Part shown: in pieces, positions 1 to 33,989 of the stretch
Layout of the letters: the number at the start of each line of letters is the position of its first letter
How positions within the stretch are numbered: position 1 is the first letter of the stretch
DNA from: a virus
Taxonomy: Duplodnaviria; Caudoviricetes
IMG/VR virus record: IMGVR_UViG_3300045999_010702
Location: 1 to 33,989 of that record
Length of the DNA stretch: 33,989 bases
Reading direction: 5' to 3' (one strand)
Position numbers and translations under genes: made by a program
The notes under the pieces: model-generated
What the model saw: the letters and a program-made list of their open reading frames with translations, nothing else
What the model was told of the DNA's origin: nothing
Database searches by the model: none

Positions 1-31
1 GAATCGCGGGTCCCGGGGCCGGGAGGGACCC
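1..31 (-). other. Putative genome terminus / cosQ-like packaging termination signal
   Basis: The minus strand ends GGGTCCC-TCCCGGCCCCGGGACCCGCGATTC. Lambda cosQ is GGGTCCT and lies about 30 nt before the cosN nick. GGGTCCC (8-14) and GGGACCC (25-31) also form an inverted repeat. That the window edge is the genome end is inference. Confidence 0.35.
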
Positions 32-240
32 AAGTTTGTGTAAACATATAAACAACGTTTGCGATTGCAAGGCGTTTCAAATACTTCCTACATTCTGAGG
101 ATAATTAATGCAAACGAAACGCGACCGGCAAAGCGCACGGCCGCGCATGCAAACGCGCGCCGGTAGGTGTCAGCTACTGGCGCGCACAATAAAGGCGCCG
201 TTGTTAGCGGCGCCGTTGTGGTTTCGTTTGGCGGTAACGC

Positions 241-1302
241 TTACCGTGTGAGAATTAGGCGGCCGTCCGCTAGTTTGATCGTAGGCGCGTCCGCGATCGT
301 GAAACGTTCCGCGATCGTTCGATCCGCACCGCGTGCGCGTTTCTCCCGCAATATCACGGCCGAACCGGCCGGATCGTTCCAACGTGCATCGCCGGTCGCG
401 TCGCCGTCGACCGCCGGCAACGTAACGGCGTCGCCGTAGGTTTCGATCGTGACTGATCGCAGCGGCGCCGCGTCGCGCGCAAGACGGACCGGGAATGCAA
501 CGCGCAAGCCGGCGCGCACGGCCGCGATCGCATCACGGCAAGCGGTCGACCGGTCCGCTGCAAAGGATGCGGTGACGTCTTGCCAACCGGCGGCAAGCCA
601 GGCAAGCGGCGACGTCGGCGCGTCGACGCCGGCCTTTAGGTATTCATAAAAGCGCACGGCGCCGCGCGCGCGCATCGGCGCGAACGTTTCGGCAAGATTC
701 AACGCGTCGCCGGTTTCAACGTCGACGCCGAACCGCCGGCGGATTGCGACCGCGTCGGCCGGCGTTATGGGTGCAACGCGTCCGGCCCAGAACGTTTCGT
801 CAGTTCCGCACGTCCGCACGGCGCACGGCATGCCAAGACGTTCCGCACGCGCCAGTTCGGCCGCGATCGCATAAACCATGGCGCGCGTATACGTAACCGG
901 ATCGGCGACCATGGCAAGCGTTCGCCGTCCGCGACACGCGGCAACGTCCGTCGACAATCCGCCATGGCCGGCGCTTGCTAGGCAGCCTGCAATGCATCCG
1001 GCGGTTGCATGCATGCACCCGTTGTGACGGCGCGCCAGTTCGGCGGTCCCGGTACGTTCCGCAAGCGCCGCCAGTTCCGGCAAGTAACCGCGCGGCGCGA
1101 TGCTCGCAACGGTTCGCGGATCGATCGCGCGTGCTAATTGGCGTTGCGGTAACGCGTAGTGCATGGCGTTATACGTTCCGCCGGCGGCCGTGTGCACGGC
1201 CTTAGCGGACGTTGTTGTTAGCAACGAACCTAAGGTCAGTTCGAACGTTTCAAGCATGCCGGCAACGTCGGCCGGCAAGCGATGCGGTGCGTTTGTGCGC
1301 AT
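241..1302 (-). CDS. Gp88-like / radical-SAM-like Fe-S phage protein
   Basis: C-x6-C-x3-C (GCMHATAGCIAGCLASAGHG), plus VRTCGTDE, FYEYLK and DGDATGDARWNDP, which match the family motifs RLNGTSD, FYDYTK and DGDxxDLRFLDP. A TTACCGCTTACC motif lies upstream of the ATG. Confidence 0.7.
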   Translation of the reverse strand: MRTNAPHRLPADVAGMLETFELTLGSLLTTTSAKAVHTAAGGTYNAMHYALPQRQLARAIDPRTVASIAPRGYLPELAALAERTGTAELARRHNGCMHATAGCIAGCLASAGHGGLSTDVAACRGRRTLAMVADPVTYTRAMVYAIAAELARAERLGMPCAVRTCGTDETFWAGRVAPITPADAVAIRRRFGVDVETGDALNLAETFAPMRARGAVRFYEYLKAGVDAPTSPLAWLAAGWQDVTASFAADRSTACRDAIAAVRAGLRVAFPVRLARDAAPLRSVTIETYGDAVTLPAVDGDATGDARWNDPAGSAVILREKRARGADRTIAERFTIADAPTIKLADGRLILTR

Positions 1303-1326
1303 GGTTTTAGGTAAGCGGTAAGGGTT

Positions 1327-2052
1327 TTAGACAATGCCAAGCAAGCTCAGCCACGAATCCGGCGCGTCAGGCTCAACGCGCGACCCGTCCGGCGTTTCGG
1401 CGACGCCGTCAAGACTCCACTCCATAAGCTCGGCCGTTGTTGGAACGTCGACCCATTGGCCGCGCCACAGCAAGCGAAACACCGGCGTTAACGGGTCCGG
1501 ACCCTTAAACGCCGCGACGTCGCCGTCCATCCGTAAAGCTTTGCCGGTTTCGGGATTGCGCAAGCGTTCGCGGCCGTTGTTTAAGCGGCGCGCGAATCGA
1601 ACGCGACCGGGACCGGCCGGCGTCATCGTTGGCGTTGCCGGGAACTGCTCGGCACCGTCACCGTCGACGGCCGCGACGCGTTCGCGCATGCGGATTGCAT
1701 CGGCCGACGGTCCGGGACCGGTCGCCGGTTCGGCGCCGGTTACTTGCAACGACCATTGGCGCGCATGCTCCCATTGCGCAAGCGACGGCGCCGAAACGCG
1801 CGACGCCGGCAACGCGGCCGCGAACGCGTCATCCCACAAGCGCGCAAGCGCGATCGCGTCGCGCAATGGTCCGCGGAACGTTCCGGCCATCAATCCGTGC
1901 ACGTGGCCGGAGATGACCCATAGGCCGCGCGTTTGCTTGCCGTCGCGTACGTGATTAACCGGCGCATGCACGGCAAGCGCGCGACCGCGCCAACGAGCCG
2001 GCGCGTCGATCGTGGCGCCGTCCGGGAGCGCAAGGGTAACGGTTGCAGGCAT
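1327..2052 (-). CDS. Hypothetical early protein with conserved C-terminal phage domain
   Basis: Start moved to ATG 2052 (MPATVTL), which follows the upstream stop at 2057 and a CCCTTACCGC motif. The C-terminus PTTAELMEWSLDGVAETPDGSRVEPDAPDSWLSLLGIV resembles a recurrent small phage domain. Confidence 0.7.
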   Translation of the reverse strand: MPATVTLALPDGATIDAPARWRGRALAVHAPVNHVRDGKQTRGLWVISGHVHGLMAGTFRGPLRDAIALARLWDDAFAAALPASRVSAPSLAQWEHARQWSLQVTGAEPATGPGPSADAIRMRERVAAVDGDGAEQFPATPTMTPAGPGRVRFARRLNNGRERLRNPETGKALRMDGDVAAFKGPDPLTPVFRLLWRGQWVDVPTTAELMEWSLDGVAETPDGSRVEPDAPDSWLSLLGIV

Positions 2053-2056
2053 GGTT

Positions 2057-2362
2057 TCAAGCGGTAAGGGGAACAATGGGCGCCAGTTCGGCGGATCCGA
2101 CGGGATACGCGTAGGCGTTGCCGCCGTCAAGTGACAGCGCAGCGCCGATCAAACGCCAATCGGCACCCATAGCGCGATTGAAGCGTTCAACCACGGCAAG
2201 CGCGGCCGCGTCCGGACCCTCCGCGTACGGAACGGTCGCGCGGAATCGATCGGCGGCCGTTGTACCGCGTTTGATCACGGCAACCCATTGCGAACCGCGC
2301 GTGTCAGTCGCGCCGCTATAGGTGACGGTGCAACCGGGAACGTATCTAAAAGGGGAATGCAT
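2057..2362 (-). CDS. Hypothetical early protein
   Basis: ATG 2362 (MHSPFRYVPG) is preceded by CTTACCCTTTACCGCTT. The gene packs tightly between its neighbours. Confidence 0.65.
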   Translation of the reverse strand: MHSPFRYVPGCTVTYSGATDTRGSQWVAVIKRGTTAADRFRATVPYAEGPDAAALAVVERFNRAMGADWRLIGAALSLDGGNAYAYPVGSAELAPIVPLTA

Positions 2363-2390
2363 GGCAGCTAAGCGGTAAAGGGTAAGCGTG

Positions 2391-3026
2391 TCAGTCGCGC
2401 GCCAGTTCGGCATCGATCGCGGCGCGCATGCCGGCGGCGCGTGCAATGCCGCGCGCGTGCGCGGCGTCACCGTCCGCGCGAATCGCAGCAGACTGCGCGC
2501 GCGCAAGGTCGGCAAGACTCACACGGCGACCGGCGGCCGCGTCGGCGCGAATCGCGAGCACAGCCGCGACGGCGTCGGCGTCTTCCCCGGGCAGAATGAC
2601 CGGCGCGACCGGACCGGCGGCGTGCGCGACGGCGTCCGCGATTGAATCGAACGCAACGGCCGCACCGGAGCGACCGCGCGCAACGTAACCGCCGGCGACC
2701 GTTTCAAGCGGCCGAACATATGGAATGCCGCAAGCGTGCAACGTACCGGCGTCGGCATGGTTGCCGCGTTCGAGCGCAACGACCGGCGCGACGTTCCATC
2801 CGTCGCCGGCGTCCGCGACCGCGTCACAAACGCGGCCGATCGATTCGGCAAGACGGCACGCGGCGTCGGCGTCCGAAACGTTGCCGGCGCGTTGCGCTGA
2901 TTCCAGCGACGCGCGGTAAGCGGTTTCGGTGCGCACAACGTCCGAAACCCACGCGAACGGCACAACGTCCGCATGCGCCACGCCGGCGGCGTGCGCGGCG
3001 GCTGAAACGGTCTGAAAGGTCAGCAT
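2391..3026 (-). CDS. Hypothetical Ala-rich early protein
   Basis: ATG 3026 (MLTFQTVS) is preceded by TTACCGCTTACCGCTTGCC. First gene of the terminal operon. Confidence 0.65.
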   Translation of the reverse strand: MLTFQTVSAAAHAAGVAHADVVPFAWVSDVVRTETAYRASLESAQRAGNVSDADAACRLAESIGRVCDAVADAGDGWNVAPVVALERGNHADAGTLHACGIPYVRPLETVAGGYVARGRSGAAVAFDSIADAVAHAAGPVAPVILPGEDADAVAAVLAIRADAAAGRRVSLADLARAQSAAIRADGDAAHARGIARAAGMRAAIDAELARD

Positions 3027-3052
3027 GGCAAGCGGTAAGCGGTAACGCATCC

Positions 3053-3082
3053 ATATATAAGGTCGCGCGCGCCGCATAGCAA
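3053..3082 (-). promoter_or_regulatory. Possible sigma70-type promoter for the terminal operon
   Basis: TTGCTA-N17-TATATA on the minus strand, about 27 nt upstream of ATG 3026. The -10 is imperfect. Confidence 0.4.
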
Positions 3083-3308
3083 GCCATGCATGGGGCACGT
3101 ATGCCGGATTGTCACGCGGACGCGTTGCCACTAGCACAACGGCCGGCGCGACCGTTACCGCATGCCGGCCGCGTTCGCGTGCGTCGGCGCGTGCACCGGT
3201 AAGCGTTGCGAACCGCGCAAGCGGTAAGCGTTGCAAACCGTGCGCACCTAACTAACGCGAACACCGCGCGCAGTTAACAACCCGAACCCGCACAGGGTAA
3301 GGGTCGCG

Positions 3309-3347
3309 AACACCCCGCGCGTTTGCGTTTAAAACACCCCGCGCGTT
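3309..3347. repeat. 15-bp direct repeat AACACCCCGCGCGTT x2
   Basis: Exact copies at 3309-3323 and 3333-3347, with a partial copy near 3260, in a non-coding region. Confidence 0.85.
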
Positions 3348-3685
3348 CGTGTTACCGAACCGCGCAATCGCATTGTCGCTGTCATTAACTCACCGCGAGT
3401 TCGTGACACCGGCCGCTGCGTTGACGATTGCATGCTGATGCAAACCGTGCGACGCTGTATATAAAGAATAGGAGGCGTGTGCGCGCTCGGCGGCGCTCGG
3501 CGGCGCGGCGGCCGGCGGCGCGGCGGCGGGGCGTAGGCGGGCATGCTTGGCTAAGCTTAAATGCATTTTTTCCTATATAAAAACCGACCCCCCAGAGTTC
3601 TTTAAAATTTTCTGCACATGCCGCGCGCGGTAAAAACCGCTTACATCCGAGTTCCTGGCCATAAAAAGCGACCGACCCAAAGTTC

Positions 3686-3955
3686 TCAATCCTCACGCCC
3701 ATAAGCCGCCTCAATCCATCTCCCGCAGCAATCGCAACACATGCACTCGCCCTCCCAATTCACCTCAAGCCGCACCACACACCAACCGTCGCGACCGTCG
3801 GTCAGCGCAATCCACTCCCGCTCTTCTTCCGCGCAAAGCCGACAAATCACACTGCCGTCATCCATTACCGCATACAAGGGGTAACCACCAGGCCATGCCC
3901 ATGGCTCACGCACAAGCTGATCAGCCAACCTGAGCGACTTCGATCCAGTGCTCAT
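3686..3955 (-). CDS. Small Zn-binding phage protein (WPGGYP family)
   Basis: AWPGGYP...DG..CxxC...GW...NWE...CDCCG..IEAAY pattern; overlaps the upstream gene stop. Confidence 0.75.
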   Translation of the reverse strand: MSTGSKSLRLADQLVREPWAWPGGYPLYAVMDDGSVICRLCAEEEREWIALTDGRDGWCVVRLEVNWEGECMCCDCCGRWIEAAYGRED

Positions 3956-4371
3956 TCCGCGTCCTTCCTGCCGCGTGCATCAAGTTTCCAGCCGTAGTCA
4001 AGATGCGTAAGCACCTGACGTAACGCAACCTCAGGCGTCACCTGAATACGACCCTCGACGCGGTTGCGCATCGTGGAGCGGCTGCCACCAGTGCCGTACA
4101 TCGAAATCACGCGATCACGGTCTGGAATCCACATGCACCACTCATCGCCATCGCGCAGGGTGACGGGGGCACCAGCTTTCAAGATCTCAACTGGCGCCAC
4201 CTCGGAGCGGTCGCAGTAAGCCCAGCGGTCTTTGGCCACCATCTCGCTGCAGTGCTCGCACCCGAGTGCGCTCCAGCAGAAGTGCGTGACGCGGCTAACG
4301 CCCTGGCAATAGGGACAGCGGATGAAAGCTCCCGTTTTGGGAGCACGGGTGTGACGGGTAATCGGTTTCAT
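3952..4371 (-). CDS. Zn-ribbon hypothetical protein
   Basis: CPYC...HFCWSALGCEHC motif; translationally coupled to its neighbours. Confidence 0.7.
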   Translation of the reverse strand: MKPITRHTRAPKTGAFIRCPYCQGVSRVTHFCWSALGCEHCSEMVAKDRWAYCDRSEVAPVEILKAGAPVTLRDGDEWCMWIPDRDRVISMYGTGGSRSTMRNRVEGRIQVTPEVALRQVLTHLDYGWKLDARGRKDAE

Positions 4372-4601
4372 CAGTTGGTACGGAAACGGTCGCTTTTCAT
4401 GCAGGTGATGATTTCGCAGGCAGCCAGCTCGAGACCTATGAAGTCAGCGCCGTGCCCGACCTTGCCCCAGCCGCGACATCCCATGACATCGCCATCGGCT
4501 ACGTCGTATTGCCAGGTGCGCCAGAAGTCGTCTTCGGCGCAGTAAGCCTTGAAAGTCTTGCCCTCCTTAAGGGCTTCGATAATCTGATCGCGATCAAGCA
4601 T
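4371..4601 (-). CDS. Hypothetical protein
   Basis: ORF coupled to both neighbours; ATG 4601 chosen. Confidence 0.6.
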   Translation of the reverse strand: MLDRDQIIEALKEGKTFKAYCAEDDFWRTWQYDVADGDVMGCRGWGKVGHGADFIGLELAACEIITCMKSDRFRTN

Positions 4602-4809
4602 TGCTGCCACCCATGACGCAACGGATGGCGTCCTGCTTCAGCATGAACTCAGCCGACTCAGGGTCAACTTCGCCTGACTGGGGCTGGTAATCGCAGAAGT
4701 AAAAGCGAATGCCTTCTGCAAGCAGCAGGGAAAGCATCTGCTCCGGGCTACGCATCTCGGCGTTAGCGATCTGCTGCAGGACTCGAGCTTGGGTGTCGTT
4801 GAGTTTCAT
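4594..4809 (-). CDS. Hypothetical protein, possibly ribbon-helix-helix
   Basis: MKLNDTQARVLQQIANAEMRSPEQMLSLLL pattern; preceded by CTTACCGCTTACC and a strong promoter. Confidence 0.65.
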   Translation of the reverse strand: MKLNDTQARVLQQIANAEMRSPEQMLSLLLAEGIRFYFCDYQPQSGEVDPESAEFMLKQDAIRCVMGGSNA

Positions 4810-4856
4810 GGGACCAAGAGGTAAGCGGTAAGCGGGGCTCGTGCCCCATGCCGTGA

Positions 4857-4886
4857 ATTATGCCATGGATTTCGCGGAAGCGTCAA
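4857..4886 (-). promoter_or_regulatory. Sigma70-type early promoter
   Basis: TTGACG-N18-CATAAT with an extended -10 TG on the minus strand, upstream of ATG 4809. Confidence 0.65.
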
Positions 4887-4897
4887 CCCATGCAGCC

Positions 4898-4942
4898 AGT
4901 CTCATTGAGACTCATTCCAGCGCAGTGAGTCTCAATATGAGA
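4898..4942. repeat. Nested inverted repeats of GTCTCA/TGAGAC
   Basis: AGTCTCA-T-TGAGACT (4898-4912) and an 11-bp inverted repeat ATTGAGACTCA (4904-4914) / TGAGTCTCAAT (4926-4936). Confidence 0.8.
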
Positions 4943-5261
4943 TCTGCACGGTTGCGATGCCATCCAGCGGCACACCAAGGCGATGCGCAGCGCCGGCGCT
5001 GAGATCGATCGAATTGCAATCACAGCGGTCCCTGATCGGCACCACAAGCACCCGCCCTCGATGCCGCACCGTCACCCGCGTTCCACATGGCAACCACGGG
5101 TGCGCGGCGCTGATGCCCCAGTGCTGATAAGTGCCGCCGCAGTACTCAACGCGGCCGTGATACCAGCCGTCGTAAACGGTTGCGGTAACTGGCCTCGCCT
5201 CCGCCGGCACTGATGCCAAGTGCTGAAGAATTGCGGCAAAAAAGATCAATGTGCGTTTCAT
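4932..5261 (-). CDS. RlpA-like double-psi beta-barrel protein with signal peptide
   Basis: ATVY..WYHGR, SAAHPWLPCGTRVTV, IRDR and IDLSAGAA motifs; hydrophobic N-terminus ending AEA. Confidence 0.8.
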   Translation of the reverse strand: MKRTLIFFAAILQHLASVPAEARPVTATVYDGWYHGRVEYCGGTYQHWGISAAHPWLPCGTRVTVRHRGRVLVVPIRDRCDCNSIDLSAGAAHRLGVPLDGIATVQISY

Positions 5262-5300
5262 GATTAAAGGAAATAAGAGTTAGCAAGCGAGCCGCGCGGG

Positions 5301-6023
5301 CTACTTCACCGCCAACGCCCAGAAAGGCGCACGCTTCGACTCACCCAGCTCGCGCTGCAGCTCACGGCACACCACCTTCACGACCACGCCATCGGTCGCG
5401 AACGGGCGGTTCCACAGCTTCCCGGCCTTCCACCGCGAATGCAGCAGCTCAACCTCGTCGATGCGGGTAGTGAACAGCGAATCCACGCAGTCAAACCCAA
5501 GCCCCTCAAGCCGCGCCATCGCGTTGACCTCTGTGAGCTCCTGGAAAGCGCCTCCGAATGCCGTGAAGGTCAAACCACCTGAACCGCCCTTCATACGCCT
5601 TAGAGCCGTTGCTGGCGCGCTCTGACGGCCATCATGCCCCCACAGTTCACCACGCACGTCCAGTACGCCGCGCTCACTCACCTGCGCCGGCACCAGATCA
5701 CGCAACACCGCCATGCAGTCCCGGCCGCTACGGGTCCACGCCGCCGCAAGCTCACCGCCCACGTACCGCAGCCCCACAGCAGCGCCGTCAATCTTCGGCT
5801 GCACAATCACAGGCGCACCCGTCCACCAGTCCTCCAGCGGGCAGTTATCCAGCGACAGCAGCGCGGTACCACCGCCTGGCTCCTGCAGCTCTGGTGCAAA
5901 CGGCGCCACAGCACGCAGCTCAGCCACCAGCGCATCGAACTCCGCGTCCGACATCACAGCCGCACCAGCGCGATAGGCCGCATCTGCCTGTCGCACCTGC
6001 TTGCGTAACGACTCAACCGACAT
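5301..6023 (-). CDS. NAD-dependent DNA ligase, adenylation domain only
   Basis: Subdomain Ia (AYRAG..MSDAEFD), LLSLDN, KIDG, TR, VRGE, DGVVVK and P.WALAVK, then a stop. No OB, Zn, HhH or BRCT domains. Confidence 0.85.
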   Translation of the reverse strand: MSVESLRKQVRQADAAYRAGAAVMSDAEFDALVAELRAVAPFAPELQEPGGGTALLSLDNCPLEDWWTGAPVIVQPKIDGAAVGLRYVGGELAAAWTRSGRDCMAVLRDLVPAQVSERGVLDVRGELWGHDGRQSAPATALRRMKGGSGGLTFTAFGGAFQELTEVNAMARLEGLGFDCVDSLFTTRIDEVELLHSRWKAGKLWNRPFATDGVVVKVVCRELQRELGESKRAPFWALAVK

Positions 6024-6047
6024 AACCACTAAGCGATAACACCGCGA

Positions 6048-6077
6048 ATTGTAGCGGCTATTTCAGGGCATCGTCAA
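6048..6077 (-). promoter_or_regulatory. Sigma70-type promoter for the ligase-domain gene
   Basis: TTGACG-N18-TACAAT, with the same -35 and spacing as the promoter at 4857-4886. Confidence 0.6.
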
Positions 6078-6783
6078 GCGCCTTGCTCAGCAGCGACGGC
6101 AGCAGCGTCTCCGACCGCTCACGCACCACGCCCTCGAAGTCGAACAGCACCGGCACTGTCGGCTGCCGGCGCGCATACGTGAACAGCAACTGCACGTCAC
6201 CGGTCTTCGCCCGGTAAATGCCCGGCTTCAACCCACCGCGCTTACCAGGCTTCCGACCATCCGGCACCGAGAAATACCGCCACTGCGAACCCTGACGACC
6301 AGCGCCAGTGCCCGTTTTCAAACCCTGCAGCACCTGCTGATACTGCCCCGGCGTCATGTTCCCGTAAGCATTCACCCGCACGCCACGGCCCTGCAGGAAC
6401 GGGATCGCGTAGTAGCTCGCATCCACAATCCCCAGCGCCCTCACCGCTCGGGTGAACCGGGTGATGTACGCAGGCTTCCCGCCACCAGCACCGCCACCCT
6501 CAGCAGTCACGGGGAACAGATACCGCGCCGGATCCTGACCTTTCGCCCCGTCCTTCGAGATCGACACGGTGAGCTCCAGCCCATCAACGCGATAACGCGG
6601 GCTTGAGAGCGTGAACGGCACCGGGTTCTGGAACTTGTCCCGCATCTCACGTTGCAGGTCCTGCCTGAGCTGAAAACCGAGCTGCCTCAGTGCCCGATTC
6701 CCCGCAAACGGAAGCTGCGCACCACGCAACGCATCGATGCGACCGATCAAGGCTTGGGCGTCGAATTCGATGGTGCGGGCCAT
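6058..6783 (-). CDS. Conserved phage protein (neck/tail-completion-like, often upstream of terminase/cos)
   Basis: QLPFA..RAL...F.NPVPFT and FDFEGV motifs; ATG 6783 chosen. Confidence 0.6.
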   Translation of the reverse strand: MARTIEFDAQALIGRIDALRGAQLPFAGNRALRQLGFQLRQDLQREMRDKFQNPVPFTLSSPRYRVDGLELTVSISKDGAKGQDPARYLFPVTAEGGGAGGGKPAYITRFTRAVRALGIVDASYYAIPFLQGRGVRVNAYGNMTPGQYQQVLQGLKTGTGAGRQGSQWRYFSVPDGRKPGKRGGLKPGIYRAKTGDVQLLFTYARRQPTVPVLFDFEGVVRERSETLLPSLLSKALDDALK

Positions 6784-6877
6784 GGCCACCACCGTAGGCG
6801 GAAATTCCGGCCACGGGTTGCGCGCGCGGCTTCTCCGGTTGTGTGGCGGGAGGCCCCATCCAGCGCCACGAAAGGGC

Positions 6878-7145
6878 TTGTTACGTTGCAACGGTCCGTT
6901 ACGGTGACCGTAACGCCGAGATCCCAGTGAGGGTAAGGCTTGTAACGTTGTAACATCTATCTATCTATAAGTAGATAGTAGTAGTAAGAGGGGTGTATAA
7001 AACTGTATATATAATTGGGTATAAATATATATAGGGGTATCTATGGGGGTGTCTTCTGGAAAAGCGTTACAAGCCGTGATTCCGTAACATCCCTTGCGCT
7101 GCAAGGGATTTCGCTGTTGCGGTGACCGTAACTTTGTAACGCTTT
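6878..7145. other. Putative replication origin
   Basis: Non-coding AT-rich core (6955-7045) flanked by many GTAAC/GTTAC repeats. CGGTGACCGTAAC direct repeat at 6902-6914 and 7120-7132; hairpin 7089-7109. Lies immediately downstream of the primase-helicase gene, and GC skew flips here. Confidence 0.75.
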
Positions 7146-7161
7146 GCCAGTCTCAGCCGTC

Positions 7162-9771
7162 TCAAGTGATACTTACGTGAGACTCATGGGGTTCCAATTG
7201 CTCAAGCGGCACAAGGGTGGCTCGAGACGCTCCCATGCCCTTAAAACGAATTGGCGAGCTCGCTGCGGATGCTCCCGGCACCCTCCGAAGAGCTTGTCGA
7301 TATGCATTCCCTGCCCATGGCGTGTCCTTCAAAATCGCCTGCAAATTCGTGCTGCTATTCGCAATAGCAAGCTCTCGGTGCATGGCCCGCAGCCCATAGC
7401 GACCGAGAATGGTTTCAATTTCATCCGATGCCTGGTCCCTGCCCGGCAGCGCATAAACGACCCCTCGCCTGGCGAGCTGGATCAGCTCCATCACGCTCAT
7501 GCGCTTGCCCCCTTCAACCTGGATCAGGTGCTGGAGCACGTAGTTGAGGCACTTGTTCTCGTCGGCGTCTTCAGCGTCGATTTCGCGCGACTGCCAGTCC
7601 ATCTGATCGATCCACTGAAGGGCTTGCTCGAGCGACAGCTCTCCCCCGCCGTCCGGCTCAAGGCTCCAGGCTCCAGCGAGGAGGGTGCCGTACTGATCAC
7701 CAAAGCGCTGGCCAAAGCGTCGTGACAAAGCAGTGGCGAGGGTGCGGGCGTTTTTGCGGATGGTGGGGATGTGCTTAAGGGTGCGAGCCACGAGAAGCCT
7801 GCCGTTCTCTTCGGTGCAGGTATCGAGGATCTCCTGCTCGAATTCAGCCCAGTCGTCTCGCTTGGTCTCATCGCGTCTCAAGCTGAGAACACAGAAGCGA
7901 TCGAGGTCAGCCCGCTGCACCAAAGCGACGTTGATCGAGGAAACGCAGAACATGGAGCGGATCTCGAAGGTGTTGGATCCGCCGGTTGCGGTGCCTTTAT
8001 AGATCTTTCCGCCTTCTGAAGACGCGATCCGGGCCAGCGAAAGAATGTTCTGAACAATTTGCTTATCTTTTTGTTCGTTCTGCTCGAGTTCGTCAAAGAC
8101 GATGGGGATGGCGTCAGATCTGAGTTGACCGCGCAGGCCGGCTTCGGTGGTGCCGCCGGTAGCGCCTTCAAACATGCCACCGAGGAGTGGCTTCATAAAG
8201 GTTTTGAGGATGGTGGTCTTACCGGTGCCAGCGCCACCAGTGATCCATATATGAGGTCTCCAGGTCAGCGCACCACAGACCGGCGCAAGAACGATCCAGC
8301 CGAGGAGGAGCTGAGCGGATGCGGGAGTTTCCCAGCGGAAGCGTTCGGCGATATTGGCGATGGAGCGAGCGAGATCGTCTAAGAGGGCATCGGAGCCTGG
8401 GCCATCAATGGCTTTGGCGTTTTCGTAGAAGTAGTAGCTGCGGAAAGAGCTGGGAAGCTTGGTGATGGCGGACGAGGTGCCATCGATCACGAGTCGATTG
8501 CCGAGGTGAAGGATGACGCGATCTGCATCGGCCCATGCACCGCGACCGCGCACGCGGGAGGGATCGTAGATGCCTTGCGCCATGCAGGTACGCATGATGT
8601 GATTAGCAGCCGAGTCCCAGTCGATTCGTCCCTTTTCGTCGGCGAAACCATCAATCCACCATTGGATGTCCGCTAGCTGAAAGAAGTGATTTTTGTTGTG
8701 CTGTGCGGCAGTTAGGGAGAGAACTTGGCAGGACTCGCGTGGGAGGTAGAAGTAGGTGCCGCGATCATGACCGAGGAGGAGGAAGGGAAGTGTGGAGCCA
8801 GCGGGAGGTGCTTCGGGTTCAGCGGCTGCTTGCTTGAGGGCTGGCGGTGGCTCGATGACTCGCTTGGGTTGGCGGTAACCGTCTTTGCGAGCCCAGTACC
8901 AGAAGGAGGCAGCGTTGATGCGATTGAAGGTTGATGCGGCGACCTGATCGATTTCAGCGAAGAGCGGGCTGTGGCGCTTCATGAGGCGCTTGGCATCTTC
9001 GACGGTGCCACCTGCTTCTTCGCAGGCTTTGATGAGAGCCCAGAGCAAATTCCGATAAAAGGGATATTTTTTAGTCTTAGGAATAGCGGCGGGGATGTGA
9101 TTCAGCGCTTTCTCGATTTCAGCAAGATCTTGCTTTTCGTACTGCGTAAATGATTGTGCTTGCTGGATTTCTTGCTGGAGTTCTTCGGTGGGTATGGCGG
9201 AATCAAGTTGATCGTATGTGTAGTACTTTTCAGAGTTGTGGATAATGCTTACCTGATCAGATAAAGCACCGGAACCATCTGCATAGAAAGTACCTGGCAG
9301 TCTTAGAACACGCGAAAGATTTCGTGTCGTTTGATCTGCTTGTGTGTATTCGAGCAGGCGAGCTTGAAGTGGTAGCCACTGATCTGGTGAGATCGTGTCG
9401 CTGAAGATCCAGTAATTGTGAATTGATTTGCCGCCTGTTGCGACTTGGAGCGTTGGCTCTGGAAGGCCGAGCTCTTGCCAGGCTGTGATCTGCCATTCGA
9501 CAGGGCGATCGTCCCATTCGCAGAAGATTGCGCGGCAATGGGTGATGTCGCTGTCTTTGTCGCCCCCGTCATTGATGACGACGTAAATGCCGCGACCCTC
9601 TTGCTGCCACTGTTGGATGAGTGCTGGATCGGGGCCGCCCTTGCGACCGGAGTCTCCTTGCTTGGCGGGGTTTTCGGAATGGTAAAAAGCACGCAGGCGG
9701 ATGGCACCTGCGGGCTTGCGCAGTGCGCGAATGAAGGCGCGTGCCTCATCGCGATCAAATTGTTTTTGCAT
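7162..9771 (-). CDS. Primase-helicase (RepB-like AEP primase + PriCT-like domain + P-loop helicase)
   Basis: GIYVVIN, FCEWDD, TGGKSIHNYW and SRVLRLPG primase motifs; GGAGTGKT Walker A; IVFDELE Walker B. Confidence 0.9.
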   Translation of the reverse strand: MQKQFDRDEARAFIRALRKPAGAIRLRAFYHSENPAKQGDSGRKGGPDPALIQQWQQEGRGIYVVINDGGDKDSDITHCRAIFCEWDDRPVEWQITAWQELGLPEPTLQVATGGKSIHNYWIFSDTISPDQWLPLQARLLEYTQADQTTRNLSRVLRLPGTFYADGSGALSDQVSIIHNSEKYYTYDQLDSAIPTEELQQEIQQAQSFTQYEKQDLAEIEKALNHIPAAIPKTKKYPFYRNLLWALIKACEEAGGTVEDAKRLMKRHSPLFAEIDQVAASTFNRINAASFWYWARKDGYRQPKRVIEPPPALKQAAAEPEAPPAGSTLPFLLLGHDRGTYFYLPRESCQVLSLTAAQHNKNHFFQLADIQWWIDGFADEKGRIDWDSAANHIMRTCMAQGIYDPSRVRGRGAWADADRVILHLGNRLVIDGTSSAITKLPSSFRSYYFYENAKAIDGPGSDALLDDLARSIANIAERFRWETPASAQLLLGWIVLAPVCGALTWRPHIWITGGAGTGKTTILKTFMKPLLGGMFEGATGGTTEAGLRGQLRSDAIPIVFDELEQNEQKDKQIVQNILSLARIASSEGGKIYKGTATGGSNTFEIRSMFCVSSINVALVQRADLDRFCVLSLRRDETKRDDWAEFEQEILDTCTEENGRLLVARTLKHIPTIRKNARTLATALSRRFGQRFGDQYGTLLAGAWSLEPDGGGELSLEQALQWIDQMDWQSREIDAEDADENKCLNYVLQHLIQVEGGKRMSVMELIQLARRGVVYALPGRDQASDEIETILGRYGLRAMHRELAIANSSTNLQAILKDTPWAGNAYRQALRRVPGASAASSPIRFKGMGASRATLVPLEQLEPHESHVSIT

Positions 9772-9911
9772 TACTTAAGGGTAGGTATGGCGGCCTTCAT
9801 GGCCTGATCGATAAGACGGCGGATGAGGGCAGATCGTGTATCGATGTCGCCAGCTTGGCGGTCAAGCCAGGCGACTTGGCGTTCGGGGAGTCGGATGCTG
9901 AGTGGCTTCAA
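9771..9911 (-). CDS. Ribbon-helix-helix (CopG-like) regulator
   Basis: KPLSIRLPERQVAWLD...TRSALIRRLIDQAM. TTG 9911 chosen as start; ATG 9977 is the alternative. Coupled to the primase start. Confidence 0.7.
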   Translation of the reverse strand: MKPLSIRLPERQVAWLDRQAGDIDTRSALIRRLIDQAMKAAIPTLK

Positions 9912-9990
9912 GCGGTAAGGGCGGCTCAGGCGGCATCGTAGCCGGTCCGCGAGCTTTGTGTTACGTTTCGGAGGCATTGTATTTCAACGT

Positions 9991-10719
9991 ATGGCGGCAA
10001 GACGCCAAAAACCCTGCCCACCACTAGCCGGAAGGCAGTGGAAGGCTTATCGGGACTACGAAGCCCACATGAACCAGATCCGCAAGCAGGCCGAGCCAGG
10101 CATGCCGCTGGAGGGGGACGAGCTTGACTACGCGATGGCCTACCTCAGGTGGCACGAGGAGTGGGAGGAGCATCTTGCGACTCACGGCGAACCGGAGGCA
10201 GTGTTTGTTGAACTTAATCTTGATGTCCCTCCATATCGAGACAAAACTGATCAGCATCAGTTTTGGGTTCACTATGGGGATGGCGACAGTGAAGTTTTTT
10301 CTTATAAGCTTGATCGAAGTTTGTTTGGTTACGCCGATAGCGGATCGCTTGACAGGAGGCGAAAGCTAAGAGATATCAAACTGGCTGCGAGACACATTAT
10401 TCGCCCTCTGCATGAAGAGTTAAAGCATCGCAGTGTCCTGACAGGTGACCTTGATGTTCATCACGATAAGGAAAGCTTTCAATCTTTGCTTTTTAGGTTT
10501 TTCTGGGATGAGCTTGGCGTAAGGTCGCTGGGGGAGATTTCTGTCTGCGATTTAGATAGCATCGGCACAAAGCGATTTACTCCAGAGCAAGTTGCACAGG
10601 CTTGGTATGCCTTTCACGAGCGTGAGGCCACCTTGGTCGTGATGACCAAGCAGGAGCACCAGGCTTGGCATTCCGCTCACGGCAAGGATGCCGACGCCGA
10701 CTGGGATCTGCTATTATAG
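9991..10719 (+). CDS. DCL/DUF3223-like domain fused to an HNH-like His-rich domain
   Basis: FWVHYGDGDSEVFSYK resembles the DCL motif F.v.r.DG..edFSY.K; followed by DVHHDKESF and WYAFHEREATLVVMTKQEH. Confidence 0.55.
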   Translation: MAARRQKPCPPLAGRQWKAYRDYEAHMNQIRKQAEPGMPLEGDELDYAMAYLRWHEEWEEHLATHGEPEAVFVELNLDVPPYRDKTDQHQFWVHYGDGDSEVFSYKLDRSLFGYADSGSLDRRRKLRDIKLAARHIIRPLHEELKHRSVLTGDLDVHHDKESFQSLLFRFFWDELGVRSLGEISVCDLDSIGTKRFTPEQVAQAWYAFHEREATLVVMTKQEHQAWHSAHGKDADADWDLLL

Positions 10720-10742
10720 AAAAAATTATCCTTATTTTTGCC

Positions 10743-12140
10743 ATGCTTCGCCCCCACCAAGAGAAAGCCATCGCCGATGTCCGCGCTGCTTATGCAAGCG
10801 GCCGGCGAGCGCCGATTCTCTGTGCGCCGACTGGTGCTGGCAAGACCTTTACTGCGGCTGAGATTATCCGCTCGGCCGTTGCGAAGGGCAATCGGGTTTG
10901 GTTTCTGGCGCACCTCAGGGAAATCCTTGAGGACACGTCAAGCAGACTGAAGCGCGCTGATATTTCGCATGGCTTCATCATGTCCGGTAAGCCACGGAAT
11001 TTATATGAGCAGGTGCAGGTGGTTTCGGTACAGACGGCGATGCGCAGATCGTTTTCAATTAAGCCTGGGCTGATTATCGTTGATGAGTGCCACCTTGCGG
11101 TTGCGAGCACGTATCGCAAGGTGATTGAAGCTGCAGGTAATCCGCCGATCTTGGGGCTGACTGGTACGCCATGCAGGCTCGATGGCAAGGGGCTGGGGGA
11201 GATGTTTGATTGCATCATCCCCACTTGTAGTACTGGTGACTTGATTGGCGATGGCATGCTGTCACCGATCAAGTATTTCGCGCCAAGTAAGCCTGACCTA
11301 AGCGAGATCAGGACCAGGGGCGGAGATTATGCGCTGGATCAACTTGAGGAGCTTGTTGATCGCAACGTGATTACAGGTAATGCAGTGCAGCATTACCGCA
11401 AGATGTGCAGCGGCAAGCCAGCGGTGGCATTTTGTGTGAGCATCAAACATGCCGAGCATGTTGCCGATTCTTTTAGGCGAGCGGGGTATCGAGCGGTTTC
11501 GGTGTCTGGTAAGTCAACCAACGATGAGCGAAAGTTTGCGCTGGAAGGGTTGCGGACGGGGCAGCTTGATGTGGTGTGCAACGCGCAGCTATGGGTAGCA
11601 GGTGTGGATGTACCTGGGATCGAGTGCATTATTTTGCTGCGGCCGACGAAGAGTTTGACGTTTTATTTGCAGGCAATTGGTCGGGGGCTAAGGCTGGCAC
11701 CAGGGAAGGAGCATTGCACAGTGCTTGATCATGCTGGGTGCGTATTTGAGCACGGGATGCCTGATATACAGCGTGAGTGGAGCTTGGAGGGAAGGAAGAA
11801 GAAAAAGAAATCAGATGCGCCTGCGGTGAAGCAGTGTCCGATGTGTTTTGGGGTGCATGAACCAGCGCCAGTGTGTCCGATGTGCGGACATATTTATACG
11901 ACGATTCAGCGTAATGGTCCGCAACAGGTTGATGGTGAGCTGGTGGAATTTACGATGCGAGAAGCGGCCGCGTTGGAGAGATCGGAGGTTAAGAGTAAGC
12001 AAAAAGAGCAAGCATCAGCGCGAACTTTGGCAGAATTGGAAGCGATCGCCCGCGATAGGGGATACAAACCAGGATGGGCGCGTCGCGTGATGGCTGCACG
12101 GGAGGCGAAGCGAGCCGCCGCGAGTGGAATACTCCGGTGA
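10743..12140 (+). CDS. Superfamily II DEAH helicase (RadD/UvsW-like) with C-terminal Zn finger
   Basis: LRPHQ, APTGAGKT, DECH, GLTGTP, GVDVP, QAIGRGLR and CPMC..CPMC motifs. Confidence 0.95.
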   Translation: MLRPHQEKAIADVRAAYASGRRAPILCAPTGAGKTFTAAEIIRSAVAKGNRVWFLAHLREILEDTSSRLKRADISHGFIMSGKPRNLYEQVQVVSVQTAMRRSFSIKPGLIIVDECHLAVASTYRKVIEAAGNPPILGLTGTPCRLDGKGLGEMFDCIIPTCSTGDLIGDGMLSPIKYFAPSKPDLSEIRTRGGDYALDQLEELVDRNVITGNAVQHYRKMCSGKPAVAFCVSIKHAEHVADSFRRAGYRAVSVSGKSTNDERKFALEGLRTGQLDVVCNAQLWVAGVDVPGIECIILLRPTKSLTFYLQAIGRGLRLAPGKEHCTVLDHAGCVFEHGMPDIQREWSLEGRKKKKKSDAPAVKQCPMCFGVHEPAPVCPMCGHIYTTIQRNGPQQVDGELVEFTMREAAALERSEVKSKQKEQASARTLAELEAIARDRGYKPGWARRVMAAREAKRAAASGILR

Positions 12141-12307
12141 GAGCCCCATGGAACACGCTGATCAAGGAAGCGCTACAGGGTGTCGACCGTCATAACTGTG
12201 CGTATTTCGAAACAGGTGATGCTAGGCACATACACCTAGCGGCGAGGTTGCGTAACTATGTGATGGAGCTAAAGGTATTGATCCATGAGCTTGAAGCTGA
12301 TTCTTGA
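12137..12307 (+). CDS. Hypothetical protein
   Basis: GTG overlaps the helicase TGA (GTGA); RAPWNTLIKEALQGVDRHN. Confidence 0.6.
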   Translation: MRAPWNTLIKEALQGVDRHNCAYFETGDARHIHLAARLRNYVMELKVLIHELEADS

Positions 12308-12335
12308 GCTGTGCGCTGCTTATGTAGGCGTGTGT

Positions 12336-12632
12336 TCAGCTCTGCTCTGGATGGCGTGGTTGATTTTGCCCTAGCCATTGGACGATTGCCCATTCACGGG
12401 TATCGGTCCAGAAGTGCTGAGTGCGATACCAGGTAATCCAGTCGCGATGGCCCTTGGAGGAATTGCAAGCGAGACAGCAGGAGATGACGTTGTGGAGTTC
12501 TGCTGAGCCGCCGAGTGCTTTTGGGATGATGTGATCGAGAGTGCCGGAGCGACCAAGGGATTCGCCGCAGTAGGCGCATTCAAAGTTCCACGCGAGGTGG
12601 ATTTGATCGCGTTTACTTCGAGGAAGGCGCAT
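12336..12632 (-). CDS. HNH endonuclease
   Basis: CAYC...TLDHIIPKALGG...N..SCCLACNSSKG. Confidence 0.9.
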   Translation of the reverse strand: MRLPRSKRDQIHLAWNFECAYCGESLGRSGTLDHIIPKALGGSAELHNVISCCLACNSSKGHRDWITWYRTQHFWTDTREWAIVQWLGQNQPRHPEQS

Positions 12633-12798
12633 CGTCCCAGCGCGGAAGGACGAATACGCCTACGTCTAAGTCGATGATGTCGTCATCATCGTGGATGAAT
12701 TCCGAGAGCTGTGAATAGATGTTGGCGGGCAGCTCATCTGCGGGGGTGTCACTGCGGACGATGACTTTGGCGTTGATTTCAACGAGGTGCGCTTGCAT
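12613..12798 (-). CDS. Small acidic hypothetical protein
   Basis: ATG 12798 (MQAHLVEINAK) avoids overlap with VRR-NUC; a GCTACCGT -10-like element lies upstream. Confidence 0.55.
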   Translation of the reverse strand: MQAHLVEINAKVIVRSDTPADELPANIYSQLSEFIHDDDDIIDLDVGVFVLPRWDDAPSSK

Positions 12799-12850
12799 GC
12801 ACCGACCGCAACTTGCCTTACGGTAGCGAGAGGTACAGGCACGGCTCGGA

Positions 12851-13228
12851 GTGAGCGAGACTGCGATACAGCAGCGAATCAGGTTGGCGCTGGGGAGGCT
12901 CCCGTATCTCAGATTGTTTCGCAATAATTGCGGCAAATTACCGGATCCAAGGACTGGGCGGTGGGTTGAGTTTGGTGTTGGCAATCCTGGTGGCGGCGAC
13001 CTGCTGGGGTGGCGCACGGTTGAGGTGACGCCCGAGATGGTGGGTCAGCGGGTGGCTGTCTTTACGAGTATTGAGGTGAAGACGCCGAGCGGGAGGCTGC
13101 GGCCGGAGCAGGAGCAGTGGCTGAAGGTGGTGCGTGCTGCGGGTGGGATAGCGGGTGTGGCACGGAGCGTGGAGGATGCAGAGACGTTGGTGCGACAAAA
13201 TCTTCACATTGGCGACTCAGTGTCTTGA
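12851..13228 (+). CDS. VRR-NUC domain nuclease (putative resolvase)
   Basis: MSETAIQQRI, FRNNCG, GGGDLLG, IEVKTPSGR..PEQ..W and GGIAGVARSVEDA motifs. Confidence 0.9.
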   Translation: MSETAIQQRIRLALGRLPYLRLFRNNCGKLPDPRTGRWVEFGVGNPGGGDLLGWRTVEVTPEMVGQRVAVFTSIEVKTPSGRLRPEQEQWLKVVRAAGGIAGVARSVEDAETLVRQNLHIGDSVS

Positions 13229-13428
13229 TTTCGTCGTGTCCACTCGTCTTGAGTCCATTGCTCCTGCATGGCGCTGAGCTGAATTTGAGCGAGTCGAGCA
13301 AAGCGACTGAGTGCTAGGACCATCTCCTCCGCTTCGTGGCTGCTGGTGTCGTCTGCGAGGGCAGGGAGGTGCTGCGCGATCCATGCGTCGAGGTCACGCT
13401 TAGCGCTGAAGACGAGCTGGTGGTACAC
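13204..13428 (-). CDS. Hypothetical protein
   Basis: GTG-start ORF filling the gap, with plausible helical composition. Confidence 0.45.
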   Translation of the reverse strand: MYHQLVFSAKRDLDAWIAQHLPALADDTSSHEAEEMVLALSRFARLAQIQLSAMQEQWTQDEWTRRNQDTESPM

Positions 13429-13533
13429 AAGGGCAATGCGACTGCATTACCTATTGCCGACCCGGATTATGCGCGACATTGCGCTTAAGCCAGATTTGGG
13501 GTAGGCTTTGGGAGCCCTCGAGGTTTACCTCTT

Positions 13534-13761
13534 ATGGATTGGACTGAGATTTTGGAGCGCGGCGGGGTGCCGGAATCCCCTGGCCGCGCAGAGGTGTTGC
13601 GACGGCTGAAGGAGGAGCGGCAGTTTGTCGCCACTGTTCGGAGCCGCTCAACGCAGCTTGTGAAGACGATCAAGCTTGAGGCGCGTGATTATGCGCATGC
13701 CTTGATCAAGGTGCGCGGCATGCTGGCTGGGCACACGTTGGTGCGGTTGTCGGAGGATTGA
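13534..13761 (+). CDS. Hypothetical protein
   Basis: MDWTEILERGGVPESPGR; first gene of the rightward operon. Confidence 0.65.
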   Translation: MDWTEILERGGVPESPGRAEVLRRLKEERQFVATVRSRSTQLVKTIKLEARDYAHALIKVRGMLAGHTLVRLSED

Positions 13762-13763
13762 CC

Positions 13764-13898
13764 ATGAACGCACGTCAGATTGGTGATCTTTGCTCGTTGG
13801 TGATCGCGGCATGGGCATTCGCGATGATCGGGCTTGAGGTTGGTGCGCATCACGCCCCCACCCATAGCGGAACGCAGGAGGTGGTGCGGCATGACTGA
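13764..13898 (+). CDS. Small membrane peptide (not in ORF track)
   Basis: MNARQIGDLCSLVIAAWAFAMIGLEVGAHHAPTHSGTQEVVRHD; GGAGG upstream; overlaps the next ATG. Confidence 0.55.
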   Translation: MNARQIGDLCSLVIAAWAFAMIGLEVGAHHAPTHSGTQEVVRHD

Positions 13899-14052
13899 TA
13901 TCCCGATCAGCGAGCAGTTCTGCGCAACGTGTCGGTATTGGCGGGAGCAGGAATGCAGGCGTTATGGACCTTTGATTGATCCTGACTGGGAGCAAGGCTG
14001 CTGGCCGCCCACGGAAGCCACCGACTGGTGCGGGGAGTGGGTTAGCAAATGA
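13891..14052 (+). CDS. Small four-Cys protein
   Basis: CATCRYW...CRR..P...WP.T...DWCGEW. Confidence 0.65.
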   Translation: MTDIPISEQFCATCRYWREQECRRYGPLIDPDWEQGCWPPTEATDWCGEWVSK

Positions 14053-14195
14053 GTGACCGCCGTTTCGTATTTGCTTTCCCGGCGCTGAACCTTTACGAGG
14101 TGATTATGGCCGTGACTGCGGTTGAAGCCAGGCACAAGCTGATGAATTCAAGCCTTGCGCCTTTTTACGGACAGGCAGTGCTGCTGAACCCATGA
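14049..14195 (+). CDS. Small hypothetical protein (not in ORF track)
   Basis: MSDRRFVFAFPALNLYEVI..., with ATGA overlaps at both ends. Confidence 0.55.
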   Translation: MSDRRFVFAFPALNLYEVIMAVTAVEARHKLMNSSLAPFYGQAVLLNP

Positions 14196-14560
14196 AGCAA
14201 CGCATTTCGCTGATCAAGGAAGACCGTATTTGGGATCTTCGCTTGCAGGGGTATGACTACGATTCCATCTCGCGAATTGTAAATGTGCATCCATCGCTGA
14301 CTGGTGTAATTCGTCGCATTCGTCGGCGCCCACCATTGGATCAAGATCCAATCAAGCGGGGACGCAAGACGGGGTGGATGTCTGACGCGCAGATCGATGA
14401 GATCAAGCGCAGGCGGGCAGGTGGCGAGACGTTGCTATCGATTGCTAGATCATTTGATGTCAGCGAAAGCTGCATCTGTGACATTTGCAAGGGTAGGACG
14501 TATCGCGAACCTGAAAGCAAAGGTTATAGCTTCGATTTTTCTAATCGCTTACGCCGATGA
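14192..14560 (+). CDS. Double HTH DNA-binding protein
   Basis: GYDYDSISRIVNV and GETLLSIARSFDVSESCICDICKGRTY. Confidence 0.7.
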   Translation: MKQRISLIKEDRIWDLRLQGYDYDSISRIVNVHPSLTGVIRRIRRRPPLDQDPIKRGRKTGWMSDAQIDEIKRRRAGGETLLSIARSFDVSESCICDICKGRTYREPESKGYSFDFSNRLRR

Positions 14561-15225
14561 ATTTACTAATTGTTGACACGGAGACCACTGGTCTCACGCC
14601 TGCTGATGCGCGTTGCATTGAAGTGGGTGGAATTTTGTTTAGCGTTGATGAGCGTGCTGTTTTAGGGCAGTGCTCGTTTTTGCTGCCAACGGATGAGAAT
14701 CCAGTTGCGCACATCAATGGGATCAGGGCGGAGCTGACCAAACGGCCGCAAGCTGCCAGGGCTGGCATGGAGTATTTCTATGCGATGGCGAAACAGGCTG
14801 ATTACATCATGGCTCATAACACTGAGTTTGATCGGCAATGGTTTGGTCACGGCTCGCTGCCTGCGCTCGGTCAGCAGTGGATCTGCACGATGGATGACAT
14901 CGAGTGGCCGCGTGTCACGCGCAGTCGCCCTGCTGTAACGCACCTTGCGCTTGCCTATGGCGTACCGGTGTGGGCAGCGCACCGTGCGTTAACCGATTGC
15001 ATTTACCTGGCACAGGTGATGGAACGCGAGCCTGATTTGGAGCTGCTGATTACGCAAGCGCTGGAGCCGAAGCGGTTGTATATGGCGATGGTGAGTTACG
15101 ACGACCGTCAAAAAGCGAAGGATGCTGGGTTTAGGTGGGATGGTGAGCAGCGGCGTTGGCTGCGAAAGATGCGTGAGTCGAAGGTGGCTGAGCTGCAGTT
15201 TGGCGTGCGGGAGGTGGCGGCATGA
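14557..15225 (+). CDS. DEDDh 3'-5' exonuclease (DnaQ/epsilon-like)
   Basis: VDTETTG, HINGI, AHNTEFD and AHRALTD motifs. Confidence 0.9.
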   Translation: MNLLIVDTETTGLTPADARCIEVGGILFSVDERAVLGQCSFLLPTDENPVAHINGIRAELTKRPQAARAGMEYFYAMAKQADYIMAHNTEFDRQWFGHGSLPALGQQWICTMDDIEWPRVTRSRPAVTHLALAYGVPVWAAHRALTDCIYLAQVMEREPDLELLITQALEPKRLYMAMVSYDDRQKAKDAGFRWDGEQRRWLRKMRESKVAELQFGVREVAA

Positions 15226-15416
15226 GCAAGGGGACTGAGTTGATGAAGACCTGCGCTGATGTGCTGGGTTTTAAAGGCCGCTTCTTTTTGCTTGCATGCG
15301 GCATTATTGGATTGTTTTTCCCTGGACTTGTGGGTTACTGCCTGTTGAAGGGCGTTGCCAAGGGATTAAAGGATGTTGATATCCAGCAGATGCTGGAGGA
15401 GCTGGCTGATGATTAG
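15222..15416 (+). CDS. Small membrane protein
   Basis: Hydrophobic segment FFLLACGIIGLFFPGLVGYCLL; ATGA overlap. Confidence 0.6.
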   Translation: MSKGTELMKTCADVLGFKGRFFLLACGIIGLFFPGLVGYCLLKGVAKGLKDVDIQQMLEELADD

Positions 15417-15437
15417 TTCTACACACTTCTCTTTCTC

Positions 15438-15638
15438 ATGACTGACCTTCCCTTTCTTGACCTCAAGGTTTCCAACCCGTGTCCAACAATCGTTTACTCG
15501 CCAACGAAAGTTGTCTGTCCCAAGCACGGCACACACCCTCATACGATCAGCAGCACTATCCCTGGCCATGAAGGCACTTGGTGCATGTTGTGCGCTTTGG
15601 AACAACTACATCCTCCGCTTCCTACAACTAATGACTGA
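15438..15638 (+). CDS. Small Zn-binding protein (array gene)
   Basis: CPKHG...WCMLC. Confidence 0.6.
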   Translation: MTDLPFLDLKVSNPCPTIVYSPTKVVCPKHGTHPHTISSTIPGHEGTWCMLCALEQLHPPLPTTND

Positions 15639-15990
15639 CCGACACCCGATTACTCCGCCTGCTGAGCTGGTCAAGCAATGGCTTGGCACCTATTTCAGCA
15701 CCACTATTACTGGTGAAGTGAGCGATGTTGAGCTTACTCTTGCCGCCCAAGCCGCCCGCTGGGGAGCTGATCAGGAGCTGGAGGCGTGCTTGCAATGGTT
15801 TTCTGCGTTTTATTGCATGGAGACTTGGATGCAAAAGGATTTGGAAAAGTTTCGCACCGCCCGCCGCCCCAAGCCGCCGAGCTTGAAGGAGCAGGCGCTG
15901 CAAGCATTGGCGGAGCTTGCGGCTGAGTGTTACGGCAATACCGATCAGTCAGATACCATCCGCCGCGCACTGGAGAAACTCGATGACTGA
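15631..15990 (+). CDS. Hypothetical protein (array gene)
   Basis: MTDRHPITPPAELVKQW...AARWGADQELEAC...ARRPKPPSLKEQAL...TIRRALE; ATG 15631 chosen. Confidence 0.7.
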   Translation: MTDRHPITPPAELVKQWLGTYFSTTITGEVSDVELTLAAQAARWGADQELEACLQWFSAFYCMETWMQKDLEKFRTARRPKPPSLKEQALQALAELAAECYGNTDQSDTIRRALEKLDD

Positions 15991-16345
15991 CTTTCGTGCC
16001 CTGTGCGTTGAGCTAACCGACTGCCTTGAAAAAGCCGATTGGCCGCATCGCTACAAAGATGTGTTTCAGCAGTGGACGGACATCGCTCACGCTGCCTTGG
16101 CTGAATCAGATGGACCGGCTGTGTCCGACGACAGGGAGCCGGCCTCTGTCACTGACACGCTAACTCATCAACTTCACCGTCGAGCCACAGTCCTGTTGAT
16201 TCGCAAGGTGATCGACCAAGCCCTGCGCGACACCGCCTCAGTTCACTGGCGGGTGGCTGATACCGGTGAGCAACTTGTCCGCGCTAGCGATCTAGTGGCA
16301 TGGGCAGACCACATGGAAGAGCAAATGAGGCAGCTTAGTGACTAA
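15983..16345 (+). CDS. Hypothetical protein (array gene)
   Basis: MTDFRALCVEL start, paralogous to the gene at 16384. Confidence 0.65.
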   Translation: MTDFRALCVELTDCLEKADWPHRYKDVFQQWTDIAHAALAESDGPAVSDDREPASVTDTLTHQLHRRATVLLIRKVIDQALRDTASVHWRVADTGEQLVRASDLVAWADHMEEQMRQLSD

Positions 16346-16383
16346 CACAAACCTCAAGCCCACATGTCAACATCACTACCACC

Positions 16384-16689
16384 ATGACCGATTACAAACA
16401 ACTGTGCGCTGAGTTGATTGACGCTATTGACAGTGGCATCCCAACAGAGCGGATGCACTTAAGCCCTGTGATGATTCAGGCCCGCGTCGCCTTAGCCGAG
16501 CCCGAGCCGGAGGGGCCGACGCGACCCATCCCAGTGAGCGAGCGCTTGCCAGGTGATCAACTGTGCTGGTGGTACGAGCCTGATGAAGAGGACGGCTATG
16601 GCGGCATGTGGACATTGCTCCGCATCCGTGGCGGCACAGCTTGCTACAGCCACTGGCTTCCTGCCGACGCTTTGCCCCTACCAGATTAG
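16384..16689 (+). CDS. DUF551-like hypothetical protein (array gene)
   Basis: MTDYKQLCAEL...PIPVSERLP...SHWLP. Confidence 0.7.
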   Translation: MTDYKQLCAELIDAIDSGIPTERMHLSPVMIQARVALAEPEPEGPTRPIPVSERLPGDQLCWWYEPDEEDGYGGMWTLLRIRGGTACYSHWLPADALPLPD

Positions 16690-16712
16690 TCCGATCAACC
16701 TCTGCGTTTGCC

Positions 16713-16776
16713 AACTTGTAAGCCGTACTTACACGTTGCCAGAACGTGTTAAACATTCCGGAATTTCCGGACAGTT
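16713..16776. repeat. Two 25-bp AAC...GTT imperfect palindromes
   Basis: AACTTGTAAGCCGTACTTACACGTT (16713-16737) and AACATTCCGGAATTTCCGGACAGTT (16752-16776). Confidence 0.8.
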
Positions 16777-16790
16777 CCCCCACCTCTTAA

Positions 16791-16997
16791 ATGACTGACA
16801 TTCTTGACGACAACCACTACGAGTGGGAATTGGAGGATGACGAAGGCGAATGGCAAGCCGGTGGCTCAGCCAACAGCCTGGAAGATGTACAGCGTGAAGG
16901 GATGCGTTATCTGCAGACCTACGCTCAAGAAGGATTTCACAGGCTAATTATCCGTCGGCACTGCACAAGAACTATTCAGGTGATTACCAATGGCTGA
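16791..16997 (+). CDS. Hypothetical acidic protein (array gene)
   Basis: YEWELEDDEGEWQAGGSAN; coupled to the next gene. Confidence 0.65.
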   Translation: MTDILDDNHYEWELEDDEGEWQAGGSANSLEDVQREGMRYLQTYAQEGFHRLIIRRHCTRTIQVITNG

Positions 16998-17214
16998 ACT
17001 TTCACCCGCTGCTCAGGCAGTTTTAACGGCTGTGACGCTGACAAAATACGACGTACCTCCAGAAGGGTTGCCTGCTTTTGCTGAGGAGATGGCACCTTTG
17101 CTCGCCGCCGCCCTTCGCGCTGCTGCGGATCAGGTGGTCATCAAACTGGCAGGACTTGGACAAGAAAGCGCCTGGTATTTGGAAGAGATCGCCGCCGAAC
17201 TTGAAGCCCAGTAG
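16990..17214 (+). CDS. Hypothetical protein (array gene)
   Basis: MAELSPAAQAVL...LAAALRAAADQV...IAAELE. Confidence 0.7.
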   Translation: MAELSPAAQAVLTAVTLTKYDVPPEGLPAFAEEMAPLLAAALRAAADQVVIKLAGLGQESAWYLEEIAAELEAQ

Positions 17215-17222
17215 TCGTAACC

Positions 17223-17813
17223 ATGGCACAACGATCTCCTTTACCTCCGCTTGAAGTTTTGCAGCAGCACTTCGAGGTTGTTCCTGTCAATGATTTCCAA
17301 ATCGATAGTGGGTTGATTTGGATTAAGCCGACCTTCCACGCTATGAAACCTGGTGATGTAGCCGGCACGTTGGTGCGTAATTGGCGTCAACCACATCGTC
17401 TTGATTGGCGTGTGCGCTTTCAGTACAAGGGCTACCTTGTCTCCAGGGTTATTTATATGCTCCACCACGGGGTCGATCCAGGGGAACTAACTGTTGATCA
17501 TGTTGACCGCAATCCTCTCAACAACAACATTGAAAACTTGGAGCTAGCCACCTACTCAGACCAGACGCTTAACCAACAAATCAGCACTCGCAATACGTCC
17601 GGCGCAAGAGGCGTCAGTTGGTCAGCAGGAGTAAAAAGCTGGATTGCGCAGATTGGCGTAGACAACAAGCTCGTGAAGCTGGGTACTTTCACCTGCAAGA
17701 TTGAAGCGGCTAAGGCGTACAACGATGCGCTGTTGGCAAGATCTCCAGCTCGCTACGAAAGCGTCAAGAACAATTTGGCGCAGGTAAGTTGCGACTGTCC
17801 TCAGTGCAGCTAG
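17223..17813 (+). CDS. HNH-AP2 homing endonuclease
   Basis: VDHVDRNPLNNNIENL, then NTSGARGVSW..W.AQI...LGTF...EAAKAYN. Confidence 0.9.
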   Translation: MAQRSPLPPLEVLQQHFEVVPVNDFQIDSGLIWIKPTFHAMKPGDVAGTLVRNWRQPHRLDWRVRFQYKGYLVSRVIYMLHHGVDPGELTVDHVDRNPLNNNIENLELATYSDQTLNQQISTRNTSGARGVSWSAGVKSWIAQIGVDNKLVKLGTFTCKIEAAKAYNDALLARSPARYESVKNNLAQVSCDCPQCS

Positions 17814-17843
17814 CCAAACCTCGTATCCAGACCCACTAAAACC

Positions 17844-18143
17844 ATGAGCGACTACGACGACGTCATTGACTATTACTCGTTGCTAGCCATGCAAAACCCA
17901 GGCAAATGCACGTATCACGGCCCAAGCGAACCCGATGACCTTATCGACCGCCTCCGCAACGCCTACCAGTGCTGCAGTGAATGCGGCAACAAATATGGCG
18001 TTTATAGCGTTGGGTGCAGCAGCTTCTGGATCGGCAAGTGCGACGTGTGCGGCGCCGAGACTAGCGTCACGGAAACGCGCGACTACGCTTACTTGATCAC
18101 AGGAATCCGCCGTGTGGAGGCTGCTCGCAAAAGCGCTGGGTGA
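17844..18143 (+). CDS. Zn-ribbon hypothetical protein
   Basis: CSECGNKYG...CDVCG...VTETRDYAYL. Confidence 0.7.
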   Translation: MSDYDDVIDYYSLLAMQNPGKCTYHGPSEPDDLIDRLRNAYQCCSECGNKYGVYSVGCSSFWIGKCDVCGAETSVTETRDYAYLITGIRRVEAARKSAG

Positions 18144-18399
18144 GAAGGCGAGCCCCTGCAGCCGCGAGTCAGATCGGGTTGCGCTGATCCGGCTCGTGAT
18201 CCTGGCCAGTTACCTGATCACGAATTGTTTCATCGTTGCGGGCGTCATTCGACATTGGGGGCCGAAGCGTCCGGAGTACCCGGCTGTAAGGCACTTGCAG
18301 TGCTCTGGCGATCGCAGCAGCCTTCATGCCACCACGGTGCATGAAGAAGATCAGTTCGCGGTCGAAGGTCTCGGCCATGGAGCTGGACAATTCGTGTAG
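18112..18399 (+). CDS. Small membrane protein of cyanophage type
   Basis: MWRLLAKALGEK...DRVALIR...YLITNCFIVAGVIRHW. Confidence 0.6.
   Translation: MWRLLAKALGEKASPCSRESDRVALIRLVILASYLITNCFIVAGVIRHWGPKRPEYPAVRHLQCSGDRSSLHATTVHEEDQFAVEGLGHGAGQFV
18169..18378 (-). CDS. Possible HTH protein, antisense-overlapping
   Basis: MAETFDRELIFFMHRGGMKAAAIARALQVPYSRVLRTL is an HTH pattern. Confidence 0.45.
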   Translation of the reverse strand: MAETFDRELIFFMHRGGMKAAAIARALQVPYSRVLRTLRPPMSNDARNDETIRDQVTGQDHEPDQRNPI

Positions 18400-18435
18400 G
18401 GCTATGGTAGCCTTTATAGGTACCTTTATCCACTT

Positions 18436-18600
18436 ATGACTCCAGAAGAATTTCGGGACGCATTGGTCCCAATTCGAGACCAGCTTGATCAGGTGCTCGG
18501 CAAGATTTACTGGCAAGACGGGATGGCGGAGTCATTTCTCGCGCTCCGCCACTCACTCGAAAACCTAAAACTCGCTCGCGACTTATCTCATCGTGTCTGA
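18436..18600 (+). CDS. Small hypothetical protein (not in ORF track)
   Basis: MTPEEFRDALVPIRDQLDQVLGKIYW..., 54 aa, overlapping the next start. Confidence 0.55.
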   Translation: MTPEEFRDALVPIRDQLDQVLGKIYWQDGMAESFLALRHSLENLKLARDLSHRV

Positions 18601-19429
18601 TTACCACTCACATCCAGCGCTGTCAGCATCAAAGCTCAAGACAATTATTAGTGGCACGCCCCGTGACTACTGGGCAAAGCACGTCGATCCAGATCGCAAG
18701 CCATTCCTGCCCACGGATGCAATGCGCCAGGGCAGCTTGGTCGATTGCCTGATCACTGAACCTCACGAATACGCCACTCGCTACCTTGTCGCTCCACAGT
18801 GCGATCGTCGCACCAAAGAGGGAAAAGCGATTTGGTCCGAGTTTCAGTCCGAAGCAGCCGGTCGCGAGGTTATTACTCGCGACTGGGAAGACAATGCCCT
18901 GCGTGTCGTGGAAGCGCTGATGCGCGATCCAGATGCGGCGCCACTGCTAAGGGATGGCCAAGGTCAGGAGCCGCATTTCTGGCACGACAACCTGATGGAG
19001 GTCGACTGCCGGTATAAACCAGACGTGGAGCATCCTGATCGCGGCATTCTTGTGGACCTTAAAAAGGCACGGTCCGCGAGTCCCCGGATGTTTGCAGCGC
19101 AGTCGTATTCACTGGCGTATGACCTGCAGATGGCGCATTACAGCGCCGGCTGGACAGATCGCTATGGCGTGCCACCACACACCTGCGTTTTGATCGCGTA
19201 TGAGTGGCAGTGGCCGCACAACATCAGCGTCAACGTGCTGTCACCCGATCTGATCGAGGAAGGTCATCGTCGCCGTGAGGAAGCGATCGTTGCAGTGAAG
19301 CGCTGCTGGGAGAGCGGAGTCTGGCCATCGTGGGGCACCGTTGAGATGGATACACCGCGTTGGGCGCATGCAGATGATCCTGCGAATGCGACCGATGCTG
19401 ATGATCTTGAACTGGAGGGACTGGAATGA
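18593..19429 (+). CDS. RecE / exonuclease VIII-like PD-(D/E)XK nuclease
   Basis: YHSHPALSASKLK, CRYKPD, VDLKK and YDLQMAHY motifs. Confidence 0.9.
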   Translation: MSDYHSHPALSASKLKTIISGTPRDYWAKHVDPDRKPFLPTDAMRQGSLVDCLITEPHEYATRYLVAPQCDRRTKEGKAIWSEFQSEAAGREVITRDWEDNALRVVEALMRDPDAAPLLRDGQGQEPHFWHDNLMEVDCRYKPDVEHPDRGILVDLKKARSASPRMFAAQSYSLAYDLQMAHYSAGWTDRYGVPPHTCVLIAYEWQWPHNISVNVLSPDLIEEGHRRREEAIVAVKRCWESGVWPSWGTVEMDTPRWAHADDPANATDADDLELEGLE

Positions 19430-19974
19430 ATTTTGATGAGCTGTATCCGGGCCGTTTTTTGAAAGCCGGCCTGATCCCGAATGGGAAGGCGAATTACACG
19501 ATCAAATCTGTTGCGAAGGAGCAGATCGAAGGTGAACGCGGCCTTGAAGACAAGGTTGTGATGGGGTTCGAAGAAACCGCATTGCAGCTAGTTCTGCCGA
19601 AGGTGAATGCCGTTGCGGTCCGGGCGATGTTCGGCAGTGATGTGCAGCAGTGGATTGGGAAGCGGCTGACGTTGTATGCGACGACGGACATCATGCCCTT
19701 CCCTAAGCGCAGGAACGAGCCCTGTATTCGCGTGTTCGGCAGCCCCGACATCCGCGAGCAGGTGGTGTGCGAGTGGCAGCCACCAAAACGGCGAAAGCTG
19801 GTGCAGACGTTGCAGCCAACTGGCTATTACGTGACAGCGTGGAATGCGATCCATCAAGCTACGCCAGATCAAATGCCAGCGATGCGCGCCAGGGTTGATC
19901 AGCTCACGGCAGCGGGCGAGCTAACGGCTGAAGAAGCAACGCAATTGGTTGCTGCAATCGAGGCAAGAGTGTAG
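19426..19974 (+). CDS. Putative ssDNA-binding/annealing partner of RecE
   Basis: FLKA..YTIKSV..E...K.VMGF...LVL.KVN...FG.D...WIGKRLTLY...IRV family, directly after the exonuclease. Confidence 0.55.
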   Translation: MNFDELYPGRFLKAGLIPNGKANYTIKSVAKEQIEGERGLEDKVVMGFEETALQLVLPKVNAVAVRAMFGSDVQQWIGKRLTLYATTDIMPFPKRRNEPCIRVFGSPDIREQVVCEWQPPKRRKLVQTLQPTGYYVTAWNAIHQATPDQMPAMRARVDQLTAAGELTAEEATQLVAAIEARV

Positions 19975-20005
19975 TCTATTTATCGAGTTCGTTTTATTTT
20001 GCGTT

Positions 20006-20338
20006 ATGTCGGAGTTCGAGAAGGTGTCAATGGAAGAGGCGCGCAGTCGCACTGCGCGTCGCAGCAAGACCAGTCCACTGCGCGACGAAATTCTCGCCAT
20101 GCAGGCAGGTGACGCGATCTCCGTTTCGTTCTATAATTCGGAAACGGGCGAGGGGTACAAACCGACCACGATCGCCCAGGTCGTCAGCCAGATGTCGAAA
20201 GACGGTGAGCTGCGATATTCGATGCGCAAAAACACTGATGGCGACGGCTGTTACGTGATGTGCATCGCCAAAACCCCTGAGGATGCATTGCGTCCGAAGC
20301 GTGGTCGGAAGCCCAAAATCCAGGAGACAGTCTCTTGA
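20006..20338 (+). CDS. Basic putative DNA-binding protein
   Basis: MSEFEKVS...ILAMQAGDAISV...; C-terminal KRGRKPK AT-hook-like motif. Confidence 0.6.
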   Translation: MSEFEKVSMEEARSRTARRSKTSPLRDEILAMQAGDAISVSFYNSETGEGYKPTTIAQVVSQMSKDGELRYSMRKNTDGDGCYVMCIAKTPEDALRPKRGRKPKIQETVS

Positions 20339-20754
20339 CTTTTACCGCTAGTGGCGCGCTGTTTCAACAGACCGCAGAGCAACTTCAACAGCGTCTTGGT
20401 GATCGTTACGATGCATCCAAGAATTACCCGCAATATGACGGGATTATGAACATCCCGGCTGATCAAGCGTACGCGCTTGCTCAGTACCTCATGAACGGGC
20501 AGCCGATTGGTGAGCGGCAGGAGATTCCTATTCGGATCTCGGGCTGGAAGAAGCAATCGCAAGCAGGCAAGCCGTATCTGAGCTTGAGCTTCAAGCCCGA
20601 TTCGCGTGTGCAGCAGGCTGCTCCCGCTCCGGCGGCGCCGCCCGCACCCGCACCCGTGGCTGCACCTCCCGCTGTGGTGCAACAAGCTGCGCAACAGGTC
20701 GCGACTGCATTTAACGGTGCAGTATCGACCATCGAAGACGAACTGCCCTTCTGA
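20335..20754 (+). CDS. Single-stranded DNA-binding protein (DUF736-like)
   Basis: YPQYDG..., ISGWKKQSQAGKPYLSL, a Pro/Ala linker and an acidic tip EDELPF. Confidence 0.75.
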   Translation: MTFTASGALFQQTAEQLQQRLGDRYDASKNYPQYDGIMNIPADQAYALAQYLMNGQPIGERQEIPIRISGWKKQSQAGKPYLSLSFKPDSRVQQAAPAPAAPPAPAPVAAPPAVVQQAAQQVATAFNGAVSTIEDELPF

Positions 20755-20761
20755 TCAACCT

Positions 20762-20787
20762 GGGGCGGCCTTTGTCGCCCCTTACTT
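20762..20787 (+). terminator. Probable intrinsic terminator
   Basis: GGGGCGGC-CTTT-GTCGCCCC hairpin followed by TTACTT, after the SSB stop. Confidence 0.55.
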
Positions 20788-20796
20788 CGCGAAATT

Positions 20797-21222
20797 ATGG
20801 AATTTACTTTCAACAGCAAATCCCTAGAGCGTCAAGTTGCGCTGCATGAAATCCACGAGCTAACTGCACCTGATGCGCGCAAACTGCATGCAGAGTTAGT
20901 GATCGCCGTCCAAGCAATGGACGATAAGGTCAACGAAGCGCAAGTTGCAGCGCAGGCTTCAGGAATTCCGGCCGATAAGGACTGGATTCATCGCGTCAAG
21001 AAGAAGCGCCGCATCTGCGTTGCATTTGCCACACAGGTAAAGCAGGCGATGGAGGCTGCGCCCACGCCAGCAGCGCAACCCACGAGTTTCGTGACCGTCT
21101 ATCAGCAAAGGCTGGACGAGCTTTTACTCGAGGAGCTTGGCCAGGTTGTATTTGACGAGATCAAGGCCGAAGCGAGGGATCTTGCGCTTGCAGATCTTCA
21201 AGTGCCAGTTCAAGGCGCATGA
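20797..21222 (+). CDS. Hypothetical helical protein
   Basis: 141-aa ORF with DKDWIHRVKKK. Confidence 0.65.
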   Translation: MEFTFNSKSLERQVALHEIHELTAPDARKLHAELVIAVQAMDDKVNEAQVAAQASGIPADKDWIHRVKKKRRICVAFATQVKQAMEAAPTPAAQPTSFVTVYQQRLDELLLEELGQVVFDEIKAEARDLALADLQVPVQGA

Positions 21223-21364
21223 TCTCCCAGACTGCTTGCTGTAGCAGGTCTTGGTACATCACACAGGAGCGATAGAGGCTAGCCTCACGCTCCGTCATCG
21301 AACGAGCAGCGAGTTCATGCTGCAACTCCTGCTCGGGTGAAATGTTATTTCTAATCCATTCCAT
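21161..21364 (-). CDS. Hypothetical protein
   Basis: MEWIRNNISPEQELQHE...LLQQAVWEIMRLE; divergent from 21373. Confidence 0.55.
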   Translation of the reverse strand: MEWIRNNISPEQELQHELAARSMTEREASLYRSCVMYQDLLQQAVWEIMRLELALEDLQAQDPSLRP

Positions 21365-21372
21365 TTTTCATC

Positions 21373-21585
21373 ATGCATTGGATCGAGGAAGATGCTGGCA
21401 AGACGCAGCATGGGGAAGGAATTAGCAGGGCGCCAGCGGGTGCTAAAACGAAATTGTTTAATTTAATCGTAAAGCAATCAGGCGCAAGGCCCATGAAATT
21501 CAGCATTCCCGCAGAATCACCTGCGCGTGCAAAACAATATGCTGCTGCGCGCTGGCCGTTGGCTCAGGTGGAGGTGGTGAAGTGA
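21373..21585 (+). CDS. Hypothetical protein
   Basis: GEGISR...ARPMK...AESPARAKQYAAARWP. Confidence 0.65.
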   Translation: MHWIEEDAGKTQHGEGISRAPAGAKTKLFNLIVKQSGARPMKFSIPAESPARAKQYAAARWPLAQVEVVK

Positions 21586-22217
21586 GCCGCGTCAGTTTGG
21601 TGCATTGCACGCCGGATGCGGAGAAGCTGATCGTGCGTATGGCGCGCGTATCCAATCCATCGAATCAGGAGAACGACGAGACAGCGCCTCGGCTGCTGCG
21701 TTACCTGATCAAGCACTCGCACTGGTCACCCTTCCAAATGGCGACAATGTGCGTGCAAATTGATACTGAGCGTGATATTGCCGCCCAGATTTTGCGGCAT
21801 TCTTCGTTTGCATTTCAAGAGTTTTCAACTCGCTATTCCAAAACTGATATAGCTGACGCGCCACATCAGCGACTACAGGATCACAAGAACCGGCAAAACA
21901 GCATCGATGAGCTTGAGCCTCAGATGCAGGAGTACTGGGCAGAGCGCACCAGTGATGTGATCGCGCGGTCATTCACCCTGTACGAGCAGATGCTCGAGGA
22001 GGGCATCGCCAAGGAGACCGCACGCCGGATTCTGCCTTTGTGTACGCCTACGACGCTATACATGTGCTCTTCACTTCGATCGTGGCTGCATTATATACAG
22101 CTCAGGTCTGGCCCAGAAACCCAGCTCGAGCACCGCGAAGTAGCTCTAGCTTGCCGCAATATCTTCGCCGAACAATTCCCCGTCATCGCGGAGGCAGCAT
22201 TCGGTGAGATGCCCTAG
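21582..22217 (+). CDS. thyX: FAD-dependent thymidylate synthase
   Basis: ARVSNP, HWSPFQ, QILRHSSFAFQEFSTRY, KETARRILP, RSWLHYIQLR and TQLEH motifs. Confidence 0.95.
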   Translation: MSRVSLVHCTPDAEKLIVRMARVSNPSNQENDETAPRLLRYLIKHSHWSPFQMATMCVQIDTERDIAAQILRHSSFAFQEFSTRYSKTDIADAPHQRLQDHKNRQNSIDELEPQMQEYWAERTSDVIARSFTLYEQMLEEGIAKETARRILPLCTPTTLYMCSSLRSWLHYIQLRSGPETQLEHREVALACRNIFAEQFPVIAEAAFGEMP

Positions 22218-22428
22218 CTGCGATCACTACGAAATGCGCGTGACGCACACTGCCAGAGACACCAGTGAGTCCATTACAAGACATCGCAAATGCTTGAAAT
22301 GCGGCTACAAAACATTCACCGTTGAAGTTGAGCTACCGCAAGGCGCTGCACAGCACAACAGAGGCGAACCCAGGATCGTTCGCCTGCCCTCTTACCGTCG
22401 CGTTACCTTTCCAGATGGCAGCCCCTAA
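22204..22428 (+). CDS. NrdR-like Zn-ribbon protein
   Basis: MRCPSC...V..T...TRHRKCLKCGYKTFTVE. Confidence 0.7.
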   Translation: MRCPSCDHYEMRVTHTARDTSESITRHRKCLKCGYKTFTVEVELPQGAAQHNRGEPRIVRLPSYRRVTFPDGSP

Positions 22429-22702
22429 AAATGCAAGGCCATGCATTACCTGTAATCGCATGACCACCAGTTTGCTGCAATGCCCGGCTTGTTACAAGAA
22501 GACCGATGCAGGCAAAGCTGAAGCGACCCTGAAGGGTCGGTTACAGAAATATAAGCCTGCGCATAATGGCGGTCCATGTGCGGCATGCTTGCACTGGATC
22601 GGTCGTTGCGGCCTCGGCCTGCCAGAAGGCGGGTCAGAATATGCCCGTGACTGCTCTGTACTTTTACTTCAAAACGAATTATGCGAGGCCACCCTTTCTT
22701 GA
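22415..22702 (+). CDS. Cys-rich hypothetical protein
   Basis: CITC..CPAC and CAACLHW..CGLGLPEG...ARDC. Confidence 0.6.
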   Translation: MAAPKNARPCITCNRMTTSLLQCPACYKKTDAGKAEATLKGRLQKYKPAHNGGPCAACLHWIGRCGLGLPEGGSEYARDCSVLLLQNELCEATLS

Positions 22703-22908
22703 ATCCCATCGAGGCGATCATTATCCGTTGGATTGTTCGCTCACCTCGTATTGGGGCAATTATTGTCAAGGAGCACGGTTCTCCCGTGACGTGGACGATT
22801 TCCGATCCCTCTGACTGCTGGGCGGTCGCGGTCGAAGATGAAGACATCCCTGAGCCTGCTTCGATGCAGCTTGAGCGGCTTTACCATTTGCCTGATGCCG
22901 ATCGCTAG
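22681..22908 (+). CDS. Hypothetical protein
   Basis: PFLNPIE...RSPRIG...EPASMQLERLYHLPD. Confidence 0.6.
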   Translation: MRGHPFLNPIEAIIIRWIVRSPRIGAIIVKEHGSPVTWTISDPSDCWAVAVEDEDIPEPASMQLERLYHLPDADR

Positions 22909-22999
22909 GGCATGTACCTGCCCAGCGCAGGCGTCGGATCATTCGGCGCTCATCCACTGACGTGGGGTGTCGACACGTATTTCAAACCTTGGTTTTTCG

Positions 23000-23239
23000 A
23001 TGGAAAAGTCGTTCATTGGGGCGTGCCAGTCTCTGACCGCCGAGAAGCTTTGCGAACCGCTGCAGCCATGGCAGATCGAGACCGGTAAGGCCGATTTCAT
23101 GGATTATCTGTACGACCTGTACGATCGCGACAACGAAGAGCCTGGTTTGCGCGGGACTTATACCGGCCTGTGGGAGCGGTTCAAGTCCGATACCGCTGAA
23201 ATCATGCGGGCTGGTCACATCACAACTGGAACTCTTTAA
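23000..23239 (+). CDS. Hypothetical protein
   Basis: DYLYDLYDR...GTYTGLWERF; TAATG coupling to the kinase. Confidence 0.6.
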   Translation: MEKSFIGACQSLTAEKLCEPLQPWQIETGKADFMDYLYDLYDRDNEEPGLRGTYTGLWERFKSDTAEIMRAGHITTGTL

Positions 23240-23775
23240 TGCAAAAGATTATTGGCCTTTACAGCCCGGCACCGCAGTCGGGCAAGTCAACTGTTGCGCT
23301 TGACCTTGAAAAGCGCGGTTACGTGATCGTGCCATTTGCCGAGACTCTCAAGCTAATGCTGATTCCCATGCTGGAATCACTCGGCTACGACAAGCATGGC
23401 GCGAATTATCTTGTCCATCAAGCCAAGCAGGTGGTCGTCGGCGACGCTGGTGTCAGCGTGCGGCATATGCTGCAAACGCTCGGCACTGAATGGGGCCGGC
23501 AGTGCATTCACCCTGAAATCTGGGTGCGCTGCTGGAAAGGTCGCGCTCAGCGGTACGACGCCGTAGTCGCTGATGACGTGCGCTTTCCCAACGAAGCCGC
23601 AATGGTCAAACTGCTTGGCGGCGAAATGTGGCACATCGAGCGGCCTGGCGTGCCGCGCGAACACGGTCATGCCAGCGAGGGCAGTCTTGATGGCTACGAC
23701 GGTTTTGATCGCTTTATCACAAATGATGGGACAATTGATGACTTGATCTCTAAACTCCGGGAAATACCCGTGTAG
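23239..23775 (+). CDS. Deoxynucleoside monophosphate kinase (T4 gp1-like)
   Basis: IIGL..PAPQSGKST, FAETLK, RHMLQTLGTEWGR, DDVRFPNE, HASE and NDGT motifs. Confidence 0.9.
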   Translation: MQKIIGLYSPAPQSGKSTVALDLEKRGYVIVPFAETLKLMLIPMLESLGYDKHGANYLVHQAKQVVVGDAGVSVRHMLQTLGTEWGRQCIHPEIWVRCWKGRAQRYDAVVADDVRFPNEAAMVKLLGGEMWHIERPGVPREHGHASEGSLDGYDGFDRFITNDGTIDDLISKLREIPV

Positions 23776-23777
23776 GA

Positions 23778-24083
23778 ATGGCAAGTCTGCGCTACCACGC
23801 TGGTCGGATGGTGCTTTTCGAGGCGCCACCCGGCTGGCGGGTTCGCATTAAGACAAAAAAGGGCAAGCTTGACCTGCCACTGAGTGCCACCACTCTTGAG
23901 GCAGCCGTACCAGAAGCCGAGCAGCTTTACGCCGACGCTCGTGCGATTGACGACAGTCATCCATATTGTCAGCAATGCATCCACTGGAAGGCAGTTGCGG
24001 CAAAATGTGATTTAGGGTTTCCAGAAGGGAGAGCATCCGGTGGCCGATTCGCAAGAGACTGCAGTGCCTACGGGGGCAATTGA
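23778..24083 (+). CDS. Hypothetical protein with C-terminal four-Cys motif
   Basis: CQQCIHW...CDLGFPEG...FARDCSAY. Confidence 0.65.
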   Translation: MASLRYHAGRMVLFEAPPGWRVRIKTKKGKLDLPLSATTLEAAVPEAEQLYADARAIDDSHPYCQQCIHWKAVAAKCDLGFPEGRASGGRFARDCSAYGGN

Positions 24084-24243
24084 CTGCGGCGAAGGCTTTT
24101 ACATCGAAATTGGCGAAGAGCCTGGCATCGGTGAAGTGCGCTATGCAGCTTGCATGCCAGGTGGCGCTATCTGTCGCTATGCCAATGATCTATGGCAGGC
24201 GCAAATTTATATTGAACACTTAAAGGGCAACCGATGCCAGTGA
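24040..24243 (+). CDS. Hypothetical protein
   Basis: Last rightward ORF; CMPGGAICRY..DLWQA. Confidence 0.55.
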   Translation: MADSQETAVPTGAIDCGEGFYIEIGEEPGIGEVRYAACMPGGAICRYANDLWQAQIYIEHLKGNRCQ

Positions 24244-24532
24244 TCCACTCGTAAACCTGTTGCGCGCGATGCCAGCTCCAATGGTGCTGCATTGTCCACC
24301 ACGTCCACAGTGACATGTGACCTTTAGACGCATTACAAGAAAGACAAGCGGGCACGCAGTTCTCAGGAACCGTGAGCCCGCCTTTCGCTTTTGGTTTGAC
24401 GTGATCGATTGTGGTGGCGTGACGACCGCAATATGCGCAGCAACCATGCCAAGCGTCAAAAATTGAAGCGCGAAATCGTTGTTTTGTGACCTTTTTGCTG
24501 ACCAGTTCGACGCCATCGATCTGGTGCATCAT
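24167..24532 (-). CDS. HNH endonuclease
   Basis: CAYC...TIDHVKPKAKGG...NCVPACLSCNASKG. Confidence 0.9.
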   Translation of the reverse strand: MMHQIDGVELVSKKVTKQRFRASIFDAWHGCCAYCGRHATTIDHVKPKAKGGLTVPENCVPACLSCNASKGHMSLWTWWTMQHHWSWHRAQQVYEWITGIGCPLSVQYKFAPAIDHWHSDR

Positions 24533-24568
24533 GAGGCGAGTCCAGACTCGCTTCTACGGTAGCTAGTA

Positions 24569-25087
24569 CTACTGCTCCCAGCTTGGCATCACACGTGGCT
24601 GATTGTTGTAGTGTCCTACTTTTGCGTAGTCAATATCGGGGATGCCAGCGGTTATGACAAAAACCATCTGACCAATTTTTAATCCAGAATATAACGGAAG
24701 AGAGTGAAAACGGCGGGCATTAGTCAACTCTAAAGTCAACTTACTTCCGGCCCAATTGCAATCTGCAAACCCTGCGTGGCTGTGCTCGTAACCTTCGCGC
24801 GCACGACTAGATTTAAGGCAAAACATTCCGCACACATCGTTAGGCATGTTGAACGTTTCGCGTGTCTCCGCTAACACAAATTCACCGGGTGCTAGCCAGT
24901 AAGGATTCTCAGCGCTGCAGTGGGCAATCGACTGAAGCTGCAGCTCTGGCGTGTGCTCCACTTCCACCATGATGTTGTCACCAAGCCTGAGGTCAAGCGA
25001 CGCGGGGTTTAGCAGTTCAGGCTCAAACGGCTCGATCATCCGCTCCTCTTTGATGAGGCGCAGGATTTCGGTGTCGTGGAGAATCAT
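24569..25087 (-). CDS. dcd: dCTP deaminase
   Basis: MILHD.EI, NPASLDLRLG, PGEFVLAET.E, KSSRAREG, AGFAD, LTLEL and KIGQMVF motifs. Confidence 0.9.
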   Translation of the reverse strand: MILHDTEILRLIKEERMIEPFEPELLNPASLDLRLGDNIMVEVEHTPELQLQSIAHCSAENPYWLAPGEFVLAETRETFNMPNDVCGMFCLKSSRAREGYEHSHAGFADCNWAGSKLTLELTNARRFHSLPLYSGLKIGQMVFVITAGIPDIDYAKVGHYNNQPRVMPSWEQ

Positions 25088-25093
25088 TCAGAT

Positions 25094-26179
25094 TCAGTAG
25101 GGCCAAGTCAGCCTAGGACGTCCTGCGCGAATTCCAGTGTGAATAAATTTTTTAGGCGCGCCAAGGCCGGTGCTATAGGGCCATTCGCGCACGCACCATT
25201 CTTGCAGTTTGTAAATATCCACTCCTTCTAGGTACCAGTCAACCGCTCCTACGCCGGGCGCGTTAAACAGGTGCTCACTGCCGGAAGCGCCCCCCACCGA
25301 TTTGTTGATCGCGGGCGGCCTGAAGCCTGAAGTGATGATCACTGGTTTGCCGCCGAATGCCGAGCGCGCACGCTCAAGAAAAGCCGCTAGTTCTGCTGCT
25401 GTATCCACTTGATGCTGCGCTACAAACCGCCTTGCCTCTTGATCTAGCGCAAATTCCCCCAAGCGGATGTGCGGCGTCAACCGAGCACTAAACGGCGATT
25501 TCGGTGTCAGCTTTGCAGGATCTTGCTGAATCTCGGGTTGTTTCGGCAGACTTTCACGCCATAACGCCCCTTCGGCGCGACGCCGACGCAGTAGGCCCGC
25601 TTCAACATTGGTGCCTGGATTGCGATAAAGCTCAAGTGCAGCCGGCACCGCATTCCAATCTTGTTCGCGCAGGCGCTTGCTGATGGTTTCGAAGCCAGCC
25701 GAGCCATAGAAGCCGCTGCCGAGGTTATACGCGAAGTCGACCAGGCCAGATTGCTGCCCATCTGTCATCTGGTCCCAGTGCGGCACAGTGCGAGCAAGTT
25801 TTTCTGCGATCTGATCAACCTCGGTCCGCATAAACATATCGGCCTCGATCACGGTGATCTTGTCGCCACGCTGAACCGACCTGCCGCCGGGGTAGCGCGT
25901 GGTGCCGTAACCGATCGTGTACGGCTCCGCGCCGGACAACGGGTCAGGGTATGCGGTGAGGTGACAGCCCTCGAATTCTTTGATCAGCTTGAATGCAGCG
26001 GCATAATCGCCTTGCTTGCCGCCTTGACTCCAGGTTTTGAACCAGCCTTGGTCGCGACCGAGAATATGGGGGTTGGCCTTATTGATGGTCTCCTCAAGCT
26101 CAGCCAACGCCGCAGATTGATGCGGCAATTGCTTGTAATATTTGAACAGATCAATCAGGCGGATCTTGTTTTGCGTCAT
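25094..26179 (-). CDS. Endolysin: GH24 lysozyme + peptidase M15 domain
   Basis: IKEFEG..L.AYPD...TIGYG, FAYNLG and GLLRRRRAE, then ITSGFR...N..VGG...SEH...AVD...FIH. Confidence 0.92.
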   Translation of the reverse strand: MTQNKIRLIDLFKYYKQLPHQSAALAELEETINKANPHILGRDQGWFKTWSQGGKQGDYAAAFKLIKEFEGCHLTAYPDPLSGAEPYTIGYGTTRYPGGRSVQRGDKITVIEADMFMRTEVDQIAEKLARTVPHWDQMTDGQQSGLVDFAYNLGSGFYGSAGFETISKRLREQDWNAVPAALELYRNPGTNVEAGLLRRRRAEGALWRESLPKQPEIQQDPAKLTPKSPFSARLTPHIRLGEFALDQEARRFVAQHQVDTAAELAAFLERARSAFGGKPVIITSGFRPPAINKSVGGASGSEHLFNAPGVGAVDWYLEGVDIYKLQEWCVREWPYSTGLGAPKKFIHTGIRAGRPRLTWPY

Positions 26180-26417
26180 CAGTCCAAGGGGCGTGAATGC
26201 TCATTGCGCCACCGAGGAGGCGGCTATCACCGGTTTGTAGCTCGTCGTCGATGGCGTGATGCACGATGACAGGCTCGGGCTCAGCAGGTTGCGTTGCGTG
26301 CCACTCCGCTTCGGCTTGATCCAGCTTGGCCGGCAACGTCAGCTCAAACCACCATTGCCTGATGGCCTGCTCTAAACGACGCTGCCAACCGGGCTTGCCG
26401 AAGCTGATCAGAGCTTT
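26151..26417 (-). CDS. -1 frame extension of the holin-like gene (no ATG of its own)
   Basis: The frame is open from the A_AAA_AAG heptamer: KALISFGKPGWQRRLEQAIRQWWFELTLPAKLDQAEAEW... Confidence 0.6.
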   Translation of the reverse strand, partial: KALISFGKPGWQRRLEQAIRQWWFELTLPAKLDQAEAEWHATQPAEPEPVIVHHAIDDELQTGDSRLLGGAMSIHAPWTDDAKQDPPD

Positions 26418-26548
26418 TTTCCTTTCAGTGCGCGCAGGGCGTGAAAGACCAGTTGGATGATGCTGTTGTCTTTAAGCGGCGACAATGCAATCAGCTCAGA
26501 GGCAGCCGCGACGCAAATCCAAAATGCTGGATGATGAATAAAGTCCAT
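26408..26548 (-). CDS. Small holin-like membrane protein (not in ORF track)
   Basis: MDFIHHPAFWICVAAASELIALSPLKDNSIIQLVFHALRALKGKKL; located upstream of the endolysin. Confidence 0.65.
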   Translation of the reverse strand: MDFIHHPAFWICVAAASELIALSPLKDNSIIQLVFHALRALKGKKL

Positions 26549-26551
26549 TGG

Positions 26552-26803
26552 TCAACAGGATGGTGGACGTACTTCCAGCTTAGAGACCCTTTGCTCAACG
26601 GTATTAAGGCGAGAAAAAAATTCCTTTCTATCTTCCTTAATATCCGAATGCAATACCTCTAATTGTGTTGCAATATGTTCAACGGCACTCGTGAGGCGAA
26701 TAACCGCATCACGAGCTTCGTCTGATTTACGGCTAAATCCCATCGCGCCCATCGCCGCTACCGAGATGCTTGCGCCGGCCACTGCGGCTATGACTTCGAT
26801 CAT
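26552..26803 (-). CDS. Membrane-anchored coiled-coil protein (lysis module)
   Basis: N-terminal hydrophobic helix followed by heptads ending RLNTVEQRVSKLE. Confidence 0.7.
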   Translation of the reverse strand: MIEVIAAVAGASISVAAMGAMGFSRKSDEARDAVIRLTSAVEHIATQLEVLHSDIKEDRKEFFSRLNTVEQRVSKLEVRPPSC

Positions 26804-26827
26804 GGCAGCATTGGCTACGGATATAGC

Positions 26828-26962
26828 TTAGCGACCCTGTCCACGCAGAAGCTTTCGCGTGCCGCGTGGCTTAGACCGTTTGCCATTTCCTTGGCGTGTC
26901 AACTTGGGCTTGCTGGCTTGATGCTCGACGCGACCGGTGCCGGTTTTGCTTTTGACTGCCAT
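26828..26962 (-). CDS. Small very basic peptide (not in ORF track)
   Basis: MAVKSKTGTGRVEHQASKPKLTRQGNGKRSKPRGTRKLLRGQGR; TRQG...RGQG pattern. Confidence 0.6.
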   Translation of the reverse strand: MAVKSKTGTGRVEHQASKPKLTRQGNGKRSKPRGTRKLLRGQGR

Positions 26963-26964
26963 AA

Positions 26965-27072
26965 TTATTTATAGCGATCCTGCCAATCGTAGGTGTGGCA
27001 CCACTGCCAGACCATCATGCCAATGATGGCGATGGCTAGCAGTGATGTTGCAGCAGCGATGATCACGCCCAT
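26965..27072 (-). CDS. Small single-TM peptide (not in ORF track)
   Basis: MGVIIAAATSLLAIAIIGMMVWQWCHTYDWQDRYK; fills the gap exactly. Confidence 0.45.
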   Translation of the reverse strand: MGVIIAAATSLLAIAIIGMMVWQWCHTYDWQDRYK

Positions 27073-27374
27073 GGCAGACCAGGTGCAGTGGTGGGTGCAT
27101 GCTGTTGATCCAACTGCGCCTGCAGTGCGGCTTCGATTTCGTCGACTTTCTCTTCACCGAAGTGTTGCTTCACCCAGCCAACCACCAACTCTTCAGTCAG
27201 TTCGGCATAGGGAATCATGTCGCCGGGCTCGGGCTTTTCAAGGCCAATAGACCCATACGCCGAGCTGCTGTAGGTGCCATCATTGGCGCCAATCGTATAA
27301 TGCACCGTAAATACCACGCCGTCGGCGGTGTAGTGCTCCATATTGGCGACGTGCCATTCAAACGTGGTTGCCAT
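27063..27374 (-). CDS. Tail-fibre-associated protein (chaperone-like)
   Basis: TFEWHVANME...VFTVHY...IPYAELTEE.VVGWVK...GLPW, a family usually found downstream of fibres. Confidence 0.7.
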   Translation of the reverse strand: MATTFEWHVANMEHYTADGVVFTVHYTIGANDGTYSSSAYGSIGLEKPEPGDMIPYAELTEELVVGWVKQHFGEEKVDEIEAALQAQLDQQHAPTTAPGLPWA

Positions 27375-27375
27375 A

Positions 27376-27416
27376 AGAAAAAGTGGCGATAAAACAAATT
27401 TAGCAGTATCGCCACT
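27376..27416 (-). terminator. Hairpin plus U-tract after the recombinase gene
   Basis: 10-bp inverted repeat AGTGGCGATA (27382-27391) / TATCGCCACT (27407-27416), followed by TTTTCTT on the minus strand. Confidence 0.55.
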
Positions 27417-27439
27417 GAATGACACGGCGGATTACCGAT

Positions 27440-28294
27440 TCAAAGCACGGGCATTTCGTACTCCTTGGTTGTGCCGGCGTAGTGCTTGAAAATAATGTTT
27501 GCAGTGTTACCCGCCCAGGCTGCGATCTGCGTGATCGGAATTCCAGCTTCTAGCCAGCGACTGATTGCAGTGTGGCGAGCATCGTATGGACGATAAACGT
27601 GAGACACCAAGCCGGCTTGATGAAGTTGCACCGCACGTCGCCTAAAAAAGCTTTGAAATGCAAGCCTGTCCCAAGGGAAGACGTAATCATTCTCCTTGGG
27701 GACCTGCGCCAGAATTTCAATGCATTTCTTGTTGAGTGGCACCGAGCGGCGCTTGTTGGTTTTCGTGCTGTTCTTCAAGCCGTGGGTCAGCGTGTAATTC
27801 GAGTGAACAAGCACGCGACTGTCCTTGATGTCGTCCCATCTCATGGCACGCACTTCACCTGTGCGCATTGCGGTTTGAAGCATAAATTCGGCATATAACG
27901 CCCAATTCACGTCGCGATAAGTGAGTTTGGCCTCAAGCGCTGCAAGCAGAATTCCAACTTCTTCGCGTGGAATTACGATTACGTCTTCATCTCGCTGCGG
28001 CTTTTTCGGCATGCGGAAGCTGGCGACTGGGTTACGGGGCAGGATCGCGATGTCTTCCTGCACAGACCACCTGTAAAGACTGCGTACGTACATGGCGACG
28101 CGACGCCCTGAAAGGACTGGATGCTGCTGCAGCACCCAGGTCAAAATCTGCCGCCCCTGTTCAAAATCTTGTACAGGACAGCGGTTGAGCCACTTGGTCG
28201 TTTGCTTGTAGTCGGAAGTGAGGCTCGTTGGGCAGAGCGCGATCGAGCGTTCGGCGACGAACTGCTCCCAGGCTTCGACAAGGGTAATGGACAT
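27440..28294 (-). CDS. Tyrosine recombinase lacking an arm-binding domain
   Basis: TAMRTGE (R), STKTNK (K), YDARHT, AGNT and KHY (Y); about 284 aa from ATG 28294. Confidence 0.9.
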   Translation of the reverse strand: MSITLVEAWEQFVAERSIALCPTSLTSDYKQTTKWLNRCPVQDFEQGRQILTWVLQQHPVLSGRRVAMYVRSLYRWSVQEDIAILPRNPVASFRMPKKPQRDEDVIVIPREEVGILLAALEAKLTYRDVNWALYAEFMLQTAMRTGEVRAMRWDDIKDSRVLVHSNYTLTHGLKNSTKTNKRRSVPLNKKCIEILAQVPKENDYVFPWDRLAFQSFFRRRAVQLHQAGLVSHVYRPYDARHTAISRWLEAGIPITQIAAWAGNTANIIFKHYAGTTKEYEMPVL

Positions 28295-28316
28295 AATGCC
28301 AAAAATAAGCTTAAGC

Positions 28317-28345
28317 ATAATAGCACGCAATAAAAAGCCGGGCAA
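28317..28345 (-). promoter_or_regulatory. Promoter for the recombinase
   Basis: TTGCCC-N17-TATTAT with extended TG, overlapping the upstream terminator. Confidence 0.5.
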
Positions 28346-28355
28346 ACGGCCCGGC
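28332..28355 (-). terminator. Intrinsic terminator
   Basis: GCCGGGC-CGTTT-GCCCGGC-TTTTT. Confidence 0.75.
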
Positions 28356-28416
28356 GTAGCTGGATTCTTAATAAAGCTTGCTTATTGGCAATCCTGATAG
28401 CCAGAGGGGTCAAAGA

Positions 28417-28614
28417 CTAGTAACGAGTGCCGGTGTAGCTGCAGCTTGGGCAATGCACCCCATACTGCGGTGGCCAACTTGTAAGGCAAACTGATGGGTT
28501 GGAGTCCATCAGCTCCTGTTGGCACTCAGGGCAAGCGATCCCGTTGGGATGGGGCTGGGTGTTTAGCTGGAACATGCCCAGCGCCTGCTGATTGTGTTGA
28601 TCGAGGGTCTGCAT
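28417..28614 (-). CDS. Small Zn-ribbon protein
   Basis: MQTLDQHN...NGIACPEC...LTSWPPQ..VHCPSCSYTG. Confidence 0.7.
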   Translation of the reverse strand: MQTLDQHNQQALGMFQLNTQPHPNGIACPECQQELMDSNPSVCLTSWPPQYGVHCPSCSYTGTRY

Positions 28615-28630
28615 TAGAGAAGGGGACTCG

Positions 28631-29134
28631 TCACCGTGGCTGGTGACTCTCCATGTAGCGAAGAATTGCCTGCATTTCTTCCAGTGTGGCGTCGTTCTTA
28701 AGGAAGTTCGCCCTAGCCGAAATGACCATGACGTTGCCTTTGGTGTAGCCACCATTGGAATCAATGCGATCCAACGTCGGTGCGTTCCAGTTGTCTTTCA
28801 TCGAAACCCTGCCTTGACCGACTGTTGCTTGAAGCGGGATGCCAAGCACAGGGCACAGTTCAGGAATCACGATGTCGTCAACGGTCAAGTCGCAGTCAAG
28901 CCCTCGATCCTTGGCTCTGTTGTTTGCGTTGTACAACAGCTTTTTGCGTGGGTCAATCTTGATGTATTCCTTGTTGCGGCATTCCTTGCAACGTGCGCTG
29001 CGACGATTGCCGTCTGGACCCACGCGGTATGCGCCTGCATGCTTATCTGGCCAGAAGCTGTCAAACGGTAAAAACTGCTGACAGCCACAGCACCAGAGTT
29101 CGCTTGGATCAGGCGATTTAACTGGCGCAGGCAT
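28631..29134 (-). CDS. HNH-type (endonuclease VII-like) homing endonuclease
   Basis: CCGC..CKEC, PELCPVLGIPL and TLDRIDSNGGYTKGNVMVISARAN motifs. Confidence 0.85.
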   Translation of the reverse strand: MPAPVKSPDPSELWCCGCQQFLPFDSFWPDKHAGAYRVGPDGNRRSARCKECRNKEYIKIDPRKKLLYNANNRAKDRGLDCDLTVDDIVIPELCPVLGIPLQATVGQGRVSMKDNWNAPTLDRIDSNGGYTKGNVMVISARANFLKNDATLEEMQAILRYMESHQPR

Positions 29135-30606
29135 CAGGTGTAGACGATCATCAAGGTGCCATCCGACTTGCGATAAACGTCACCGTCTACCAATCCACCG
29201 GCTTTGGCTGCTGTGTTGTCAGCATAAGTGGGCGTGTTGGCAAAATTAAGGATGCGGGAGTTCTTGATCCGCATCGCTTCGGTAGGTGATGACGCCCCAT
29301 CAGCAGTAACGGAGAACACTAGGCGGCCTGGGTAGCTAGATCCAGCAGTCCAAGTCCCTCCATCCCTTTGTGCCTGTATCCACGCAGCATTTACATGCGT
29401 GGCATCGCCAAACATGATATAGCCGAGGTCTTCTGTTGAAGTTGGTCCATTTGTAGTTGTGCAGCAACGCAACACACCAGGACCAGTGGTACCGCTGTAT
29501 CCTTGGAGAAGGAGTGTTGTATTGCTAGACGTGGAAGACGTACCAACTAAGAGGCGCTTCGATGTATCAATGGTGACTGCTGCGCTGCCGTTTTGAATAA
29601 TGTCAAAGCCGCCAGCGTAGTTAGTTCCAATGGCGGCGTTCTGTGTGGTGGAACCACCGCGCAACTCCATGTGGCGAGTGCCGTCGCCAACACGAATAAT
29701 TGGCGCCGAAGAATTAAGGACTTCTAGTGTGGTGTTAACTGTAGAAGTGCCAATCCCTACCGCGCCTGTGTTCGAGACAACAAACGCGTCTGTATTCCAG
29801 TTGTTGTTTGATGCTCGCGTTGAAACCCTGAAGTCCCCCCCGTATCCGCTACCGCCGCCAGCACCAACAGCTCGAATACGTACGCGTGCATTTGATCCTA
29901 CAGTTGCGGTTGAATATAGGTACAAATAGTTTTCATTGCCGGTGATAGAAACGTCACCCTGAGCATCCAGAAGGGAAACAGGGCTACTAGTCCCCAGACC
30001 TAGTTTCCCGTCCGATGTGATACGGAGGCGCTCTACTTCATTTGTTTGAATAGTAAAAGGAATGCTAGACCGAGTTTGAATAGAAGCCAGAGAGCCTGTA
30101 TTGTAAAACTCGCAACCAACCCCACTATTTCCAGTCAGGCGCAATGTTGCAGTTGTGCTGCGCTGAATCTCAACACCGCTACCATTGCCAAATCCTGCAA
30201 AAGTAGTGCCAACATTAACATTCCCACTCGCATCCACAAACAACCGCCCCGTACCATTAGTCGAGATGGCTACGTTGTTTGCCGAAGGTAGATAAACGCC
30301 GTTGGTGGGGACACTGCTGCTGGTTGGGATGAACGATGCAGCCGTGCTCGTGCCAGTGGTGACGACGTTCTGGCTGCCGAAGTTGGGGCTGATCTTGGTG
30401 CCAGCAATCGCGGCGCTGCTGTCCACCATCGCATTGGTCACTAGGGACCAATCGGTGTCGTAGTTGGTGCTGCTCGCCTTCCGAAGCACTTGGTTGGCTG
30501 TGCCACCAGCAGAAATTGGGCTGCCCGTGGCGCCTTGCACGCCAGGCACCGCCAGCACGATTTGCGTATCCTGCTGGTCGATAACCGCAATTTGTACGTC
30601 AGACAT
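29134..30606 (-). CDS. Modular tail fibre protein
   Basis: Gly/Ser/Thr-rich; repeated ERLRI.S.G.(V/L)GIGT-type modules; located in the tail cluster. Confidence 0.85.
   Translation of the reverse strand: MSDVQIAVIDQQDTQIVLAVPGVQGATGSPISAGGTANQVLRKASSTNYDTDWSLVTNAMVDSSAAIAGTKISPNFGSQNVVTTGTSTAASFIPTSSSVPTNGVYLPSANNVAISTNGTGRLFVDASGNVNVGTTFAGFGNGSGVEIQRSTTATLRLTGNSGVGCEFYNTGSLASIQTRSSIPFTIQTNEVERLRITSDGKLGLGTSSPVSLLDAQGDVSITGNENYLYLYSTATVGSNARVRIRAVGAGGGSGYGGDFRVSTRASNNNWNTDAFVVSNTGAVGIGTSTVNTTLEVLNSSAPIIRVGDGTRHMELRGGSTTQNAAIGTNYAGGFDIIQNGSAAVTIDTSKRLLVGTSSTSSNTTLLLQGYSGTTGPGVLRCCTTTNGPTSTEDLGYIMFGDATHVNAAWIQAQRDGGTWTAGSSYPGRLVFSVTADGASSPTEAMRIKNSRILNFANTPTYADNTAAKAGGLVDGDVYRKSDGTLMIVYT
29307..30272 (-). 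repeat. Five in-phase TAGN-N7-NCTW sites at fibre module junctions (putative recombination cores)
   Basis: Sites at 30258-72, 29988-30002, 29745-59, 29535-49 and 29307-21; spacings of 270, 243, 210 and 228 nt. Confidence 0.6.
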
Positions 30607-30609
30607 GGA

Positions 30610-31194
30610 TCAGTTCCGTGAGTACGTGCGCTGTACGGTGGCGACACCTGTAAGCCAATAGTAACGCTCACCACCTGAAGTAGTTAGCGAAACATCGTAG
30701 CCGTAGCGTCCTTCAGCCAGTGTTAAAGCGGTTTCCTTGGGCAGTACAAGCTCAAAAGCACCATCCGCTGCCGTTGTAATTGTTGGCGTAAATGTTGCGA
30801 TAGAAGTATTGTCAATTAGTCCACGGATGTCAGCGTCAATACCGTAGCTGGTCAGATTGACGGGCTCGGCAACGTAAAACGTGCCGGTCGCTGTGCCTGT
30901 CACGCTAATGCTGCTACCACCACTGCTGGCGCTCACTTGAAATGCACTTGTTGTAAGACCGGCGGAAATGACGTAGTAGATCGTGTTGAGTGTCAAACCA
31001 CACGGAATCGTGGTGCCACCCGTAAACACAACTTTGTCGCCAGCGGTTAAGCCGTGGCAGTCGCAGTTAAATGTCGGGGTGCCAGCGGCGATGCTGATAC
31101 TGCTCAGCGTCTGACGATTTTGCGTTGCACGAAACGAACCTTTCCAGGTTGCGTTTTGCAGAATTGTCAGATTGTACGTAGCTGGGTAGATCAT
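30610..31194 (-). CDS. Virion structural / tail adaptor protein
   Basis: MIYPATYNLTILQNAT..., internal HGLTAGDKVVF...YYV beta domain, and YDV.LT..G..YYWL.G C-terminus. Confidence 0.7.
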   Translation of the reverse strand: MIYPATYNLTILQNATWKGSFRATQNRQTLSSISIAAGTPTFNCDCHGLTAGDKVVFTGGTTIPCGLTLNTIYYVISAGLTTSAFQVSASSGGSSISVTGTATGTFYVAEPVNLTSYGIDADIRGLIDNTSIATFTPTITTAADGAFELVLPKETALTLAEGRYGYDVSLTTSGGERYYWLTGVATVQRTYSRN

Positions 31195-31217
31195 GATGCC
31201 GGTGCCGTAAGTACAGG

Positions 31218-31673
31218 TTACTCAGGTTGCTGTGGCCAAGTCACGTTCCACGGAAATCCGGTTTGCGATGGAAGGTTGCGCAATTCGGAGCGGTACTTTG
31301 CCCAGTTGATGCGGACTTGGGCGTCAAGGCCGGTATCAGAAAGCTGGGTCCAGTCGCAAGCTGCTAAGCGTGCATTGCGCTCTCGGCGAACGCCATCTGC
31401 ACGATTGTTGATGATGATCTGTTGCTCTTCCGCGGAAAGCGGCTGCACGTCCCACTGTTGGGTCCAGATGCCGTTGACTTGCTCGACTGGAAGCTGCACT
31501 ACGCGCTCGGTGCGGTAGTCGCACTCGGGCATGGGCACCTCGCGGATGCTGATGACGCCGTAGGTTTTGAGATCAGCTTTTTCCAGGTCAGCAGGGAAGC
31601 TGACGCGCGGATAACGCTCTTGAAGCTGCTGGCGCCCAATCGGCGTTTGCGGGTCAGCGAGAAAAGCCAGCAT
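31218..31673 (-). CDS. Tail fibre assembly chaperone
   Basis: VRRERNARLAACDWTQLSD...WAKYRSELRNLPSQ.GFP..V.WP..P. Confidence 0.85.
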   Translation of the reverse strand: MLAFLADPQTPIGRQQLQERYPRVSFPADLEKADLKTYGVISIREVPMPECDYRTERVVQLPVEQVNGIWTQQWDVQPLSAEEQQIIINNRADGVRRERNARLAACDWTQLSDTGLDAQVRINWAKYRSELRNLPSQTGFPWNVTWPQQPE

Positions 31674-32965
31674 TAGATGTCAGTTTTCGTTACTGTTAGT
31701 GTAACGGCGGAATCGGTAAGGGTCGATGCGGCTTCGGTAAGCGTTACCGAGCTGTCGCTAATTGATGTTGTATTAAAAAGAAGAGTCATAGACGCAGTGC
31801 TCCAGCTTGCGCTGTTGTAGTAATACGAGCCATGCGTGCCAGTCCCGGAGCCATTTAACGCCAAATGAGCAATTAAGCCATTGGGAGCAGTCGGCCCAAA
31901 AACAAAAGACGTAAATGCTGCACCTGCCAAATAAAGACTAAATGGTTGAACGGCTATTGCATAGGCCGTTTCCGAATTTGTGGTACCCAAATAACGTTGA
32001 TACTGCACTGAAAGGCTGTTGTCATATTTTACAGCATAAAAATCGTTGCGTCTTTCCGTGCCCGAAAAATAAGTACCTATATTATCTGTCGAAACGATAT
32101 ATATATTACCAGAAGAGTCTTTTGCGGCGGCGGCAACACTGTTAATTGTTCGGTTAATAATCGTAGATGTCGAATACGTGCCATTACTTGTATATTTAAT
32201 TGCGCTTAAGGCGTCATTTCCTTTGCCAAAAACAAATACATTAGAAGAAGCGTCTGTTGTGATAGCGGTTGCTGTCCAGTTTGCATCAGTTGTATGAACA
32301 CTCCGCTGGAACTGGAGAGCGCCAGATGAATTGTATTTAACTGTTAAAAAACGATCAAAAGTGCTAGGAGCATAATTTCCGCACACAACGGGATTATTGC
32401 TAGCGTCAAGAGTAATTGCCGTATAAAGCGAGCTTTGGCCTTCGTCCATTGATAAGATGTTTTGCCACTGCAGCACGCCAGAGGAATTGTATTTTGCTAT
32501 GTAAGCTTCTTCCGCGCCAAAGCTGCCGGTATAACCGGCAATGTATGTATCGCCACTTGAATTTGTTGCTATAGCATTTATGTAGGCATTTGTAATTCTT
32601 CTCTGCCATCTAATAGAGCCGGAAGAAGAGTAACTGCAGACAACAGCAAGTGTGCCGCCTCCACTTTCATTTAGTGCAATATATGAGTTTTCAGAGCTGT
32701 CCAAAGCTATGCCAACAGCAGCATAAGAGTAAAATCCGCCAGAACCCAAAGACCGCTGCCAGCTAAGATTAGCATTTTTGTCCATTTTTCCAATTAACGC
32801 ATAACCAGGACTTGTCGGATATCTGCCGCAAAAATAAATATCATTATTTGCGGTCACTGCTATGCCACTGACGTATTCATTGTTGCTTGCTGTCGAAAGA
32901 CGTGCAATCCAATAATCTTTGGTGAGTTCGCCGGTTGCGGCCAGCAGCAAGAGCTTACTAATCAT
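31673..32965 (-). CDS. Beta-propeller (SBBP-like) putative receptor-binding protein
   Basis: Repeated IA.DSS.N.YI.G...KYNSSG.LQWQR blades; ATG 32965 is coupled to the upstream TGA. Confidence 0.8.
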   Translation of the reverse strand: MISKLLLLAATGELTKDYWIARLSTASNNEYVSGIAVTANNDIYFCGRYPTSPGYALIGKMDKNANLSWQRSLGSGGFYSYAAVGIALDSSENSYIALNESGGGTLAVVCSYSSSGSIRWQRRITNAYINAIATNSSGDTYIAGYTGSFGAEEAYIAKYNSSGVLQWQNILSMDEGQSSLYTAITLDASNNPVVCGNYAPSTFDRFLTVKYNSSGALQFQRSVHTTDANWTATAITTDASSNVFVFGKGNDALSAIKYTSNGTYSTSTIINRTINSVAAAAKDSSGNIYIVSTDNIGTYFSGTERRNDFYAVKYDNSLSVQYQRYLGTTNSETAYAIAVQPFSLYLAGAAFTSFVFGPTAPNGLIAHLALNGSGTGTHGSYYYNSASWSTASMTLLFNTTSISDSSVTLTEAASTLTDSAVTLTVTKTDI

Positions 32966-33989
32966 CAGACATAACTCCCGACATAAGCACCATACAGGGT
33001 TGTGCTGATTTTCCAAAATACCAGCACATCTTTTGCGGTAAGTACGGGAGCCGCATTGCCGCCTGCCGACACCCAAGTAATTGTTGGCCACGTCACCGTA
33101 TAACTACTTCCGTTCTCAAGCCGAAGCAATACTGACTGCCCGCTCTCCAGTGCTTCGGTGAATGTAGTGTTACCACTCAATGACTTATACTGAACCGTTC
33201 CGTTTGCGGGATCAATAGCAGTACCAGTCAAGTCATAAATAGTTTCCCTGATTTCTTTAAGCGTGGTTTGACCTGTAACATCAAGCGTGCTTGATGTTGC
33301 GATTGCGCCACTAGTGTTAATTGCAGTGCTGCCTCCAATCGTACCGCTGGTAATTGCTGCACCGCTAACCTTGCCCGCAGTAGAAATAATGGCAAGTTTA
33401 CTATCAGCAATAGCAGCGCTTGAAGAGATGTCGGCGTTGACAATGCTGTTACTGAGCGCCAATTTGCTGTAAGCGACCGCTGCACCAGAAGCAATATCAG
33501 CATTGACAATACTGTTGCTTAGATTGAGCTTGCTGTAAGCAACAGCAGCGCTGCTCGCAATATCAGCATTGACAATGCTATTTGTTAGCGCCAACTTGCT
33601 GTAGGCGACGGCAGCACTAGCACCAATGTCAGCGTTTACAACGCTGCCAGTCAGCGCAAGCTTGCTATAGGCAATAGCAGCACTAACGGAAACATCGGCA
33701 TTGACGATATTTGCATTACCGCTAACAAGAACAGTGCCGCTTAGATCCGGAAAAGTAATTGTGCGAGCCGCTGAGGCGGTAGCTGCCGAGATTGTGGTGT
33801 TAAACGAACCGGTGTCGTAAACAAGACTGACAGCGTCTAGCGTGACATTTCCGGTAAAAGTGTCTCCAGCCTTGTTTGCTTTGATAGTGTTCAGCGATGC
33901 CAGCATGTCTTGGACATTGCTGCCGGTTACGCCGGAAATAGCAGTGGTTGTAATGTTCGAGGCAGTTTGCGCTGCAACCGTCGACGACA
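32965..33989 (-). CDS. Tail fibre / structural protein, 5'-partial
   Basis: The frame is open to the window edge; contains five 22-aa repeats and a C-terminal IDPANGTVQYKSL...TVTWP..W domain. Confidence 0.8.
   Translation of the reverse strand, partial: SSTVAAQTASNITTTAISGVTGSNVQDMLASLNTIKANKAGDTFTGNVTLDAVSLVYDTGSFNTTISAATASAARTITFPDLSGTVLVSGNANIVNADVSVSAAIAYSKLALTGSVVNADIGASAAVAYSKLALTNSIVNADIASSAAVAYSKLNLSNSIVNADIASGAAVAYSKLALSNSIVNADISSSAAIADSKLAIISTAGKVSGAAITSGTIGGSTAINTSGAIATSSTLDVTGQTTLKEIRETIYDLTGTAIDPANGTVQYKSLSGNTTFTEALESGQSVLLRLENGSSYTVTWPTITWVSAGGNAAPVLTAKDVLVFWKISTTLYGAYVGSYV
33394..33715 (-). repeat. Five tandem ~66-nt coding repeats
   Basis: IVNAD(I/V)xxxAA(I/V)AYSKLxL repeated five times; coordinates approximate. 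Confidence 0.8.

What the first reader, a model, noticed from the sequence alone, without database searches (positions are those of the whole stretch)
100..3550. Terminal 3.5 kb with extreme k-mer avoidance: putative first-injected, restriction-evading segment
Seen: the segment is saturated with CGCG, GCGC, CCGG, GGCC, CGATCG, TGCA and ACGT but nearly lacks GAG/CTC. By hand count there are 0 GAG and 1 CTC in 541-1260, where roughly 25 would be expected from base composition; Glu is coded GAA. The bias ends near 3.6-3.7 kb. Established: lambda ejects its last-packaged (cosQ) end first, and T5 first-step-transfer DNA is depleted of restriction sites. Inference: this end enters first and has been purged of motifs typical of asymmetric type I/III/BREX targets while keeping palindromes that hosts commonly methylate. 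Its genes would then be anti-defence candidates.
Basis: partly seen in the sequence, partly recalled or inferred. Interest (0 to 1): 0.72.

Follow-up and report, generated by a model that had tools for sequence, protein, structure and literature searches.

The report
Phage entry end purged of targets
The last 3.5 kb before the cut site of this lake virus, and the matching block in 56 related lineages, is short of A-T pairs spaced 7 to 10 bases apart (the layout Type I restriction enzymes read) and mostly uses a shrunken set of DNA words, so it is likely the first DNA to enter the cell, likely kept clean by selection until its genes would switch off the host's DNA-cutting defences.

Summary
The segment (about 105-3544) ends at a lambda-type cos site; 41 of 80 related terminase contigs start at that cut. 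The bias survives synonymous shuffles. The decisive signal is new: A...T pairs 7-10 bases apart fall to 0.56 of expectation (219 vs 391), with T...A, distances 6 and 11 and the rest of the window normal. That is the spacing of Type I target adenines. It holds in 57 of 57 homologous GP88 genes and is the deepest dip in 5 of 5 complete relatives. The word choice differs by lineage (CG-rich here, CG-poor or CT-rich elsewhere), so GAG loss and palindrome excess are one dialect of a general vocabulary collapse, not kept methylation sites. Best reading: first-entering DNA under selection by many unpredictable Type I and other asymmetric-site systems. Entry order and anti-restriction function are inferred; the cos-proximal gene is a weakly radical-SAM-like GP88. 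It works like T5 first-step DNA but sits at a cos end. This scan noted the same idea before on another genome (e1-10071711).

The parts
4..5 (-). Predicted cos nick (physical right end in lambda orientation)
   Evidence: Window base 4 aligns to the base where relatives' left-end contigs begin; 41 of 80 terL loci start there; L001 and L089 end 13 nt past it
25..31 (-). cosQ-like GGGTCCC, 20 nt before the nick (lambda: GGGTCCT, 23 nt before its end)
   Evidence: Sequence; conserved in L001-L004; lambda right end printed
105..3544 (.). GC-rich (66%) low-vocabulary block depleted of A...T pairs at distance 7-10
241..1302 (-). GP88-family gene (353 aa), Cx6Cx3C, predicted radical-SAM-like fold; closest gene to the end, transcribed towards it
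   Evidence: PF17338 30.5 bits over cut-off 24.4; C96, C103, C107 invariant in 41 of 41; model pLDDT 91.4; best structural hits radical SAM enzymes at Z 6.2 or less
1327..2052 (-). ORF2, 241 aa, no known family; found beside GP88 in 20 of 56 lineages
   Evidence: 196 homologues; no PHROG or Foldseek match
2057..2362 (-). ORF3, 101 aa, unnamed viral family; beside GP88 in 19 of 56 lineages
   Evidence: weak phrog_3199 E 0.0055
2391..3026 (-). ORF4, 211 aa, Ala-rich, variable; in 2 of 56 lineages
1312..3045 (-). Motif TTACCGCTT(A/G) just upstream of each of the four start codons (1312-1321, 2058-2067, 2369-2378, 3029-3045); likely a translation or transcript-start signal, also seen outside the block
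   Evidence: 12 matches vs 1.0 expected; upstream sequences
3480..3620 (.). Inner boundary: GC-rich short repeats followed by an AT-rich tract; similar T-rich tracts at the inner edge in several relatives
   Evidence: by eye; not modelled

Best explanation
The segment is the end block of a lambda-type cos phage (likely host a freshwater Synechococcus/Cyanobium) that lacks the A-T spacing read by Type I restriction enzymes and uses few distinct DNA words; it is likely the first DNA to enter the cell, likely purged by selection so that its genes can be expressed and would then disarm restriction before the unpurged rest arrives. Steps: (1) shown: the block ends at the cos nick, on the cosQ (last-packaged) side only. 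(2) shown: A...T at distances 7-10 is depleted, whatever the lineage's word choice. (3) inferred: hosts carry many changing Type I/IIB specificities, so selection cannot aim at one motif and removes the geometry common to all. (4) inferred: contiguous asymmetric-site systems (IIG, III, BREX-like) add selection against having many different words; rare words are lost, common ones are reused, and each lineage freezes into its own dialect. (5) inferred: the rest of the genome keeps normal site content and no methyltransferase was found, so an early block product must protect it; GP88 is the best candidate, possibly by consuming S-adenosylmethionine as T3's SAM-cleaving enzyme does.
For: Terminal: terS, terL, portal and capsid genes follow the cosQ motif in L002; 41 of 80 terL loci begin at the nick; 17 of 56 GP88 clusters have a contig ending within 45 nt of cosQ. 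Type I geometry: window block 219 A...T pairs at d 7-10 vs 391 expected, rest 6197 vs 6226; pooled 50 blocks 0.48/0.60/0.65/0.76 at d 7/8/9/10, 1.06 at d 6, 1.02 at d 11, flanks 0.90-1.02; only A...T of 16 base pairings is low (0.62); below codon-order shuffles in 57 of 57 GP88 genes, z < -2 in 55; Type I families have 6-9 bp between target adenines, i.e. d 7-10 (PMC12707154 Table 1). One-sided: 0.56-0.77 over the 3.5 kb before the nick, 0.94-1.07 after it (18 clusters); deepest dip in 5 of 5 complete relatives. Vocabulary: 6-mer ratio 0.67-0.71 vs 0.90-0.95 in the window; block below flank in 24 of 25 lineages. REBASE specificities with no site: asymmetric 0.44 vs 0.13-0.19, bipartite 0.60 vs 0.15-0.33, palindromic 0.35 vs 0.29-0.37. 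Selection: 139 synonymous singletons are as off-dialect as random changes (-3.8 vs -4.15), 144 shared ones less so (-1.7 vs -3.4); four-fold sites diverge less in the block (0.22-0.27 vs 0.30-0.41). An abstract model on random strings penalising distinct asymmetric 6-mers gives CG 1.5-1.6, AG 0.5-0.7, CAG 0.1-0.3, AA 1.4-1.6, close to the window. T5 first-step DNA shows the same signs mildly (vocabulary about 0.89 vs 0.98; d 8, 9 at 0.84-0.85). HsdS domains in 61 of 121 genomes of a cyanobacterial family. Endolysin 67% to Synechococcus phage S-CBS3.
Against: Entry order is not measured, and lambda's last-in-first-out rule was challenged in vitro (PMC10287942 abstract). Real REBASE asymmetric motifs are no more absent than the same motifs reversed (17 of 49 lineages), so the contiguous-motif part shows generic vocabulary loss, not a match to known sites. 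No host methylome was available. The model needs a motif pool covering most of 6-mer space; 259 REBASE words or a random 25% pool gave only 0.87-0.94, and with both penalties and synonymous change only it did not reach the observed A...T depth. A...T at d 2-3 is also low (0.74, 0.72) and is not explained. T7's early region and S-CRES1's annotated SAM hydrolase gene show no depletion. GP88's fold match is below the Z 8 level the tool calls distinctive, and L5 and Sansa carry GP88-family genes without the signal. The genes point towards the end, so the whole block must be inside before the operon can be read. The singleton test used 7-8 haplotypes, majority polarity and no control genes (too few rows).
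Confidence: 0.72

Rival explanations
1. The block keeps and gains palindromes that hosts methylate (GATC, GGCC, CGATCG and the like) so as to be modified quickly.
For: 4-base palindromes are about twice as dense as elsewhere in the window; CGATCG 11 vs 1.2 and GATC 1.85.
Against: GGCC 0.80; GATC is as high in the rest of the window (1.76). 19 of 57 homologous genes are CG-poor and 2 are CT-rich; many such blocks have ordinary palindrome density. Palindrome excess appears in the model without any benefit.
Confidence: 0.06
2. A local mutational process (context-biased mutation, slippage or template switching at the genome end) produces low complexity without selection.
For: Direct 8-mer repeats within 30 bp exceed a third-order Markov null up to 12-fold in some lineages (1.3-2.6-fold in the window); tandem arrays flank the block in L187, L231, L269; dialect follows the GP88 tree (7 changes vs 27.7 shuffled).
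Against: New synonymous variants are off-dialect (77% of singletons), not balanced; substitution spectrum is similar inside and outside, and divergence is not raised; no such process predicts loss of A...T but not T...A at exactly d 7-10.
Confidence: 0.07
3. The block encodes a DNA-attacking enzyme and avoids its own targets, as proposed for T5 A1.
For: Dialect is inherited with the GP88 gene and moves between two phage groups; the idea is in print for T5 as a hypothesis (bioRxiv 10.1101/866236 passages).
Against: No single short word is absent across lineages; the shared signal spans four spacings matching host Type I families; the rest of the phage genome would be exposed; no nuclease family was found in the four genes.
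Confidence: 0.06
4. The composition serves DNA mechanics (end of packaging, storage in the tail, ejection) or fast translation, or is a relic of a GC-rich donor.
For: GC rises to about 60-73% in most lineages; plasmid leading regions are GC-rich and codon-adapted without systematic motif loss (bioRxiv 10.1101/2025.04.03.647016, abstract and one section).
Against: Dinucleotide preferences are opposite between lineages (CG 0.3-1.7, AG 0.3-2.1) and preferred codons differ (Leu TTG, CTG or CTC); lambda, S-CBS3, S-LBS1 and a related cos contig without GP88 (L276) have no such block; a Type I penalty alone raises GC in the model.
Confidence: 0.07

Closest known systems
First-step-transfer DNA of T5/BF23 (Tequintavirus)
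   Same: Terminal block of early genes; restriction works only on sites inside it (PMC10644984 passages); mild vocabulary loss and d 8-9 dip measured here; repeat-rich inner boundary.
   Different: T5's block is a 10 kb direct terminal repeat; here 3.5 kb at a cos end with a 12-13 nt overlap. The signal here is several times deeper, GC-rich, and reshapes the proteins. No two-step injection is shown.
Early-injected region of Murciavirus (Autographiviridae) versus Type I Mme2I
   Same: A Type I motif matters only in the first-injected region (PMC12455610: abstract, introduction, discussion read).
   Different: One motif, one host strain, T7-like phage. Here the whole Type I spacing class is thinned in a lambda-type siphovirus, seen from sequence only.
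Genome-wide restriction-site avoidance in phages (Rusinov et al. 2018, PMC6286503)
   Same: Selection against recognition sites.
   Different: That study found no avoidance of Type I or IIG sites genome-wide (passages); here avoidance is local, concerns Type I geometry, and spares palindromes.
T7 Ocr and T3 SAM-cleaving enzyme (gene 0.3)
   Same: Anti-restriction product encoded by the first gene to enter; position like GP88's.
   Different: GP88 is a different fold, untested; T7's 0.3 region shows no A...T depletion.
Pfam PF17338 GP88 (mycobacteriophage L5 gene 88)
   Same: Family match over cut-off; L5 gene 88 also lies about 2 kb from the right end.
   Different: L5's end has no depleted block; function of the family is not described in the one search made.

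Membership tests
Lambda-type cos packaging end | terS-terL(GpA)-portal directly after the site | tested here: met
   L002 gene order and terL matches; phrog_57 and phrog_15 in L096. Seen in relatives; the window stops at the nick.
Lambda-type cos packaging end | cosQ GGGTCC(C/T) about 20 nt before the nick | tested here: met
   window 25-31
Lambda-type cos packaging end | Fixed physical ends with a short cohesive overlap | tested here: met
   41 of 80 terL loci start at the same position; L008/L089 record starts and ends there with 13 nt overlap. Inferred from assemblies, not from virion DNA.
T5-type first-step-transfer region | Long direct terminal repeat | tested here: not met
   Block occurs once in complete relatives G001, G002, G005
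T5-type first-step-transfer region | Injection pauses after the block | not testable with these tools
   Sharp inner boundary only
T5-type first-step-transfer region | Restriction acts only on sites inside the block | not testable with these tools
   No cultured member found: GP88 queries hit only Caulobacter phage Sansa or nothing
Type I target avoidance | Loss of A...T at 6-9 bases between, not T...A, not other distances | tested here: met
   against Table 1 of PMC12707154; d 2-3 is also low
Type I target avoidance | Match to the host's own motifs | not testable with these tools
   Host unknown; HsdS in 61 of 121 genomes of a candidate host family
Radical SAM superfamily (GP88 protein) | CxxxCxxC motif | tested here: not met
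   Cx6Cx3C, invariant in 41 of 41; variant motifs exist in the superfamily (recalled)
Radical SAM superfamily (GP88 protein) | Partial TIM-barrel fold like radical SAM enzymes | tested here: inconclusive
   Top 11 rows are radical SAM enzymes but Z 6.2 or less, rmsd about 5; no Foldseek PDB match at E 0.001
Radical SAM superfamily (GP88 protein) | Fe-S cluster and SAM cleavage | not testable with these tools
   Needs protein work

The most novel reading that the evidence does not exclude
The block is a transferable restriction-proof leader cassette: a GP88 gene that is a new anti-restriction enzyme (a radical-SAM-like SAM sink), carried on DNA that escapes unknown future specificities by dropping the Type I spacing and collapsing its vocabulary, at the cost of rewriting its own proteins. 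The A...T 7-10 dip would then mark the entering end, and the anti-defence genes, of uncultured phages from sequence alone.
Probability: 0.3. Interest if true: 0.9.

Novelty: new variant of a known kind. Interest (0 to 1): 0.74.

Why it matters
Type I sites were reported not to be avoided in phage genomes, because their specificities change too fast. This block shows a way round that: avoid the shared geometry rather than a motif, and only in the DNA that enters first. It gives a simple statistic for finding entry ends and candidate anti-defence genes in uncultured phages, sequence evidence for fixed entry polarity in a lambda-type phage, and a testable role for the undescribed GP88 family.

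Tried and rejected
Amino-acid or codon-usage cause: rejected. UV-type dipyrimidine loss, Z-DNA or other fixed structural preference: rejected because dialects are opposite. Specific match to REBASE asymmetric motifs: not better than reversed motifs. Methyltransferase as protector of the rest: PF01555, PF00145 and PF02086 found in 0 of 5 complete relatives, none among the window ORFs scanned; other families were not searched. Cultured controls without the block: lambda, T7, L5 (last 30 kb), S-CBS3, S-LBS1, S-CBS4 (last 24 kb only), S-CRES1, Sansa (20 kb). S-CRES1's annotated SAM hydrolase lies in a small GC-richer stretch but is not depleted (0.92) and has no homologue in the blocks. ORF2 model is weak (pLDDT 68.6) with no fold match; Atlas gave nothing for ORF4 and only unnamed viral clusters for ORF3; NCBIfam nothing useful for GP88. 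Promoter scan at chance level. Sequencing runs: 24 listed, no RNA holder on record; contigs only, so no ends or expression could be read. Genome-collection scan gave 3 MAG contigs, no prophage naming a host. The GP88 tree is the quick one; the careful search did not finish, and composition may bias it. One miscount of contig starts was redone. Physical ends of the S-CBS4-like group were not located.
Full report
Observation. The counts are right: 0 GAG and 1 CTC in 541-1260 against 26.6 expected. Over 101-3550 GAG/CTC is at 0.18 of expectation, and so are CCC/GGG (0.19), AGA (0.27), AGG (0.28) and CAG (0.33); CG is 1.70, AA/TT 1.64. GGCC is not enriched (0.80) and three palindromes (AGCT, GTAC, CTAG) are low. 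The best segment is about 105-3544, GC 66% against about 54% elsewhere. The bias survives two codon nulls and is present in non-coding parts.

What the window is. A 34 kb fragment of a temperate-looking siphovirus (primase, helicase, ThyX, integrase, endolysin, tail fibres). The endolysin is 67% identical to Synechococcus phage S-CBS3 and ThyX 61% to S-CRES1, so a picocyanobacterial host is likely; runs that hold it are mostly lake water. In relatives L002-L004 the sequence continues past window base 4 into terS, terL, portal and capsid genes. Window 25-31 on the minus strand is GGGTCCC, like lambda cosQ. Of 80 terL loci, 41 start at the base matching window position 4, 9 start within about 30 nt of it, 12 span it and 18 start elsewhere. 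The segment is therefore at the cosQ, last-packaged end. That this end enters first is the usual reading for lambda (recalled), but a 2023 in vitro study found either end leaving first (PMC10287942, abstract only).

Relatives. An alignment of 41 homologues of the end-most gene fetched 71 viral and 80 metagenome loci (80 of 238 kept by the tool). Loci with at least 700 bp of the gene were grouped into 56 clusters; 49-50 had enough DNA for block statistics and 25 had flanks. Nearly all have a GC-rich 1-4 kb block. They belong to two phage groups: lambda-type cos phages and S-CBS4-like phages. The word choice differs: CG-rich and AG-poor in 22 of 57 genes including the window, CG-poor and CAG-rich in 19, CT-rich and AC-poor in 2, intermediate in 14. 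Codon and even amino-acid use follow the dialect (Arg with CG, rho 0.84; Leu with AG/CT, 0.82), and dialect follows the gene tree (7 changes vs 27.7 shuffled; quick tree; composition may bias it). So the lack of GAG is not the rule. What is shared is a smaller vocabulary: 6-mer ratio 0.76 vs 0.91, lower than the flank in 24 of 25.

Restriction motifs. With the Biopython REBASE list, 44% of 343 asymmetric and 60% of 40 bipartite specificities have no site in the window block, against 13-19% and 15-33% in 8 control windows; for 161 palindromic ones there is no gain (35% vs 29-37%). But reversed motifs are just as absent (real higher in 17 of 49), so this part shows generic word loss.

The specific signal. 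Type I enzymes read two adenines on opposite strands with 6-9 bp between them (PMC12707154, Table 1 read; 7-9 in S. aureus, PMC5399793 passage), which on one strand is A...T at distance 7-10. In 50 pooled blocks A...T is 0.48, 0.60, 0.65, 0.76 at d 7-10, 1.06 at d 6 and 1.02 at d 11; T...A is 0.93-1.06; 60 flank windows are 0.90-1.02; both main dialects agree. In the window: 219 vs 391, rest 6197 vs 6226; below synonymous shuffles at d 7, 9, 10 (z -4.3, -4.9, -2.9; d 8 -1.8), and the shuffles themselves are low there, so the proteins have been shaped as well. It is low in 57 of 57 GP88 genes and is the only low pairing of 16. Anchored at the nick (18 clusters, one perhaps a chance cosQ match) it is 0.56-0.77 over the last 3.5 kb and 0.94-1.07 beyond. 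In 5 of 5 complete relatives the GP88 block is the deepest dip (0.54-0.63; all windows away from it 0.87 or more). The one-sidedness is itself an argument for fixed entry polarity. T5's first-step DNA shows a mild version. Lambda, T7, L5, S-CBS3, S-LBS1, part of S-CBS4, S-CRES1 and a related cos contig without GP88 do not show the block; S-LBS1 has a shallow 0.76-0.85 over its first 7 kb. A contig found by the cosQ motif alone again had GP88 and a weaker block (L269).

Selection or mutation. Among 7-8 close haplotypes, synonymous singletons move away from the dialect as much as random changes do, shared variants half as much, and four-fold sites diverge less than in neighbouring genes; the substitution spectrum is alike inside and outside. 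This fits purifying selection on the DNA, with the limits given above. Some short-range duplication exists.

Sufficiency. On random codon strings, a penalty on the number of distinct asymmetric 6-mers gives the window's dialect, palindrome excess included; costs on CG palindromes, other starting points or amino-acid change give other dialects, while small motif pools do little. The 6-mer penalty does not produce the A...T dip, and an A...T penalty does not produce the dialect. Two pressures are therefore needed: bipartite Type I/IIB and, less firmly, contiguous asymmetric systems. The model shows sufficiency only and was not fitted to this sequence.

The genes. All four point towards the end. 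GP88 (241-1302) passes the Pfam cut-off, has three invariant cysteines in Cx6Cx3C, a confident model and weak but consistent radical SAM neighbours (Z 6.2 or less); its viral structural matches are GP88 proteins. ORF2-4 have no known family. The rest of the genome has normal Type I geometry and none of three methyltransferase families in 5 complete relatives, so protection by an early product is inferred. GP88 is present in every block by construction of the search, so its constancy is not evidence. A SAM-consuming role, by analogy with T3 (PMC6286503 passage), is a guess at about 0.3. HsdS domains occur in 61 of 121 genomes of the family of a cyanobacterial MAG that holds such a block (family not named by the tool).

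Known and new. Local protection of first-injected DNA is known for T5/BF23 (PMC10644984 passages) and for one Type I motif in Murciavirus (PMC12455610 abstract, introduction and discussion). Genome-wide, Type I and IIG sites were found not to be avoided (PMC6286503 passages), and plasmid leading regions showed no systematic depletion (bioRxiv 10.1101/2025.04.03.647016 abstract and one section). Nine library searches found no paper on spacing-level avoidance, vocabulary collapse or GP88 function; the library lacks most subscription papers and no supplements were read. An unreviewed note of this scan on another genome (e1-10071711, seen) reached the same Type I and radical-SAM-like reading; it is not independent evidence. 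Added here: the cos terminus and one-sidedness, the 57-gene replication, opposite dialects, the variant test and the model.

Verdict. Real, terminal, and most likely a first-entering, restriction-proofed early block (0.72). New variant of a known kind; interest 0.74.

Noticed in passing
window 5301-6029 and 4932-5261 (-): Short NAD-dependent ligase gene (adenylation domain only) next to an RlpA-like DPBB gene; an earlier scan note (e1-3447000) covers a look-alike.
   Followed up: no
L153:5000-8340, L156:3560-5640: Extreme CT/AG-rich dialect; the GP88 proteins there are 19% Leu and 12% Ser with Thr, Val, Ile depleted: DNA-level pressure rewriting a protein.
   Followed up: partly
L269:4000-5000 and 7250-7800; L060, L066, L067, L075, L078 upstream of cosQ; L187, L231: Long tandem arrays of 13-17 bp GC-rich units between the block and cosQ, and at its inner edge; many assemblies break there.
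   Followed up: no
L100, L106, L123, L099, L153 inner boundary: Repeated near-palindromic AGTACATTTGTACT and GAGAATCATTCTCA elements at the inner edge of the block in both phage groups; candidate regulator sites or injection-pause signals.
   Followed up: no
window 4822-4831, 6030-6039, 9909-9918 (-): The TTACCGCTTA-type motif also occurs outside the block, so it is not specific to it.
   Followed up: partly
L111, L114, L126, L148, L153, L194, L107: The same GP88 block (about 2 kb) sits upstream of ribonucleotide reductase in S-CBS4-like phages with a different terminase; the last 24 kb of the cultured S-CBS4 record show no such block.
   Followed up: partly
window 28616-29556: 99.9% identical over 941 bp to the otherwise distant record G005 (HNH/endonuclease gene and tail-fibre end): recent exchange.
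   Followed up: no
L267:32335-32846 (S-CRES1): Annotated SAM hydrolase gene in a short stretch between an AT-rich tract and a terminus-like motif; annotation not confirmed by PDB or PHROG searches.
   Followed up: partly
pooled blocks: A...T at distances 2 and 3 is also low (0.74, 0.72; flanks 0.87, 0.93); unexplained.
   Followed up: no
window 12336-12632, 14192-14560, 17223-17813, 24167-24532, 28631-29134: Five HNH-type endonuclease genes in 34 kb; integrase at 27440-28345 suggests a temperate lifestyle.
   Followed up: no

Follow-up and report, generated by a model that had tools for sequence, protein, structure and literature searches.

The tail-fibre locus

What sets the precise boundaries at which unrelated phages exchange pieces of their tail fibres? 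The question is an old one, and the usual answer is chance or recombination at short homologies. A locus in the Caudoviricetes record IMGVR_UViG_3300045999_010702 (positions 1 to 33,989; this whole stretch of 33,989 nucleotides is called the window) offers a defined site and a candidate enzyme. Its features, all on the minus strand, are as follows.

29134..30606, minus: modular tail-fibre gene, 490 aa, with [VL]G[IL]GT repeats (PHROG 9942/18345 tail fiber, E 2e-29)
30250..30280, minus: site A, 31 bp, core 30272-30258, spacer CATCTCG; contig ends and loose ends at 30254-30283
29980..30010, minus: site B, core 30002-29988, spacer TCTGGGG; joints and loose ends at 30002 and 29979
29737..29767, minus: site C, core 29759-29745, spacer GATTGGC; joint at 29760
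29527..29557, minus: site D, variant D2, core 29549-29535, spacer TGGTACG; loose ends at 29549
29299..29329, minus: site E, core 29321-29307, spacer GTTCTCC; 15-mer in the fibre gene
28631..29134, minus: endonuclease VII/HNH-like gene between sites E and J (PHROG 3322/1035)
28607..28637, minus: site J, intergenic, core 28629-28615, spacer CCCCTTC; left arm degenerate
28417..28614, minus: 65-aa Zn-ribbon-like cassette gene in the J-L slot, with the TAG of site L serving as stop codon
28397..28427, minus: site L, intergenic, core 28419-28405, spacer CTTTGAC
28317..28355, minus: upstream of the recombinase, a terminator-like hairpin overlapped by a sigma70-like promoter match (consensus match only)
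27440..28294 (possible start 28318), minus: arm-less tyrosine recombinase, 284 aa (PF00589, E 6e-16)
27063..27374, minus: DUF7936 gene, the constant downstream anchor of family-1 arrays (PF25590, E 2e-37)

The preliminary description had proposed five TAGN-N7-NCTA 15-mers in the fibre gene. All five were found at their coordinates, in codon phase 1 of ORF 30606-29134, and they set modules of 90, 81, 70 and 76 aa, within the 70-90 aa given before. Only two of the five have a perfect TAG-N9-CTA. The count was too low: sites J and L had been overlooked. The shared phase is real but weak as evidence, because TAG never occurs in frame and phase 1 holds 10 of the 19 TAGs of the fibre gene. The encoded peptides, held to be different, are not truly unrelated; all are forms of the common [VL]G[IL]GT fibre repeat. 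A sixth repeat (NVGTT, aa 130) carries no site. The genome had been called GC-rich; the fibre has only about 53% GC (GC3 0.52). A recombinase had been placed about 1 kb downstream, with its own promoter and terminator. It starts 840 bp past the fibre stop, and the two signals are consensus-scan matches only. The profile search gave no Pfam match for the 490-aa fibre.

The suggested synonymous-codon null, applied to the fibre gene alone, gave P=0.03 for two perfect sites, P=0.007 for seven sites with at most one mismatch and, post hoc, P=6.5e-4 for TAG at all five sites. The sites are real, and the strong support for them comes from comparison between sequences rather than from this single-gene null.

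Architecture of the sites

Each site spans 31 bp, a 7-base centre between inverted arms of about 12 bp, and the core site of a tyrosine recombinase is expected to have 11-13 bp around 6-8 bp. Arms of 4 bp had been named as the main weakness of the proposal; with arms of about 12 bp this objection is removed. The outer arms, which played no part in site selection, mirror each other at zero offset, with r 0.80 in intergenic sites of family 1 and r 0.81 in family 2 (next best offset, 0.51 and 0.22). The symmetry is weak in coding family-1 sites (r 0.31). The outer-arm consensus of family 1 differs from that of family 2. This mirror-offset test ruled out a reading of the sites as one-directional linkers.

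About 30 spacers that differ from one another have one core in common, whether the site is coding or intergenic, across non-homologous contexts and in several codon phases, and the intergenic site classes have the same core as the fibre sites. Per-base mismatch was 1-4% in spacers and 1-35% in arms, classes with intergenic sites included. Synonymous positions are fixed at the sites, as a constraint at the DNA level predicts: fibre repeats beside this recombinase family carried the site codons in 51/55 cases, against 62/414 in control fibres. Protein constraint alone was ruled out by the control fibres, by the intergenic sites and by family-2 sites in two codon phases.

Ordered arrays and a second fibre family

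The sites run on past the fibre, between the small genes behind it, and two of these lie in the window. The family-1 array comprises about 20 spacer classes in near-fixed order (2351 concordant against 204 discordant pairs), and all called sites are co-oriented. The expectation that spacers are kept by position across related phages was borne out. The 15-mer of the site C class was found in about 900 viral stretches, and 122 of 124 unique contexts are open in the fibre frame. Siphoviruses and podoviruses share the system, and arrays or sites are present in the cultured phages S-LBS1, S-CBP3, S-CBP4 and 7B11-B.

On the array side of both recombinase clades, TAG-N9-CTA formed a peak (144 vs 14/38 and 65 vs 22/24 at spacings 6/12). 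Controls were flat in this comparison, and there was no enrichment downstream of the recombinase (24 vs 31/21). The DUF7936 gene comes next after 72 of 129 unique recombinase loci. Co-occurrence of motif and recombinase held in one direction only: 52/54 recombinase loci of clade 1 have a site no more than 1.5 kb away, but most arrays lack the enzyme. It is carried by 6/40 and 5/16 family-1 arrays and by 8/53 family-2 loci (about 15-30%). A PF00589 gene was found in 0/5 near-complete site-bearing genomes and in none of S-CBP4, S-EIVl and 7B11-B. Arm mismatches were alike with and without the enzyme (0.51 vs 0.46), and the depletion of repeated spacers beside it was not significant (0/19 vs 4/22, p=0.11).

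An unrelated fibre family has the same core (139 vs 37/47); its spacers and outer arms are its own, and the recombinase found with it belongs to a sister clade. It has zero spacers in common with family 1. Array type follows the recombinase tree (2 changes vs 18 when shuffled); the tree alone is no proof of co-evolution because kin share labels. Beside other clade-2 subgroups there were hints, and only hints, of a third spacer family.

Breakpoints and module replacement

Identity breakpoints between related phages had been predicted to fall in the sites. In family 1, 54/99 lay at most 12 bp from a site, against 9.1 under the null, and the other 45 were away from called sites. With laxer cut-offs and some sites not yet listed, a first count had given 139/584 against 64. 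In family 2, breakpoints at sites numbered 25/137 against 6.4, with 112/137 away from called sites; an earlier, smaller clade-2 test (5/24 vs 2.1) was not significant and became so with more loci.

In recombinant pairs the identity switches across the spacer, and some exchanges could be resolved to the spacer edge, with the adjoining arm base already different. Swapped modules, another prediction, were seen in lake contigs: a single module is replaced between identical flanks, and some ends coincide with the last spacer base. This evidence comes from assembled contigs; among the joints listed, all were skips or replacements, and there were 14 weaker joints besides. At site D, identity with locus L033 begins at 29549 and with L024 at 29556. 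At site E, the match of contig X13 stops at 29321 and a block shared with L023 stops at 29293. The endonuclease VII/HNH-like gene is 100% common to L024, through the last base of the J spacer, and the loose ends of X9 and X13 at 28619 fall on that same base. In the dominant contig X20, 58 different bases stand in place of the 65-aa cassette gene, and the loose end is at 28409, the last spacer base of site L. For this cassette, identity of 99.6% with L023 is confined to the J-to-L stretch. Taken from breakpoints, contigs and block boundaries, the products resemble between-molecule exchange at matching centres; no cointegrate intermediate was seen.

The recombinase

The PF00589 profile score was 59.2 bits (cut-off 27.1). 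R144, K178, Y237, R240, N263 and Y272 are invariant among 55 aligned homologs; by motif comparison R144, K178, R240 and Y272 may correspond to members of the catalytic R-K-H-R-H/W-Y set, but the two His positions are occupied by Y237 and N263. The predicted structure (pLDDT 88; an earlier model from 11 sequences was poor, pLDDT 58) resembles the core-binding plus catalytic domains of Tn1549 and lambda Int (TM about 0.63; Foldseek E 5e-10 and 1e-8, respectively). The integron integrase 2a3v ranked 34 in the fold search, and a sequence search of solved structures gave no match. The arm-binding domain is absent. The protein is 70% identical to integrase A12 of Synechococcus phage S-LBS1 (MG271909), which lies directly behind a fibre with sites Y, C, D2, E, J and L.

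Proposed mechanism and alternatives

We believe, at a probability of about 0.74, that modules are swapped at ordered symmetric sites, and that the arms are likely bound by the adjacent recombinase, which would make crossovers only where two sites have identical spacers. Judged from sequence, catalysis by this enzyme is likely. Spacer-addressed swapping by the neighbouring recombinase, as first proposed, is supported, with the amendments that the array extends past the fibre and that the enzyme sits in a minority of arrays. Since spacers in one genome mostly differ, the enzyme would spare its own array from being cut apart. When two phages infect one Synechococcus cell, crossover at one common address would fuse their genomes; another crossover, at a different address, would then split them again with the modules in between exchanged. 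The swap would stay in frame because matching addresses have the same codon phase. Because carriers are a minority among the arrays, the enzyme would need to work in trans, supplied by these carriers to arrays without one. Such swaps may alter host recognition.

The sites may be truly site-specific and yet served by another enzyme, of the host or of another phage gene, with the recombinase a passenger in the last slot. Most arrays lack it and their sites are no less intact. Ordinary cassette genes occur in both array families, so a passenger role is conceivable, and the recombinase has itself been exchanged at site L, where L023 has the J-L cassette and then a different recombinase. However, one recombinase family ends two non-homologous arrays; a single host enzyme does not predict two array types with matching clades and family-specific outer arms, and the core is unlike the consensus arms of XerCD dif. 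We regard this reading as quite unlikely. We also consider it unlikely that homology-driven recombination (phage single-strand annealing or host RecA) and selection of whole modules together maintain short conserved junctions, the symmetry being incidental. This reading fits the persistence of sites where the recombinase is absent, the many off-site breakpoints and the RecE-like DUF3799 nuclease that the profile search found encoded in the window, and it has precedents in PeSL shuffling and, reportedly, in T-even fibre motifs, both treated below. But homology needs no dyad, no constant 7-base centre and no core common to about 30 spacers; the exchanges end at the spacer edge where the flanking arm base already differs, and the same protein repeat elsewhere has no codon locking.

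We consider it most improbable that the enzyme has nothing to do with the fibre and is an integrase of the usual lysogeny kind. The lambda-like and Tn1549-like fold and the annotation of the S-LBS1 homolog as an integrase would agree with it, but in the available sections of PMC6157547 mitomycin C induction of S-LBS1 gave no integration, and no lysogen of this phage was found. A pattern-limited scan of 185,579 species genomes found 3 loci, all on short contigs in non-cyanobacterial MAGs. The protein lacks an arm-binding domain, and a lysogeny role leaves the sites without an account.

Beyond the swapping at same-spacer sites, we lean, a little past even odds, towards a wider picture. Freshwater and estuarine Synechococcus phages of several families may share a community-wide address book of at least 20 orthogonal 7-base addresses per fibre family, some in frame in the fibre. 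Dedicated recombinase clades per fibre type may serve it as a public good from a minority of phages in co-infection. Swapping at these sites by the neighbouring recombinase would be an undescribed route by which phages trade host-recognition parts. Over 1300 protein clusters labelled 'integrase', often taken as a sign of lysogeny, would be reinterpreted, and the recombinase could become a compact DNA-assembly tool with many natural orthogonal spacers.

Comparison with known systems

In integrons too, a tyrosine recombinase adjoins a series of cassettes, each with one gene and delimited by sites. Their attC is a single interchangeable kind in free order; here the spacers are distinct, addresses are fixed and their order nearly so, sites also lie inside a coding gene, and there is no attI/attC pair and no long attC hairpin. 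In recombinase-mediated cassette exchange (RMCE) with heterospecific lox or FRT sites, spacer identity picks the partner and a double crossover swaps the cassette. That system is artificial and usually has two sites, whereas the present array would be natural and many-site. Recombination at T-even fibre motifs was reportedly described by Tetart in 1998. In T4-type phages, short conserved elements termed PeSL are hotspots of modular shuffling in variable regions. Both involve copies of one element or motif, and the available part of the PeSL source names no dedicated recombinase (PMC2839356), whereas here each position has its own spacer in a common dyad.

The closest precedent is the pdif/xrs modules of Acinetobacter plasmids, in which, according to the available sections of PMC11705084 and PMC9771954, the exchangeable genes lie between several XerCD sites whose central regions vary, recombination between plasmids is limited to sites with closely related centres, and gene exchange is proposed to proceed by cointegration and resolution at a second site pair. 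There, the host XerC/XerD heterodimer moves whole genes on plasmids and the sites are often inverted; here, one likely phage enzyme would use symmetric arms and about 20 ordered addresses, all direct, several of them in frame in a protein. The arms are symmetric with a TAG/CTA core, unlike the ATAA/TTAT core in that part of PMC11705084. Rin of bifidophages, as described in the available part of PMC6109161, is also an arm-less tyrosine recombinase beside a receptor-binding gene with crossover sites within the gene. It acts on copies of a single asymmetric 11-bp site and flips silent C-terminal cassettes within a genome. In contrast to Rin, Min, Cin and Gin, the spacers here differ, the sites are co-oriented and inverted silent cassettes were not found. 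A12 of S-LBS1 was published as a lysogeny integrase, and the array is not mentioned in the available sections of PMC6157547. A 2026 preprint on cyanophage 'genomic isomerism', as far as its available part goes, concerns a 30-kb inversion, not address-coded swapping. No reverse transcriptase, as a DGR would need, was found among the 26 window proteins scanned, from a genome that is possibly incomplete, and variation here arises by block swap. If the community-wide address book is real, it would add to invertases, shufflons, integrons and DGRs a diversity generator of a new class, and would amount to a toolkit for multi-site cassette exchange that occurs in nature.

Gene order of the array region

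The window is a virus record of 34 kb, and its array region contains five minus-strand genes in the following order.

30606-29134, minus: fibre gene
28631-29134, minus: endonuclease VII-like gene; overlaps the stop of the fibre gene
minus: 65-aa Zn-ribbon gene, between the endonuclease VII-like gene and the recombinase
28294-27440, minus: tyrosine recombinase
minus: DUF7936 gene, after the recombinase

Among cultured phages, the recombinase was best matched in Synechococcus phage S-LBS1 (70%), and all 20 runs containing the window stretch were lake or freshwater metagenomes; therefore, the source is very likely a freshwater cyanophage. The endonuclease VII-like gene sits where most arrays carry site F. 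It moves with the fibre end as a single block, which had 3-8 times the depth of the recombinase in lake runs X3, X4, X9 and X13. Upstream of the fibre, 31673-33091 holds a gene with a weak beta-propeller repeat match in an AT-richer region (~42% GC, GC3 0.39). Positions 25094-26179 encode a lysin of two domains (lysozyme and peptidase M15).

DNA-level constraint and arm symmetry

The five 15-mers of the preliminary description (fibre sites A-E) were present as described. Taken alone they were of modest strength (2/5 perfect), and their shared codon phase is true but nearly forced, and hence of little weight. The peptides, said to differ, belong to a common [VL]G[IL]GT repeat. P values against a codon null for this one gene ranged from 0.03 to 6.5e-4 with the choice of statistic, made post hoc. 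In 30 loci picked by recombinase protein alone, 51/55 unique repeats had both the NTA codon and ACT, where codon use of the same ORFs predicts ~7%; loci picked by fibre protein gave 25/28. For comparison, 138 viral control loci encoding this protein repeat, from a scan of 1/64 parts of the collection, gave 62/414, approximately what their AT-rich codon use predicts. Judged by codon usage, the constraint acts on DNA rather than on protein, as had been proposed.

The same core was found outside the fibre, ahead of small genes, its TAG often being the stop codon of the preceding gene. The window holds two such sites, J and L, on either side of the Zn-ribbon gene. Across 205 intergenic sites, per-position mismatch to the class was 1-4% for the 7-base centre and 1-35% for the arms, with classes set by nearest match, which biases toward spacer conservation. 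Site selection ignored positions -8 to -1 and the mirrored ones, and arm profiles weighted classes equally with dereplicated flanks. The left and reverse-complemented right profiles of family-1 (window-type) intergenic sites correlated at r 0.80, peaking at zero offset (next best 0.51); coding sites gave 0.31. From this symmetry, the site is therefore read as about 12+7+12 bp, the usual size for tyrosine-recombinase cores, and the 4-bp arms once considered the main weakness extend to ~12 bp. Arm-profile matches beyond the array (22207-22237 and 15406-15436) may be chance; one has a perfect core at the thyX stop codon.

Spacer order and exchange at the sites

An arms-only site caller was applied to 149 unique arrays. 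It gave 31 spacers with at least 4 contexts, a few being overlap artefacts, and about 20 clear classes. Spacers were kept by position, as anticipated: 2351 site pairs were concordant and 204 against, with 48 same-spacer pairs and a rank fitted on the data tested. Unique spacers are the rule but not absolute, because 19/149 arrays repeat one. In the siphovirus S-LBS1 the recombinase comes after Y C D2 E J L; the podovirus S-CBP4 carries A B C D E F, and podoviruses S-CBP3 and 7B11-B carry addresses of the same set. The series restarts in long arrays L058, L064, L103 and L132 (e.g. B C D E B ...), none with an adjacent recombinase; these could be chained modules or duplications.

Breakpoints, taken as ends of 97%-identical blocks, clustered at the sites as predicted: 54/99 family-1 block ends were at most 12 bp from the centre of a site, against a random mean of 9.1 (max 16, 300 randomisations). 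In pairs sharing one flank, where spacer identity holds by construction, left-flank-only pairs (14 coding, 14 intergenic) leapt to 0.29 mismatch at the first base past the spacer, and right-flank-only pairs (10 coding, 39 intergenic) continued mismatching to the base preceding it; in the intergenic ones the right arms also differed, up to 0.21. Viral locus L024 matched the window at 100% over 29556-28619, ending on the final base of the J spacer, and L023 shared 29760-29293 and 28632-28402 but not the intervening block. The expected swapped modules were seen in lake contigs, which record the presence of variants and not rates. Single contigs in X4, X8 and X9 matched both flanks with a different B-C module of the same length; the window's version occurred in X1 and X2. 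In X20, a depth 536 contig filled the J-L slot with 58 other bases, and a depth 5 contig kept the Zn-ribbon gene and diverged at 28409, the base on which the L spacer ends. We conclude with high confidence that these are real, widespread, ordered, symmetric exchange sites.

A second fibre family

Recombinase homologs at 58-67% (clade 2) adjoin, mostly inverted, a non-homologous DUF7483/SPRY/LamG fibre (family 2). On their fibre side TAG-N9-CTA occurred 65 times, and spacings of 6 and 12 gave 22 and 24; the opposite side showed a weaker excess (55 vs 21 and 39), and controls were flat. In 109 unique loci of this fibre family the peak was 139 vs 37 and 47, leaving out the selecting site. Family-2 spacers follow an order, none is common to family 1, and the sites occupy two codon phases. 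Breakpoints fell at sites in 25/137 cases (6.4 expected). The enzyme follows the array in 8/53 long loci, in 4 of them 16 bases past the last site. Outer arms were mirrored (r 0.81), with cross-family r 0.19-0.40 vs 0.55-0.59 within families. The recombinase tree (54 rows) needed 2 changes to divide the two neighbourhoods, against 18 after shuffling. At the level of a tree, this shows long linkage of clade and neighbourhood and not co-evolution, because kin share labels.

One phage (L429:5308-12524) carries both fibre families in tandem with DUF7936 between; it also has small cassette genes and one clade-2 recombinase, which is inverted. Small cassette proteins without a Pfam match (L004:516-863, L005:7136-7450, L010:1789-2070, L429:7598-7933) occur in both array types, three with a common HPITPP-type start. 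In L499, L521 and other family-2 loci, and in the L428/L434 group, there are site pairs separated by only 13 bases, their arms overlapping, which resemble empty slots retaining both addresses. Recurring spacers around small genes in clade-2 subgroups L426-L428, L434-L444 and L453-L464, in few contexts, are a possible third set.

Recombinase carriage and proposed mechanism

The recombinase followed 6/40 site-selected and 5/16 fibre-selected family-1 arrays reaching DUF7936, and arms without it were as intact as arms with it. A copy was present in 2/50 further contigs, chosen mostly for no adjacent copy, and no PF00589 gene was found in 5 near-complete genomes. Low carriage and intact arms without the enzyme count against a link in cis. 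In favour of a recombinase-site link, a site lay within 1.5 kb in 52/54 clade-1 loci with upstream sequence; none was found downstream of the recombinase. A more distant homolog (48%; L398:4414-5268) lies inverted ~4 kb past DUF7936 of a site-bearing phage.

Because one dyad core occurs in two unrelated gene families, and a separate clade of one tyrosine recombinase ends each of them, the pattern is most simply explained if the enzyme reads the dyad. On this comparative evidence we believe, with a probability of roughly three in four, that the neighbouring recombinase catalyses the exchange in trans. Tyrosine recombinases swap strands over a 6-8 bp overlap, whose identity is usually needed. 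Unlike spacers would guard the array against self-deletion. Genomes in a co-infected cell would fuse at an address they share and separate again at a second one, exchanging the intervening stretch in frame. A carrier's enzyme would act on any array within the cell, which would account for intact sites in non-carriers.

Comparison with known systems

The part of PMC6157547 available describes the S-LBS1 gene as a lysogeny integrase, with no lysogen found. No description of this array was found in the full-text literature, covering main texts and few subscription papers. Integrons were rejected as a match, as were Rin-type shufflons on the portion of PMC6109161 available. The logic of Acinetobacter xrs/pdif matches that of this array, but membership fails, as far as the available parts of PMC11705084 and PMC9771954 describe that system. 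The array would be a new form of spacer-addressed cassette exchange.
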